NCBI GenBank assembly: GCA_964626885.1
Contig: CAZVJA010000010.1
Span: forward strand, 1 to 52,354
DNA: 52,354 nucleotides
Reading direction: 5' to 3'
Source of the DNA: an uncultured Planctomycetaceae bacterium
GTDB lineage: Bacteria; Planctomycetota; Planctomycetia; Planctomycetales; Planctomycetaceae
The notes below the pieces were generated by a model. That model searched no databases, was not told where the DNA came from, and saw only the letters and a program-made list of their open reading frames with translations. This document shows, one piece after another, positions 1 to 52,354 of the stretch; position 1 is the first letter of the stretch, and the number at the start of each line of letters is the position of its first letter. Made by a program: the position numbers and the translations under genes.

Positions 1-56
1 AACCGGAGCCGTACTCTTTTTTCACTCATCCGTCAATTAGAAGACTGGCTCTTAGC

Positions 57-317
57 TTATTTCGACTCTGTCGGGTTGGCAGTCGCTCCTCGAATCGAAC
101 GCCGAACAAACGACCACACGGCACCACCAGTAGCCATGCCAAGCACATACACTATGACAACCAAGAACGGTAGCGGCAGACTGATACTCCAGCCGAGAAA
201 AGAGACAGCCACCGTCGCCAGGTTCTGCACACAGAACAGGACGACCAACGCCGCCAGTAACAGCACGATCGCGGTATAAATATATCGCATGCTGAGTTCT
301 CCCATATCGCACACCAT
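57..317 (-). CDS. small two-TM membrane protein, LapA/DUF1049-like
   Basis: 86 aa with two hydrophobic helices (IYTAIVLLLAALVVLFCV and LPLPFLVVIVYVLGMATGGAVWSF). Size and pattern resemble the LapA-domain family. No strong motif. Confidence 0.3.
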   Translation of the reverse strand: MVCDMGELSMRYIYTAIVLLLAALVVLFCVQNLATVAVSFLGWSISLPLPFLVVIVYVLGMATGGAVWSFVRRSIRGATANPTESK

Positions 318-451
318 CAGATTCGATGTGCGCCAGTCTCCTCACTCTTAGATCGACGATAGACCGCCTTCTAGAGAGGCGAGGCGATTGACCGTTCCGC
401 CGGTCTCACGCATTCTCTGAATGACCTTGGTATTCGAACACAACTGTTCGA

Positions 452-2941
452 CTACTGTATGCGCTCAACCTTCCCCTGATAGCTGATGTTTTGCAATAAG
501 GCATAGCGGACAATATTGACGGCGATGCGGACTGCGTCTTCGTGAGAGTAGCCCACGCATGCGACCGAAGCCTGGCGCTCCAGGGCACAACTGAGGTCGA
601 ACTTGCTGTATACAATGACGTACCGTCCATCGATTTCGATGCCTTCGAGGTATGGTTCTCCGATCTGGACATCGGCTTGGATGGCTCCGTCCGAATTACC
701 GGCTCCGGGAACGCGCCGCTTCACCTGACGGATGTCATAACCGATCTTCGTCGTGAAGATTTCATGCTCGGGGGGGATGCGTTCGAATTTTTTGTCGGGG
801 TAGAGTTCAGCCACAAGTTCCCGAAAAGCCGCGTCAAACTGCGGAGCGCCGCAGCAGGCATCGGCGAAGAGAACATTTCCCCGCGAGAGATACTCCACAA
901 GTTGCTTGCGTTCTTGCGATCCGAACTGAAAGCCGGCCCGGCCGTGCATGTAGAGAACGGGATACTGAAACAGATTGGAATCGGTAACAGCCAGATCACG
1001 TTGTTTGGTCGAGGCGACGGTGTCCGCGGCCTTATTCAAGGCCACCAGCAAGTGACGCAGCGCGCTCGGGGCGGCGTTCCAATCTCCGGGGTGTCGCAAC
1101 TTGGCGATTTGCAGGAATCCCCGTTCGATCTGGTCTTGCGTCCCCGGTCCTTCCTCGGTGAGCTCGTACGTGTCAAGCTTACCGGGTGGTTCCCGGCCGG
1201 TGACGTATGCCACAACGTTCACACCAACCTTGAGCGCCTTGGCGATCCTGGTGTTGAAATCGACCGGCCGATCCGGGGGTTGGATCAACACGACTTTGTC
1301 CCACAGGCAGGCGTAGTCCTCGGGGGAATAGATCAGCGGTGTACGGCAGCCGACATCGATTCCCCACAGTTCCGTTCCTTCCGAGTCCAGAATGTACTCA
1401 CTCCGAAAGACCGCATGCTGCGGACCGAGCCGCTTCAATTCGACTTCCCCGTCAGGATACATGCGGCGGACGAGGTCGCGAATACCCTGGTCAAAACCGC
1501 GACCGTTACAGTTATTCACGGCGAAGATAAAGCCCCCTTCCAGAATGTATCGCTTCAGCAAGGCGACCTCTTCGTCCGTGAAGGTGGGGGCATCGACACC
1601 GCTGAGATACAGAATTGGGGCTTGCAGCAGATCCTGCACGCCGCCCTGTTTTGTCACGGCCGGTAAATTCACTTGCTGCCAGGTCAAGAGCTTCGGCCAC
1701 TTGTCGAGATTGCTGATGTGCTCTGTCAGATTCCGAATATCGTTGCGGTGCTGGTTCCAGTTCGGGACTTTGGCGGGAGCGTTGGCGGCACGCAGTCGTC
1801 GCGGATCTCCCACGGGGTCGTTCTCATAGTTCAATTTGTTGATCAGCACGGGCGCCAAGCCCTTGGAGAGAAACAGTGTGGCGAAGCTCGTGCTGACAAT
1901 CGTGCAGCTTTCGGAGACTCGCGAATCGGACCAGGAGCCGCTTCGAGCGGACTGATTCCCCACGAGGAAGCTGGCCCCTTCCCGGTACCAGTCGTGCTGT
2001 CCGAAAAACCTTCGGCCGCTCAGTCGTCCCGCCCGCTCCATGCCGTAGAGGTAGTACAGGATCCAGCGGCCGTCGAACGGATTGCTCCCGACGGTAAAGT
2101 GCTGCTCCATCCAGGCAATCCCTCTGTCGAGAGCATCATTCGGAGGAGGGCCGCCGCAGCAGCGGGGAGTGCCATCCGGGTTCACATCGTCTTCATCTCT
2201 GAGCATGGACTCGGTGATGACGAGCGTCGCGATACCGGCGGCCGTCATGCTGCCGGTGCTGCCTCCTTCCCCCGCCATTCTGTAGTTCCATCCTCCATCG
2301 CCGCTCTGCGCGTTGAGCCAATGCTTGCGGGCCCGTTCCCAGACGGCACGATCGACGTTGACCCCCGCAGCGGCGGCTTCTCGCAGTCCGAGCACCGCGT
2401 ATTGAGTATTGCTGTTGTCCCCCCCTCCATTTTGCGACACGGTGTATGACCACCCCCCCGTGAATTCCCCGTGCTTGATCTGCCCCTCTTCCAGCTTGTT
2501 CGCGATTAAACGAATGATGCGAATGTCGCTTTTGTCCTTCGCCGCGGCCAACGCCATCGCCATCAGTGAGATTTCATAGATTTCCGTCATTTGGGGCTCC
2601 TTAATCGATCGCAGATAGGAGAGCCCCTTGGCAACCGGTGGGTCGGACGGCTTCATGCCTGCGTTCAGCAGCGCCAGCGTTGCCAAACTGCTGACGCCAA
2701 TCTGATATCTGCTCCAGCCCGCGAAATCGGACGACCAAGACCCATCTTCTCGCTGTTTGCTGATAAGGTATTGCGTCGCGCGGGTGATCGCGCTGTCGAC
2801 TTCTTCTTTCGTCAATTCGGCGGCCGGCTTCTGCCTTTGTGGTCGCTGGAAAAGCTGGGCCTGGGCAGAGACGGGAACCGTGCCGCAGAATGCCGTGGCG
2901 ATCAGCATGATCACGATCAACGGGCGACTGAAAGAGTTCAT
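452..2941 (-). CDS. secreted protein with prenyltransferase/squalene-cyclase-like repeats and tandem C-terminal DUF4159-like domains
   Basis: 829 aa. N-terminal signal peptide (MNSFSRPLIVIMLIATAFCGTVPVSAQA). Repeated GxW/DGSW/DGGW motifs are typical of alpha-alpha toroid squalene-cyclase/prenyltransferase repeats. Two C-terminal segments carry a YLxG/YMHGRAGF ... FAD/FAV..CCG/CNG ... signature typical of DUF4159. Its divergent neighbours are moxR and DUF58, a Bat-like context. Confidence 0.6.
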   Translation of the reverse strand: MNSFSRPLIVIMLIATAFCGTVPVSAQAQLFQRPQRQKPAAELTKEEVDSAITRATQYLISKQREDGSWSSDFAGWSRYQIGVSSLATLALLNAGMKPSDPPVAKGLSYLRSIKEPQMTEIYEISLMAMALAAAKDKSDIRIIRLIANKLEEGQIKHGEFTGGWSYTVSQNGGGDNSNTQYAVLGLREAAAAGVNVDRAVWERARKHWLNAQSGDGGWNYRMAGEGGSTGSMTAAGIATLVITESMLRDEDDVNPDGTPRCCGGPPPNDALDRGIAWMEQHFTVGSNPFDGRWILYYLYGMERAGRLSGRRFFGQHDWYREGASFLVGNQSARSGSWSDSRVSESCTIVSTSFATLFLSKGLAPVLINKLNYENDPVGDPRRLRAANAPAKVPNWNQHRNDIRNLTEHISNLDKWPKLLTWQQVNLPAVTKQGGVQDLLQAPILYLSGVDAPTFTDEEVALLKRYILEGGFIFAVNNCNGRGFDQGIRDLVRRMYPDGEVELKRLGPQHAVFRSEYILDSEGTELWGIDVGCRTPLIYSPEDYACLWDKVVLIQPPDRPVDFNTRIAKALKVGVNVVAYVTGREPPGKLDTYELTEEGPGTQDQIERGFLQIAKLRHPGDWNAAPSALRHLLVALNKAADTVASTKQRDLAVTDSNLFQYPVLYMHGRAGFQFGSQERKQLVEYLSRGNVLFADACCGAPQFDAAFRELVAELYPDKKFERIPPEHEIFTTKIGYDIRQVKRRVPGAGNSDGAIQADVQIGEPYLEGIEIDGRYVIVYSKFDLSCALERQASVACVGYSHEDAVRIAVNIVRYALLQNISYQGKVERIQ

Positions 2942-3267
2942 TCGCCGAGTCTCCTGCTTTAAAGAACTGACAGCGGGAACCGACAGTGCTCTTACTTACA
3001 CCCGAAAGATGGGCTGTTCCTCGTGAGATGGTTTCGAGAGGATCATCCGAGTGGACCTTTCCCGCTATTATTGTAGCACCAAGCCCCCCCTGTGGGACAA
3101 GACCGAGCCGCGCATCTCCGCTGGAAGGACAGCTGCCGAAGTCAAAGTGACGCGGGTTTGCCGCAGGAATCGCTACGGCGGACAATTTCCTGCCTGTGCG
3201 AATTTCTTCCGACTGCTAGAATCAAAACGCCGCCGCGACGGCGTTGGCGTAACATTTAGCCGGTTGT

Positions 3268-4320
3268 TTGTCCGGTTTCAAACCATCTCACGGGAGATCC
3301 GCATTGGCTGCCGACAAGCGAGACTTCGACGAGTTTCTGGAAAAGTTCAAGCGGCATCACGATCTGATGGTGGAGGAGCTGCACAAGGTCATCATCGGCC
3401 AGGATGCGGTGATCGAACAAATCCTGAGCGCGATCTTCACCGGAGGGCATTGCCTACTGGTCGGCGTGCCAGGATTGGCGAAAACGCTCGTCGTGAGCAC
3501 CATCGCACAAATTCTGGACGCAACTTTTCGCCGGATTCAATTTACTCCCGATCTCATGCCTTCGGACATCACCGGCACCAACGTGCTCGATGAGTCGGAT
3601 GCCGGACGCAGGGAATTTCGATTCGTGCCGGGCCCGGTCTTCACGAACATTCTCTTGGCGGACGAAATCAATCGGACGCCTCCGAAGACACAAGCGGCGT
3701 TGTTGCAGGCGATGCAGGAACGGGAAGTCACCGCCGGCCAGTCGACCTACCCCCTCCCCGAGCCCTTCTTCGTGATTGCGACGCAGAATCCGATCGAGCA
3801 GGAAGGAACGTACCCCCTTCCGGAAGCGCAGCTTGACCGCTTTATGTTCAACGTCAAAGTTGACTACCCGAAGCTCGAGGAAGAAGAGCAGATTCTGTCG
3901 CGGACCACTGCGGGGGAAAAACCGGAGATTCGCAAAGTTCTTTCGTCGAAGTCGATTTTGTTCCTGCAAAGACAGATCAACCAGATCGAGGCCTCTCCGC
4001 TGACAATCAACTACGTCGCGCGGCTTGTGCGGGCAACACGTCCCAGCGACGAGTCGTCTCCGAAGTTTGTGAAAGAACTCGTGGACTGGGGGGCCGGCCC
4101 CCGAGCGGGGCAATACCTGATTTCCGGCGCGAAAGCCGTCGCGGCGATGGATGGCCGGCCGAGTGTATCGCTCGACGACGTCCGGCGCGTCGCCATTCCG
4201 GTGCTGCGGCACCGCGTGTCGACGAACTTCCAATCCCAGGCGGAAGGATTGACGACTGAAGATATCGTGGGGCGGCTGTTGGAGGAGATTCCGGAGCCGA
4301 CCGTAGCGAAGTACGAATGA
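3268..4320 (+). CDS. moxR: MoxR-family AAA+ ATPase
   Basis: Walker A (GVPGLAKT), Walker B (LLADEINR) and the sensor region TPPKTQAALLQAMQE. Typical length of 350 aa. Confidence 0.9.
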   Translation: MSGFKPSHGRSALAADKRDFDEFLEKFKRHHDLMVEELHKVIIGQDAVIEQILSAIFTGGHCLLVGVPGLAKTLVVSTIAQILDATFRRIQFTPDLMPSDITGTNVLDESDAGRREFRFVPGPVFTNILLADEINRTPPKTQAALLQAMQEREVTAGQSTYPLPEPFFVIATQNPIEQEGTYPLPEAQLDRFMFNVKVDYPKLEEEEQILSRTTAGEKPEIRKVLSSKSILFLQRQINQIEASPLTINYVARLVRATRPSDESSPKFVKELVDWGAGPRAGQYLISGAKAVAAMDGRPSVSLDDVRRVAIPVLRHRVSTNFQSQAEGLTTEDIVGRLLEEIPEPTVAKYE

Positions 4321-4428
4321 AGCTGCGAGCAATCAGCTTTCAGCGATCAGACGGACGACGGTAGATGAACATTTTCGAGGGTTCTAGGCCTCGAACCCTC
4401 GCCCCCTAAAACCCTACTCCCTTTTCAC

Positions 4429-5325
4429 ATGCCGCACGCTGAAGATTATCTCAAGCCCGAAGTAATCCGCACCGTCTCGCGGCTGGATCTGCGCGCGCGG
4501 TTCATCGTCGAGGGCTTTCTGAACGGCTTGCACGCCAGCCCCTATCATGGGTTCAGCGTCGAGTTCAGTGAGCATCGACGCTACTCACAAGGGGATGATC
4601 CGAAAGATATCGACTGGCTCGTCTACGCGAAGACCGATCGCTACTACATCAAGAAATATCAGGCCGAGACGAACATCACCGGTTACCTGCTGCTCGATTT
4701 GTCCGAGAGCATGGGCTACACGTATCGCCAGAAATTGACCAAATTCGATTACTCCGTCTGCCTCGCGGCGGCGCTCGGGTACATGATGATCCATCAGCAG
4801 GATCCGGTCGGGCTGATGACATTCGACGACGCGCTCCGTTCCAGCCTGCCGGCGCGAAGCCGCCGGACTCAGCTAGGGAACATCCTGGCGGTTCTCTCCA
4901 AAGCCCAGCCGACCGGGCCGACCGAAATCGCACATAACCTGCGGCGGATCGCTGCAATGGTGAAGCACCGCAGCCTGCTGATGCTGTTCTCGGATCTACT
5001 GACGGATCCTGGCCCGGTCGTCGAGGCGTTGCACATGCTCCGTTATGCCGGCCATGATTTGATTCTGTTTCATGTACTGGACGAAGCCGAGGTAACGTTT
5101 CCGTTTGATGGCATGGTCGACCTGAAGGATCCGGAAACGGGGGAGTCGCTGGTCGTGGATGCTGCCGGTATGCGTGCCGACTACCAGGAAACATTGAAGG
5201 AACTGCGGCAAAGGTTTCAGCGGGAGTGCCGCTCGATGGGGGTCGACTACGTGCCGCTCGACACGAGCATGCCGTTTGATAAGGCGCTCCTGGAGTACCT
5301 GTCGCAGCGGCAGGCGCGTTTCTAG
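4429..5325 (+). CDS. DUF58 (vWA-like) protein, MoxR partner
   Basis: 298 aa. HxxxxGxxxEFxxxRxYxxGDD motif (YHGFSVEFSEHRRYSQGDD) followed by LLLDLSESM. Sits immediately downstream of moxR. Confidence 0.8.
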   Translation: MPHAEDYLKPEVIRTVSRLDLRARFIVEGFLNGLHASPYHGFSVEFSEHRRYSQGDDPKDIDWLVYAKTDRYYIKKYQAETNITGYLLLDLSESMGYTYRQKLTKFDYSVCLAAALGYMMIHQQDPVGLMTFDDALRSSLPARSRRTQLGNILAVLSKAQPTGPTEIAHNLRRIAAMVKHRSLLMLFSDLLTDPGPVVEALHMLRYAGHDLILFHVLDEAEVTFPFDGMVDLKDPETGESLVVDAAGMRADYQETLKELRQRFQRECRSMGVDYVPLDTSMPFDKALLEYLSQRQARF

Positions 5326-5720
5326 GCTGGAACCCGGCGTTGAACCTCGCATTCCCTGCCGGTGACACTGTACCGACCGACAGTTCCGGGCACCGGCGGG
5401 TTTCGCCAATTGTCACGACCGGTCGGCATCGGGTACGAATCAGCATGGGAACGGCACCCCTGTCTTGCAATGGGTTGTGCCCCCCCTTAAAGTGAAAATT
5501 CGGCTGAACTCGGCGGTTTTGCGCGGAGTTCCACGCTCAAGAGCGAGATTGGCCCGTTGTTCGACGGACTTAATCTCAACCAACACTAGTCTGGTGAATC
5601 TCCGATTTCTCACGGATCGTGCTGAATCACCGCACACCGGAAAATCCACCCAACGGGGTCGGGTCGCATTTCGTAAAGCGTATCGCAGGCGTTGTGTCTT
5701 CGTTTTGGCAAGGACTACCG

Positions 5721-6641
5721 ATGCAAACCGAATCGGTCATTGAAATCCGGCATCTGACCAAGATCTATCGTGACTTCTGGGGCCGGAAGAAGGTCCGGGC
5801 GCTCAACTCGTTGAGCCTGGATGTGTACAAGGGGGAGGTCTTCGGTCTGCTCGGCCCCAACGGTTCGGGCAAGACGACGACGGTCAAGCTGCTGCTGGGC
5901 CTGCTCTTCCCGACGGAAGGAGAGATCTCGATTCTTGGAAAGCCGGCGACCGACGTCTCGAAAAACGAGCGCATCGGTTACCTCCCCGAAGAATCGTATC
6001 TTTACCGCTTTCTGAATGCGGAAGAGACTCTCGATTTCTACGGACGCTTGTTCGATATCTCTCCGTCCGAGCGTCGTGATCGCGCCGATTCGCTGATCAA
6101 AATGGTCGGTCTGGATGGGGCACGTAAGCGGCAATTGAAAGAGTATTCAAAGGGGATGACGCGCCGCATTGGTTTGGCGCAGGCCCTGATCAATAATCCC
6201 GACCTCGTCATGCTCGACGAACCAACCAGCGGCCTCGACCCGATCGGTACTCGCGAGATGAAGGATCTCATCCTCCGGCTGAAGTCCGAAGGGAAAACGG
6301 TCGTTATGTGCAGCCACCAATTGGCCGACGTGCAAGACGTCTGCGATCGAGTGGCAATCCTTTATGGTGGTGAATTGAAGGTTCTGGGGAAAGTTTCCGA
6401 GCTGCTGCAAGAGCAGTCGGAGACCGAATTGCTGACAACAAAGCTCGGCGACGCCGCGATTCGTGAAGTGGAAGCCGTCCTGGCGAAGCACGGCGCGAAA
6501 ATGGTCAAGGTCGATCACCCCACCGTCACGCTGGAAGAACTGTTCCTGAAGATCGTGCACGAAAGCAAGGCACGTCCCGGACAGCGCTTCTCGACCGATG
6601 GGGACTCGCCGGTCGCGAAGGGCGGTGCAGCAGCTCCATAG
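5721..6641 (+). CDS. ABC transporter ATP-binding protein
   Basis: Walker A ([12 protein letters not shown]), signature variant ([15 protein letters not shown]), Walker B ([12 protein letters not shown]) and H-loop (VVMCSHQL). Start placed at the internal ATG ([12 protein letters not shown]). The ORF is open from 5619. Confidence 0.85.
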
Positions 6642-6826
6642 CAGGCGGCCACGAAATAAAGGTTGTTCGAAGTCGCCTGCTTATTTGCTGCCCGTCTGCC
6701 GAAATCATGGCTCGGGGACATCAAGCGAGAGGGCAATCCCGATCGTAACGAGTGAAATTCGTCGAAAAGAGTTTGGTCTTTAACGAAGAAATACAACGCG
6801 AGACAAAGCGGACTGAGTGATGACCT

Positions 6827-8470
6827 ATGGATCATGATGTCATAGCCTATCCCGTTCTTTCCGGCCTGATTGTTTGGGCGAAGGTGTTCTTTGCCTGCCT
6901 GGGCATCGTGGCAGTGGTGTCGTTGGTTTTTTCGATCGCCAACAACGGCTTCGGCGAGGGTTTCCGCATCTGGCTTCGCGGGATCGCCAACGGAGTTGTC
7001 GATTTCGCTCACACTTCATTCCGCCGGGTTTGGGCGATTGCCATGCTGACGATCCGCGAGGCGATTCGCCGGAAGGCGCTGGTCGTGTTCGTGATCTTTG
7101 CCGTGTTGTTCATGTTTGCCGGCTGGTTTCTTCCCGAATCCGCCAGCAAACCGGACATGCTGGTTAAGGTAAACGTCAGCTTTGTGCTTAAGACGATCCT
7201 GTGGCTGATCCTGCCGGTGATGCTTCTGCTCGCTTGTTGGGGAATTCCAGAGGATATCCGCCTCCGTTCGATGCACACCGTGGTGACGAAGCCGGTACGC
7301 CGCAGCGAGATTGTCATGGGGCGCATCCTCGGTTTTACCGCTGTCGGTACGATGATCGTAGGGGTGATGAGCGGGGTGGGCTATTTGTGGCTCTATCGAC
7401 AAATTCCCCAGGATGTTCGTAAACAGGAACTGATCTGCCGGGTTCCTGTGTTCGCTACGCTGAGCTTCCTGAATCGGGAAGGGAATCCGTCTAACAAAGG
7501 AGTCAACACAGGGGACGTTTGGGACTTTCGTTCCTTTATTGAAGGGGCTACGAAATCCGCGGCGATTTGGGATTTCCAGGGAATTGGCCCGGAGGCACTG
7601 GTGCCGGTGGAGGACTCCACGACAGGCGAGATTGGTCCGGGGCTGCTGCTTGAGGTTCGTTTTGAGTCGTTCCGATCGCACAAAGGCGTGATTGGTAAGG
7701 GGCTGTTGGCACAATTGCGTCTCTCGAATCCGGAGGGAACAATCAGGCCGACGATTCCGCCGATTGAAGTCGCTGAGTTTCGCGGGAACCTCGTCGCGAT
7801 TCCACGAAAGATTTCCTATTTCGATGACGGAGCCAAAGCCACGAAAACCGTCGACTTGCTCGACGATCTTGTGGGCCCGAAGGGAGAATTACGGATCGAG
7901 ACACAGTGCCTGAACTCAGGCCAGTACCTGGGGATGGCACGGCCTGATCTGTTTATCCGCACGCCCGATCGCCATTTTGCCGTCGGATATTTCAAGGCCG
8001 TGATGGGGATCTGGCTCATGATGGCCCTCATGACCATGATCGGAGTCACAACCAGTTGCTTCGTGAAGGGCCCGGTGGCAACGCTGTGTACGTTCATGAT
8101 GCTCGCGGTGGGGCATTGGATGCGCGAGTTGATGGAGAAAATCGTCTCCGGCGAGCAGCAGGGGGGCGGACCGCTGGAATCGGTCTACCGAATGGTGATG
8201 CACTTGAACCAGGTTACCGAGTTGGACCCGGCATGGTGGGTCAAACCGGTGAAGTTCCTGGACCGCGCCGCAATTGAATTTCTGTGGCTGTGCAAGCAGG
8301 TGATTCCTAATTTCGATTATTTCGACATGGATGGCTATGTCGCGAATGGGTTCGACGTCAATTTCGGCGCTGCAATGGTTCCCAGCCTGCTCATCACGGC
8401 TGGGTTTGTGCTCCCGTGTCTGTTGATCGGCTACTACAGCCTCAGACTGCGGGAACTGGAGGCCAAGTGA
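6827..8470 (+). CDS. large polytopic membrane protein, probable ABC-2-type permease with a big periplasmic domain
   Basis: 547 aa. Multiple TM helices at both ends flank a roughly 250 aa soluble segment. Immediately downstream of the ABC ATPase, same strand. Confidence 0.55.
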   Translation: MDHDVIAYPVLSGLIVWAKVFFACLGIVAVVSLVFSIANNGFGEGFRIWLRGIANGVVDFAHTSFRRVWAIAMLTIREAIRRKALVVFVIFAVLFMFAGWFLPESASKPDMLVKVNVSFVLKTILWLILPVMLLLACWGIPEDIRLRSMHTVVTKPVRRSEIVMGRILGFTAVGTMIVGVMSGVGYLWLYRQIPQDVRKQELICRVPVFATLSFLNREGNPSNKGVNTGDVWDFRSFIEGATKSAAIWDFQGIGPEALVPVEDSTTGEIGPGLLLEVRFESFRSHKGVIGKGLLAQLRLSNPEGTIRPTIPPIEVAEFRGNLVAIPRKISYFDDGAKATKTVDLLDDLVGPKGELRIETQCLNSGQYLGMARPDLFIRTPDRHFAVGYFKAVMGIWLMMALMTMIGVTTSCFVKGPVATLCTFMMLAVGHWMRELMEKIVSGEQQGGGPLESVYRMVMHLNQVTELDPAWWVKPVKFLDRAAIEFLWLCKQVIPNFDYFDMDGYVANGFDVNFGAAMVPSLLITAGFVLPCLLIGYYSLRLRELEAK

Positions 8471-9795
8471 GCCAGCTTTCTTCAAGACAGCGAAAGATCG
8501 CATACTTTGTGGCAATTGCCCTGTTGGCGATTCCCATTTTCTTGCTCGGCATGCCCGCCGGTTCGTCAACGGGAGAGCAGGGAGGAAAGCTGGCCGAGTT
8601 GCGAGCTTTCTACGAACTGGGTGAGCCAAATCTTGGAGATGTTGATCCCACGAGTGCGACCATGAACCTGGTGCTGCTCGGGTTCCGGGGTGTGGCCGCT
8701 AACCTGCTCTGGCAGGACTGCCTGCACTATGAGCAGACCAAGAACTGGGCGAAAGTACGCTCCACCCGCGATTCCGTCATTTTGCTGCAGCCGCATTTCA
8801 CGAAGGTCTTGCGGCACTATGGCTGGGACACGGCGTGGAACATCGCCGCGGAGTGGGACGCCGTTGAAGACCGCTTCTTCTGGATCAAGGACGGAATCAA
8901 GTTCCTTCAACGGGGAACACGCACCAACCGCAAAGCGGCGGAGATGTATTTTGACACCGCGCGAACGATGGGGCAGAAGATCGGCACGGCGGACGAAAAA
9001 TCCTATTACATCAAGTTTTTCCGTGAAGATCCGGACAAAGAGAAATTCAAGGGAGGGCCGGATTTACAGATCAATCCGGAGAACAAACCGCATTTTCTTG
9101 CGGCGCGCGATGTCTACAACGACGCGAATCGCGTCGAGGAAACCTATGGGCAGCGCCAGATGGCACGCTTGCTGTTCCGACAATATCCCTACCTCTCCCT
9201 GATGCAAAATTCCGTTGAACTACAGGAGTTAGGCGATTTCGGTGAAGTTACCCGCGCAGCTTGGAACGAAGCGTTCGACGAATGGACGCAAAAATTCGGC
9301 CAGGAACCCTATGCAACGTTCGTCGGCATTGTCCGACTCGAGATGACGGATGAAGATGTTGAATCCTCAGCCAAGGAGCAGCAGATCAATGCGAACGATC
9401 TGCGCGGGACGGTGGATACCTACCAGAGAATGGTGAATTACCGTTACTGGCGAACCCGTGCACTTTCTGAGTCGGAGGCATTAACGGAACAGGCCCACCG
9501 CGAAATCTTTGAGGGCCAGCAGGCGTTCAAGGAGGCCAAGCTCACAAGGGCCAGGGAACTTCTCGAGAGCGGTATGACGAAATACGCACAGGTCATCCAG
9601 AAATATAACTCACTGGCCAGTGAAGACGGGGCGATCGATGAGATCCTGAACGCCCTGCTCTATTGGCGATATATTCTGCAGCTTCAGCAGCAGCCCATCC
9701 CTCGCGAATACCCGTTACGCGGAATTTGGGACCAGAATCAGCCGAAGATTGGCGAACTCGACCGGCGCTTCAAGCTGGAAAACGGGTTGCAATAA
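8467..9795 (+). CDS. hypothetical membrane-anchored periplasmic protein, translationally coupled to the upstream permease
   Basis: GTG start overlaps the permease stop (AAGTGAGCC). One N-terminal TM helix (IAYFVAIALLAIPIFLLGM) followed by a soluble domain of about 400 aa. Confidence 0.5.
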   Translation: MSQLSSRQRKIAYFVAIALLAIPIFLLGMPAGSSTGEQGGKLAELRAFYELGEPNLGDVDPTSATMNLVLLGFRGVAANLLWQDCLHYEQTKNWAKVRSTRDSVILLQPHFTKVLRHYGWDTAWNIAAEWDAVEDRFFWIKDGIKFLQRGTRTNRKAAEMYFDTARTMGQKIGTADEKSYYIKFFREDPDKEKFKGGPDLQINPENKPHFLAARDVYNDANRVEETYGQRQMARLLFRQYPYLSLMQNSVELQELGDFGEVTRAAWNEAFDEWTQKFGQEPYATFVGIVRLEMTDEDVESSAKEQQINANDLRGTVDTYQRMVNYRYWRTRALSESEALTEQAHREIFEGQQAFKEAKLTRARELLESGMTKYAQVIQKYNSLASEDGAIDEILNALLYWRYILQLQQQPIPREYPLRGIWDQNQPKIGELDRRFKLENGLQ

Positions 9796-10306
9796 TCTCC
9801 CCGGCGCGGTTCGGAGTATTCCCAGGGCGGGTTGCCGTCCGCTGGGTCACGTGTTGCGGTTTGTTGTGAAAAGCGTAATTTCCCGCGGCAAATCGCGTTA
9901 TGGCCGAGCCTGATTCGCCGAAGCAGTGTCATTAGAAGAGGATGCCAAGCCTCTCTGCAAACCCCTGGATTCAATCGCCATGTATGACCTGGACTTCGCG
10001 GGCATCACTCTCGATTGAGCGGTACGAGGATGAGTTGGTAGCAGGTCTCCGTCCCTCGTCACTGGATTTGCAATCACATTCCGGCATGGCTAGACTCGAC
10101 CGGGTTGATGTTGCATAGCCTAAAAAGGCCTTTGACGGCGGTGTTCGTGACGACGCCGATCTCAACACCGGCGGGAGGAATGACTAATTACAAGTAATCC
10201 TATCGAGCGAGACCAGAGCTCACGTTCAACGCAAAGTCTTCAGCAGGCTTGTCTTTGTGCGAAAATCGCTGACGATTATCGCGGGAAAGACACCGTCGTC
10301 CTGGAT

Positions 10307-10621
10307 TTGACCGGTATCACCCCGATCTTCGATTATTTCGTGCTGACAACCGGAAACAGCCCGAGGCAGATGCGAGCCATCGCCGATGAGGTTGACCGTG
10401 TACTTCGAGAGCAGGGGGCTGAACGGCTGGGACTCGAAGGCTACGAAACAAGCACGTGGCTTCTGCAAGACTACGGCGACATCGTGCTGCACATCTTCAC
10501 GCCGGAAGCACGCGGCATCTACGATCTGGAGCACTTGTGGGGAGACGCTCCGCGCGTCGACTGGCGCACCGCGTGCAACGAGCCGACGGAGCAGCCGACT
10601 TCCCACCGCGCCGCACTGTGA
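10307..10621 (+). CDS. rsfS: ribosomal silencing factor RsfS (Iojap)
   Basis: Conserved core: DYFVLTTGNSPRQMRAIADEV...GYETSTWLLQDYGDIVLHIFTPEARGIYDLEHLWGD. The listed start is TTG. The conserved N-terminal strand (AKIADDYRGKDTVVLDL) lies in-frame upstream, back to 10184, without a canonical start codon. Confidence 0.7.
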   Translation: MTGITPIFDYFVLTTGNSPRQMRAIADEVDRVLREQGAERLGLEGYETSTWLLQDYGDIVLHIFTPEARGIYDLEHLWGDAPRVDWRTACNEPTEQPTSHRAAL

Positions 10622-10750
10622 AGGCCGCCGACTTCGCGGAACGGCCGCACGGATGAATCGCAATTCACTTGCCTTGAGCGCTGGTCGTTTCCCAGAATCT
10701 AAGTCTGCGACGCGTCTCCGCTACTCCCCATATGTCAGGTTTCCTAGCGC

Positions 10751-12718
10751 ATGAATATTCTCGCCGAACTCCGACGCCGATTCGAGAAAGCGCTCGCGCC
10801 GCTTGTGCAAAATCCCGCCGACCTCGCGGAACTGGCTGCCATGGTCAAGCCGTCGCAGCAAGATCGGTTCGGAGATTTCCAGGCAAATTGCGCGATGCCT
10901 CTCGGGAAGCAGCGTGGTGAGAATCCGCGCGACCTCGCCGCCAGAATTCTGGAAGGTCTCCAGATCGACGATCTTTGCCTCACACCCGAAGTGGCGGGGC
11001 CGGGTTTCATCAACCTCACGTTGCGAGACGATTGGCTCCAATCGGAACTCGGCCTCAAAGCTTCCGCCGTGGATCTTCGTCCGTCGGCAGTAGACACCAA
11101 GCGAACGTACGTCGTCGACTTCTCGGGGCCGAACATCGCCAAGCCGATGCACGTCGGCCATCTGCGAAGCACCGTCATCGGTGACGCTCTCTGTCGCGTG
11201 TTGCGTTTTCTGGGGCACTCCGTCATCGGCGATAACCACATCGGCGATTGGGGGACCCAATTCGGAATGATCATCTACGGGTACAAACATTTCGTCGATT
11301 CGGTTGCCTTCGCGCGAAATCCTGTTGACGAACTGGCGCGCTTGTATCGTCTGGTCAACCGCTTGTGCGATTACTTCGAGACCAAGGATGCATTGCCTGA
11401 TTGGCAAGAAGAGCTGGCGCGACGCCGAAACGAAGCCGAAGCTGCGAAGAGATCGACCGCTCCGACCGACAAAGAGGGAATGAAAGCGCTCAACAAGCTG
11501 CAGGCGAATGTGCCCGAGCTGGCCGCGCGAGTTGCCAAGGCGGAAGAGGGACTTCGGGAAATCGAAGGGGACTCGCAACTCGCTCAGCTCGTCGCTGCGC
11601 ACCCGCAGATTCTTGTGGAGACACGACTCGAGACCGCACGACTGCATGCCGGAGACGCGGAAAACCGCGGGCTATGGGATTCCTTTCTGCCGAAATGTTT
11701 AGCGGTATTGCAGCAGATGTACGATCGGCTCGATATCAAGTTTGATCTCGCGCTCGGTGAGAGCTTCTATCAGCCGATGTTGGCGGATGTCGTCAGTTCG
11801 CTGGAGTCCGCTGGCTTGGCGCGCGTCAGTGAAGGGGCGACTTGCGTATTCCTGCAAGGTCAGAAAGCTCCGTTCATCATCCGTAAAGGGGATGGCGCCT
11901 TCACATACGGTACGACCGATCTGGCTACGATTCGCTACCGGATCGAGACGTTGCATGCGGACGCCATGCTGTATGTGGTCGATGACCGTCAGGGAGAACA
12001 TTTCCGATCGTTGTTCGAGACCGCTCGCCTGTGGGGATACGGTCAACCGGACTATCGGCACGTGAGCTTTGGAACAATCCTAGGGGAAGACAAGCGACCG
12101 TTCCGCACTCGTTCGGGTGATACCGTGGGACTGGAGAGCCTGCTCGATGAAGCCGTCGCCCGGGCCCGCCAAATCATCGACGAGAACGACGATGCGAAGG
12201 AGACGCCGGAACTTGATGAGGCGACCCGCGCTCAGGTTGCGGAGATCGTCGGCATCGGCGGCATCAAATATGCGGATCTTCACCACAACCGGGAAAGCGA
12301 TTACGTATTCAGTTGGGAGAAGATGCTCGCCAAAACCGGAGACACCGCGACGTACATCCAGTATTCCTACGCGCGGATTTGCGGCATCTTTCGCAAGGGA
12401 AACCTCGATCGGGACGAGTTTCGCCGTCAGGGGCACACCGTGCTGTTGCAACATCCTTCCGAGCGGAATCTCGCGCTGCACCTGTTGCGGTTTCAAGAGG
12501 CGGTCGAGGCGGTTGCCGTGGACTATCGGCCAAATTTGCTGACTCAGCACCTGTTCGAGACGGCCGATCGATTCACGAATTTCTATGAGAACTGTTCGGT
12601 TCTGAAGGAAGAGGACGAGGCACTGCGCAACAGCCGGCTGGTGCTCTGCGATCTGACCGCCCGCACGCTTCGGCAAGGGCTCGAGCTATTGGGAATTCGC
12701 ACCTGCGAGCAAATGTAG
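10751..12718 (+). CDS. argS: arginine--tRNA ligase
   Basis: Class I HIGH motif (PMHVGHLRSTVIGD). Anticodon-binding domain at the C-terminus (DALRNSRLVLCDLTARTLRQGLELLGI). 655 aa with an insertion of about 70 aa. Confidence 0.9.
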   Translation: MNILAELRRRFEKALAPLVQNPADLAELAAMVKPSQQDRFGDFQANCAMPLGKQRGENPRDLAARILEGLQIDDLCLTPEVAGPGFINLTLRDDWLQSELGLKASAVDLRPSAVDTKRTYVVDFSGPNIAKPMHVGHLRSTVIGDALCRVLRFLGHSVIGDNHIGDWGTQFGMIIYGYKHFVDSVAFARNPVDELARLYRLVNRLCDYFETKDALPDWQEELARRRNEAEAAKRSTAPTDKEGMKALNKLQANVPELAARVAKAEEGLREIEGDSQLAQLVAAHPQILVETRLETARLHAGDAENRGLWDSFLPKCLAVLQQMYDRLDIKFDLALGESFYQPMLADVVSSLESAGLARVSEGATCVFLQGQKAPFIIRKGDGAFTYGTTDLATIRYRIETLHADAMLYVVDDRQGEHFRSLFETARLWGYGQPDYRHVSFGTILGEDKRPFRTRSGDTVGLESLLDEAVARARQIIDENDDAKETPELDEATRAQVAEIVGIGGIKYADLHHNRESDYVFSWEKMLAKTGDTATYIQYSYARICGIFRKGNLDRDEFRRQGHTVLLQHPSERNLALHLLRFQEAVEAVAVDYRPNLLTQHLFETADRFTNFYENCSVLKEEDEALRNSRLVLCDLTARTLRQGLELLGIRTCEQM

Positions 12719-12775
12719 CCGAAAACGGCACGAACATCGCTTACGGGCAACGACGAACGGACGCTCGGACCAAGG

Positions 12776-13843
12776 CTACTTGCTGGTCGCGTGGATCTGC
12801 CGGCCAAAGATCATTCGTCCCGCGCTCGATTGCAGGACACTGGTGACGATGACATCGATTTCCTGGCCGACGAGTTGGCTCGCCTGCTCGCAGACGACCA
12901 TTGTTCCGTCATCCAGGTAGCCGACCCCTTGTCCTTGCGACTCTCCTTCCTTGAGGATCTTCGTCCGCAGACGTTCGCCAGGAAGATACCGGGGTTTGAG
13001 TGCGTTTGCGACGTCGTTGAGGTTGACGACTTCAACCCCCTGCACGCTCGCGACTTTGTTGAGATTGAAGTCGTTGGTGACGACCCGTCCCCCCAGCTGC
13101 TTGGCCAATTCAATCAGCCGCTGGTCGACCGAGATTCCTTTGAATTCCTCGTGGTTGGTTTCACGGACGCGAACATCCGCGTGCGGGCTGTTCTGCAGCT
13201 TGTTCAGCACCTCCAAACCGCGTCGTCCGCGCGTGCGGCGTGCCTTGTCGCTGCTGTCGGCGATATCCTGCACTTCCATCAACACGAACTGCGGGACGAC
13301 CAGCTGAGAATCGATCACGTGCGTTTCGACAAGATCCGCAATCCGACCGTCGATGAGCGCGCTGGAATCGACCACCATCGGTCGGCTCCCCTTCAGTTCG
13401 CGGGAAAATTCAACGTACGGAATGACAAACCGGAAATCATCCCGAGTTTGAATGATGAAAGAGACCGACAGATAGGTGATCATCAAGCTCAGCACGGTCG
13501 CGGTGATGTTCCGGAAATAGAGGGGGACGTCGATCGCCGTGAAGAACGGTTGTACGGCCTGAATGACGAGATAGCTCAGCAGAAAGCCGATCATCACCCC
13601 GAAATAGATCGCTGAGATGATCTCGATCCGCTTCTTGCGAACGAGCAAGTCGATAACCATCACCGATTGCGTGATCGCCAGGATCACAAAGAAGGTGAGC
13701 ACTGTATGGCCGGATACCGACGAGGGCATCGAGGCATCTTTGCCCGGCTGCAGATAGGTAACGATTGCCCCTGCACATACGAGCAGGTAGAGCACGCGAA
13801 TCAGGATGATCGCGAATGTCTTGCGTTCCAACAGGTGTGTCAT
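12776..13843 (-). CDS. YacL-like membrane-anchored PIN/TRAM domain protein
   Basis: N-terminal TM helices. PIN core (VVDSSALIDGRIADL...). C-terminal TRAM (GQGVGYLDDGTMVVCEQASQLVGQEIDVIVTSVLQSSAGRMIFG). Confidence 0.75.
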   Translation of the reverse strand: MTHLLERKTFAIILIRVLYLLVCAGAIVTYLQPGKDASMPSSVSGHTVLTFFVILAITQSVMVIDLLVRKKRIEIISAIYFGVMIGFLLSYLVIQAVQPFFTAIDVPLYFRNITATVLSLMITYLSVSFIIQTRDDFRFVIPYVEFSRELKGSRPMVVDSSALIDGRIADLVETHVIDSQLVVPQFVLMEVQDIADSSDKARRTRGRRGLEVLNKLQNSPHADVRVRETNHEEFKGISVDQRLIELAKQLGGRVVTNDFNLNKVASVQGVEVVNLNDVANALKPRYLPGERLRTKILKEGESQGQGVGYLDDGTMVVCEQASQLVGQEIDVIVTSVLQSSAGRMIFGRQIHATSK

Positions 13844-13960
13844 GTGGGACCGTCTTAGGCTGATGTGTGGATACGTTCATCATAAGGAACGCTGGAGAGG
13901 TTTGCCACTCCCGGATTCCCGCGCGAGAAAACCTGCGGGAATTTCCGCACTTTCAGCCGG

Positions 13961-14503
13961 TTAGGGGGAATCCCCCAGCGCGTCCGTCAAGACATGGTAC
14001 ATGGCGTTCAGAGATTGCGGGATGACGTTGACGTCCGCGAGGACCGGCATAAAGCTGGTGTCACCATTCCACCGCGGCACCAGGTGCCAGTGGATGTGTC
14101 CCGGCAACCCGGCACCCGCGACGCGTCCCAAATTCACGCCGATGTTAAAACCATCGGGCGAGAAGATCTGCTTGAACAGTGCGGTCATCCTTCGCAGTTG
14201 CTGCGCGCACTCCAGCAGTTCGGCGTCGTTCAACTCCTCCAGACCTGCTTTGTGTTCGCGAGGTGCGACCAGCAAGTGCCCGTTGTTATAGGGAAATCGG
14301 TTCAGGACGACCAATGTACTCTCGCCACGCGCGACGACGAGATTTTCGGGGTCGGAATGCTGATCGCGACACCGGCAAAGGAAGCAGTCTTCCTGCACGC
14401 CGCTTCCGGGGTGTTTCTGATCTTTATTATTCAGGATGTAGGCCAATCGCCATGGGGCCCAAATTTGCTCGTGGGTCACAATTTCGGTTCCCTGGGAGAT
14501 CAC
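13961..14503 (-). CDS. HIT family hydrolase
   Basis: Histidine triad GHIHWHLVPRW. Upstream NRFPYNNGHLLVAPREH. Confidence 0.75.
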   Translation of the reverse strand: MISQGTEIVTHEQIWAPWRLAYILNNKDQKHPGSGVQEDCFLCRCRDQHSDPENLVVARGESTLVVLNRFPYNNGHLLVAPREHKAGLEELNDAELLECAQQLRRMTALFKQIFSPDGFNIGVNLGRVAGAGLPGHIHWHLVPRWNGDTSFMPVLADVNVIPQSLNAMYHVLTDALGDSP

Positions 14504-14931
14504 TGTGGAATGGCGAGCAGTTGGCCGCGCTGCAATACAGAACTTGGCTCTAGGCCGTTCATTTTCAGCAGACGGTCCACGGTTGTGCCATAACGGCGAG
14601 CGACGGAGGTCGCCGTGTCGCCCGGAAGGACTTCGTGGTAGATCACCTCGCCGGTTTTCGACGGGAGTGTCACGGCGGACGAAGCCGGCACGCGCGGAAC
14701 GTTCTGGAGATCCGTCGGTGCCAGTCTTCCCGCCGGATTACCGATGGAGACAGGTTGCCCCGGCCGCAGCCCCCCTGAAGAACGCGAAGCAGAACCCGAC
14801 TCAACCAGCGGCGAGCCACAACCGGTAAAGAACAAAAATGCTCCCAGGAGACACACCGTACCGATTCGCCCATTTGTGCCGAGGGGCGCACCGTTGCTCG
14901 TTTGCACGTTCTGAGGCATCAGCATTTTCAA
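14500..14931 (-). CDS. LysM-domain lipoprotein
   Basis: Lipobox-like LLGAFLFFTGCGSP. C-terminal LysM (YHEVLPGDTATSVARRYGTTVDRLLKMNGL). Confidence 0.65.
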   Translation of the reverse strand: MKMLMPQNVQTSNGAPLGTNGRIGTVCLLGAFLFFTGCGSPLVESGSASRSSGGLRPGQPVSIGNPAGRLAPTDLQNVPRVPASSAVTLPSKTGEVIYHEVLPGDTATSVARRYGTTVDRLLKMNGLEPSSVLQRGQLLAIPQ

Positions 14932-15136
14932 GGTGATCCCACAACGCGATTGGCTGAGATCCTAATTGCTCCATACACCGCATTGTCATGAAGCGTAACG
15001 TGAAGCCCCGAAGCCGCGCGTATTTTAGTCGATACGATCCCGCAGGCAAGATGGACTGCGCTCTGGCGGCGTCCTGTGTTAGGCGTTCTTTCGTACGTGG
15101 GAATGTCGCCCGCGAGGCGACAGGGGACATTTGCCG

Positions 15137-15772
15137 TCACGCCGCTCCACGGGCATTCCCCGCGCCTCGGACGTGTCGTCCCTTGCGATAGATCCGTGCA
15201 TGTACGTCGTCGAGAATCCAGTGAAACAAGAGCAAGTGAATTGATTCCACCAGTCCCATGTCATCGCTCGGTACGTGAAGGTTTTCCTGGGCCAAGTCCT
15301 GGAGTTTACCACCGCTGAATCCGGTGATACCCCAGGTGCGCAGGCTCTGGCGATTGGCCCAGGTAACCGCGTTCAGCACGTTCGGGCTGTTGCCGCTGCC
15401 GCTGATGGCAATCAGCATGTCATCCGGCGATGCGTAGGTTTTGAGTTGCTCGACGAAGATGCGGTCGAAGCCTTCGTCATTCCCCCAGGCGAGAATGCCG
15501 GATGTATTATCGGTCAAACTCAGCACCTTGAGTCGTTTGACGGAGTCGTTGTTGAAGTCCGACCGATCGAGCGTGCTCTTCGCCAGATCCTCGCAGATGT
15601 GCGAGGAGGTCGAACCGCTGCCGCCGTTCCCGCAAAGAAACACGAACCGACCATCAACATAGGCGGCATGAATTTCCTGTGCGAGACGCTCGACGTTGCT
15701 CATGTCGATACGACTACAGATCTCCGAACAACGGTTCAGATAAGCAAACGGACTCAGATCGGCTCCGATCAT
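15137..15772 (-). CDS. gmhA: SIS-domain phosphoheptose isomerase (D-sedoheptulose-7-phosphate isomerase)
   Basis: [21 protein letters not shown] and [14 protein letters not shown], typical of GmhA. Confidence 0.75.
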
Positions 15773-15965
15773 GGTCGTGGTCCTTCACGATTATCGATGG
15801 TGCGGAATTCGAAGAGGAGATTAACAGAGGCGAGTGTGCCGCCGGGAGGGCGGGGCGTAATGTAGCGATTCCCGCGAAACGCGCACAGACGAGCTTTTCC
15901 CGGCAGCCCGACGGCGACGATCAACGGCGAAATGCCCCCATCTTTCAGAGAGATCAACGACGCGT

Positions 15966-16928
15966 TTACAGCTTCAAATGCGCCAAGGCATCCGCCGGGG
16001 GCATCACGTAGCCGATGTAAAACGGTCCGAATTCCGCGTAGCGGGCGGAAGCCTGATCGAACCGCATTGTATAGACGATTTCCTTGATATGTTCCGGTGC
16101 GCGGCTCCAGAGGGTGACTCCCCATTCCCAGTCGTCGAAGCCGGTCGAGGCGGTGATCAACTGGCTCACCCGCCCCGCGAAACGAATTCCCGAGGTGGCA
16201 TGCTCCGCCATCAAGGAACTTCGGACGCTGAACGGCTCGGTGTACCAGTTGGCGAGCGGATGTCGAATCTTGTTCATCGGGTAGAAGCAGACGACCGGAA
16301 ACGGGGGAATATCGGGATACAGCCGCTGCTTGTTCATCGCCGGCAGCCGCTGTCCGTAGGCGTTGAGCTTCGCGGCATAAGCGGGATCGGCGGGGTCGGT
16401 TCCTTCAAGTCTCAATCGTTCGCCATACTGTTCGATGGTCGGAACGTATTCCGAAACCTCGGTAATCGAAACGAACGACCAGGCCGGTTCGAGAACCGTG
16501 CCGAATCGGCTGGCGCGAATCGCCTGGGGGATCGCATCGATCAACAGCGGATCGGCATCCATGATCATCAATCCGAGATCGGCCTTATGCCCCGAGACGA
16601 CCGAGGTCTGGATTCTGGCCGGCGCTCCGTCACGCTCTGGATCGAGGATCCGATAAATCTCCTCGCGTCCCTGAGCGCGGTCCGCATCGGAAATTTGAGC
16701 GAGTTCTTTCTGGTTCACTCGATAATACAGGTGCAGGCAATGCCACCCTTCCGCGAGCCGGACAGTCGGCTCGGCGAGCGATTGCGGAGCGGGAGCGTGT
16801 GACGAAGCAGGTCGATTCACGGCGAACCTCGGTAGTCTCTCAATGGTTTTGGAATGCCGCCGCAACACTGGGGATCCGCGGCGACAGCCAGATTCTAGCG
16901 CACCAGGCAGCGACGCGAAAGCGAGCAC
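15966..16928 (-). CDS. chlorite dismutase family protein (Cld/HemQ-like)
   Basis: EGWHCLHLYYRV and FDDWEWGVTLWS...FGPFYIGYV resemble the Cld/coproheme decarboxylase fold. The N-terminal 60 aa may be extension or spurious. Confidence 0.5.
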   Translation of the reverse strand: MLAFASLPGALESGCRRGSPVLRRHSKTIERLPRFAVNRPASSHAPAPQSLAEPTVRLAEGWHCLHLYYRVNQKELAQISDADRAQGREEIYRILDPERDGAPARIQTSVVSGHKADLGLMIMDADPLLIDAIPQAIRASRFGTVLEPAWSFVSITEVSEYVPTIEQYGERLRLEGTDPADPAYAAKLNAYGQRLPAMNKQRLYPDIPPFPVVCFYPMNKIRHPLANWYTEPFSVRSSLMAEHATSGIRFAGRVSQLITASTGFDDWEWGVTLWSRAPEHIKEIVYTMRFDQASARYAEFGPFYIGYVMPPADALAHLKL

Positions 16929-16985
16929 GTCGCGTAAAATCCGTTCCTTGCCGGAACATGGAAAAGTTCTGACCGGGTCGCCTGC

Positions 16986-19166
16986 TCAGCGCTCTGCTCC
17001 GCCAGCCGATTCCGGGGAGCGCCGCGCGTCCTCATGCTGCACAGTGATACGACCGTCGGTCCAACCAAGATTCTTCCCCACGGCGATTGGGTAATCCCAT
17101 CCGGACGACTGAGCCTGGAAGAGATGGACCGGAGTATGCTCCGCCGCCATCCCCACCGCCTGTGGAATGTCCAAAAACCGCATCACATTCAGAAAGTCGG
17201 GCCCAGACTGGTGAGTGGTCGGCAACTGATGCAGGTTGAGTCGCGCAATTCCTGTCTCGAACAATGCGGCGTAGAGGGTGGCGACACTGCTCTCAGAGTG
17301 TGCATCGATAATCAGAGCCGTCTCCTGCAGTCCCGGCAGGGATCGCAGCGACTGAATCGCGCGACGCATGTCCCAAACCCGCATCCCGTCGAGCGTTTGT
17401 CCCAGCAACATGAACCGGCGGCGAATGTGTGTTCGCTTCTTCGGATCGCGGGTCCATTCAGTCGGCCCGATGCCGCGCGGCGCGACATACGCATGAATCT
17501 CCGCCGACGATTCAAGATTTTTCCGCATCCGCGTCATTGCTTGCTCATCGGGAAGCACGCGTTCCTCATCTTTCAGTTGCGCGGGCAACGATGCGCTGAA
17601 GGTTCCCAGAAACTCCCGCCACCCGGCGTCATCGAGCACGTGAAGCACGACGCGCTCAGCCTTGGCCAGTTCCAGGTCTGCTCGTCGTACGAGGAACAAC
17701 CGCAATCGGATCTTCTCCTGGCTGGTGAAGTCATAAGCGTCCACTTTCAGCAAGCCGCACGGGACCGAGAATGCCTGTTCGACGTCTAATTGCGCGCCCC
17801 CGTCGACAGGGTCAGTCGGCCAACCGCGGAAACATTTTTCGCGGAGATTCTTCAGCCATCCGTCGCGCTGTGCGGTCCATTCATTCACGGATTTCGGTGG
17901 TGTGAATTCTTCATGGCTCGGTACGAACGATTCCTGAATCTTTGTATTGCGTTCGTCTGTGGGGAGTTGACCGAAGACCCGGAGATCTGCCGGGGTGGCG
18001 AACGGCAGGGCCGCCATTTCAATCGGCGGGTCCTCTCCCTTGAGGTGCCGGTTGAACCAGTGAAACGCGGCGATCTGCAATTCTTGCGAATCGACGTGTG
18101 GGCCGTCGGAAATCTGCAGACCAATCTTATCGAGCGCGCCTTGCAGCTCATAAATACGGCGCGTCTTGTTGTAAACATCGACCACTCCATCGAGCGGAAA
18201 GATGCGGTCCTTGTCGGTGTTGGTGATCAACAGTGGCCGAGGAGAAACGAGCGCTGCGACCTGCGGATAGTCCCACTGGTAGGTGTTCACCGGGTACATG
18301 CAATCGCAGTGTCCTTCGACGCAGCCGTCGACAACGTGATTCTTGAGGCTCGTAATCCCTGCTACCGGGACCGCCACCTTGATGCGATCGTCGAGAGCCG
18401 CCACCCACCAGGAATACGCGCCGCCGCCGGACCGTCCCGTGACACCGAAACGATCCGCGTCCACTTCCGGTCGCGTTTCCAGGTAATCGAGCGCACGAAT
18501 ACTGTTCCACGCTTCGACCCCTGCCGGCGTGTAGCCCCGCGAGTTCCACCACCACATCCCTTCGCGGTACGTGCCGTGATGAAGTCCCTCAATCTCGCCG
18601 AGTTGCAAGGTGTCGATCATCAAACACACGTATCCATTCCGCGCGAACCAGGCGCCGTGGTGCCGGTAGTGTGTCTTGTTGCCGAAGCTGATGCCGTCTT
18701 TTTTCTCCTGCCCATGCCCGCAAACGTATAGGATCGTCGGCAGCTTTCCCTTCACTTCCGTTGGCCGGTACAAGTTGCCCGTGACGTACAACCCCGGCAT
18801 CGATTGGAACTCGACCTTCTCAACGACAAACCCGGGTTGCTCGAAGGTTCCGGTCACCATCGGCTCCAGCGGAGTCCGTTCCGGCAGCGGATCGAGAGAG
18901 AGCATCTCGCGCAACTGCCGGCGATATTCGTCCCGATGCTTCTCCCAATCGATCGCTGAGCTGATTTTGGAAAGGCAAGCGTCGGTCAGGCGGTGCGTCT
19001 CGGCGCGAAAATAGTCGGCGATCATCCGATCACCGCGGCTAGTGTCGTAGGGAGTTTCGTCCTTCCCCTTGGGAGAAGCTTCTTTCGGCGCGGCGGAACT
19101 CGGTTCCACGGCAGTAATGAAATACAAAACGATCAACAGCGTAAGCATCGCTGGCGGACGAATCAT
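16986..19166 (-). CDS. secreted alpha/beta hydrolase (acetyl-xylan esterase / S9 peptidase-like)
   Basis: Signal peptide MIRPPAMLTLLIVLYFITAVEPSSAAP. Nucleophile elbow GVTGRSGGG. 745 aa ORF, start placed at the internal Met. Confidence 0.6.
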   Translation of the reverse strand: MIRPPAMLTLLIVLYFITAVEPSSAAPKEASPKGKDETPYDTSRGDRMIADYFRAETHRLTDACLSKISSAIDWEKHRDEYRRQLREMLSLDPLPERTPLEPMVTGTFEQPGFVVEKVEFQSMPGLYVTGNLYRPTEVKGKLPTILYVCGHGQEKKDGISFGNKTHYRHHGAWFARNGYVCLMIDTLQLGEIEGLHHGTYREGMWWWNSRGYTPAGVEAWNSIRALDYLETRPEVDADRFGVTGRSGGGAYSWWVAALDDRIKVAVPVAGITSLKNHVVDGCVEGHCDCMYPVNTYQWDYPQVAALVSPRPLLITNTDKDRIFPLDGVVDVYNKTRRIYELQGALDKIGLQISDGPHVDSQELQIAAFHWFNRHLKGEDPPIEMAALPFATPADLRVFGQLPTDERNTKIQESFVPSHEEFTPPKSVNEWTAQRDGWLKNLREKCFRGWPTDPVDGGAQLDVEQAFSVPCGLLKVDAYDFTSQEKIRLRLFLVRRADLELAKAERVVLHVLDDAGWREFLGTFSASLPAQLKDEERVLPDEQAMTRMRKNLESSAEIHAYVAPRGIGPTEWTRDPKKRTHIRRRFMLLGQTLDGMRVWDMRRAIQSLRSLPGLQETALIIDAHSESSVATLYAALFETGIARLNLHQLPTTHQSGPDFLNVMRFLDIPQAVGMAAEHTPVHLFQAQSSGWDYPIAVGKNLGWTDGRITVQHEDARRSPESAGGAER

Positions 19167-19223
19167 GGGGTTCCCTGTTGCGCACAGAACATTTGAGAGA
19201 CTGTCGCGGGCACCGATCAACAC

Positions 19224-20315
19224 TCAGCAATCCACAGCATAACGCCTGAGCTTCGCTGGATCTCCCTCGATTCCCAATCCGGGGCGTGTCGGCACGTCGA
19301 TTTTCCCGGCGACGATTCGGAACGGCTCGGTGATCACATCGTCCTCCAGGCCGTCGTAGGTGCTGTCGTTGGCCAGCGAATATGCGGGGCAAGCAGCGGC
19401 GATGTGCAACATGGCGGCTGTCTTCGGTCCGAGATCGTGCCCGCAATGCATGATGCAGGGAATCCCCGCTGCTTCACAGATTTGGCCGATCTGCACGCAC
19501 GGAAGAATTCCACCGGCGCAATGGGTGTCGGGGAGCAGAAACGCCGCAGCCTCCGCGCGGAGAATATTCCACACGCTGGCCGGATCGCTCACGCTTTCGT
19601 TGAGCGCGATCGGCGTCGTCGTGCTTCGTCTTAATTCCCGCGCATCAGAAAGCGGTTCCGCCGGAATCGGTTGTTCGAAGTATTCCAATGCAAACTGTTC
19701 GAGTCTACGAGCCAGTTCAAGAGCTTGCGCCGGTGTGTAGGCTCGGTTTGGATCGACGCGCAGCTTGAGTCGGTTGCCCACGGCATCGCGAACTCCGCGG
19801 ACCATTTGAAAATCTTCCTCGGGATCAGCCCCGGCTTTCATCTTGAGAGTCGAATAGCCGAGTTCCGCGTAATGCGTGGCTAGTTCGCCGGCGCGTTCAT
19901 AGGATTGAATCCCCATGCAGGCCGCCAGTTCGATTCGAGGGCGCATGATCCCTCCCAGCAGGACCGCCACCGGAACGCCCAGCGCTTTGCCGCGCAAATC
20001 CCAGAGGGCCATTTCAAGTCCCGACTTGAGGCGGGTTTCCAGAGGGCAATCTCGATGAAAGGCTGTGACGTTGAGCGGATCGCGGCCGACGGCCCAGCGT
20101 GTCGCTTCCTGTTGCATGCGGCGAGCACTCACGTCGGGAAGGAAATTGACATTATGTTCCCCCCAGCCGGTGAGCCCTTCATCCGTGTCTACCTGGACGA
20201 TTGCACTGCTTGTCGCAGAACTGGTCCGAAGATGCGATCGATATGGCGCCACGGGTGAAACCTGCGGGACTTCGACCACCGTGACGGAAACATTCGTAAT
20301 TTTCATCGATCTCAC
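19224..20315 (-). CDS. enolase-superfamily enzyme (mandelate racemase/muconate lactonizing family, dipeptide epimerase-like)
   Basis: MKITNVSVTVV...LKMKAGADPEEDFQMVRGVRDAVGNRLKLRVDPNRAYTPAQALE...EQPIPAEPL...IALNESV, the Mg-binding D/E/D pattern. Confidence 0.8.
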   Translation of the reverse strand: MRSMKITNVSVTVVEVPQVSPVAPYRSHLRTSSATSSAIVQVDTDEGLTGWGEHNVNFLPDVSARRMQQEATRWAVGRDPLNVTAFHRDCPLETRLKSGLEMALWDLRGKALGVPVAVLLGGIMRPRIELAACMGIQSYERAGELATHYAELGYSTLKMKAGADPEEDFQMVRGVRDAVGNRLKLRVDPNRAYTPAQALELARRLEQFALEYFEQPIPAEPLSDARELRRSTTTPIALNESVSDPASVWNILRAEAAAFLLPDTHCAGGILPCVQIGQICEAAGIPCIMHCGHDLGPKTAAMLHIAAACPAYSLANDSTYDGLEDDVITEPFRIVAGKIDVPTRPGLGIEGDPAKLRRYAVDC

Positions 20316-20474
20316 GACTCGTTTTCGTATGGCATAATCAACAGGCGGTGCGAATGCATTACCGAATTGAATCGCGCCGAGCCCTGGCCGGAATGATTCG
20401 GGATTTTCTGGTGCATTCCGAGGGGCGATGTTTCCTTGACGTTAGACATGCGCAAGACGTGCTTATCAGTCGAG

Positions 20475-22952
20475 TCAGATATCCCACTCCGCGGTAAGCG
20501 ATTGCCGCATCGATTCTAAAAGCTCCTGGATGCGAATCGGCTTCGAAACATAGCCGTCCATTCCCGCTTCCAGACAGCGCTCCCGATCCCCTTTGAGAGC
20601 GTGGGCGGTCATCGCGATAATCGGCGTCCGCCGGCGGAGTTGATGCGTCGCTTTGCCGGTCGATTCGAGTTCCCGAATGGCGGCCGTAGCCTCAATACCG
20701 TCCATTTCCGGCATCTGCACATCCATCAGAACAATGTCGAACGGCTGTCGCTCGAAGGCCGCCACCGCTTCTCGTCCGTTATTCGCCACAGTCACGGTAT
20801 GGTTCCGCTTGCTGAGCAAGCCGACCGCCAACTTCTGATTCGCGATACTGTCTTCGACGAGCAAGATCCGCATCGGTCCGAGTTCAGCGGGATGCTCGTC
20901 GGCTGGAGCGCCCGAGTTTTCGGAGACTGCCGGAGCTGGCGCCAGTGCATCGAGCATGGCGCGGAATAACTCCGACCGTTTTACCGGTTTGAGTAATCGG
21001 GCGGCGATTCCGGCCCGGCCCGCGCGCAGGCGTTCTTCGGAAATGTCGCCCGAGGTCAGTGCGATGATGATGGTGGATTCAACCTCCGGAGTTTCTCGGA
21101 CCCGTTCCGCGAATGTAATACCGTCCATCTCCGGCATGTTGATGTCGGTGATGACGAGGGAATACGGGTCTCCTTCGCGTTGGGAACGTTGCATCAATTC
21201 GAGGGCCACTCCCCCACCAGAGGCTTGTTCCGGCTCCATTCCCTGTCCGCGCAACAGTTCATCGAGGATCCGCCGATTCGTTGAATTGTCATCGACGATG
21301 AGGATCCGCACGCCCCGGAGCGCTTCCAACGGCAGGCGGAGTTTCGCCGGCGCGTCGCCGGCGGCCCGCGTGAACTTAGCCGTGAAATGAAACGTACTAC
21401 CGACCCCCGGCTCGCTGTCGACCCAGATGTTTCCGTCCATGAGTTCGACCAATCGTCGGCAGATCGCCAGCCCGAGCCCAGTACCGCCGTATTGCCGCGT
21501 CGTGGAGTTGTCGGCCTGCTCGAAGGCGTCAAAAACAAGGCTGATTTTATCGGCAGGAATGCCAATGCCGGTATCTTTCACCTGGAAGTGCAGAATTACA
21601 TCGCCGTTGGTCATCGATTCGCTGTTGAGATCGAGGATGACCTCCCCGGCTTCCGTGAACTTGATGGCATTGCCGACGAGATTCAGGACGATTTGCCGCA
21701 ACCTCCCCGCATCCCCAACAAGCACACCAGGCACGCCGGGATCGATGTGGTACGCCAGTTCCAGGTTCTTCCGGTGAGCGCGGAATGCAAGCGAGCGCAT
21801 TGCGTCCCCGAGACTTTCGTGGAGATCGAACTCCGCGGGACTAAGCTCGAACTTCTGTGCTTCGATTTTCGAGAAGTCAAGTACGTCGTTGATGATCGAC
21901 AACAGTGACTCGGCTGAGTCACGGACGATCTCAAGCGATTCCCGCTGGCCATCTTGAAGTCGGGAGTCGAGCATCAACTCGGTCATCCCGATAATCGCGT
22001 TCATCGGCGTGCGGATTTCGTGGCTCATGTTCGCCAGGAAGATGCTCTTCGCCTGGTTCGCCGCTTCGGCTGCATCTTTGGCGGCGCGCAGGGCTTGTTC
22101 GGCCTGGCGGCGTTTCACGTCAGCTTCATGCCGCTCGGTAACGTCCCAAAACACCGCCTGCACCTGGCTGACTTTGCCCATTTCGTTGCGGACGGGAGAC
22201 TTCCAAACCTCAAAGTAACGTGTGTCGTCTCCGCGGCGGTTCTCCTCAATGTCGCGAAAAATCTCTCCCGTCTCGACCACATGCCGCTCGTCGCGGCTGT
22301 ATTTTTCGGCATTCTCCCGCGAGTGAAAATCGAAATTCGTTTTACCCAGGATCTGGCTGGCGGGAAGTCCGATCAGCCGGCAGTAGTTGTCGTTGACATA
22401 CGTAATGCGGCCATCGAGGTCGGTGCGGGTGACGTAAATCGGCAGGTTCGCAACCAGTGAGTGATACAACGCCTCCGATTCGCGAAGCGCCTCCTGCGCC
22501 TGCCGGCGCTCGAGCACTTCCTGCTTCAACTGTTTGTTCGATTCGGAAAGGTCCGCTTCCGCCTGCTTTTGTAGAGAGACGTCGGTGGCGATTCCGCCGA
22601 TCCGCAGAACCTGACCTTTCGCATCGAAAATCAGCCAGACGTGGTCGCGCAGCCAGCGGACCGTTCCGTCGGGGCAGCAGATGCGGTATTCCTGCCGCAC
22701 TTCGGTTGTATTCCGCAGATGCCGCAGATTGGTACGGACTCGTTCGCGATCATCCGGATGGACGACCTCGAGCCAAAGGTTGGGATCACGATAAAACTCG
22801 GAGCGGGGACGCCCATAAATCCGTTCGGCGGCCCCATTGAGGTAGAGCAACTCGCGACCATCAGCCGTGGTGCACCAGAAGAGGTCTTTCGAGGATTCGA
22901 GCAAGCTCGTCAGCAACTCGACATGCTGTGCCGAGCGTAACTGGTCGACCAT
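20475..22952 (-). CDS. hybrid sensor histidine kinase/response regulator (PAS-PAS-HisKA-HATPase-REC-REC)
   Basis: H-box MSHEIRTPMNAIIGMTELM. HATPase G-boxes (DTGIGI, GGTGLGLAI). Two receiver domains (ILIVDDNSTNRRIL...DINMPEMDG and ILLVEDSIANQKL...MDVQMPEMDG). Confidence 0.9.
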   Translation of the reverse strand: MVDQLRSAQHVELLTSLLESSKDLFWCTTADGRELLYLNGAAERIYGRPRSEFYRDPNLWLEVVHPDDRERVRTNLRHLRNTTEVRQEYRICCPDGTVRWLRDHVWLIFDAKGQVLRIGGIATDVSLQKQAEADLSESNKQLKQEVLERRQAQEALRESEALYHSLVANLPIYVTRTDLDGRITYVNDNYCRLIGLPASQILGKTNFDFHSRENAEKYSRDERHVVETGEIFRDIEENRRGDDTRYFEVWKSPVRNEMGKVSQVQAVFWDVTERHEADVKRRQAEQALRAAKDAAEAANQAKSIFLANMSHEIRTPMNAIIGMTELMLDSRLQDGQRESLEIVRDSAESLLSIINDVLDFSKIEAQKFELSPAEFDLHESLGDAMRSLAFRAHRKNLELAYHIDPGVPGVLVGDAGRLRQIVLNLVGNAIKFTEAGEVILDLNSESMTNGDVILHFQVKDTGIGIPADKISLVFDAFEQADNSTTRQYGGTGLGLAICRRLVELMDGNIWVDSEPGVGSTFHFTAKFTRAAGDAPAKLRLPLEALRGVRILIVDDNSTNRRILDELLRGQGMEPEQASGGGVALELMQRSQREGDPYSLVITDINMPEMDGITFAERVRETPEVESTIIIALTSGDISEERLRAGRAGIAARLLKPVKRSELFRAMLDALAPAPAVSENSGAPADEHPAELGPMRILLVEDSIANQKLAVGLLSKRNHTVTVANNGREAVAAFERQPFDIVLMDVQMPEMDGIEATAAIRELESTGKATHQLRRRTPIIAMTAHALKGDRERCLEAGMDGYVSKPIRIQELLESMRQSLTAEWDI

Positions 22953-23516
22953 GGTCTCTCCTCACGGTAATTCGCTGGTAAATTCGGCGGCAGATCCATC
23001 CCGGCGCCCGCGGATTTCATCGCTTAAAAACAGAGCGCAACTGGGAATTGCCGCCTCTTGCAGTCTATCAACCTCAGAACGGCGGGCAAAGAAGGTTCAG
23101 GCTGAGCGATCAGCTTCTCCCCGGCTTCCGGGAATCTTGTTGCAGAGCGGCTTCAATCGCATGTCGTTTTTAAAACCGGCTGATCCCAGCGTATCGGCAA
23201 TACCTGCTTTGCCGGCATGACGGGTGAACGCCCTCGAAACTCAGCCGCGGTTTTGTCTGAGACAACTCTCGCAGGGACTCAAAAATCTGAGATAACCGTG
23301 AACCTTTTCCATCGCCGGAGCGTCTTATCCCGTAAGAAGAGCCCGGCACACGCACCGGATTGTTTCGACAGGAGCAGAATCAAGTGGATTTCCAACGACC
23401 GAGTTTTCATGGCAATTACCTTGGCAGAGGGGGATTCGCGGAACGGATAGCGAATCAACTCCCAGGCAATTCCTTGCGCCTATGACACCCGGTCGAAAAG
23501 CGGAGAGTTTCTCCAA

Positions 23517-23548
23517 GGCCCGGTGTCGCAGCGACGCCGGGCCTTTTT
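23517..23548 (+). terminator. intrinsic terminator-like hairpin (GGCCCGGTG...CCGGGCC followed by TTTTT)
   Basis: GC-rich inverted repeat 23517-23543 followed by a T5 run. No annotated plus-strand gene upstream. Confidence 0.45.
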
Positions 23549-23718
23549 CGTCGTCGGTCTTTCCCAGGCGCGGGTCGGTAGCTGAGACGGACCAGCGGCG
23601 GTCTGAAGAACCGCAGACGAGGATTCGAGCGCCTCCCGACCCACCTTGCGCACCCGGTGCGCGCATTTCACGGCTAAGGATTTTGGAAATCAGGATGAAG
23701 CGAGATGCAGATCAATCG

Positions 23719-23791
23719 GGCGCGTTTGGCTTCTGGTGAGGCCGTCCGTCTTTCAAGCGGACCAGGTCGGGTTCGAATCCCACACGCGTCA
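23719..23791 (+). tRNA. tRNA-like, anticodon TTC (Glu), imperfect T-stem
   Basis: Acceptor GGCGCGT/ACGCGTC. Anticodon arm TCCGT-CTTTCAA-GCGGA. T-loop TTCGAAT, but the T-stem has only 3 of 5 pairs. Confidence 0.4.
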
Positions 23792-23804
23792 CTCGTCAAG
23801 TAAC

Positions 23805-23875
23805 AGCCCGGTGGTGTAACGGAAGCACTTCGTTCTGATAAGGCGACGGCGGTGGTTCGACTCCACCTCGGGCTA
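23805..23875 (+). tRNA. tRNA, anticodon GAT (Ile)
   Basis: Acceptor AGCCCGG/TCGGGCT. T arm GGTGG-TTCGACT-CCACC. Anticodon loop CTGATAA. Confidence 0.5.
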
Positions 23876-23963
23876 CTTCGGGAGATCAGCGGGCAAATGG
23901 AATCAATAAGAGGACGAACGATGCGAACACGACAACGCTGGAAACCGATCCCCACGATCACGC

Positions 23964-24035
23964 TAGGTCGTGGTGTAGCGGCAGCATCTCTGACTTTTAA
24001 TCAGACGGGTGGGGGTTCGAATCCCTCCGGCCTCA
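23964..24035 (+). tRNA. tRNA-Lys (TTT)
   Basis: Anticodon arm TCTGA-CTTTTAA-TCAGA. T arm GGGGG-TTCGAAT-CCCTC. Confidence 0.55.
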
Positions 24036-24055
24036 TGATTTGGATGAGACAACGG

Positions 24056-24127
24056 CAGCCCGTAGCTCAACGGTGAGAGCGGGCTCCTTATAAGAGCTTG
24101 ACGACGGTTCGACTCCGTCCGGGCTGA
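24056..24127 (+). tRNA. tRNA, anticodon TAT (Ile, rare anticodon)
   Basis: Acceptor CAGCCCG/CGGGCTG is perfect. D arm GCTC..GAGC. Anticodon arm GGCTC-CTTATAA-GAGCT. T arm GACGG-TTCGACT-CCGTC. Confidence 0.6.
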
Positions 24128-24149
24128 ATGGCGGAAACGACACACACGC

Positions 24150-24222
24150 GGGACTGAGGTGTTAGCGGCAGCATTTCCGGCTCTTAACCGGGAAGGTGAG
24201 GGTTCGAGTCCCTCCGGTCCCA
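24150..24222 (+). tRNA. tRNA-Lys (CTT)
   Basis: Acceptor GGGACTG/CGGTCCC. Anticodon arm TCCGG-CTCTTAA-CCGGG. T arm GAGGG-TTCGAGT-CCCTC. Confidence 0.6.
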
Positions 24223-24313
24223 TTGTATCGAATGACCAATGGCTTTCACGATGATCGCTTGACGGTTGTTAGTGGTGGGTTGAAAGCGCGAATGGTCGCG
24301 CATGTTCTTTGAC

Positions 24314-24384
24314 AATTCTTCGAGTAACGCAAAGCGCCCATGATGTAGCGGCTGCCTGCCGCCTTGCCATGGCGGACGTGCGGG
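24314..24384 (+). tRNA. tRNA-Gly (GCC)
   Basis: Acceptor GCGCCCA/TGGGCGC. Anticodon arm CCGCC-TTGCCAT-GGCGG. T arm GCGGG-TTCGACT-CCCGC. Confidence 0.65.
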
Positions 24385-24513
24385 TTCGACTCCCGCTGGG
24401 CGCTTTCTGGAGCAAATAGCTCCCCATCATGGCCGCGAAGTCAGTGTTTTGAACTTTGAATCTACGACCGCCACGAGCCGGAACGGTGATGGAACTTCGT
24501 AGCTGCTCTCATA

Positions 24514-24587
24514 CGGCGTATGGGAAAGTCTGGGAATCCGCGTGCTTCGGGAGCACGAGACCGTCGGTTCAAATCCGACTGCGCCGA
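24514..24587 (+). tRNA. tRNA-Pro (CGG)
   Basis: Acceptor CGGCGTA/TGCGCCG. Anticodon arm CGTGC-TTCGGGA-GCACG. T arm GTCGG-TTCAAAT-CCGAC. Irregular D arm. Confidence 0.55.
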
Positions 24588-24663
24588 CTCATACTCGATA
24601 TCGCCGTCGTGTAGATCGTTAAGTGAAGGTACTCCACGGATAGAAAGACCGCATAGGAGATAA

Positions 24664-25203
24664 TCAACCGCCGTCGGGCTCATCGCCGTCGTCGTCTTGC
24701 CAATTGATCGACTCGATCTGCTGAGCCGAGAGGATCAATAGCGAACCTTGCTCACAGGTAAACTTCGTGCCGAGCATTTGTGCGTCGGTAAAGTCACAGT
24801 CTTCGAGAGTTGACTGCCGTAAATCGGCATTCCGCAGATCGGAACGACTGAAATTCGCACGGACGAAGATGGCGGCCCGGAGATCGGAAGCGATCAATCG
24901 GCCCTCGGTAAAATCCACGTCGAGAAAGTCATTCCAACAAAGCGTGGATTCCGACAGGTCGGTATTCCTGAAGGAACAATCACTGATTTCCGATCGACCG
25001 AAAAAGGTTCGTGGAAGAGTCATGTCGGATAGGTCGACACCACTGACCGCGGTGCGAAAAAAATTGACTCCGAGCGATTCGTCATCGAAACGCGGCTGCC
25101 TCGGAGGGAGAGGCGGTATGGCGTCTTGGTCAATCAACCCCAGTCTCTGCAACTCTCGGCATGACTGCTCGTACGTTCGCCTGGATCGAGATTGTGTGCT
25201 CAT
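24664..25203 (-). CDS. pentapeptide-repeat protein
   Basis: Tandem A(D/N)LxX pentapeptide repeats (SDLRNADLRQSTLEDCDFTDAQ...). The ORF is open to 25410, but that extension would overlap tRNA-Asn (25341-25415), so the start is placed at the internal ATG (MSTQSRSRR). Confidence 0.7.
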   Translation of the reverse strand: MSTQSRSRRTYEQSCRELQRLGLIDQDAIPPLPPRQPRFDDESLGVNFFRTAVSGVDLSDMTLPRTFFGRSEISDCSFRNTDLSESTLCWNDFLDVDFTEGRLIASDLRAAIFVRANFSRSDLRNADLRQSTLEDCDFTDAQMLGTKFTCEQGSLLILSAQQIESINWQDDDGDEPDGG

Positions 25204-25340
25204 AGTCGTTTGTCGCGCCGCCAAATGAATGGTCTTCGTCGAACAATACCACACAGCATTGTTATGGCCATCCCTTATGTCGAAGTCAACGTGCAACAGA
25301 AAGTGTTCAACTAGCCTCGTAGTAAAGCAGAGCAAATTGA

Positions 25341-25415
25341 TGCGGTGGGGCCCGTGCTGGTACGGGCGGGCGGCTGTTAACCGCCGGGACGCACGTTCGA
25401 TTCGTGCCACCGCAG
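25341..25415 (+). tRNA. tRNA-Asn (GTT)
   Basis: Fully canonical cloverleaf. Acceptor TGCGGTG/CACCGCA. D arm GCCC..GGGC. Anticodon arm GGCGG-CTGTTAA-CCGCC. T arm GCACG-TTCGATT-CGTGC. Confidence 0.7.
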
Positions 25416-25427
25416 CTGGTCATCATT

Positions 25428-25510
25428 GGAAGTCATCCGGCTGGATGAGGAACCTGTCTCGAAAACAGGCGCGGCTCAGGTCGTTGTGGGTTCGAGTCCC
25501 ACGGCTTCCG
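25428..25510 (+). tRNA. tRNA-Ser (CGA), type II
   Basis: Acceptor GGAAGTC/GGCTTCC. Anticodon arm CCTGT-CTCGAAA-ACAGG. Long variable arm. T arm GTGGG-TTCGAGT-CCCAC. Confidence 0.65.
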
Positions 25511-25539
25511 CTTCGAGAGTTTCATTAACGCGACTTTAC

Positions 25540-25611
25540 GTGCCGTTGGCCGAGCGGCAGAGGTGCCAGGCCTCCAACCTGGCGAGGCGGGTTCGACTCC
25601 CGCACGGCACT
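25540..25611 (+). tRNA. tRNA-Gly (TCC)
   Basis: Acceptor GTGCCGT/ACGGCAC. Anticodon arm CCAGG-CCTCCAA-CCTGG. T arm GCGGG-TTCGACT-CCCGC. Confidence 0.6.
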
Positions 25612-25619
25612 CTTGGTTC

Positions 25620-25690
25620 GGGCCGGTCGTTCAGCGGCAGAGCAGGTTCCTGTTCAGCACCCGCGCGCGGGTTCGAGTCAGGGCACCGCC
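25620..25690 (+). pseudogene. degenerate tRNA-like element (T-loop TTCGAGT, D arm GTTC..GAGC, GTT-like anticodon loop) whose acceptor and T stems do not pair
   Basis: GGGTTCGAGTCA motif and D-arm-like AGCGGCAGAGC are present, but the 3' half of the T-stem (CAGGG) and the acceptor do not pair. Confidence 0.3.
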
Positions 25691-25731
25691 TAATAGGGTG
25701 GCCCGGTCCTCTCTCAATTTCATCGCGGGGT

Positions 25732-25806
25732 AGTTTCTGCTGGTAGAAGCACGCGGCTTTGAACCGCGAGTTCGTGGGTTCGATTCCCACCCCCGCAGCT
25801 GGCGAA
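25732..25806 (+). tRNA. tRNA-Gln (TTG)
   Basis: Acceptor CGCGGGG/CCCCGCA with a C1-A72 mismatch. Anticodon arm CGCGG-CTTTGAA-CCGCG. T arm GTGGG-TTCGATT-CCCAC. Confidence 0.55.
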
Positions 25807-25852
25807 CTTTCGATCGGTCAATGTGTCTTGCGAAGTACCGATGCTGCGGGGT

Positions 25853-25923
25853 CGTCTAATGGGAGGATGCGACGCTCTGAACGTCGTGATGCTGGTTCGA
25901 GCCCAGCCCCCGCAAATGTGACT
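25853..25923 (+). tRNA. tRNA-Gln (CTG)
   Basis: Acceptor TGCGGGG/CCCCGCA is perfect. Anticodon arm CGACG-CTCTGAA-CGTCG. T arm GCTGG-TTCGAGC-CCAGC. Confidence 0.65.
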
Positions 25924-25954
25924 TTTGAGCATCGGATCAGTTTTCGGCATTAGA

Positions 25955-25973
25955 CATTCGTCATTACAGGTGG
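25955..25973 (+). repeat. dispersed repeat GCATTAGACATTCGTCATT, copy A
   Basis: Identical 19-mer recurs at 27167-27185. An 18-nt inverted copy lies at 27824-27841. Confidence 0.7.
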
Positions 25974-26102
25974 TTTCAAAACCATGTAATTGGGAGGGCG
26001 ACACTCCTGTGGAGCCGCCATAACGAGAGACTTTCGGTCGCAGCGGCTCGGCGGGAGCCTCGCCCTCCCTGTTTTGAAAACACCTGCAGTCATTCCCTCC
26101 CG

Positions 26103-26173
26103 GGGCTCATGGTCCAACAGCAAGACACCGGTCCTGCAAACCGGAAATTCGGGTGCAACTCCCGATGAGTCCA
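26103..26173 (+). tRNA. tRNA-Ala (TGC) with a non-canonical T-loop TGCAACT
   Basis: Acceptor GGGCTCA/TGAGTCC. Anticodon arm CCGGT-CCTGCAA-ACCGG. T arm TCGGG-TGCAACT-CCCGA, with G at position 55. Confidence 0.55.
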
Positions 26174-26275
26174 CTGCGTGCGTGTCACAAAATGCTCTGG
26201 ACGTCGAGATACACCAGGTCGGTAGGGGGTTTCACTCACCGCCAACCACGTTTTGTGAGAAGCATTTTGAAAATC

Positions 26276-26347
26276 GGTCCCGTGGTCCAACGGCGACGAC
26301 ACTTGGCTCACATCCAGGAAACGATGGTTCAATTCCATCCGGGACCA
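26276..26347 (+). tRNA. tRNA-Val (CAC)
   Basis: Acceptor GGTCCCG/CGGGACC. Anticodon arm CTTGG-CTCACAT-CCAGG. T arm GATGG-TTCAATT-CCATC. Confidence 0.65.
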
Positions 26348-26360
26348 TTGAGAACCAGAG

Positions 26361-26434
26361 GCCCAGATACGCCAACCGGTCGAGCGGCTCGGCTTAAACC
26401 CGAGTGACTGTGAGTTCGAATCTCACTCTGGGCA
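26361..26434 (+). tRNA. tRNA, anticodon TAA (Leu codons), type-I size
   Basis: Acceptor GCCCAGA/TCTGGGC. Anticodon arm CTCGG-CTTAAAC-CCGAG. T arm GTGAG-TTCGAAT-CTCAC. 74 nt with no long variable arm. Confidence 0.5.
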
Positions 26435-26447
26435 TAAGTGGAACATC

Positions 26448-26521
26448 GGCTCGGTAGGCAACTGGCAGACCACGCTGTTTCAGACACAGCGATGCTGTGG
26501 GTTCAAATCCCACCTGAGCCA
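26448..26521 (+). tRNA. tRNA, anticodon CAG (Leu codons), type-I size
   Basis: Acceptor GGCTCGG/CTGAGCC. Anticodon arm GCTGT-TTCAGAC-ACAGC. T arm GTGGG-TTCAAAT-CCCAC. 74 nt. Confidence 0.5.
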
Positions 26522-26550
26522 CTGTTGGTGAAGAAGAATCAGAAAACTAC

Positions 26551-26625
26551 GTCCTCGCGGAGCAGTTCGGAGTGCTCGCCACCCTGTCACGGTGGAGATC
26601 GCGGGTTCAAATCCCGTCGAGGACG
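26551..26625 (+). tRNA. tRNA-Asp (GTC)
   Basis: Canonical. Acceptor GTCCTCG/CGAGGAC. D arm GAGC..GCTC. Anticodon arm CCACC-CTGTCAC-GGTGG. T arm GCGGG-TTCAAAT-CCCGT. Confidence 0.7.
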
Positions 26626-26753
26626 CTTGGAAGGAGCGGTCAGCAAAAAACAAAGCGAATTCGCCCCTCTCCCCTCGCGGGAGAGGGGACGGGGGTGAGG
26701 GGGCTTTCATAAACAGCATTACAAAATTTGATCACGGTGAAGTTAGAACGAAC

Positions 26754-26827
26754 GGCACGGTACGCCAACCGGACGAGCGGCCAGTTTCAAAACCTGGTGT
26801 TTGGGGGTTCGAATCCCTCCCGTGCCA
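26754..26827 (+). tRNA. tRNA, anticodon CAA (Leu codons), type-I size; paralog of the 26361 tRNA
   Basis: Acceptor GGCACGG/CCGTGCC. Anticodon region CCAGT-TTCAAAA-CCTGG. T arm GGGGG-TTCGAAT-CCCTC. D arm nearly identical to the 26361 gene. Confidence 0.45.
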
Positions 26828-26837
26828 CATGAAATCT

Positions 26838-26919
26838 GCGTCGGCTGGGCATTGGCGAGCCCAGGTGGCCGTAACCCACCCGCTCCCGAGCTGTGGCGGT
26901 TCAACTCCGTCCCGACGCA
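26838..26919 (+). tRNA. tRNA-Tyr (GTA), type II
   Basis: Acceptor GCGTCGG/CCGACGC. D arm GGGC..GCCC. Anticodon arm GGTGG-CCGTAAC-CCACC. 14-nt variable arm. T arm GGCGG-TTCAACT-CCGTC. Confidence 0.7.
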
Positions 26920-26928
26920 CTTGCTGGT

Positions 26929-26978
26929 AAGAGGGAGGACAGAAACAGAAGGAGGAAGACAGAGGACAGAATACAGAT
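26929..26978 (+). repeat. purine-rich (GA) low-complexity tract with degenerate GGAGGACAGA-type repeats
   Basis: AAGAGGGAGGACAGAAACAGAAGGAGGAAGACAGAGGACAGAATACAGA has almost no pyrimidines on the plus strand. Lies between tRNA-Tyr and the fMet-like tRNA. Confidence 0.6.
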
Positions 26979-27037
26979 GTCGGACGTGAATGATTGCGTG
27001 CGACGGCAACATGCTACGGACAACCGTCGCTCCGTCC

Positions 27038-27106
27038 TCCTCTTCATCGCAGGTGGGCCAGTGTCCAGCCGGGGCTCATAACCCCAGCCTGCCGGGTGCG
27101 ACTCCC
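27038..27106 (+). tRNA. tRNA-Met (CAT), initiator-like
   Basis: Anticodon loop CTCATAA flanked by three G-C pairs (GGGG/CCCC). First acceptor pair mismatched. T arm CCGGG-TGCGACT-CCCGG. Confidence 0.5.
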
Positions 27107-27166
27107 GGACCTGCTATCAGGCTTCAGGTGGCCAGACTTCAGGGAGTCAGGCGATCGAGAAGCCTT

Positions 27167-27185
27167 TGCATTAGACATTCGTCAT
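27167..27185 (+). repeat. dispersed repeat GCATTAGACATTCGTCATT, copy B
   Basis: Identical to 25955-25973. Lies 24 bp upstream of the tRNA at 27209. Confidence 0.7.
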
Positions 27186-27208
27186 TCGGATTTCGTGCTT
27201 TTGATGTT

Positions 27209-27284
27209 GGCCGGGTACGCAATCTGGTAAAGCGGCGAGGTCGAGAGTCTCGTGATTCTGTGGGTTCGACTCCCACCCTGGTCA
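27209..27284 (+). tRNA. tRNA, anticodon uncertain (possibly GAG)
   Basis: Acceptor GGCCGGG/CCTGGTC with two G-U pairs. T arm GTGGG-TTCGACT-CCCAC. The anticodon arm does not fold cleanly. Confidence 0.4.
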
Positions 27285-27308
27285 CTGCCTTGTTGATTTG
27301 GCGAAAGG

Positions 27309-27380
27309 GGTTCCGTGGTCCAACGGCGACGACACCAGCGCGACATGCTGGAGACGATGGTTCAATTCCATCCGGAATCA
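27309..27380 (+). tRNA. tRNA-Val (GAC), paralog of the 26276 tRNA with a swapped anticodon arm
   Basis: Acceptor GGTTCCG/CGGAATC. D arm identical to 26276 (TGGTCCAACGGCGACGACAC). Anticodon arm CCAGC-GCGACAT-GCTGG. T arm GATGG-TTCAATT-CCATC. Confidence 0.6.
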
Positions 27381-27393
27381 CTCGAAGAGTTAC

Positions 27394-27479
27394 GGAAGGG
27401 AGCCGGATACGGGTAGCCGGGCCGGTTTGCTAAACCGTGCGGCCAATCGGTCGTGTGAGTTCGAATCTCATCCCTTCCG
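27394..27479 (+). tRNA. tRNA-Ser (GCT), type II
   Basis: Acceptor GGAAGGG/CCCTTCC. D arm CCGG..CCGG. Anticodon loop TTGCTAA. 16-nt variable arm. T arm GTGAG-TTCGAAT-CTCAT. 86 nt. Confidence 0.65.
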
Positions 27480-27593
27480 CTTTTGACGGTGGAGTGATCG
27501 TCTGTAGGAGCAATTGCCGGGGCACGCTTCGCTTTGCCTCGGCCACCCGCTGCCGTGGAGGAAATGCGTCATCTCGAACAAAAAGTGGAACCG

Positions 27594-27666
27594 GGCCTGA
27601 TGGTGAAACGGAAGATCATCTCTCGCTTCTAACGAGAGGTTCCAGGTTCGAATCCTGGTCGGGCCG
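27594..27666 (+). tRNA. tRNA-Arg (TCT)
   Basis: Acceptor GGCCTGA/TCGGGCC. Anticodon arm TCTCG-CTTCTAA-CGAGA. T arm CCAGG-TTCGAAT-CCTGG. Confidence 0.7.
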
Positions 27667-27700
27667 CTTAATTTGTGACTGCAAGGAGACCTTTTCTGGA

Positions 27701-27729
27701 ATTCGTCATTCGTGCTTCGTCATTAGGAA
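27701..27729 (+). repeat. partial copies of the ATTCGTCATT repeat family (ATTCGTCATTCG ... CGTCATTAGG)
   Basis: Shares ATTCGTCATTCG with copy B and CGTCATTA with copy A. Confidence 0.5.
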
Positions 27730-27739
27730 ATTCCTTTGA

Positions 27740-27813
27740 CGGTGTCCGTGGTGTATGCGGTAGGCATACCTGCCTGTGAAGCAGGAGGTAAGGGTTCAAC
27801 TCCCTTCGGACAC
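27740..27813 (+). tRNA. tRNA-His (GTG) with encoded G-1
   Basis: G-1 followed by acceptor GTGTCCG/CGGACAC and a C73 discriminator. Anticodon arm CCTGC-CTGTGAA-GCAGG. T arm AAGGG-TTCAACT-CCCTT. Confidence 0.75.
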
Positions 27814-27823
27814 CCTTCGCTAG

Positions 27824-36577: not shown

Positions 36578-39166
36578 ATGGTCCAGCCCGGCAAACGCAA
36601 GCCGCGCCCCAGTGCGGTCATCAGCGGCATTGAACTTCTCGAAAAGCGCGATCTGCTGAGCGGAACGTCGCTTGCGCTCGATGAAGATTCTGACTTGCAC
36701 GGCCAATTCGACTACGACGGACTCGAGTTCCACGCCCTCGACCCGGTCGATGAATTCAGCACACTCGACCCCGTGGATGAAATTGCCTCCGCAGATGGTG
36801 CCGGTTCCAGCGATGGTTCTTCCGGCGGCCCGGTGGGAGCGCTCGTCGTCCCGGCGTATCACAGCAATCTTGGCGCTTCGGTTTCGGTCTATCTCGATTT
36901 CGACGGCCATTACGAGGCCAACTGGGGCTGGTTCACGAACATCACGACACCCGCATTCGATACCGACGGCAACAGTGCCTCGTTCAGCGCGGGAGAACTC
37001 ACGCAGATTTATGAAATCTGGCAGCGCGTCACGGAAGACTTCGCTCCGTTTAATGTCGATGTGACAACCGAGCTTCCCGCGAGCTTTGCGGACGGCGTGA
37101 GCTTGCGAGTGGCGATCGGCGGCTCGTCCGCGGATTGGTACGAGCCGCAAGGGGGCGGTCCGGCGGGTGGAGTGGCTTACGTCAACTCGTTCACCTCGAG
37201 TTCGATTCCTAACGTCGTCTACGTCTTTCCCAAAGAGCTGGCGAAGAACGCCAAATACATCGCCGAGGCCTCATCGCACGAAGCTGGGCATGGTTTCGGG
37301 CTCAATCACCAGAGCGCGTATAACTCCAGCGGACAGAAGACCTACGAGTACAATCCCGGATCGGGCAATTGGGGCCCGATCATGGGCAATTCGTATTACA
37401 CCTCAATTTCTACCTGGCACAACGGCACGACGACATCTTCGTCCACCTACCAGGATGACATGGCGGTCATCGCTCGACCTGCAAACGGTTTCGGGTATCG
37501 CGCGGACGATTACGGCAGCACGCTTGGAACAGCGAGTTCCCTCAACGTGGCCGCGGGAGCATTCAGCGCGACCGGCATCATCGCCCAGAATTCCGATGTC
37601 GACGTTTTCTCGTTCACGGCGGGGAGTGGAGCCGCGACCATTCAAATCAACGTCGCGTCGGTGGGTGCCAACCTGGATGCGGTCCTCGAAATCTATTCGT
37701 CGGACGGAACGCTCGTCGTCTCCGCGAACCCATCCAACTCCCAATCGGCGAGCGTTAGCACGACACTCGCGATGGGAACGTATTACGCCCTCGTCAAGTC
37801 CAACGGTTCCTATGGGCGCGTCGGGCAATACACACTGACCGGGACGGTGGGGACATCCACGAATGTTGCACCACTCGTCAACGCGGGAAGTGACTTAACG
37901 ATTGCTCTCAGCGATTCGGCCACGCTCAACGGAACGGTCTCGGACGACGGTATGCCAAGTTCCCCCGGCACGGTGACGACCACCTGGACCAAGATCAGCG
38001 GGCCAGGCACTGTCACCTTCGATGATGCGTCGGCTATCGACACCGACGTGAGCTTCAGCGTTGCAGGCACCTATGTGCTGCGCCTCACTGCAACCGATGG
38101 CGAACTGACGAGCAGTGACACCGTCACGGTCCTCGTGATGCAAGACGGGACAACAATCACGGTGGCAATGCAAGAGGGGGTCGATAGTTATTCTGGCATG
38201 ACCGACTCGACCATCCAGGGGAGCGCGAAGAATACGACGAAAAACTACGGCTCAAAATCCAGGCTTGATGCCGACGGAAACCCGGATAAAGCAGCCTTGC
38301 TCCGCTGGGATCTTTCGGGAATTCCCGGCGGCGTTACTGTCGAGTCGGTATCGATCACCATCCATGTGACCAACGGTTCAAAAAGCGTCTACGACATCTA
38401 CGGTGTTCTCGGCGGTTGGAACGAGAGTTCCGTCACCTGGGAGCAGGCGTCATCCGGCATCACCTGGGGTTCCCTGGGGGCGGAATTGGCGGGTGTCGAC
38501 CACAGCGCGGCTTCGTTTGGTACCGTCGCTTCCACAGGAAAGGGATACCTCACCTTCAATTTGAATGCGACCGGCATTGCAAAGGTGCAGCAGTGGCTTG
38601 ACACCCCCTCGTCGAATCACGGCTTGATCCTACAGAATTACAATGATGTAACGAGTGATGGACTGACGTTCGACTCCAGTGAAGCCAAGAAGACATATTA
38701 TCGACCGATGTTGTCGATCACCTACTCCGCCGCCGACAGCGGCGCATTGGGAGTCTCATCGTCACAACCGGTATTCACTGCCCCCTCCCCACAGGCTGCC
38801 AATCAATCGGCCATACCGAACTGGGTGAGCAGCCCGATCGGCGCACAACAGACACTCTCGCTGCGTAGTGAAATCAGCTCTCCATCGGCAACTGCCATGG
38901 GACAATCCACACCTCAACTTTCCACGTCCACCGCACGTGATGACATCGGGCAGCCTCGCGTTGAGGCTTCCGAACAGGGTTCGTCGGAGCTCACGCAGTT
39001 GGTAAGTGACCTCAGCGAAGCACTCGAACTCTCCGCGCACGGCGACGGGACGGATGATGCTTCGTTCTGGAATCTCGCTGACCGGGAGCAGCTCGATCAA
39101 TTTCTGAGCGCCCTCGACGAGTTTTACAACGCCGCCACTCTAAGCGGCGAACTGCTCGGCGTCTGA
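36578..39166 (+). CDS. large secreted zinc metalloprotease (HExxHxxGxxH zincin) with PPC and beta-sandwich domains
   Basis: N-terminal ELLEKRDLLSG motif. SSHEAGHGFGLNHQ. A PPC-like segment (DDYGSTLGTASSLNV...YYALVKSNG...YTLTGT). A DNRLRE-like region (SKSRLDADGNPDKAALLRWDL). 862 aa. Confidence 0.65.
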   Translation: MVQPGKRKPRPSAVISGIELLEKRDLLSGTSLALDEDSDLHGQFDYDGLEFHALDPVDEFSTLDPVDEIASADGAGSSDGSSGGPVGALVVPAYHSNLGASVSVYLDFDGHYEANWGWFTNITTPAFDTDGNSASFSAGELTQIYEIWQRVTEDFAPFNVDVTTELPASFADGVSLRVAIGGSSADWYEPQGGGPAGGVAYVNSFTSSSIPNVVYVFPKELAKNAKYIAEASSHEAGHGFGLNHQSAYNSSGQKTYEYNPGSGNWGPIMGNSYYTSISTWHNGTTTSSSTYQDDMAVIARPANGFGYRADDYGSTLGTASSLNVAAGAFSATGIIAQNSDVDVFSFTAGSGAATIQINVASVGANLDAVLEIYSSDGTLVVSANPSNSQSASVSTTLAMGTYYALVKSNGSYGRVGQYTLTGTVGTSTNVAPLVNAGSDLTIALSDSATLNGTVSDDGMPSSPGTVTTTWTKISGPGTVTFDDASAIDTDVSFSVAGTYVLRLTATDGELTSSDTVTVLVMQDGTTITVAMQEGVDSYSGMTDSTIQGSAKNTTKNYGSKSRLDADGNPDKAALLRWDLSGIPGGVTVESVSITIHVTNGSKSVYDIYGVLGGWNESSVTWEQASSGITWGSLGAELAGVDHSAASFGTVASTGKGYLTFNLNATGIAKVQQWLDTPSSNHGLILQNYNDVTSDGLTFDSSEAKKTYYRPMLSITYSAADSGALGVSSSQPVFTAPSPQAANQSAIPNWVSSPIGAQQTLSLRSEISSPSATAMGQSTPQLSTSTARDDIGQPRVEASEQGSSELTQLVSDLSEALELSAHGDGTDDASFWNLADREQLDQFLSALDEFYNAATLSGELLGV

Positions 39167-39195
39167 TCACTCTGCCACTTCGCGGGCGATCGCGG

Positions 39196-40545
39196 CTAAT
39201 TCGATCTGTTCGCCGCCTGCAGGTTCGACCGATCGAAGATTCCCGGCTTCGTCTCCTGCAGAATCTCAAGTACGGCCTGACGGTCTTCCGCCGTCAAACG
39301 CGCAAACTCAGGAGCGGTATCCGTCCCTCGCAAGATGTTATTCAGCCGCGTGAGCACATACTGCTTGACCGGCTGCGGCAGCGAATCGAACGCTTGTGAA
39401 TAGATCAGGTAACTGCACGGATACTTGAACAATCGGCGGTTCAGATCGAGGTCGCGGAGCGAGCGCCCTTTGCTGTCGCGCGCGCCGGATTGCGAGAACT
39501 CTTTTGCAAAGGTTGACACTCCGGCCACCGGCGAGGTCAACTCGAATTCCTCGGTAAGCAGCATGTATTTGAGCAGCCTGTCTCCCACCGTCGCGATTCT
39601 GCGGCCGGTGGAATCACTTTGAAAGTCGTCGGCACGCTTGAGCGCTTTGTTCATGATGCCGTCATAATGGATCGCGCTGCGTGTTTCATAATTGGCCAAG
39701 GTGATCAGGTTGTGCATCTGCGTCTGATGTTCCATGACCATCAACGCCACGAGGTCGCTCGTCGGCCGCAGATACGGATCGACGTTCACCAGCTTCGACA
39801 GATTGGTGACATTTGCTCCGTTATCGCGGTTCACGTTCTCGGGCATGCTCTTGTCGCGCGACACGATGTTTCCCAAGTGCCGCATCTCGCCATGAGTTCC
39901 CGAAACATACCAGCCTCCCCAGCGCTCCGAGAACGGGCTGCGATGGTCCGTGGTAAACGTTCCCGAGCCAAGCTGCGGTTGTCCGCCGGTGTCTGTGAAG
40001 ACGGATCGCACGAGATGCCCCGGCACCCCCTGGGTGCGGCTCGACGCATGACAGACAATGCATTGTCCTTTGTCGCGGACGAATACCGGCTTGTCGGTTT
40101 TCTGTTGTGACAATGTGTAGAAAACCGCCCCAAGTTGCGGATCGACCGCGGAAAGCTCGACAACATCTCCATCCTGCACCCAGCCAACGTAGGCGGAGTC
40201 ATTGAAGTACACCGCACGGGGCTGAGTCGGATCGATCCGCCGCAATTGAAAACTCGTCTTAGAGAAAACCAGCATCTGCGAGGCGGGAGAAACACCGAGA
40301 TGTTCCAGAACGGCGGGAAGGTAACCGTGCTCCTTGTCGTATGCGAGCTTGATCTCACCTGCATCCAGCTTTGTCTGTAATTGTGCCACAGGATCGTGGC
40401 TAGGGGCGTTCTGGTAATCGATCGGCTCCCGCTCGAACTCGATCTGCCCCTTGGCTGGTTGGGGCAAAGCAACCGTGGACAACACCGCAGCGAGCAGGAC
40501 GAAAAGACGACCGGTTGAACGCGGAGTTAGGGTAGGAAGTGCCAT
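39196..40545 (-). CDS. secreted protein with a single CxxCH heme-c motif
   Basis: Signal peptide. CIVCH motif at about aa 160. 449 aa. Confidence 0.4.
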   Translation of the reverse strand: MALPTLTPRSTGRLFVLLAAVLSTVALPQPAKGQIEFEREPIDYQNAPSHDPVAQLQTKLDAGEIKLAYDKEHGYLPAVLEHLGVSPASQMLVFSKTSFQLRRIDPTQPRAVYFNDSAYVGWVQDGDVVELSAVDPQLGAVFYTLSQQKTDKPVFVRDKGQCIVCHASSRTQGVPGHLVRSVFTDTGGQPQLGSGTFTTDHRSPFSERWGGWYVSGTHGEMRHLGNIVSRDKSMPENVNRDNGANVTNLSKLVNVDPYLRPTSDLVALMVMEHQTQMHNLITLANYETRSAIHYDGIMNKALKRADDFQSDSTGRRIATVGDRLLKYMLLTEEFELTSPVAGVSTFAKEFSQSGARDSKGRSLRDLDLNRRLFKYPCSYLIYSQAFDSLPQPVKQYVLTRLNNILRGTDTAPEFARLTAEDRQAVLEILQETKPGIFDRSNLQAANRSN

Positions 40546-40779
40546 CCGATCACCGTTCAGGTAGGTTCAAAAACTTCGCGACAAAGTTTTTTGTGGCGGG
40601 AATAATCCGATTGCAACATTGGCAGAATTCCCCCTGGTAAGCCCGGGGAATCCGGTCGCGGTCCATCAATTTAATGTACCGAAAGCTAAAGTGGATATCA
40701 ATATCCAAATTAGGCGGGCCTCGCCACACTTGGAGGTTTTTCTGAAGCTCCCAACTGCAATCACGGCAACAAGATAGTA

Positions 40780-42084
40780 CTAGTGGGGGCTGCCGAACTC
40801 CCTTCCCGAGCGGCGAGGGCTTTCCCACTTGCGGCTGGTTGAGAAGACTTTCGTTTCGTAGGCCTGCATCCGCGTGAGGAACTCGCCTCGATCGACCGTC
40901 GAACTTTCGTCGCCGTACAGCAGGTGCAACTCCCGGCCGTTGAGTGCCTCCAACCCCGTAACCTCGACCCCCAGGTGACGTGCATCGTCCTCATTGACAA
41001 GCACGAGCAGCCAATCGTCGCCGGATTGACGGAGGGTCATTGTCACTCCCCGTTTGGTCTTACGATCGAGGTCTCCCTCGATCAGATGAATCCGCGGGCC
41101 ATCCACGTTTGGTGCAACAAGAAACGGCTGCAGCGCCGCCAGCTCGGAGGTGATCGCGAAGATCGACGGCAGAAAATCGGGCCGATCGATCGCATGCGAC
41201 CCCCAATAGAAGATCCCCCGAGCGCCGTGGACGATTGACACCCAGGCCATGAAGCGGGTCTCGTCGAACGTGGGATAGGCCTCATCCTTGTACTTCTCCG
41301 GATTCCCTTTGTGCCAAGAGAAGGCTTGCAGCACCATCCAAACCGGCTTTCCCCGGCCGGTCATTCGCCAGCGGTCGGTGATCTTGGCCAGGGAGACAAT
41401 ATCGCGGGTCGCGGCTTTCACCGGGTAATAGTCGCAGCCAGTGACGTCGATGACGTCCATGTAGCCGCGCACGTAAATGACGTCGCTTTCTGCCGCTTCA
41501 TTGATCCAGAAGGGACGATTGTGCCCGTCGAGCTCGCGCACGAGTTTGATCGCCTCACGCATTTGAGGAAGGATTTTCGCTGCCTCGCGCCGTGCGTACT
41601 CAACTGCCTTCGGTTTCTGGTTCCACCAATCTTCGCGCGTGAATCCGGCGATTTTCTCCAAGGCACTGTAAGCAGTGAAATTCCAGATGACTTCATCCGG
41701 CCCTTCCCAGACGGCGAGCGCCGGATGATCTCGCAGCTCCAGAATCTGCTTTCGGAGCGCTTCGGTTGGTCCTCCCTGTACCGAGAGCGATACCCAGCCG
41801 TGCAATTTCGCGGCCCCCACGCGATCGAGATCCGCCCGATTACCGCAATGAACGACATTCACTCCCGATTCGGCCAGCGCCCGGAACTCGGCATCATCAT
41901 TCGGGAGCCCATAGAAGCCGATGGGAAACAGCGTGCCCTGCTCGGTATGCAGAAATCCGTCCTGCTCGGCGGACCGTGCGACGTCAGCATAAAACCCAAT
42001 GCCGCAGAACAGGCAACAGAACACGATCACTCGCCGACCGACCCGAATCAACACGGAAGACAGGAACGTCGAAAACAGTTGCAC
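40780..42084 (-). CDS. hypothetical secreted/membrane-anchored protein, possibly a TIM-barrel glycoside-hydrolase-like
   Basis: N-terminal hydrophobic segment. No decisive motif. 434 aa. Confidence 0.35.
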   Translation of the reverse strand: MQLFSTFLSSVLIRVGRRVIVFCCLFCGIGFYADVARSAEQDGFLHTEQGTLFPIGFYGLPNDDAEFRALAESGVNVVHCGNRADLDRVGAAKLHGWVSLSVQGGPTEALRKQILELRDHPALAVWEGPDEVIWNFTAYSALEKIAGFTREDWWNQKPKAVEYARREAAKILPQMREAIKLVRELDGHNRPFWINEAAESDVIYVRGYMDVIDVTGCDYYPVKAATRDIVSLAKITDRWRMTGRGKPVWMVLQAFSWHKGNPEKYKDEAYPTFDETRFMAWVSIVHGARGIFYWGSHAIDRPDFLPSIFAITSELAALQPFLVAPNVDGPRIHLIEGDLDRKTKRGVTMTLRQSGDDWLLVLVNEDDARHLGVEVTGLEALNGRELHLLYGDESSTVDRGEFLTRMQAYETKVFSTSRKWESPRRSGREFGSPH

Positions 42085-42109
42085 CAGACCGCCCCTTTTC
42101 GTTTTGTAT

Positions 42110-43990
42110 TTACTTTATTTCCAAAATCTGCCACTGGCCGGGAGCCGAGGGAACAGGCAGTTCCTTGCCGTCAATTTTCAGGACTGCGGCAGCGTGCTCG
42201 CTGCTAAAGTCGGTCCGCCGCGCCAACACGCGATTTCCCAACCGAACGCCGGACACAATTGCCCCCTGTTCCCGAGGGACGTCAAACGAGACCGGTTCGC
42301 CGCGCTCCAGAAATTCCCGATGCTCGAGCGATTTCGCGTAGACCTCGTGAACGAGCCGAACTTCCTCGGGCAGTTCCTTCTGCTGGCACCACAAAAAGAA
42401 GGCGTCGTGCCCACGCAGTAGCATGTGACAGAGGAGTTCCTGGTATTTCTCCGCGCTGAACTGTTTCACGCGCGGGTCGAGTTGCTCCGGCGGTGCGGTG
42501 GTCGTCCAATGCACGAAGCTGATGATGGGAACTTTCGCGGGGGTGTGCTGCCCGGCGTTCGACGCCACCAGTAGCATGTTGTAGAACCAGCGGTAGTCGG
42601 TGTCGGCGAAATCGTACCAGTCGAAGATCGGATACCACGTATACACAACCGGCATCGCGAATGTGTAGCCGGTCCGCTCGAACTCCGGGAACCAGTCCCG
42701 GTAGCGGGCTTTCTGATCGGCTTTGACCGGCATGCCGTCCGTCGGCGGCGTTTCAAAGTAGTCGTACCAGTAGCGATAACCGTCGTGCGGATAGACGGCG
42801 TAATTACCGACGAGTGCCCGTGGAAAATATCGCGTGACATTGTCGCCAAACGCCGATCTCTGCATCTCGCTGCGGATCAGACGGAGTTCCTTCTGGAATG
42901 AACGGAAATCGTCGATCCGTGGAAGATGTTCACGGCAGCGTCGGCAGCGCTTTGAAGCGGCCCACGCCCCGTTCCATTCGATCGGCCCGTCGATCTCCCA
43001 ATCCGCGAAAGCAAAATCGACCGCAATCTTCCGCTCGGAGTAATTCCGCAGGAAGTACTCGACCTGCTCCTTCATGATCGGAAATCGATATTGCACGCTG
43101 AAGGGGCAACCCATCTTCGCGCCGGGAGAAAATGAGTCGTCGAAGAACGGCTGACCACCAACGTCGATGTGCGCTGTTCGCTCTTCGCCGTTGAAGAAGC
43201 CCTGCAGACAGGAGGTCGCGTTGACGTTGACCCCCAACCCGAGCTTCTGTTGCAGCCCACCGACGCGCAATCCTTCGGCGAGCGAATCGGCCTTGTTTCC
43301 GTAGCTCCACTCCACCGAGATCGCGATGCCGCGTTCTTCGAGCAGCCGAAGCACCTGTTCGCTGCGCGCGTCGCTGAGCCCCTTGAGTCCGTTTGAGATC
43401 GGTAGAATGTAGAAAGGCAGCCGTCCGCCGCGCGGATGCGTCAGGGGTGCGGTGTTTGCCAGTACAACACGCAGGTTCTCCGGGAGGTCGCGCAAATCCG
43501 CGGTTACCGACTGAGTTGCGGGGGATCCCTCTGCAGCATGACTTTGTGAATCCGAGGTTCTGAGAAAAACGACGATCACAACCGCGAACAGATGCCCGGA
43601 AAGGGCAAGAGCCCGCGTGGATGCAAATCGCCGCATTAGAGAAGCTCCCGTACGCTGATTCACCCTGGAGATGGCCCCAGCGTACAGCACATCTTGCGTC
43701 GAGTGCAAATCCCGGCACGGTTGGCTTGCAGCCGGGGCAGTTGGTTCGATCCCGGCGATCCCATCGTCATATCCGCTACAACCGGGTGGTAAGTCGGGCA
43801 GTTGCCCTGTCGCGGCGGATTCTCCCCGGATAGAACGGTCCATCCCCCGCAGTGACCTAAGTTTTCCTGTGGTTCTCGTGGAGAAAGCAGATTCCCTGCG
43901 ATCTCCGCACGATGACGGTGATGATAATTGCGGGAGTCCCGAACTTTTCGCCGTCGTGGCACGTCCCGCCGGCTGTTTTTCCCACAGCAT
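42110..43990 (-). CDS. hypothetical secreted protein
   Basis: 626 aa with a hydrophobic signal-like region (LALSGHLFAVVIVVFL). Function unknown. Confidence 0.35.
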   Translation of the reverse strand: MLWEKQPAGRATTAKSSGLPQLSSPSSCGDRRESAFSTRTTGKLRSLRGMDRSIRGESAATGQLPDLPPGCSGYDDGIAGIEPTAPAASQPCRDLHSTQDVLYAGAISRVNQRTGASLMRRFASTRALALSGHLFAVVIVVFLRTSDSQSHAAEGSPATQSVTADLRDLPENLRVVLANTAPLTHPRGGRLPFYILPISNGLKGLSDARSEQVLRLLEERGIAISVEWSYGNKADSLAEGLRVGGLQQKLGLGVNVNATSCLQGFFNGEERTAHIDVGGQPFFDDSFSPGAKMGCPFSVQYRFPIMKEQVEYFLRNYSERKIAVDFAFADWEIDGPIEWNGAWAASKRCRRCREHLPRIDDFRSFQKELRLIRSEMQRSAFGDNVTRYFPRALVGNYAVYPHDGYRYWYDYFETPPTDGMPVKADQKARYRDWFPEFERTGYTFAMPVVYTWYPIFDWYDFADTDYRWFYNMLLVASNAGQHTPAKVPIISFVHWTTTAPPEQLDPRVKQFSAEKYQELLCHMLLRGHDAFFLWCQQKELPEEVRLVHEVYAKSLEHREFLERGEPVSFDVPREQGAIVSGVRLGNRVLARRTDFSSEHAAAVLKIDGKELPVPSAPGQWQILEIK

Positions 43991-45185
43991 GTTTTTACAC
44001 GAGAAAATTTCGGAACGACTGATGTCGATGGACTCGCGGAACCGAGTTGTAACACTTGAAGCGTCGCTGGAAACCGAGCCGAACGTCCCGGTGCAGCCCG
44101 CGGCCGAACCATACGAGATTGACGCTCTCCAGGTCGTTCAAGACATGCGACAATCATCGACTGCCGGCACTCGCCGAGTTCCCGATATCGGGCTCGAATG
44201 TGGTGTCGATTGGGTTCCACAAAACGAACGAATTCCGACACTGGTCCCTGCTTGTCCCGTCTGTCGCGGTCGTGAAGCAATGCCGACATTCGCGATCGAG
44301 GGGCTCGACTATCGGCTTGTCACCTGCACGGTTTGCGGGCTCGGCCGCTTGAATCCGCTGCCCGATCCGGAGACGATCCGCAGCTTTTATCCGCCGGAAT
44401 ATTATGGAGTCACCGGCGCAAAGTTCGTGCCGATGGTCGAAAAGCTCATCAGAATCGTCGGCGCGCGGCAAGCACGGGCAATTACGCATGGACTTGTTCC
44501 GGGCAGCCGCGTGCTCGACATCGGCTGCGGGCGTGGGGTGTTGCTCAGTTCGCTTGCCGATCGCGGTTTTGAAGCGCATGGGTTTGAGATCAGCGAAACA
44601 GCTGCTGCCGGGGCCGACCCGCGGGCGCACATTCGAGTGGCATCCAGCCTGCACGAAGCTGGCTATCGCACCCGATTCTTCGATGCAGTCGTCTTATGGC
44701 ACGTGCTGGAGCATCTTCCCGACCCACGCGAAACGCTGACTGAGATTCGTCGCATCATGCGGCGCGGTGGACGCCTCGCGGTCGCGGTGCCGAACTTTTC
44801 GAGTGTTCAGGCACGATGGTCCGGGCCGGCTTGGTTTCATCTCGATCTACCGCGCCACTTGTACCATTTTCCGAAAGAAGCCCTCGGCCGGTTGCTCAGC
44901 GAATGCGGTTTTGAGTGCGCCAGCGAACATCACTTCTCGCTGCGGCAGAATCCGTTCGGGTGGGTGCAGAGCGCGCTCAACCGGTCGCCCGAACTTCCGA
45001 GAAACGGGCTCTATACGTTGCTGAAACAACGAGGCGGCGAACGGGAATTGCCATTCGATGCCGTCACTCGCTCCCGCCTGCGAATGGCATACATGCTGGG
45101 AATGCCGGTGGCGCTTGCGGCCAGTATCGTCGAGTCGCTGTTCCGCAGCGGGGCTTCGGTCTGCATGATGGCTGTGGCCCGCTAG
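43989..45185 (+). CDS. class I SAM-dependent methyltransferase with N-terminal Cys4 zinc-ribbon
   Basis: CPVCRG...CTVCG zinc ribbon. Motif I VLDIGCGRGVL. FDAVVLWHVLEHLPDP. Start placed at ATG 43989. The ORF is open from 43671, but that extension overlaps the convergent upstream gene. Confidence 0.7.
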   Translation: MFLHEKISERLMSMDSRNRVVTLEASLETEPNVPVQPAAEPYEIDALQVVQDMRQSSTAGTRRVPDIGLECGVDWVPQNERIPTLVPACPVCRGREAMPTFAIEGLDYRLVTCTVCGLGRLNPLPDPETIRSFYPPEYYGVTGAKFVPMVEKLIRIVGARQARAITHGLVPGSRVLDIGCGRGVLLSSLADRGFEAHGFEISETAAAGADPRAHIRVASSLHEAGYRTRFFDAVVLWHVLEHLPDPRETLTEIRRIMRRGGRLAVAVPNFSSVQARWSGPAWFHLDLPRHLYHFPKEALGRLLSECGFECASEHHFSLRQNPFGWVQSALNRSPELPRNGLYTLLKQRGGERELPFDAVTRSRLRMAYMLGMPVALAASIVESLFRSGASVCMMAVAR

Positions 45186-45396
45186 AGTCGAGCCGACGAA
45201 TCGCCGATTCTCCTCGGAACCGACGTTCTTCCTATCCCCCGAACTTCGTCGCTGGTGTCGGGTTGGTTCTTGCCCGGTCAACCGCTCACTGCGAACAGAT
45301 GCTCTTACGGATTGACGTGGTCCCCCTCGAAACGGAGAATTCTCACGGCGGCAGGACGCCCAGGTAAGCCGATTCGAAATCGCAAAAGGAATCGAC

Positions 45397-47145
45397 ATGG
45401 CAGCACGTAAGACATCGAGGAGCAAACGCCCGACGTCCCGTTCAGGCTCCAACGGCCCGCGGAGAAGATCCGCAACGCAGGTCCGCGCCTCGCGAGCCGG
45501 GAAGAAAAACGGGAAACCGCAGACGATCGGCAACTACCTGATCGAACGGTTGATAGACTACGGCCTGAAGGACATCTTCGGCATCCCCGGCGATTTCGTG
45601 CTGCAGTTCTACGGAATGCTCGAAGAGAGTCCGATTCGCGTCATCGGTACGACGCGCGAAGACTGCGCCGGTTACGCCGCGGACGGCTATGCCCGCGTGC
45701 ACGGCCTGGGGGCGGTCTGTGTGACCTATTGCGTCGGAGGTCTGAGCCTGTGTAACTCCATCGCCGGTGCCTACGCTGAAAAATCTCCGGTTATCGTCAT
45801 CAGCGGCGCGCCTGGTATGGAAGAGCGGCGGGCCGATCCGTTGCTCCACCACCGTGTGCGAGATTTCAACACGCAACGGGAAGTGTTCGAGAAAATCACG
45901 GTCGCGTCCGCTTCGCTGGATGATCCGTTGACTGCGTTCCGGGAGATCGATCGCTGCCTGGAGGCTGCTGTGCGATACAAGCGGCCTGTCTACCTGGAAC
46001 TACCGCGCGACCGGGTGCATACCCCTTCGGTCTACCCCTACTCGCCCCCTCAGGAAGCCCCTAAGAGCGACAAGCAGGCCCTCCGCGAGTCGATCGCGGA
46101 TGCCGTGGAACTAATCAGCCGCTGCAAGAAGCCTGTGATCATTGCCGGGGTGGAGATTCACCGCTTCAGCCTGAGGCAGGAAGTATTGAAGCTGGCGGAA
46201 AAGCACCAGATCCCGATGTGTGCAACATTGCTGGGAAAATCGGTCGTCAGCGAAAAACACCCGTTGTACCTGGGAGTTTACGAAGGGGCCATGGGACGCG
46301 AATCGGTCCGGAAGTACGTCGAGGAAAGCGATTGCGTGCTGCTCTTGGGCACCTTCATGACCGACATCAACCTCGGCATCTACACAGCCCATCTCGATCC
46401 CGGCAAGTGCATCTACGTTACCAGCGAAAAACTGCGGATTCAGAACCACCACTTCCACGACGTGCTGCTGTCTGACTTTGTAAGAGGGCTTGCAAGGGCG
46501 GAATTCAAAGCCCCGGTCCGTCCTCTGCTTCCGCCGAAATCCGCTGTGGAGGAGAAATTTGAACCACGAGCGGATGAACCCGTCACCATCAAACGTCTCT
46601 TCATGCGCATCAACGAGATGTTGGGCGAAAACATGGTGGTCGTCGCCGATGTCGGGGATTCGCTCTTTGCCGCATCGGATCTGACGATTTACAAGCACAC
46701 CGAATTCGTGGCGCCGGCCTATTACACGTCGATGGGCTTCGCCATCCCCGCGGCGGTGGGAGTGCAGGTGGCCAATGCCAAGCTGCGGCCGCTTGTCCTC
46801 GTGGGTGACGGAGCCTTCCAGATGACCTGCCTGGAGTTATCCACGGCCGTCAAGCACGGCTTCAATCCGATCGTGCTCGTGCTCAATAACAAAGGCTACA
46901 CCACCGAGCGATTCCTGCAGGAGGGGCCGTTCAACGATATCCCGAACTGGAACTACCACCGACTGCCGGATCTAGTCGGCGGCGGCTGGGGATTTGAAGT
47001 CCACACCGAGGCCGACCTCGATCAGGCTCTCAATGCGGCCATCGCGAATCAGGAAACATTCAGCCTGCTGAACATTCATCTCGACCCCCACGACACGAGC
47101 CCCGCTCTCGAACGACTGGCGAAACGCCTCTCAAAACGGCTGTGA
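45397..47145 (+). CDS. thiamine-diphosphate-dependent 2-keto acid decarboxylase (indolepyruvate/pyruvate decarboxylase family)
   Basis: N-terminal PYR domain ([11 protein letters not shown]). TPP-binding GDGAFQMT...NNKGYTTE. Basic N-terminal extension of about 45 aa. Confidence 0.8.
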
Positions 47146-47188
47146 GGTTCGTCAGGTTTGCAAACCGTGATGAATCAAACAGGAACGG

Positions 47189-47956
47189 TCAACGCCCCAC
47201 TTGATGGAGTTGCTTGACGACTCCGTCGAGAAAGTCCGCGAGCCTTTCGGCGGCGTTGTGGGCTGCTTCGCGCATCTTCCACATTTCCTTGACGCTGCCA
47301 GGGCGTTTCCACGCCGCTCCGAGCGCCGCACCAAATCGCACCGTTCCTGTCGAGCCGACGAGCGACAGGATCTCCGGCGGCAAATCGGCTGAAAGGTCAT
47401 CGGTGATGACACGGACCGCCAGAAAGCGGATGTTTCTTTCCCGGCAAACCTGTGCGACCGCGAGACTCTCCATATCGACCGCGATGGCCGAATACTGGTC
47501 GGCGAGTATCTTCTTCTCGTCGACATGCCGCACCATATTGTCAGCCGTGAGAATCCGCCCCACATGTAAACCCGACTTGGGCTCGGCCGGAAGTTTGAGG
47601 TCGATCGTCAGTTCCTGGCCGTGTGTGTCGACGATGGAATTCGCCATCACGATGTCGCCGAGCTTTACCTCCGGAACTAGCGCACCAGAGAACCCACAGG
47701 ACAACACCCACGGCGGCGAATGCGCGTCGAGCACGGCTTGAGTAGCACGCCGCGCTCGAGAGAATCCCATACCGGCCTGCGCGACGACGATGCGAATGTT
47801 GTCGTACCTTCCGCCGCGAAAGACAAAATCCTCCCCGGTATATTTGCGAACACGGTCACAGCGGTCGAGAAAGGCTCCCAGCTCCAGCGGCAAAGCGCAG
47901 ACGATGCCGATGTCGGCATGCGCGGTGTCGGTGTTACCGGGGGGGCCCTCAGCCAT
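47189..47956 (-). CDS. purine nucleoside phosphorylase / MTA-SAH nucleosidase family protein
   Basis: PNP_UDP_1-like [14 protein letters not shown]...[13 protein letters not shown]. Start placed at the internal ATG to limit overlap with serC. Confidence 0.6.
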
Positions 47957-49031
47957 GTTCCGCCTCAAAGCGGCGCAGGAATTCCACAAGCGCGTCAATT
48001 CCGTCGAGTGGAAACGCGTTGTAGATGCTCGCCCGCATGCCGCCGACGCTGCGGTGCCCCTTCAACCCGTCTAGTTTCGCTGCTTTCGCCCCCGCGATGA
48101 ACTTCGCATCGAGCTCGTCGTTGCCGGTGACGAAGGTGACGTTCATCAGTGACCGGCTGTCTTTGTCCGCGGTTGCCTTGAAGAGCTTGCTCTGGTCGAG
48201 AAAACGGTAGAGCCGTCCTGCCTTCTCACGATTATGCTTTTCAATCGCGGAGAGCCCCCCCTGCTGCTTGATCCATTTGAGGACCAGCCCCAGCACGTAG
48301 ATGCCGAACGTCGGCGGCGTGTTGTACATCGAGTCCTCTTTATCGTGCGTGCGGTATTGCAGCATCGTCGGCAGATCGCTCGATCCCCGTTCGATGAGAT
48401 CCTTGCGGATAATAACCATCGTCAGCCCGGATGGACCGAGATTCTTCTGCGCGCCGGCGTAAATTAGACCGTACTTTTTCACGTCGATGGGGCGCGAGAA
48501 GATGTCGCTCGATGCATCACAAACCAGAAAACTTCCGGCGGGAATCTCGGGCTCCGTGAAAAACTCCGTGCCGAAAATCGTGTTATTGGACGTGAAGTGC
48601 ACGTATACGGGCTTGTCGGTGTAGCGGCTCTTTTTTGGGATGTAACAGAAGTTGCGATCTTCGCTGCTAGAGGCGACGTGCACGTTGCCGTACCGCTTGG
48701 CTTCCTTGACCGCTTTCTGCGACCACGATCCGGTGACAAGATAATCGGCCGTCGATTCTTTCGTGAGAAAGTTCATCGGCACCATACAGAACTGCATCGA
48801 GGCCCCTCCTTGCAAGAAGAGGACGCTGTAGTCGTCAGGAATCGAGCCGATCTCACGGCAGAGAGCGACCGTCTCTTCATAGACAGCTAGAAAGGCCTTC
48901 CCTCGGTGGGAATGCTCCAGAATGCCAATGCCGGTATTTCCCAGCGACAACAGGTTTTCGCGGGCTTCTTCGAGTACGGAAACGGGCAACACCGCCGGTC
49001 CGGCCGAGAAGTTGTAGATCCGTTCAGTCAT
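47949..49031 (-). CDS. serC: phosphoserine aminotransferase
   Basis: [19 protein letters not shown]...HRGKAF...[12 protein letters not shown] matches the SerC N-terminus. PLP-lysine region present. Confidence 0.85.
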
Positions 49032-49320
49032 GCGATCAGTCTCCAATGGTTCACAGAACCGTATATCACGGGCGAGAGAGCGTCAATCGTTCCGACAAGT
49101 TGAGCAATCTGGTGGTTCGGACAGACCGGATCAGGCTGTGGGGCAAGCACTTACAAACCGAGTGTGCTGTCTCCATCCCCCGCCGTTCGGTTAGAATTCA
49201 CCCGAAACAATGTGTAAAGCGGAGATGTGTAAGTCCGGCGAATTGTCGGAACTGCCTCAAGCGTAAATCTGACCCAAGGTCTTTTCGCCGATCGCAAGAC
49301 TGTGCCGTGAGGAACTTTTC

Positions 49321-50721
49321 ATGAGCATTCGAGGTCAATGGTTATGGGTTCTGTCGGGCGTCGTCGCGACATTGACTTCAGCGAGCCTTCGTGTCCAGGC
49401 TGACGAGCGCCGCGCGGCGAACAAGGAACGTCGGGCGCCGAACTTCGTGGTGATTCTCGTGGACGACCTGGGTTATGGCGACGTCGGATGCTACGGCAGC
49501 CAAGTGAACAAGACTCCCGAGATCGACCAACTCGCCCGCCGCGGGCTCCGCTGCACCGACTTTCACAGCAACGGTCCGATGTGTTCTCCCACGCGGGCGG
49601 CGCTGCTTACCGGATGTTATCAGCAGCGGTTCGGTAAGGAGTTCGACTTTGCGCTGGGCCCAGAGGAAGGGCGTGACCCCGGCTTACCACTCGAAGCAGT
49701 CACTCTGGCCGAAGTACTCCGGCAATCGGGATATGCCACCGGCCTGTTCGGGAAGTGGCATCTGGGCTTCAAGCCGCCGCAGACGCCAGTCAACCAGGGG
49801 TTCGACGAATTCCGCGGGCTCCTCTCGGGAGATGGCGATCATCACACGCACATCGATCGACGGGGAAAGAAGGACTGGTGGTGGAATGACGATCTGAAAA
49901 TGCAGTCCGGATACACGACCGATCTGATCACCGACCACAGCATTGATTTCATCGAACGGCATCGCAACCGACCGTTCTTCCTCTACCTGGCGCATCTGGC
50001 GATCCACTTCCCCTGGCAGGGTCCAAGCGATCCGCCGCATCGTGTCGAAGGGACGAATTATGGCGACGACAAATGGGGCATCATTCCAAATCGCAAGAAC
50101 GTCGCGCCGCACGTCAAGGCGATGGTCGAAGCCGTCGATCGCAGCGTCGGCCGCGTGATGTCCACTCTGGAAAAGTTGAATCTCGCGGAGAACACACTGG
50201 TGGTCTTCACGTCGGATAACGGGGGATACCTCGACTACGCCTCTGGGGGATTTGAGAACATCTCCAGCAACGGACCGTTCAAGGGGCAGAAGGGAGACGT
50301 GCATGAAGGAGGGCATCGCGTGCCCGCAATCTTCGTTTGGCCGGGGAAGATCGCGGCCGGGACGGTGACCGACCAGACTTTGTTGACGATGGACCTCTTT
50401 CCCACATTTACTCGCTTGGCCGGTGCAAAACTTCCGACGGGACAGAAGCGGGACGGCGTCGATCTCGCGCCCCTGTTATTCGAGCAGACCGCGTTCGCCG
50501 AGCGAACACTATTCTGGCGAAAAGGGGATCTCCGCGCGGTTCGCCGCGGAAAATGGAAGCTGAACCTGAGTGATCGACGGAGCCCGGCGCTCTATACTCT
50601 CGACAAAGACCCCGGCGAAACGACCAACCTCGCGGCCGACCACGAGGATCTGGTGAAGAACCTCACATCCGCTTACGACGCTTGGGAAGCAGACGTAAAC
50701 GGCGGCTACCGGGTGAAATAA
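49321..50721 (+). CDS. Cys-type sulfatase, secreted
   Basis: CSPTRAALLTG FGE motif. VDDLGYGD. Signal peptide. Confidence 0.85.
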   Translation: MSIRGQWLWVLSGVVATLTSASLRVQADERRAANKERRAPNFVVILVDDLGYGDVGCYGSQVNKTPEIDQLARRGLRCTDFHSNGPMCSPTRAALLTGCYQQRFGKEFDFALGPEEGRDPGLPLEAVTLAEVLRQSGYATGLFGKWHLGFKPPQTPVNQGFDEFRGLLSGDGDHHTHIDRRGKKDWWWNDDLKMQSGYTTDLITDHSIDFIERHRNRPFFLYLAHLAIHFPWQGPSDPPHRVEGTNYGDDKWGIIPNRKNVAPHVKAMVEAVDRSVGRVMSTLEKLNLAENTLVVFTSDNGGYLDYASGGFENISSNGPFKGQKGDVHEGGHRVPAIFVWPGKIAAGTVTDQTLLTMDLFPTFTRLAGAKLPTGQKRDGVDLAPLLFEQTAFAERTLFWRKGDLRAVRRGKWKLNLSDRRSPALYTLDKDPGETTNLAADHEDLVKNLTSAYDAWEADVNGGYRVK

Positions 50722-50739
50722 TCCCGTCGCGGTGCCACG

Positions 50740-51336
50740 TCACACGGCGCTGTGACTCACATTCTGTTGCTGAGGGCAACGCGCAGCAATCACCCGTTGG
50801 GCGATACGTCGAGCGATTTCGATCGTCTGCTTATTCCCACTGACGTGGCGCGTGACATACGTCCCCTCAATAATCATGCAGAACTCCTGTGCCAGGGCGA
50901 GCGGATCATCCGCGCCGGCCTCCTGAGCGAGTTCTCGAACAATCTCCTCGATGGCTTGCTTGTTCTTCGCAGCCAGGACATGCGCCGGCTCGTGCGGCAG
51001 CGGAAACTCGATGGCCGCATTGACGAAGATGCACCCATGAAAATCATCGGACTCAATGACGTGATCGACGACGTCGAGCACGGCATGCAGCCGGCCCATC
51101 GCGGAAGGGCCCCCCCGCTCGCAGATCATGGTGCGAAATATCTCTTGAGCCCAGGCGTGCTGCGTTTCCAGAGCCGCGATCATCAGGTCATCCTTGCTCT
51201 CGAAGTGCTTGTAGAACGCCGTTTTGCTGATTCCCACGTCTTTCAGAATCTGGTCGATCCCAACGCTGCGAAATCCATCGCGGTAAAAGCGGCGGATGGC
51301 CGCCTCCACAAGGCGTTGACGCGTCGGGCTTTTCAT
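50740..51336 (-). CDS. TetR family transcriptional regulator
   Basis: HTH: RLVEAAIRRFYRDGFRSVGIDQILKDVGISKTAFYKHF. Confidence 0.85.
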   Translation of the reverse strand: MKSPTRQRLVEAAIRRFYRDGFRSVGIDQILKDVGISKTAFYKHFESKDDLMIAALETQHAWAQEIFRTMICERGGPSAMGRLHAVLDVVDHVIESDDFHGCIFVNAAIEFPLPHEPAHVLAAKNKQAIEEIVRELAQEAGADDPLALAQEFCMIIEGTYVTRHVSGNKQTIEIARRIAQRVIAARCPQQQNVSHSAV

Positions 51337-51363
51337 CGGGCACTCCGGTGACAGAATGAATGA

Positions 51364-51382
51364 GGTTGACTACAAGTCAACC
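51364..51382. promoter_or_regulatory. palindromic operator candidate GGTTGACT-ACA-AGTCAACC in the tetR/methyltransferase divergent intergenic region
   Basis: Perfect 8-bp inverted arms. The half-site ACAAGTCAAC is repeated at 51395-51404. Confidence 0.45.
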
Positions 51383-51510
51383 TGGAAGTGTACCACAAGT
51401 CAACTTTTCAACACTCCAGTGCGGACGATAATCGTGTCGTACGACGAGCACAAAAGAGGGCTTTTCGTCACGGTCTGATCCGCGTTCCTGGCACTTTCGG
51501 AGGATTTGAA

Positions 51511-52293
51511 ATGAAACGCTGGCTGTATTTTCTCTACGGTGTGGGCTGCCACCTGTTGTTCCTGGGCACATTCGCCTACATGGCGGCATTTGTCGGCGGC
51601 TTCCTCGTCCCCAAGTCGATAGACACGGCCGCTCCAGGAACCATTCAGAGTGCAGTCATTGTCGATCTGCTGTTGCTGGGAATGTTCGCGGTGCAACATT
51701 CGGTGATGGCCCGTCCGGGTTTCAAGCGGATCTGGACACGCATCGTTCCGCAACCGATCGAGCGAAGCACGTACGTGCTGCTGAGCTGTATTGTAACAAT
51801 CGTGTTGATGTGGCAATGGCGGGGAATCGATGTGGTTTTTTGGGACGTTCAACATCCCGTGCTGCAAATTGCATTGTGGGGTCTGTTCGCCTTTGGTTGG
51901 CTGCTTGTACCGGTTGTCACCCTGATGCTCAACCATTTTGACCTGGTCGGAACACGCCAAGTCTGGTTGTATCTGCGAGGCCGCGAGTATGAGTCGCTGC
52001 CGTTCGCCGTGCCGATGCTTTATAAGCGCATGCGACATCCCCTCTACGTCGGCTGGACGATCTCCTTCTGGGCCATCCCGACGATGACAGCCGGGCACCT
52101 GCTCTTCGCAGCGGTGCTGACGGCATACATGGCGGCGGCCACGATTGTGGAGGAGCGCGACCTCGTGGCGCATTTCGGCAATCAGTACGAGGAGTATCGG
52201 CGCCGCGTCCCCAAGTTCGTGCCGAAGTTCACGTTCGCGGCGAAATCGCGACAGGACGAGGTCGAGCCGCAACCGGTGCGGGAAGTCGTCTGA
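51511..52293 (+). CDS. membrane methyltransferase family protein (ICMT/PEMT-like)
   Basis: Multi-TM. C-terminal RHPLYVGW...EERDL...FGNQYEEYRRRVP motif of the isoprenylcysteine carboxyl / phospholipid methyltransferase family. Start placed at MKRWLYF. Confidence 0.7.
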   Translation: MKRWLYFLYGVGCHLLFLGTFAYMAAFVGGFLVPKSIDTAAPGTIQSAVIVDLLLLGMFAVQHSVMARPGFKRIWTRIVPQPIERSTYVLLSCIVTIVLMWQWRGIDVVFWDVQHPVLQIALWGLFAFGWLLVPVVTLMLNHFDLVGTRQVWLYLRGREYESLPFAVPMLYKRMRHPLYVGWTISFWAIPTMTAGHLLFAAVLTAYMAAATIVEERDLVAHFGNQYEEYRRRVPKFVPKFTFAAKSRQDEVEPQPVREVV

Positions 52294-52354
52294 CCGGTTG
52301 TTCGGGCGGAGGCATATCTGCTCTCGCAACGCGGACGGGATCATGGACGCCCGC

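Follow-up and report, generated by a model that had tools for sequence, protein, structure and literature searches.

The long variable arm is described in a review as a feature of leucine and serine tRNAs everywhere but in animal mitochondria (PMC9976931). Published bacterial exceptions come from two sources. S. coelicolor possesses a type I tRNA-Leu(CAA) which is essential and leucylated by the organism's own LeuRS (Fan 2019, PMC6614811). It exists beside type II tRNA-Leu in a bacterium with a single LeuRS, and the length of its variable loop matters while the sequence does not (PMC6614811). E. coli LeuRS failed to leucylate this tRNA (Fan 2019, PMC6614811), and the ability to do so was mapped to the leucine-specific domain of the Streptomyces enzyme (PMC6614811). 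Because of that failure, charging by any given bacterial LeuRS is not assured. The second source is a tRNA-Leu(UAG) encoded in mycobacterial tRNA arrays, which has a short variable loop unlike that of the housekeeping copy (Behra 2019, PMC6582537). This remark consists of a single sentence on one isoacceptor and does not go into identity elements, conservation or distribution (PMC6582537). Our full-text searches on arm-less tRNA-Leu of phages or arrays, which covered few of the subscription journals, returned only Fan 2019 and the remark of Behra 2019.

The identity set of E. coli LeuRS leaves out the long arm, which is thus a class hallmark and not an identity element, and a minimal tRNA-Leu lacking it remains active with this enzyme (PMC9976931). 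A73 and A14 together with tertiary contacts linking D loop and T loop suffice in arm-less tRNA-Leu (Larkin et al. 2002, as cited in PMC9976931).

Planctomycetes are known to carry 'degenerate tRNA gene clusters', for which Kim et al. 2016 report significantly lower Cove scores and suggest dispensability, with Ile-UAU alone being exclusive to the clusters (PMC4807772). In PMC4807772, PMC8421152 and PMC4758250 these clusters or L-arrays are taken for horizontal acquisitions that are redundant to the housekeeping tRNAs, and their tRNAs for partly degraded; short tRNA-Leu is unmentioned in the searchable text of the three papers. For an analogous array of Anabaena, Santamaria-Gomez et al. 2021 (PMC8421152) report that it is inducible and functional.

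The window, that is the whole stretch of 52,354 nucleotides analysed here, contains such an array (Table 1). All 20 amino acids are represented among its tRNA genes, which lie on one strand throughout, and its size and density satisfy the L-array definition of Tran et al. 2016 (at least 20 tRNA genes and at least 2 genes per kb). The Rfam gathering score is passed by 24 of the 32 ARAGORN calls and failed by the other eight. The 'Met' tRNA gene at position 27047 is aberrant. Glu(CUC) and a long Leu(CAG), both kept by relatives, are absent from this array.

Table 1. Features of the tRNA array (window coordinates)
Feature	Positions	Strand	Length	Variable region	Score	Remarks
tRNA gene array	23572-29296	+	5725 bp			32 tRNA genes, ~5.6 genes per kb; ARAGORN
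tRNA-Ile(UAU)	24056-24127	+			64.8 bits	top Rfam score of the window; hallmark of such arrays
tRNA-Ser(CGA)	25428-25511	+	84 nt	long arm present		internal control; ARAGORN
type I tRNA-Leu(UAA)	26361-26434	+	74 nt	4 nt	58.4 bits, E 7.5e-12	
type I tRNA-Leu(CAG)	26448-26521	+	74 nt (counted up to N73)	5 nt	42.8 bits	
type I tRNA-Leu(CAA)	26754-26827	+	74 nt	5 nt	49.0 bits	
tRNA-Tyr(GUA)	26838-26920	+	83 nt	long arm present		internal control; ARAGORN
type I tRNA-Leu(GAG)	27209-27284	+	76 nt	6 nt	38.1 bits	
tRNA-Ser(GCU)	27394-27480	+	87 nt	long arm present		internal control; ARAGORN
HNH endonuclease gene	27879-28475	+			Pfam HNH 8.3e-15; PHROG 16726 HNH endonuclease 1.2e-32	inside the array

The array sits in a Planctomycete-like chromosome. 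Its flanks code for sulfatases, DUF4159, MoxR, ArgRS and a hybrid histidine kinase, and downstream lies an SPFH gene, as an SPFH gene also adjoins the array of another Planctomycete. A phage genome as the origin of the window was ruled out by these chromosomal flank genes and the shared SPFH neighbour. The region bearing the embedded HNH endonuclease gene is collinear with other Planctomycete arrays, and relatives of the endonuclease were found within the phage tRNA arrays L003 and L010. No leuS gene is present in the window.

In four genes of the array a leucine anticodon goes together with a hairpin-free variable loop of about 5 nt, i.e. they encode type I tRNA-Leu; the long variable arm of the type II architecture is absent from each of them. 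ARAGORN and Infernal with Rfam RF00005 returned the same four cloverleaves in the same anticodon register. Positions 1-71 of the model are matched end to end in all four cases, and every score exceeds the gathering score of 29 bits. The original prediction, made from the sequence alone, had described tRNAs of 74-76 nt with 4-6-nt variable loops and TAA, CAG and CAA anticodons, and both programs concur with it. A fourth gene, at 27209, had been listed there as possible and is real, with a GAG anticodon. The D arms at 26361 and 26754, which had been called almost identical, are one base apart (CGCCAACCGGTCGAGCG and CGCCAACCGGACGAGCG). A shifted anticodon or an overlooked long arm had been named as what would overturn the prediction; we looked for both and found neither. 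Mis-folding or a hidden long arm is ruled out, since two programs concur and genes of 74-76 nt are too small to hold one.

The tRNA-Leu(UAA) has a 3-bp D stem, U8A9, A73 and U48, the D loop CAACCGGTCGA and the T loop TTCGAAT. D and T loops of the other three are CAACTGGCAGA and TTCAAAT for tRNA-Leu(CAG), CAACCGGACGA and TTCGAAT for tRNA-Leu(CAA), and AATCTGGTAAA and TTCGACT for tRNA-Leu(GAG). The anticodon stem of tRNA-Leu(CAG) has 6 bp, and its D stem contains a C-A mismatch and only two pairs. The anticodon stem of tRNA-Leu(CAA) has a single mismatch, U-C, at its bottom. The anticodon loop of tRNA-Leu(GAG) carries C33, which it has in common with 21 of 32 unique array orthologues. The C-A and U-C mismatches and C33 are small blemishes, and we counted them against the assignment of these genes as genuine leucine tRNAs.

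Apart from the arm the four molecules look like ordinary leucine tRNAs. Their bodies correspond to that of type II tRNA-Leu minus the arm, with a D stem of 2-3 bp. All four possess A73, U8A9, A14, A15 with U48, an 11-nt D loop with AA..GG including G18G19, an A after position 20, and a canonical T loop with U54/A58. Neither G3:U70 nor G73 is present in any of them. Among 357 unique short leucine tRNAs A73 is found in 331 (93%), U48 in 97% and the 11-nt D loop in 85%. A signature of five body features occurs in 84% of short and 77% of long leucine tRNAs, and in 1.1% of 1856 other tRNAs. The D-loop consensus reads NAAYYGGYNGA for short versus GAAYTGGYAGA for long leucine tRNAs; non-leucine isotypes mostly have a 4-bp D stem and a 7-10-nt D loop.

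These features bear on the two outcomes that the original prediction had left side by side, namely charging with leucine despite the shape, or another identity and misreading of leucine codons. The first is favoured by the identity elements and the Streptomyces precedent, the second found no support. That the short tRNAs acquired leucine anticodons by anticodon change, keep a non-leucine identity and insert a wrong amino acid at leucine codons, as recoding or deliberate mistranslation, is in our opinion highly improbable. The type I shape is indeed typical of non-leucine tRNAs, a GenBank record (Virus Rctr197k) labels one relative 'tRNA-Ser(cag)', and a switch from UAG to CAG was seen at one array position. 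However, the D arm is of the leucine type (2-3-bp stem, 11-nt loop), A73 stands where tRNA-Ser has G73, the arm needed by SerRS is missing, and AlaRS would not find its G3:U70. Most other synthetases recognise the anticodon (PMC9976931), which here is a leucine anticodon, and one and the same body is common to all short isoacceptors. Since one relative was deposited as a tRNA-Ser, isotype annotation needs caution.

For bacterial tRNA-Leu the prediction had assumed an invariable type II form; PMC6614811 and PMC6582537 contradict this. As a departure from the textbook rule (PMC9976931) the shape stands, but the rule is not invariable. The uniqueness which the prediction implied did not hold up either. 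Short leucine tRNA genes occupy orthologous array positions across distant Planctomycete families, and the gene order of the arrays, short leucine genes included, is kept from Pirellulaceae to Singulisphaera and Kuenenia. At least 120 viral contigs carry related short tRNAs, as do isolated phages of Streptomyces, Gordonia, Microbacterium and Citrobacter. The D-arm motif of tRNA-Leu(CAG) was seen in 85 genome contigs, and along its full length the gene shares 76% identity with a 75-nt gene annotated as tRNA-Leu(cag) in a Microbacterium phage. Among Planctomycete arrays and phages of unrelated hosts, arm-less tRNA-Leu is common and conserved and covers all leucine anticodons.

None of the loci compared with the array is more than 95% identical to it. 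A viral scan with a D-arm pattern specific for the window (TACGCCAACCGGNCGAGCGG) gave no match. The search of phage DNA with the whole array found no close relative, only short matches to single tRNAs (Asp, Pro, Gly etc.) and one under an HNH endonuclease gene. A plasmid search returned no leucine matches, and the tRNA region examined in Streptomyces phage JustBecause contains no leucine gene.

The loss of the arm is specific for leucine. The tRNA-Tyr and the two tRNA-Ser of this array have their long arms, and in the census 388 leucine tRNAs are short and 81 long, compared with 4 short and 192 long for serine and 1 short and 71 long for tyrosine; as the loci were picked by the short-leucine D-arm motif, these frequencies are skewed upward. 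Many arrays retain one long Leu(CAG).

The prediction also regarded a UAA anticodon as unexpected in a high-GC genome where UUA is very rare. The G+C content is raised, only moderately so (56-61% in the window), and UUA is rare yet in use, with 2.1% of the leucine codons in 16 flanking genes. The UAA anticodon can be put down to the conserved, imported array to which the gene belongs, and not to the codon usage of the host.

In the light of the published 'degenerate' clusters it has to be considered whether the array tRNAs, including the short leucine tRNAs, are relics, now in decay, of a cluster gained by horizontal transfer and lie idle here, arm loss being a step of pseudogenisation. Several observations agree with decay: the lower Cove scores and suggested dispensability in Kim et al. 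2016 (PMC4807772), the eight calls below the gathering score, the loss of Glu(CUC) and long Leu(CAG), the C33 of the GAG copy, the aberrant 'Met', and the lack of sigma-70-type promoter signals above chance. The promoter scan of the array found one promoter-like site against 1.8 expected; it is silent on expression, and Planctomycete promoters may deviate from the sigma-70 consensus. The terminator scan, with ten terminator-like sites against 7.6 expected, is at chance level and equally silent on expression.

The pairing of the stems argues against decay. In 55 diverse short leucine sequences with mutual identity below 78%, 97.5% of the stem cells are paired, compared to 36-47% in slid controls; there are 389 double changes, and 19 of the 20 pairs covary. 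When the chromosomal arrays are taken alone, pairing amounts to 97-99.5% in every isoacceptor group, and each position shows several pair types. Such pairing and compensatory changes mean that the short leucine genes have been under selection and are not decayed; this is selection across the history of the family and says nothing on the present function of the four window copies. The identity nucleotides are moreover almost invariant, and the genes hold orthologous positions in distant families. Loss of the arm is restricted to one type II isotype, the one with a tolerant synthetase, and random decay would not yield this; the Anabaena counterpart is inducible and functional (PMC8421152). Covariation and synteny thus argue for maintenance of the array genes, unlike the published 'degenerate' view, and we consider decay to be quite unlikely.

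It is therefore probable that the four genes encode genuine type I leucine tRNAs which belong to a conserved family of phage-related tRNA arrays. Judged from their sequences they most likely accept leucine. The 32-gene array with its HNH gene would be an extra tRNA set, with arrays of the same order across Planctomycetota and related ones in large phages. The hairpin arm alone is missing, and the remaining body is that of type II tRNA-Leu. The host LeuRS would load leucine, and the short tRNAs would read UUA, UUG and CUN as leucine. This enzyme is expected to charge them since bacterial LeuRS ignores the anticodon and, in the systems tested, the arm. Arm loss would be possible for leucine only, because SerRS needs the arm and tRNA-Tyr keeps it in the arrays examined. 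Charging by the Planctomycete LeuRS and expression of the array are what we infer from these features.

A benefit of arm loss is a further step of inference. The four genes might be leucine tRNAs which shed the arm adaptively, in order to evade host toxins and nucleases of defence systems that rely on the long arm of type II tRNAs or cleave it, with the array acting as counter-defence or as a back-up under stress; we regard this as tentative. Arrays were proposed to be anti-defence elements (PMC12803027), the short form is frequent across phages of unrelated hosts, and unusual anticodon loops, e.g. with C33, are seen in array tRNAs. However, an effector targeting the arm of tRNA-Leu is neither known in Planctomycetes nor was one found in the window. 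The variable regions of Leu(CAA) orthologues in other arrays are 4-12 nt long and unstructured, which looks like a relaxed length constraint and not like a tuned escape. Retention of one long Leu(CAG) by many arrays does not fit either, and neutral loss tolerated by LeuRS accounts for the same pattern. Speculative and rather doubtful is the wider proposal that arm loss is a recurrent counter-defence of phages against toxins and nucleases recognising type II arms, and that Planctomycetes kept the array as a back-up for stress or infection. Arm-less tRNA-Leu could have evolved in phages and phage-derived arrays in this way, given that no type II synthetase other than LeuRS tolerates the loss. 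On this proposal the stand-alone short tRNA-Leu(CAG) of some lineages (Gemmatales L170 and L210) may even have turned into a housekeeping gene, which would parallel Streptomyces.

Whatever drove the loss, the short tRNA-Leu genes are an under-appreciated class and not a single oddity, since they form a conserved family in Planctomycetota arrays and in phages and a bacterial precedent is published. The window genes are ordinary members of this class and do not speak for recoding. Arrays in which the leucine arm is lost while serine and tyrosine arms are kept are a natural experiment on recognition by LeuRS, and they offer a testable connection of variable-arm architecture with defence systems that target tRNA.

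Compared to known systems, the four tRNAs share with the S. coelicolor type I tRNA-Leu(CAA) that a bacterial tRNA-Leu has a 5-nt variable loop. The latter is a lone, essential, stand-alone chromosomal isoacceptor of an actinomycete, whereas here four isoacceptors belong to a supernumerary array of a Planctomycete. In Streptomyces, A73 does not count among the identity elements, and charging requires a special domain of LeuRS. Animal mitochondrial tRNA-Leu and the minimalist tRNA-Leu of E. coli are likewise leucine acceptors without the long arm. The former has a relaxed core and a dedicated LeuRS and the latter are artificial, whereas the window tRNAs occur naturally, with D and T loops of canonical form, and would depend on the host's own LeuRS. 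The mycobacterial arrays (PMC5966550, PMC6582537, PMC12803027) resemble the window array in about 30 densely packed tRNA genes, an embedded HNH endonuclease and the rare isoacceptors Ile-UAU, Arg-UCG and Arg-GCG, all present here as well, but they belong to another phylum and are found on plasmids, phages or islands. The Planctomycete clusters or L-arrays of PMC4807772, PMC8421152 and PMC4758250 are the same genomic object as the array of the window.

The original prediction had pointed out tRNAs of unusually short size with leucine anticodons. The genes for UAA, CAG and CAA are folded identically by ARAGORN and Infernal (Rfam RF00005, gathering score 29 bits), and the gene regarded as a possible fourth proved to be a tRNA with a GAG anticodon. 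In the following table, which lists these genes together with other features of the array, their lengths are counted as far as the discriminator. All four align end to end with RF00005 model positions 1-71 in Infernal, in the same anticodon register as in ARAGORN. Neither program shows a displaced stem or an overlooked long arm, and therefore the observation stands: the short tRNAs are real and were described correctly. According to ARAGORN hairpin arms are kept in the 83-nt tRNA-Tyr and the two tRNA-Ser genes (84 and 87 nt) of the array, thus type II tRNAs in general are not missing from it. However, the implied uniqueness of the short Leu tRNAs was wrong. Relatives occur across the arrays of Planctomycetota and in many phages, so that the four genes count as further members of an already known class.

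Positions of the short Leu genes and of other features in the tRNA array
Feature	Position	Strand	Details
tRNA-Leu(UAA)	26361-26434	+	ARAGORN, Infernal; 74 nt, variable region 4 nt, 58.4 bits
tRNA-Leu(CAG)	26448-26521	+	ARAGORN, Infernal; 74 nt, variable region 5 nt, 42.8 bits
tRNA-Leu(CAA)	26754-26827	+	ARAGORN, Infernal; 74 nt, variable region 5 nt, 49.0 bits
tRNA-Leu(GAG)	27209-27284	+	ARAGORN, Infernal; 76 nt, variable region 6 nt, 38.1 bits
HNH endonuclease gene	27879-28475		within array
Pentapeptide-repeat ORF	24664-25410	-	within array, flanked by Pro(CGG) and Asn(GUU)
tRNA-Phe(GAA), first	23572-23645	+	array end
tRNA-Phe(GAA), second	29221-29296	+	array end
tRNA-Ile(UAU)	24056-24127	+	64.8 bits, top tRNA score in the window
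'tRNA-Met(CAU)'	27047-27118	+	ARAGORN only
G+C-rich inverted repeat (CCCCTCTCCCCTCGCGGGAGAGGGG...)	26655-26700		Asp / Leu(CAA) spacer
Purine-rich spacer	26921-27046		127 nt

ARAGORN identified 32 tRNA genes between 23572 and 29296, all on the forward strand, which corresponds to a density of 5.6 genes per kb. The set serves all 20 amino acids and includes some unusual anticodons (Ile-UAU, Arg-UCG, Arg-GCG). The two terminal tRNA-Phe(GAA) copies are quite unlike in sequence. The flanks (two sulfatases, DUF4159, a MoxR ATPase, ArgRS, a hybrid histidine kinase, a chlorite-dismutase-like protein and an SPFH protein) have the character of an ordinary, Planctomycete-like bacterial chromosome, and the G+C content of the window is 56-61%. 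In 16 flanking genes UUA accounts for 2.1% of the Leu codons and AUA for 3 of 432 Ile codons, hence the array is not tuned to the codon usage of the host; tRNA-Ile(UAU) nevertheless reaches the top score. The pentapeptide-repeat ORF looks like a lineage-specific insertion, since Pro(CGG) and Asn(GUU) are direct neighbours in related arrays. The 'tRNA-Met(CAU)' has a mismatched acceptor stem and the T loop GUGCGAC; in Infernal it gives a sub-threshold match to a Tymovirus tRNA-like element (29.3 bits vs 40), and related arrays have a similar gene in this position.

All four short Leu genes exhibit A73, U8-A9, U48, a D stem of 2-3 bp with an 11-nt D loop NAAYYGGNNNA, and a T loop TTCRAAT or TTCGACT; G3:U70 was looked for in them and is absent from all. 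For comparison we used the unique tRNA sequences of all fetched loci (357 short Leu, 78 long Leu, 1856 other isotypes). Among the short Leu tRNAs A73 is found in 93%, U48 in 97% and the 11-nt D loop in 85%, and their D-loop consensus is CAACTGGCAGA, that of the long Leu tRNAs GAAYTGGYAGA. The other isotypes mostly have a D stem of 4 bp with a loop of 7-10 nt, and at position 48 C is commonest (42%, vs 35% U48). Of the short Leu tRNAs 84% and of the long ones 77% show a Leu signature of five features, but only 1.1% of the others do so. The features of the short Leu tRNAs are those defining leucine identity for E. coli LeuRS, namely A73, A14, A15-U48, G18G19, A20a and the D/T-loop contacts; that enzyme needs neither arm nor anticodon, and an arm-less minimal tRNA-Leu is still active (PMC9976931). 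That the short tRNAs have another amino-acid identity is without positive support and appears most improbable. Short and long Leu tRNAs differ consistently in A9 for G9 and in C or A for G at position 13, which suggests that the core of the short ones was re-adapted to the absence of the arm. At position 33 the window tRNA-Leu(GAG) has C, where U is nearly universal (anticodon loop U-C-GAG-A-G). C33 is also seen in 21 of 32 unique Leu(GAG) genes from arrays (loci L155-L239), in 7 of 19 viral ones, and in 150 of 1856 other array tRNAs, chiefly Thr(CGU) and Glu(CUC).

In an alignment of 55 short Leu tRNAs with less than 78% identity in every pair, 97.5% of the stem cells are standard pairs and 389 cells are changed on both sides. 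Covariation was found at 19 of 20 pairs with a score that no shuffle reached, and structures shifted by 1-3 columns gave a pairing of only 36-47%. When only the chromosomal arrays are considered, the stems of each isoacceptor group are paired to 97-99.5%, and most positions show several pair types; this count leans towards the structure because the stems were fitted by ARAGORN. The arm loss is leucine-specific: the fetched loci contain 388 short and 81 long Leu tRNAs, the Leu numbers being inflated because the loci were chosen for one short Leu each, and 4 short and 192 long Ser as well as 1 short and 71 long Tyr tRNAs, counts free of this bias. Short Tyr amounts to 1/33 in viral loci and 0/39 in genome loci; a Microbacterium phage (L001, 8456-8528) has an annotated 73-nt tRNA-Tyr(gta) beside two 84-nt copies. 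A neutral loss of the arm that LeuRS tolerates would account for the data. An adaptive loss, by which the tRNAs would escape effectors using or cleaving the long arm (Septu and retron-Eco7 on tRNA-Tyr, MenT3 on tRNA-Ser), is an attractive but rather improbable alternative.

The gene order of the window (Phe Glu Ile Lys Ile(UAU) Lys Gly Pro Asn Ser Gly Gln Gln Ala Val Leu(UAA) Leu(CAG) Asp Leu(CAA) Tyr Met Leu(GAG) Val Ser Arg His Trp Thr Arg Arg Cys) is found again, with local gains and losses, in many Planctomycete arrays, the closest of which are 70-94% identical over the tRNA genes, HNH region included (BLAST). The short Leu genes lie at orthologous positions even in Singulisphaera and Kuenenia, and in one array (L178) the downstream SPFH gene adjoins as well. 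At the second Leu position most arrays have UAG, whereas CAG stands there in the window, in L157 and in the Singulisphaera locus L232. In most relatives Glu(CUC) and one long Leu(CAG) follow between Tyr and Met; both are lost from the window, where only the purine-rich spacer is left, and therefore its array is without any long-armed Leu. Within the array lineage orthologous Leu(CAA) genes have an unstructured variable region of 4 to 12 nt, canonical long copies one of 13-15 nt with a hairpin and a G9/G13 body. Planctomycete clusters were called degenerate and dispensable, with tRNA-Ile(UAU) as sole cluster-exclusive anticodon (Kim et al. 2016, PMC4807772). Decaying relics would agree with the published view and with the small defects of the window copies, yet are at odds with the covariation, the synteny and the Leu-specific pattern, which makes them unlikely. 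The four genes are probably leucine-accepting type I tRNA-Leu of a maintained, supernumerary, phage-related array.

A genome scan with GGTAGGCAACTGGNNGACCAC, the D-arm motif of the CAG gene, gave matches in 85 genome contigs; of the 80 listed at least 76 are from Planctomycetota (Pirellulaceae, Planctomycetaceae, Gemmataceae, Isosphaeraceae, Thermoguttaceae, Kuenenia, Gimesia, Bremerella cremea, Singulisphaera sp. PoT). The motif lies inside a 74-77-nt tRNA-Leu in 77 of 79 cases, and 64 of these loci have 10 or more tRNA genes in a stretch of 8 kb. In a Gemmatales and a Gemmataceae MAG (L170, 2184-2258; L210, 5214-5287) the short tRNA-Leu(CAG) stands alone or nearly so, next to ordinary genes (RsgA GTPase, MacB-type ABC transporter, HlyD, aminotransferase) with no array, and may be a domesticated copy. 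In the viral scan at least 120 matches were obtained with the phage-type D arm TAGCCCAACTGGCAGAGGC. Through IMG/VR relatives of the array HNH protein we reached a phage contig of 447 kb, whose five Leu genes (UAA, GAG, CAG, UAG, CAA) are all short and whose Ser has 91 nt, and a contig of 279 kb with short and long Leu together. Among isolated phages 51 records match a short Leu query of 74 nt over 80% or more of its length (BLAST); the top-ranked ones are annotated as tRNA-Leu and belong to Streptomyces, Gordonia, Rhodococcus, Microcystis and T4-like Citrobacter phages and to Mycobacterium prophages. An annotated 75-nt tRNA-Leu(cag) of a Microbacterium phage is 76% identical to the window CAG gene. 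Virus Rctr197k (L243, KX853510.1) is a phage that comes from a DAMO/anammox enrichment. Its gene at 5826-5901 (76 nt), which was deposited as 'tRNA-Ser(cag)', is a short tRNA-Leu(CAG) according to ARAGORN, an annotation confusion due to the arm-less class; next to it lie an HNH gene and Leu genes that differ in their variable loops (short in GAG and CAA, 7 nt in UAA, longer in UAG).

The host LeuRS would charge the short Leu tRNAs, judging from the retained identity set and two precedents. S. coelicolor possesses an essential type I tRNA-Leu(CAA) with a loop of 5 nt. Its single LeuRS leucylates this tRNA, E. coli LeuRS does not, and the ability was traced to the leucine-specific domain (Fan et al. 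2019, PMC6614811). This failure of the E. coli enzyme on the Streptomyces tRNA is the chief caveat. The T4-like enterobacterial Citrobacter phage Ci1 encodes short Leu(CAA) and Leu(UAG) (5001-5077 and 7987-8064) beside a long Leu(UAA), which suggests that, the negative result notwithstanding, arm-less tRNA-Leu may in nature have to be charged by an E. coli-type LeuRS.

In the literature searched, whose coverage is incomplete, we found no account of short Leu tRNAs at such breadth. An arm-less tRNA-Leu throughout a phylum and its counterparts in phages, with Ser and Tyr untouched, deserves a dedicated study. Planctomycetes are among the phyla with long, horizontally spread arrays (Tran et al. 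2016, PMC4758250; Santamaria-Gomez et al. 2021, PMC8421152), and the Anabaena array is functional and induced under translational stress (PMC8421152). The tRNA-Leu(UAG) of a mycobacterial cluster, which also contains Ile-UAU, Arg-UCG and an HNH gene, was remarked for its short variable loop (Behra et al. 2019, PMC6582537). The tRNA-Ile(UAU) of the window agrees with the Planctomycete tRNA-Ile(UAU) of Kim et al. 2016 (PMC4807772).
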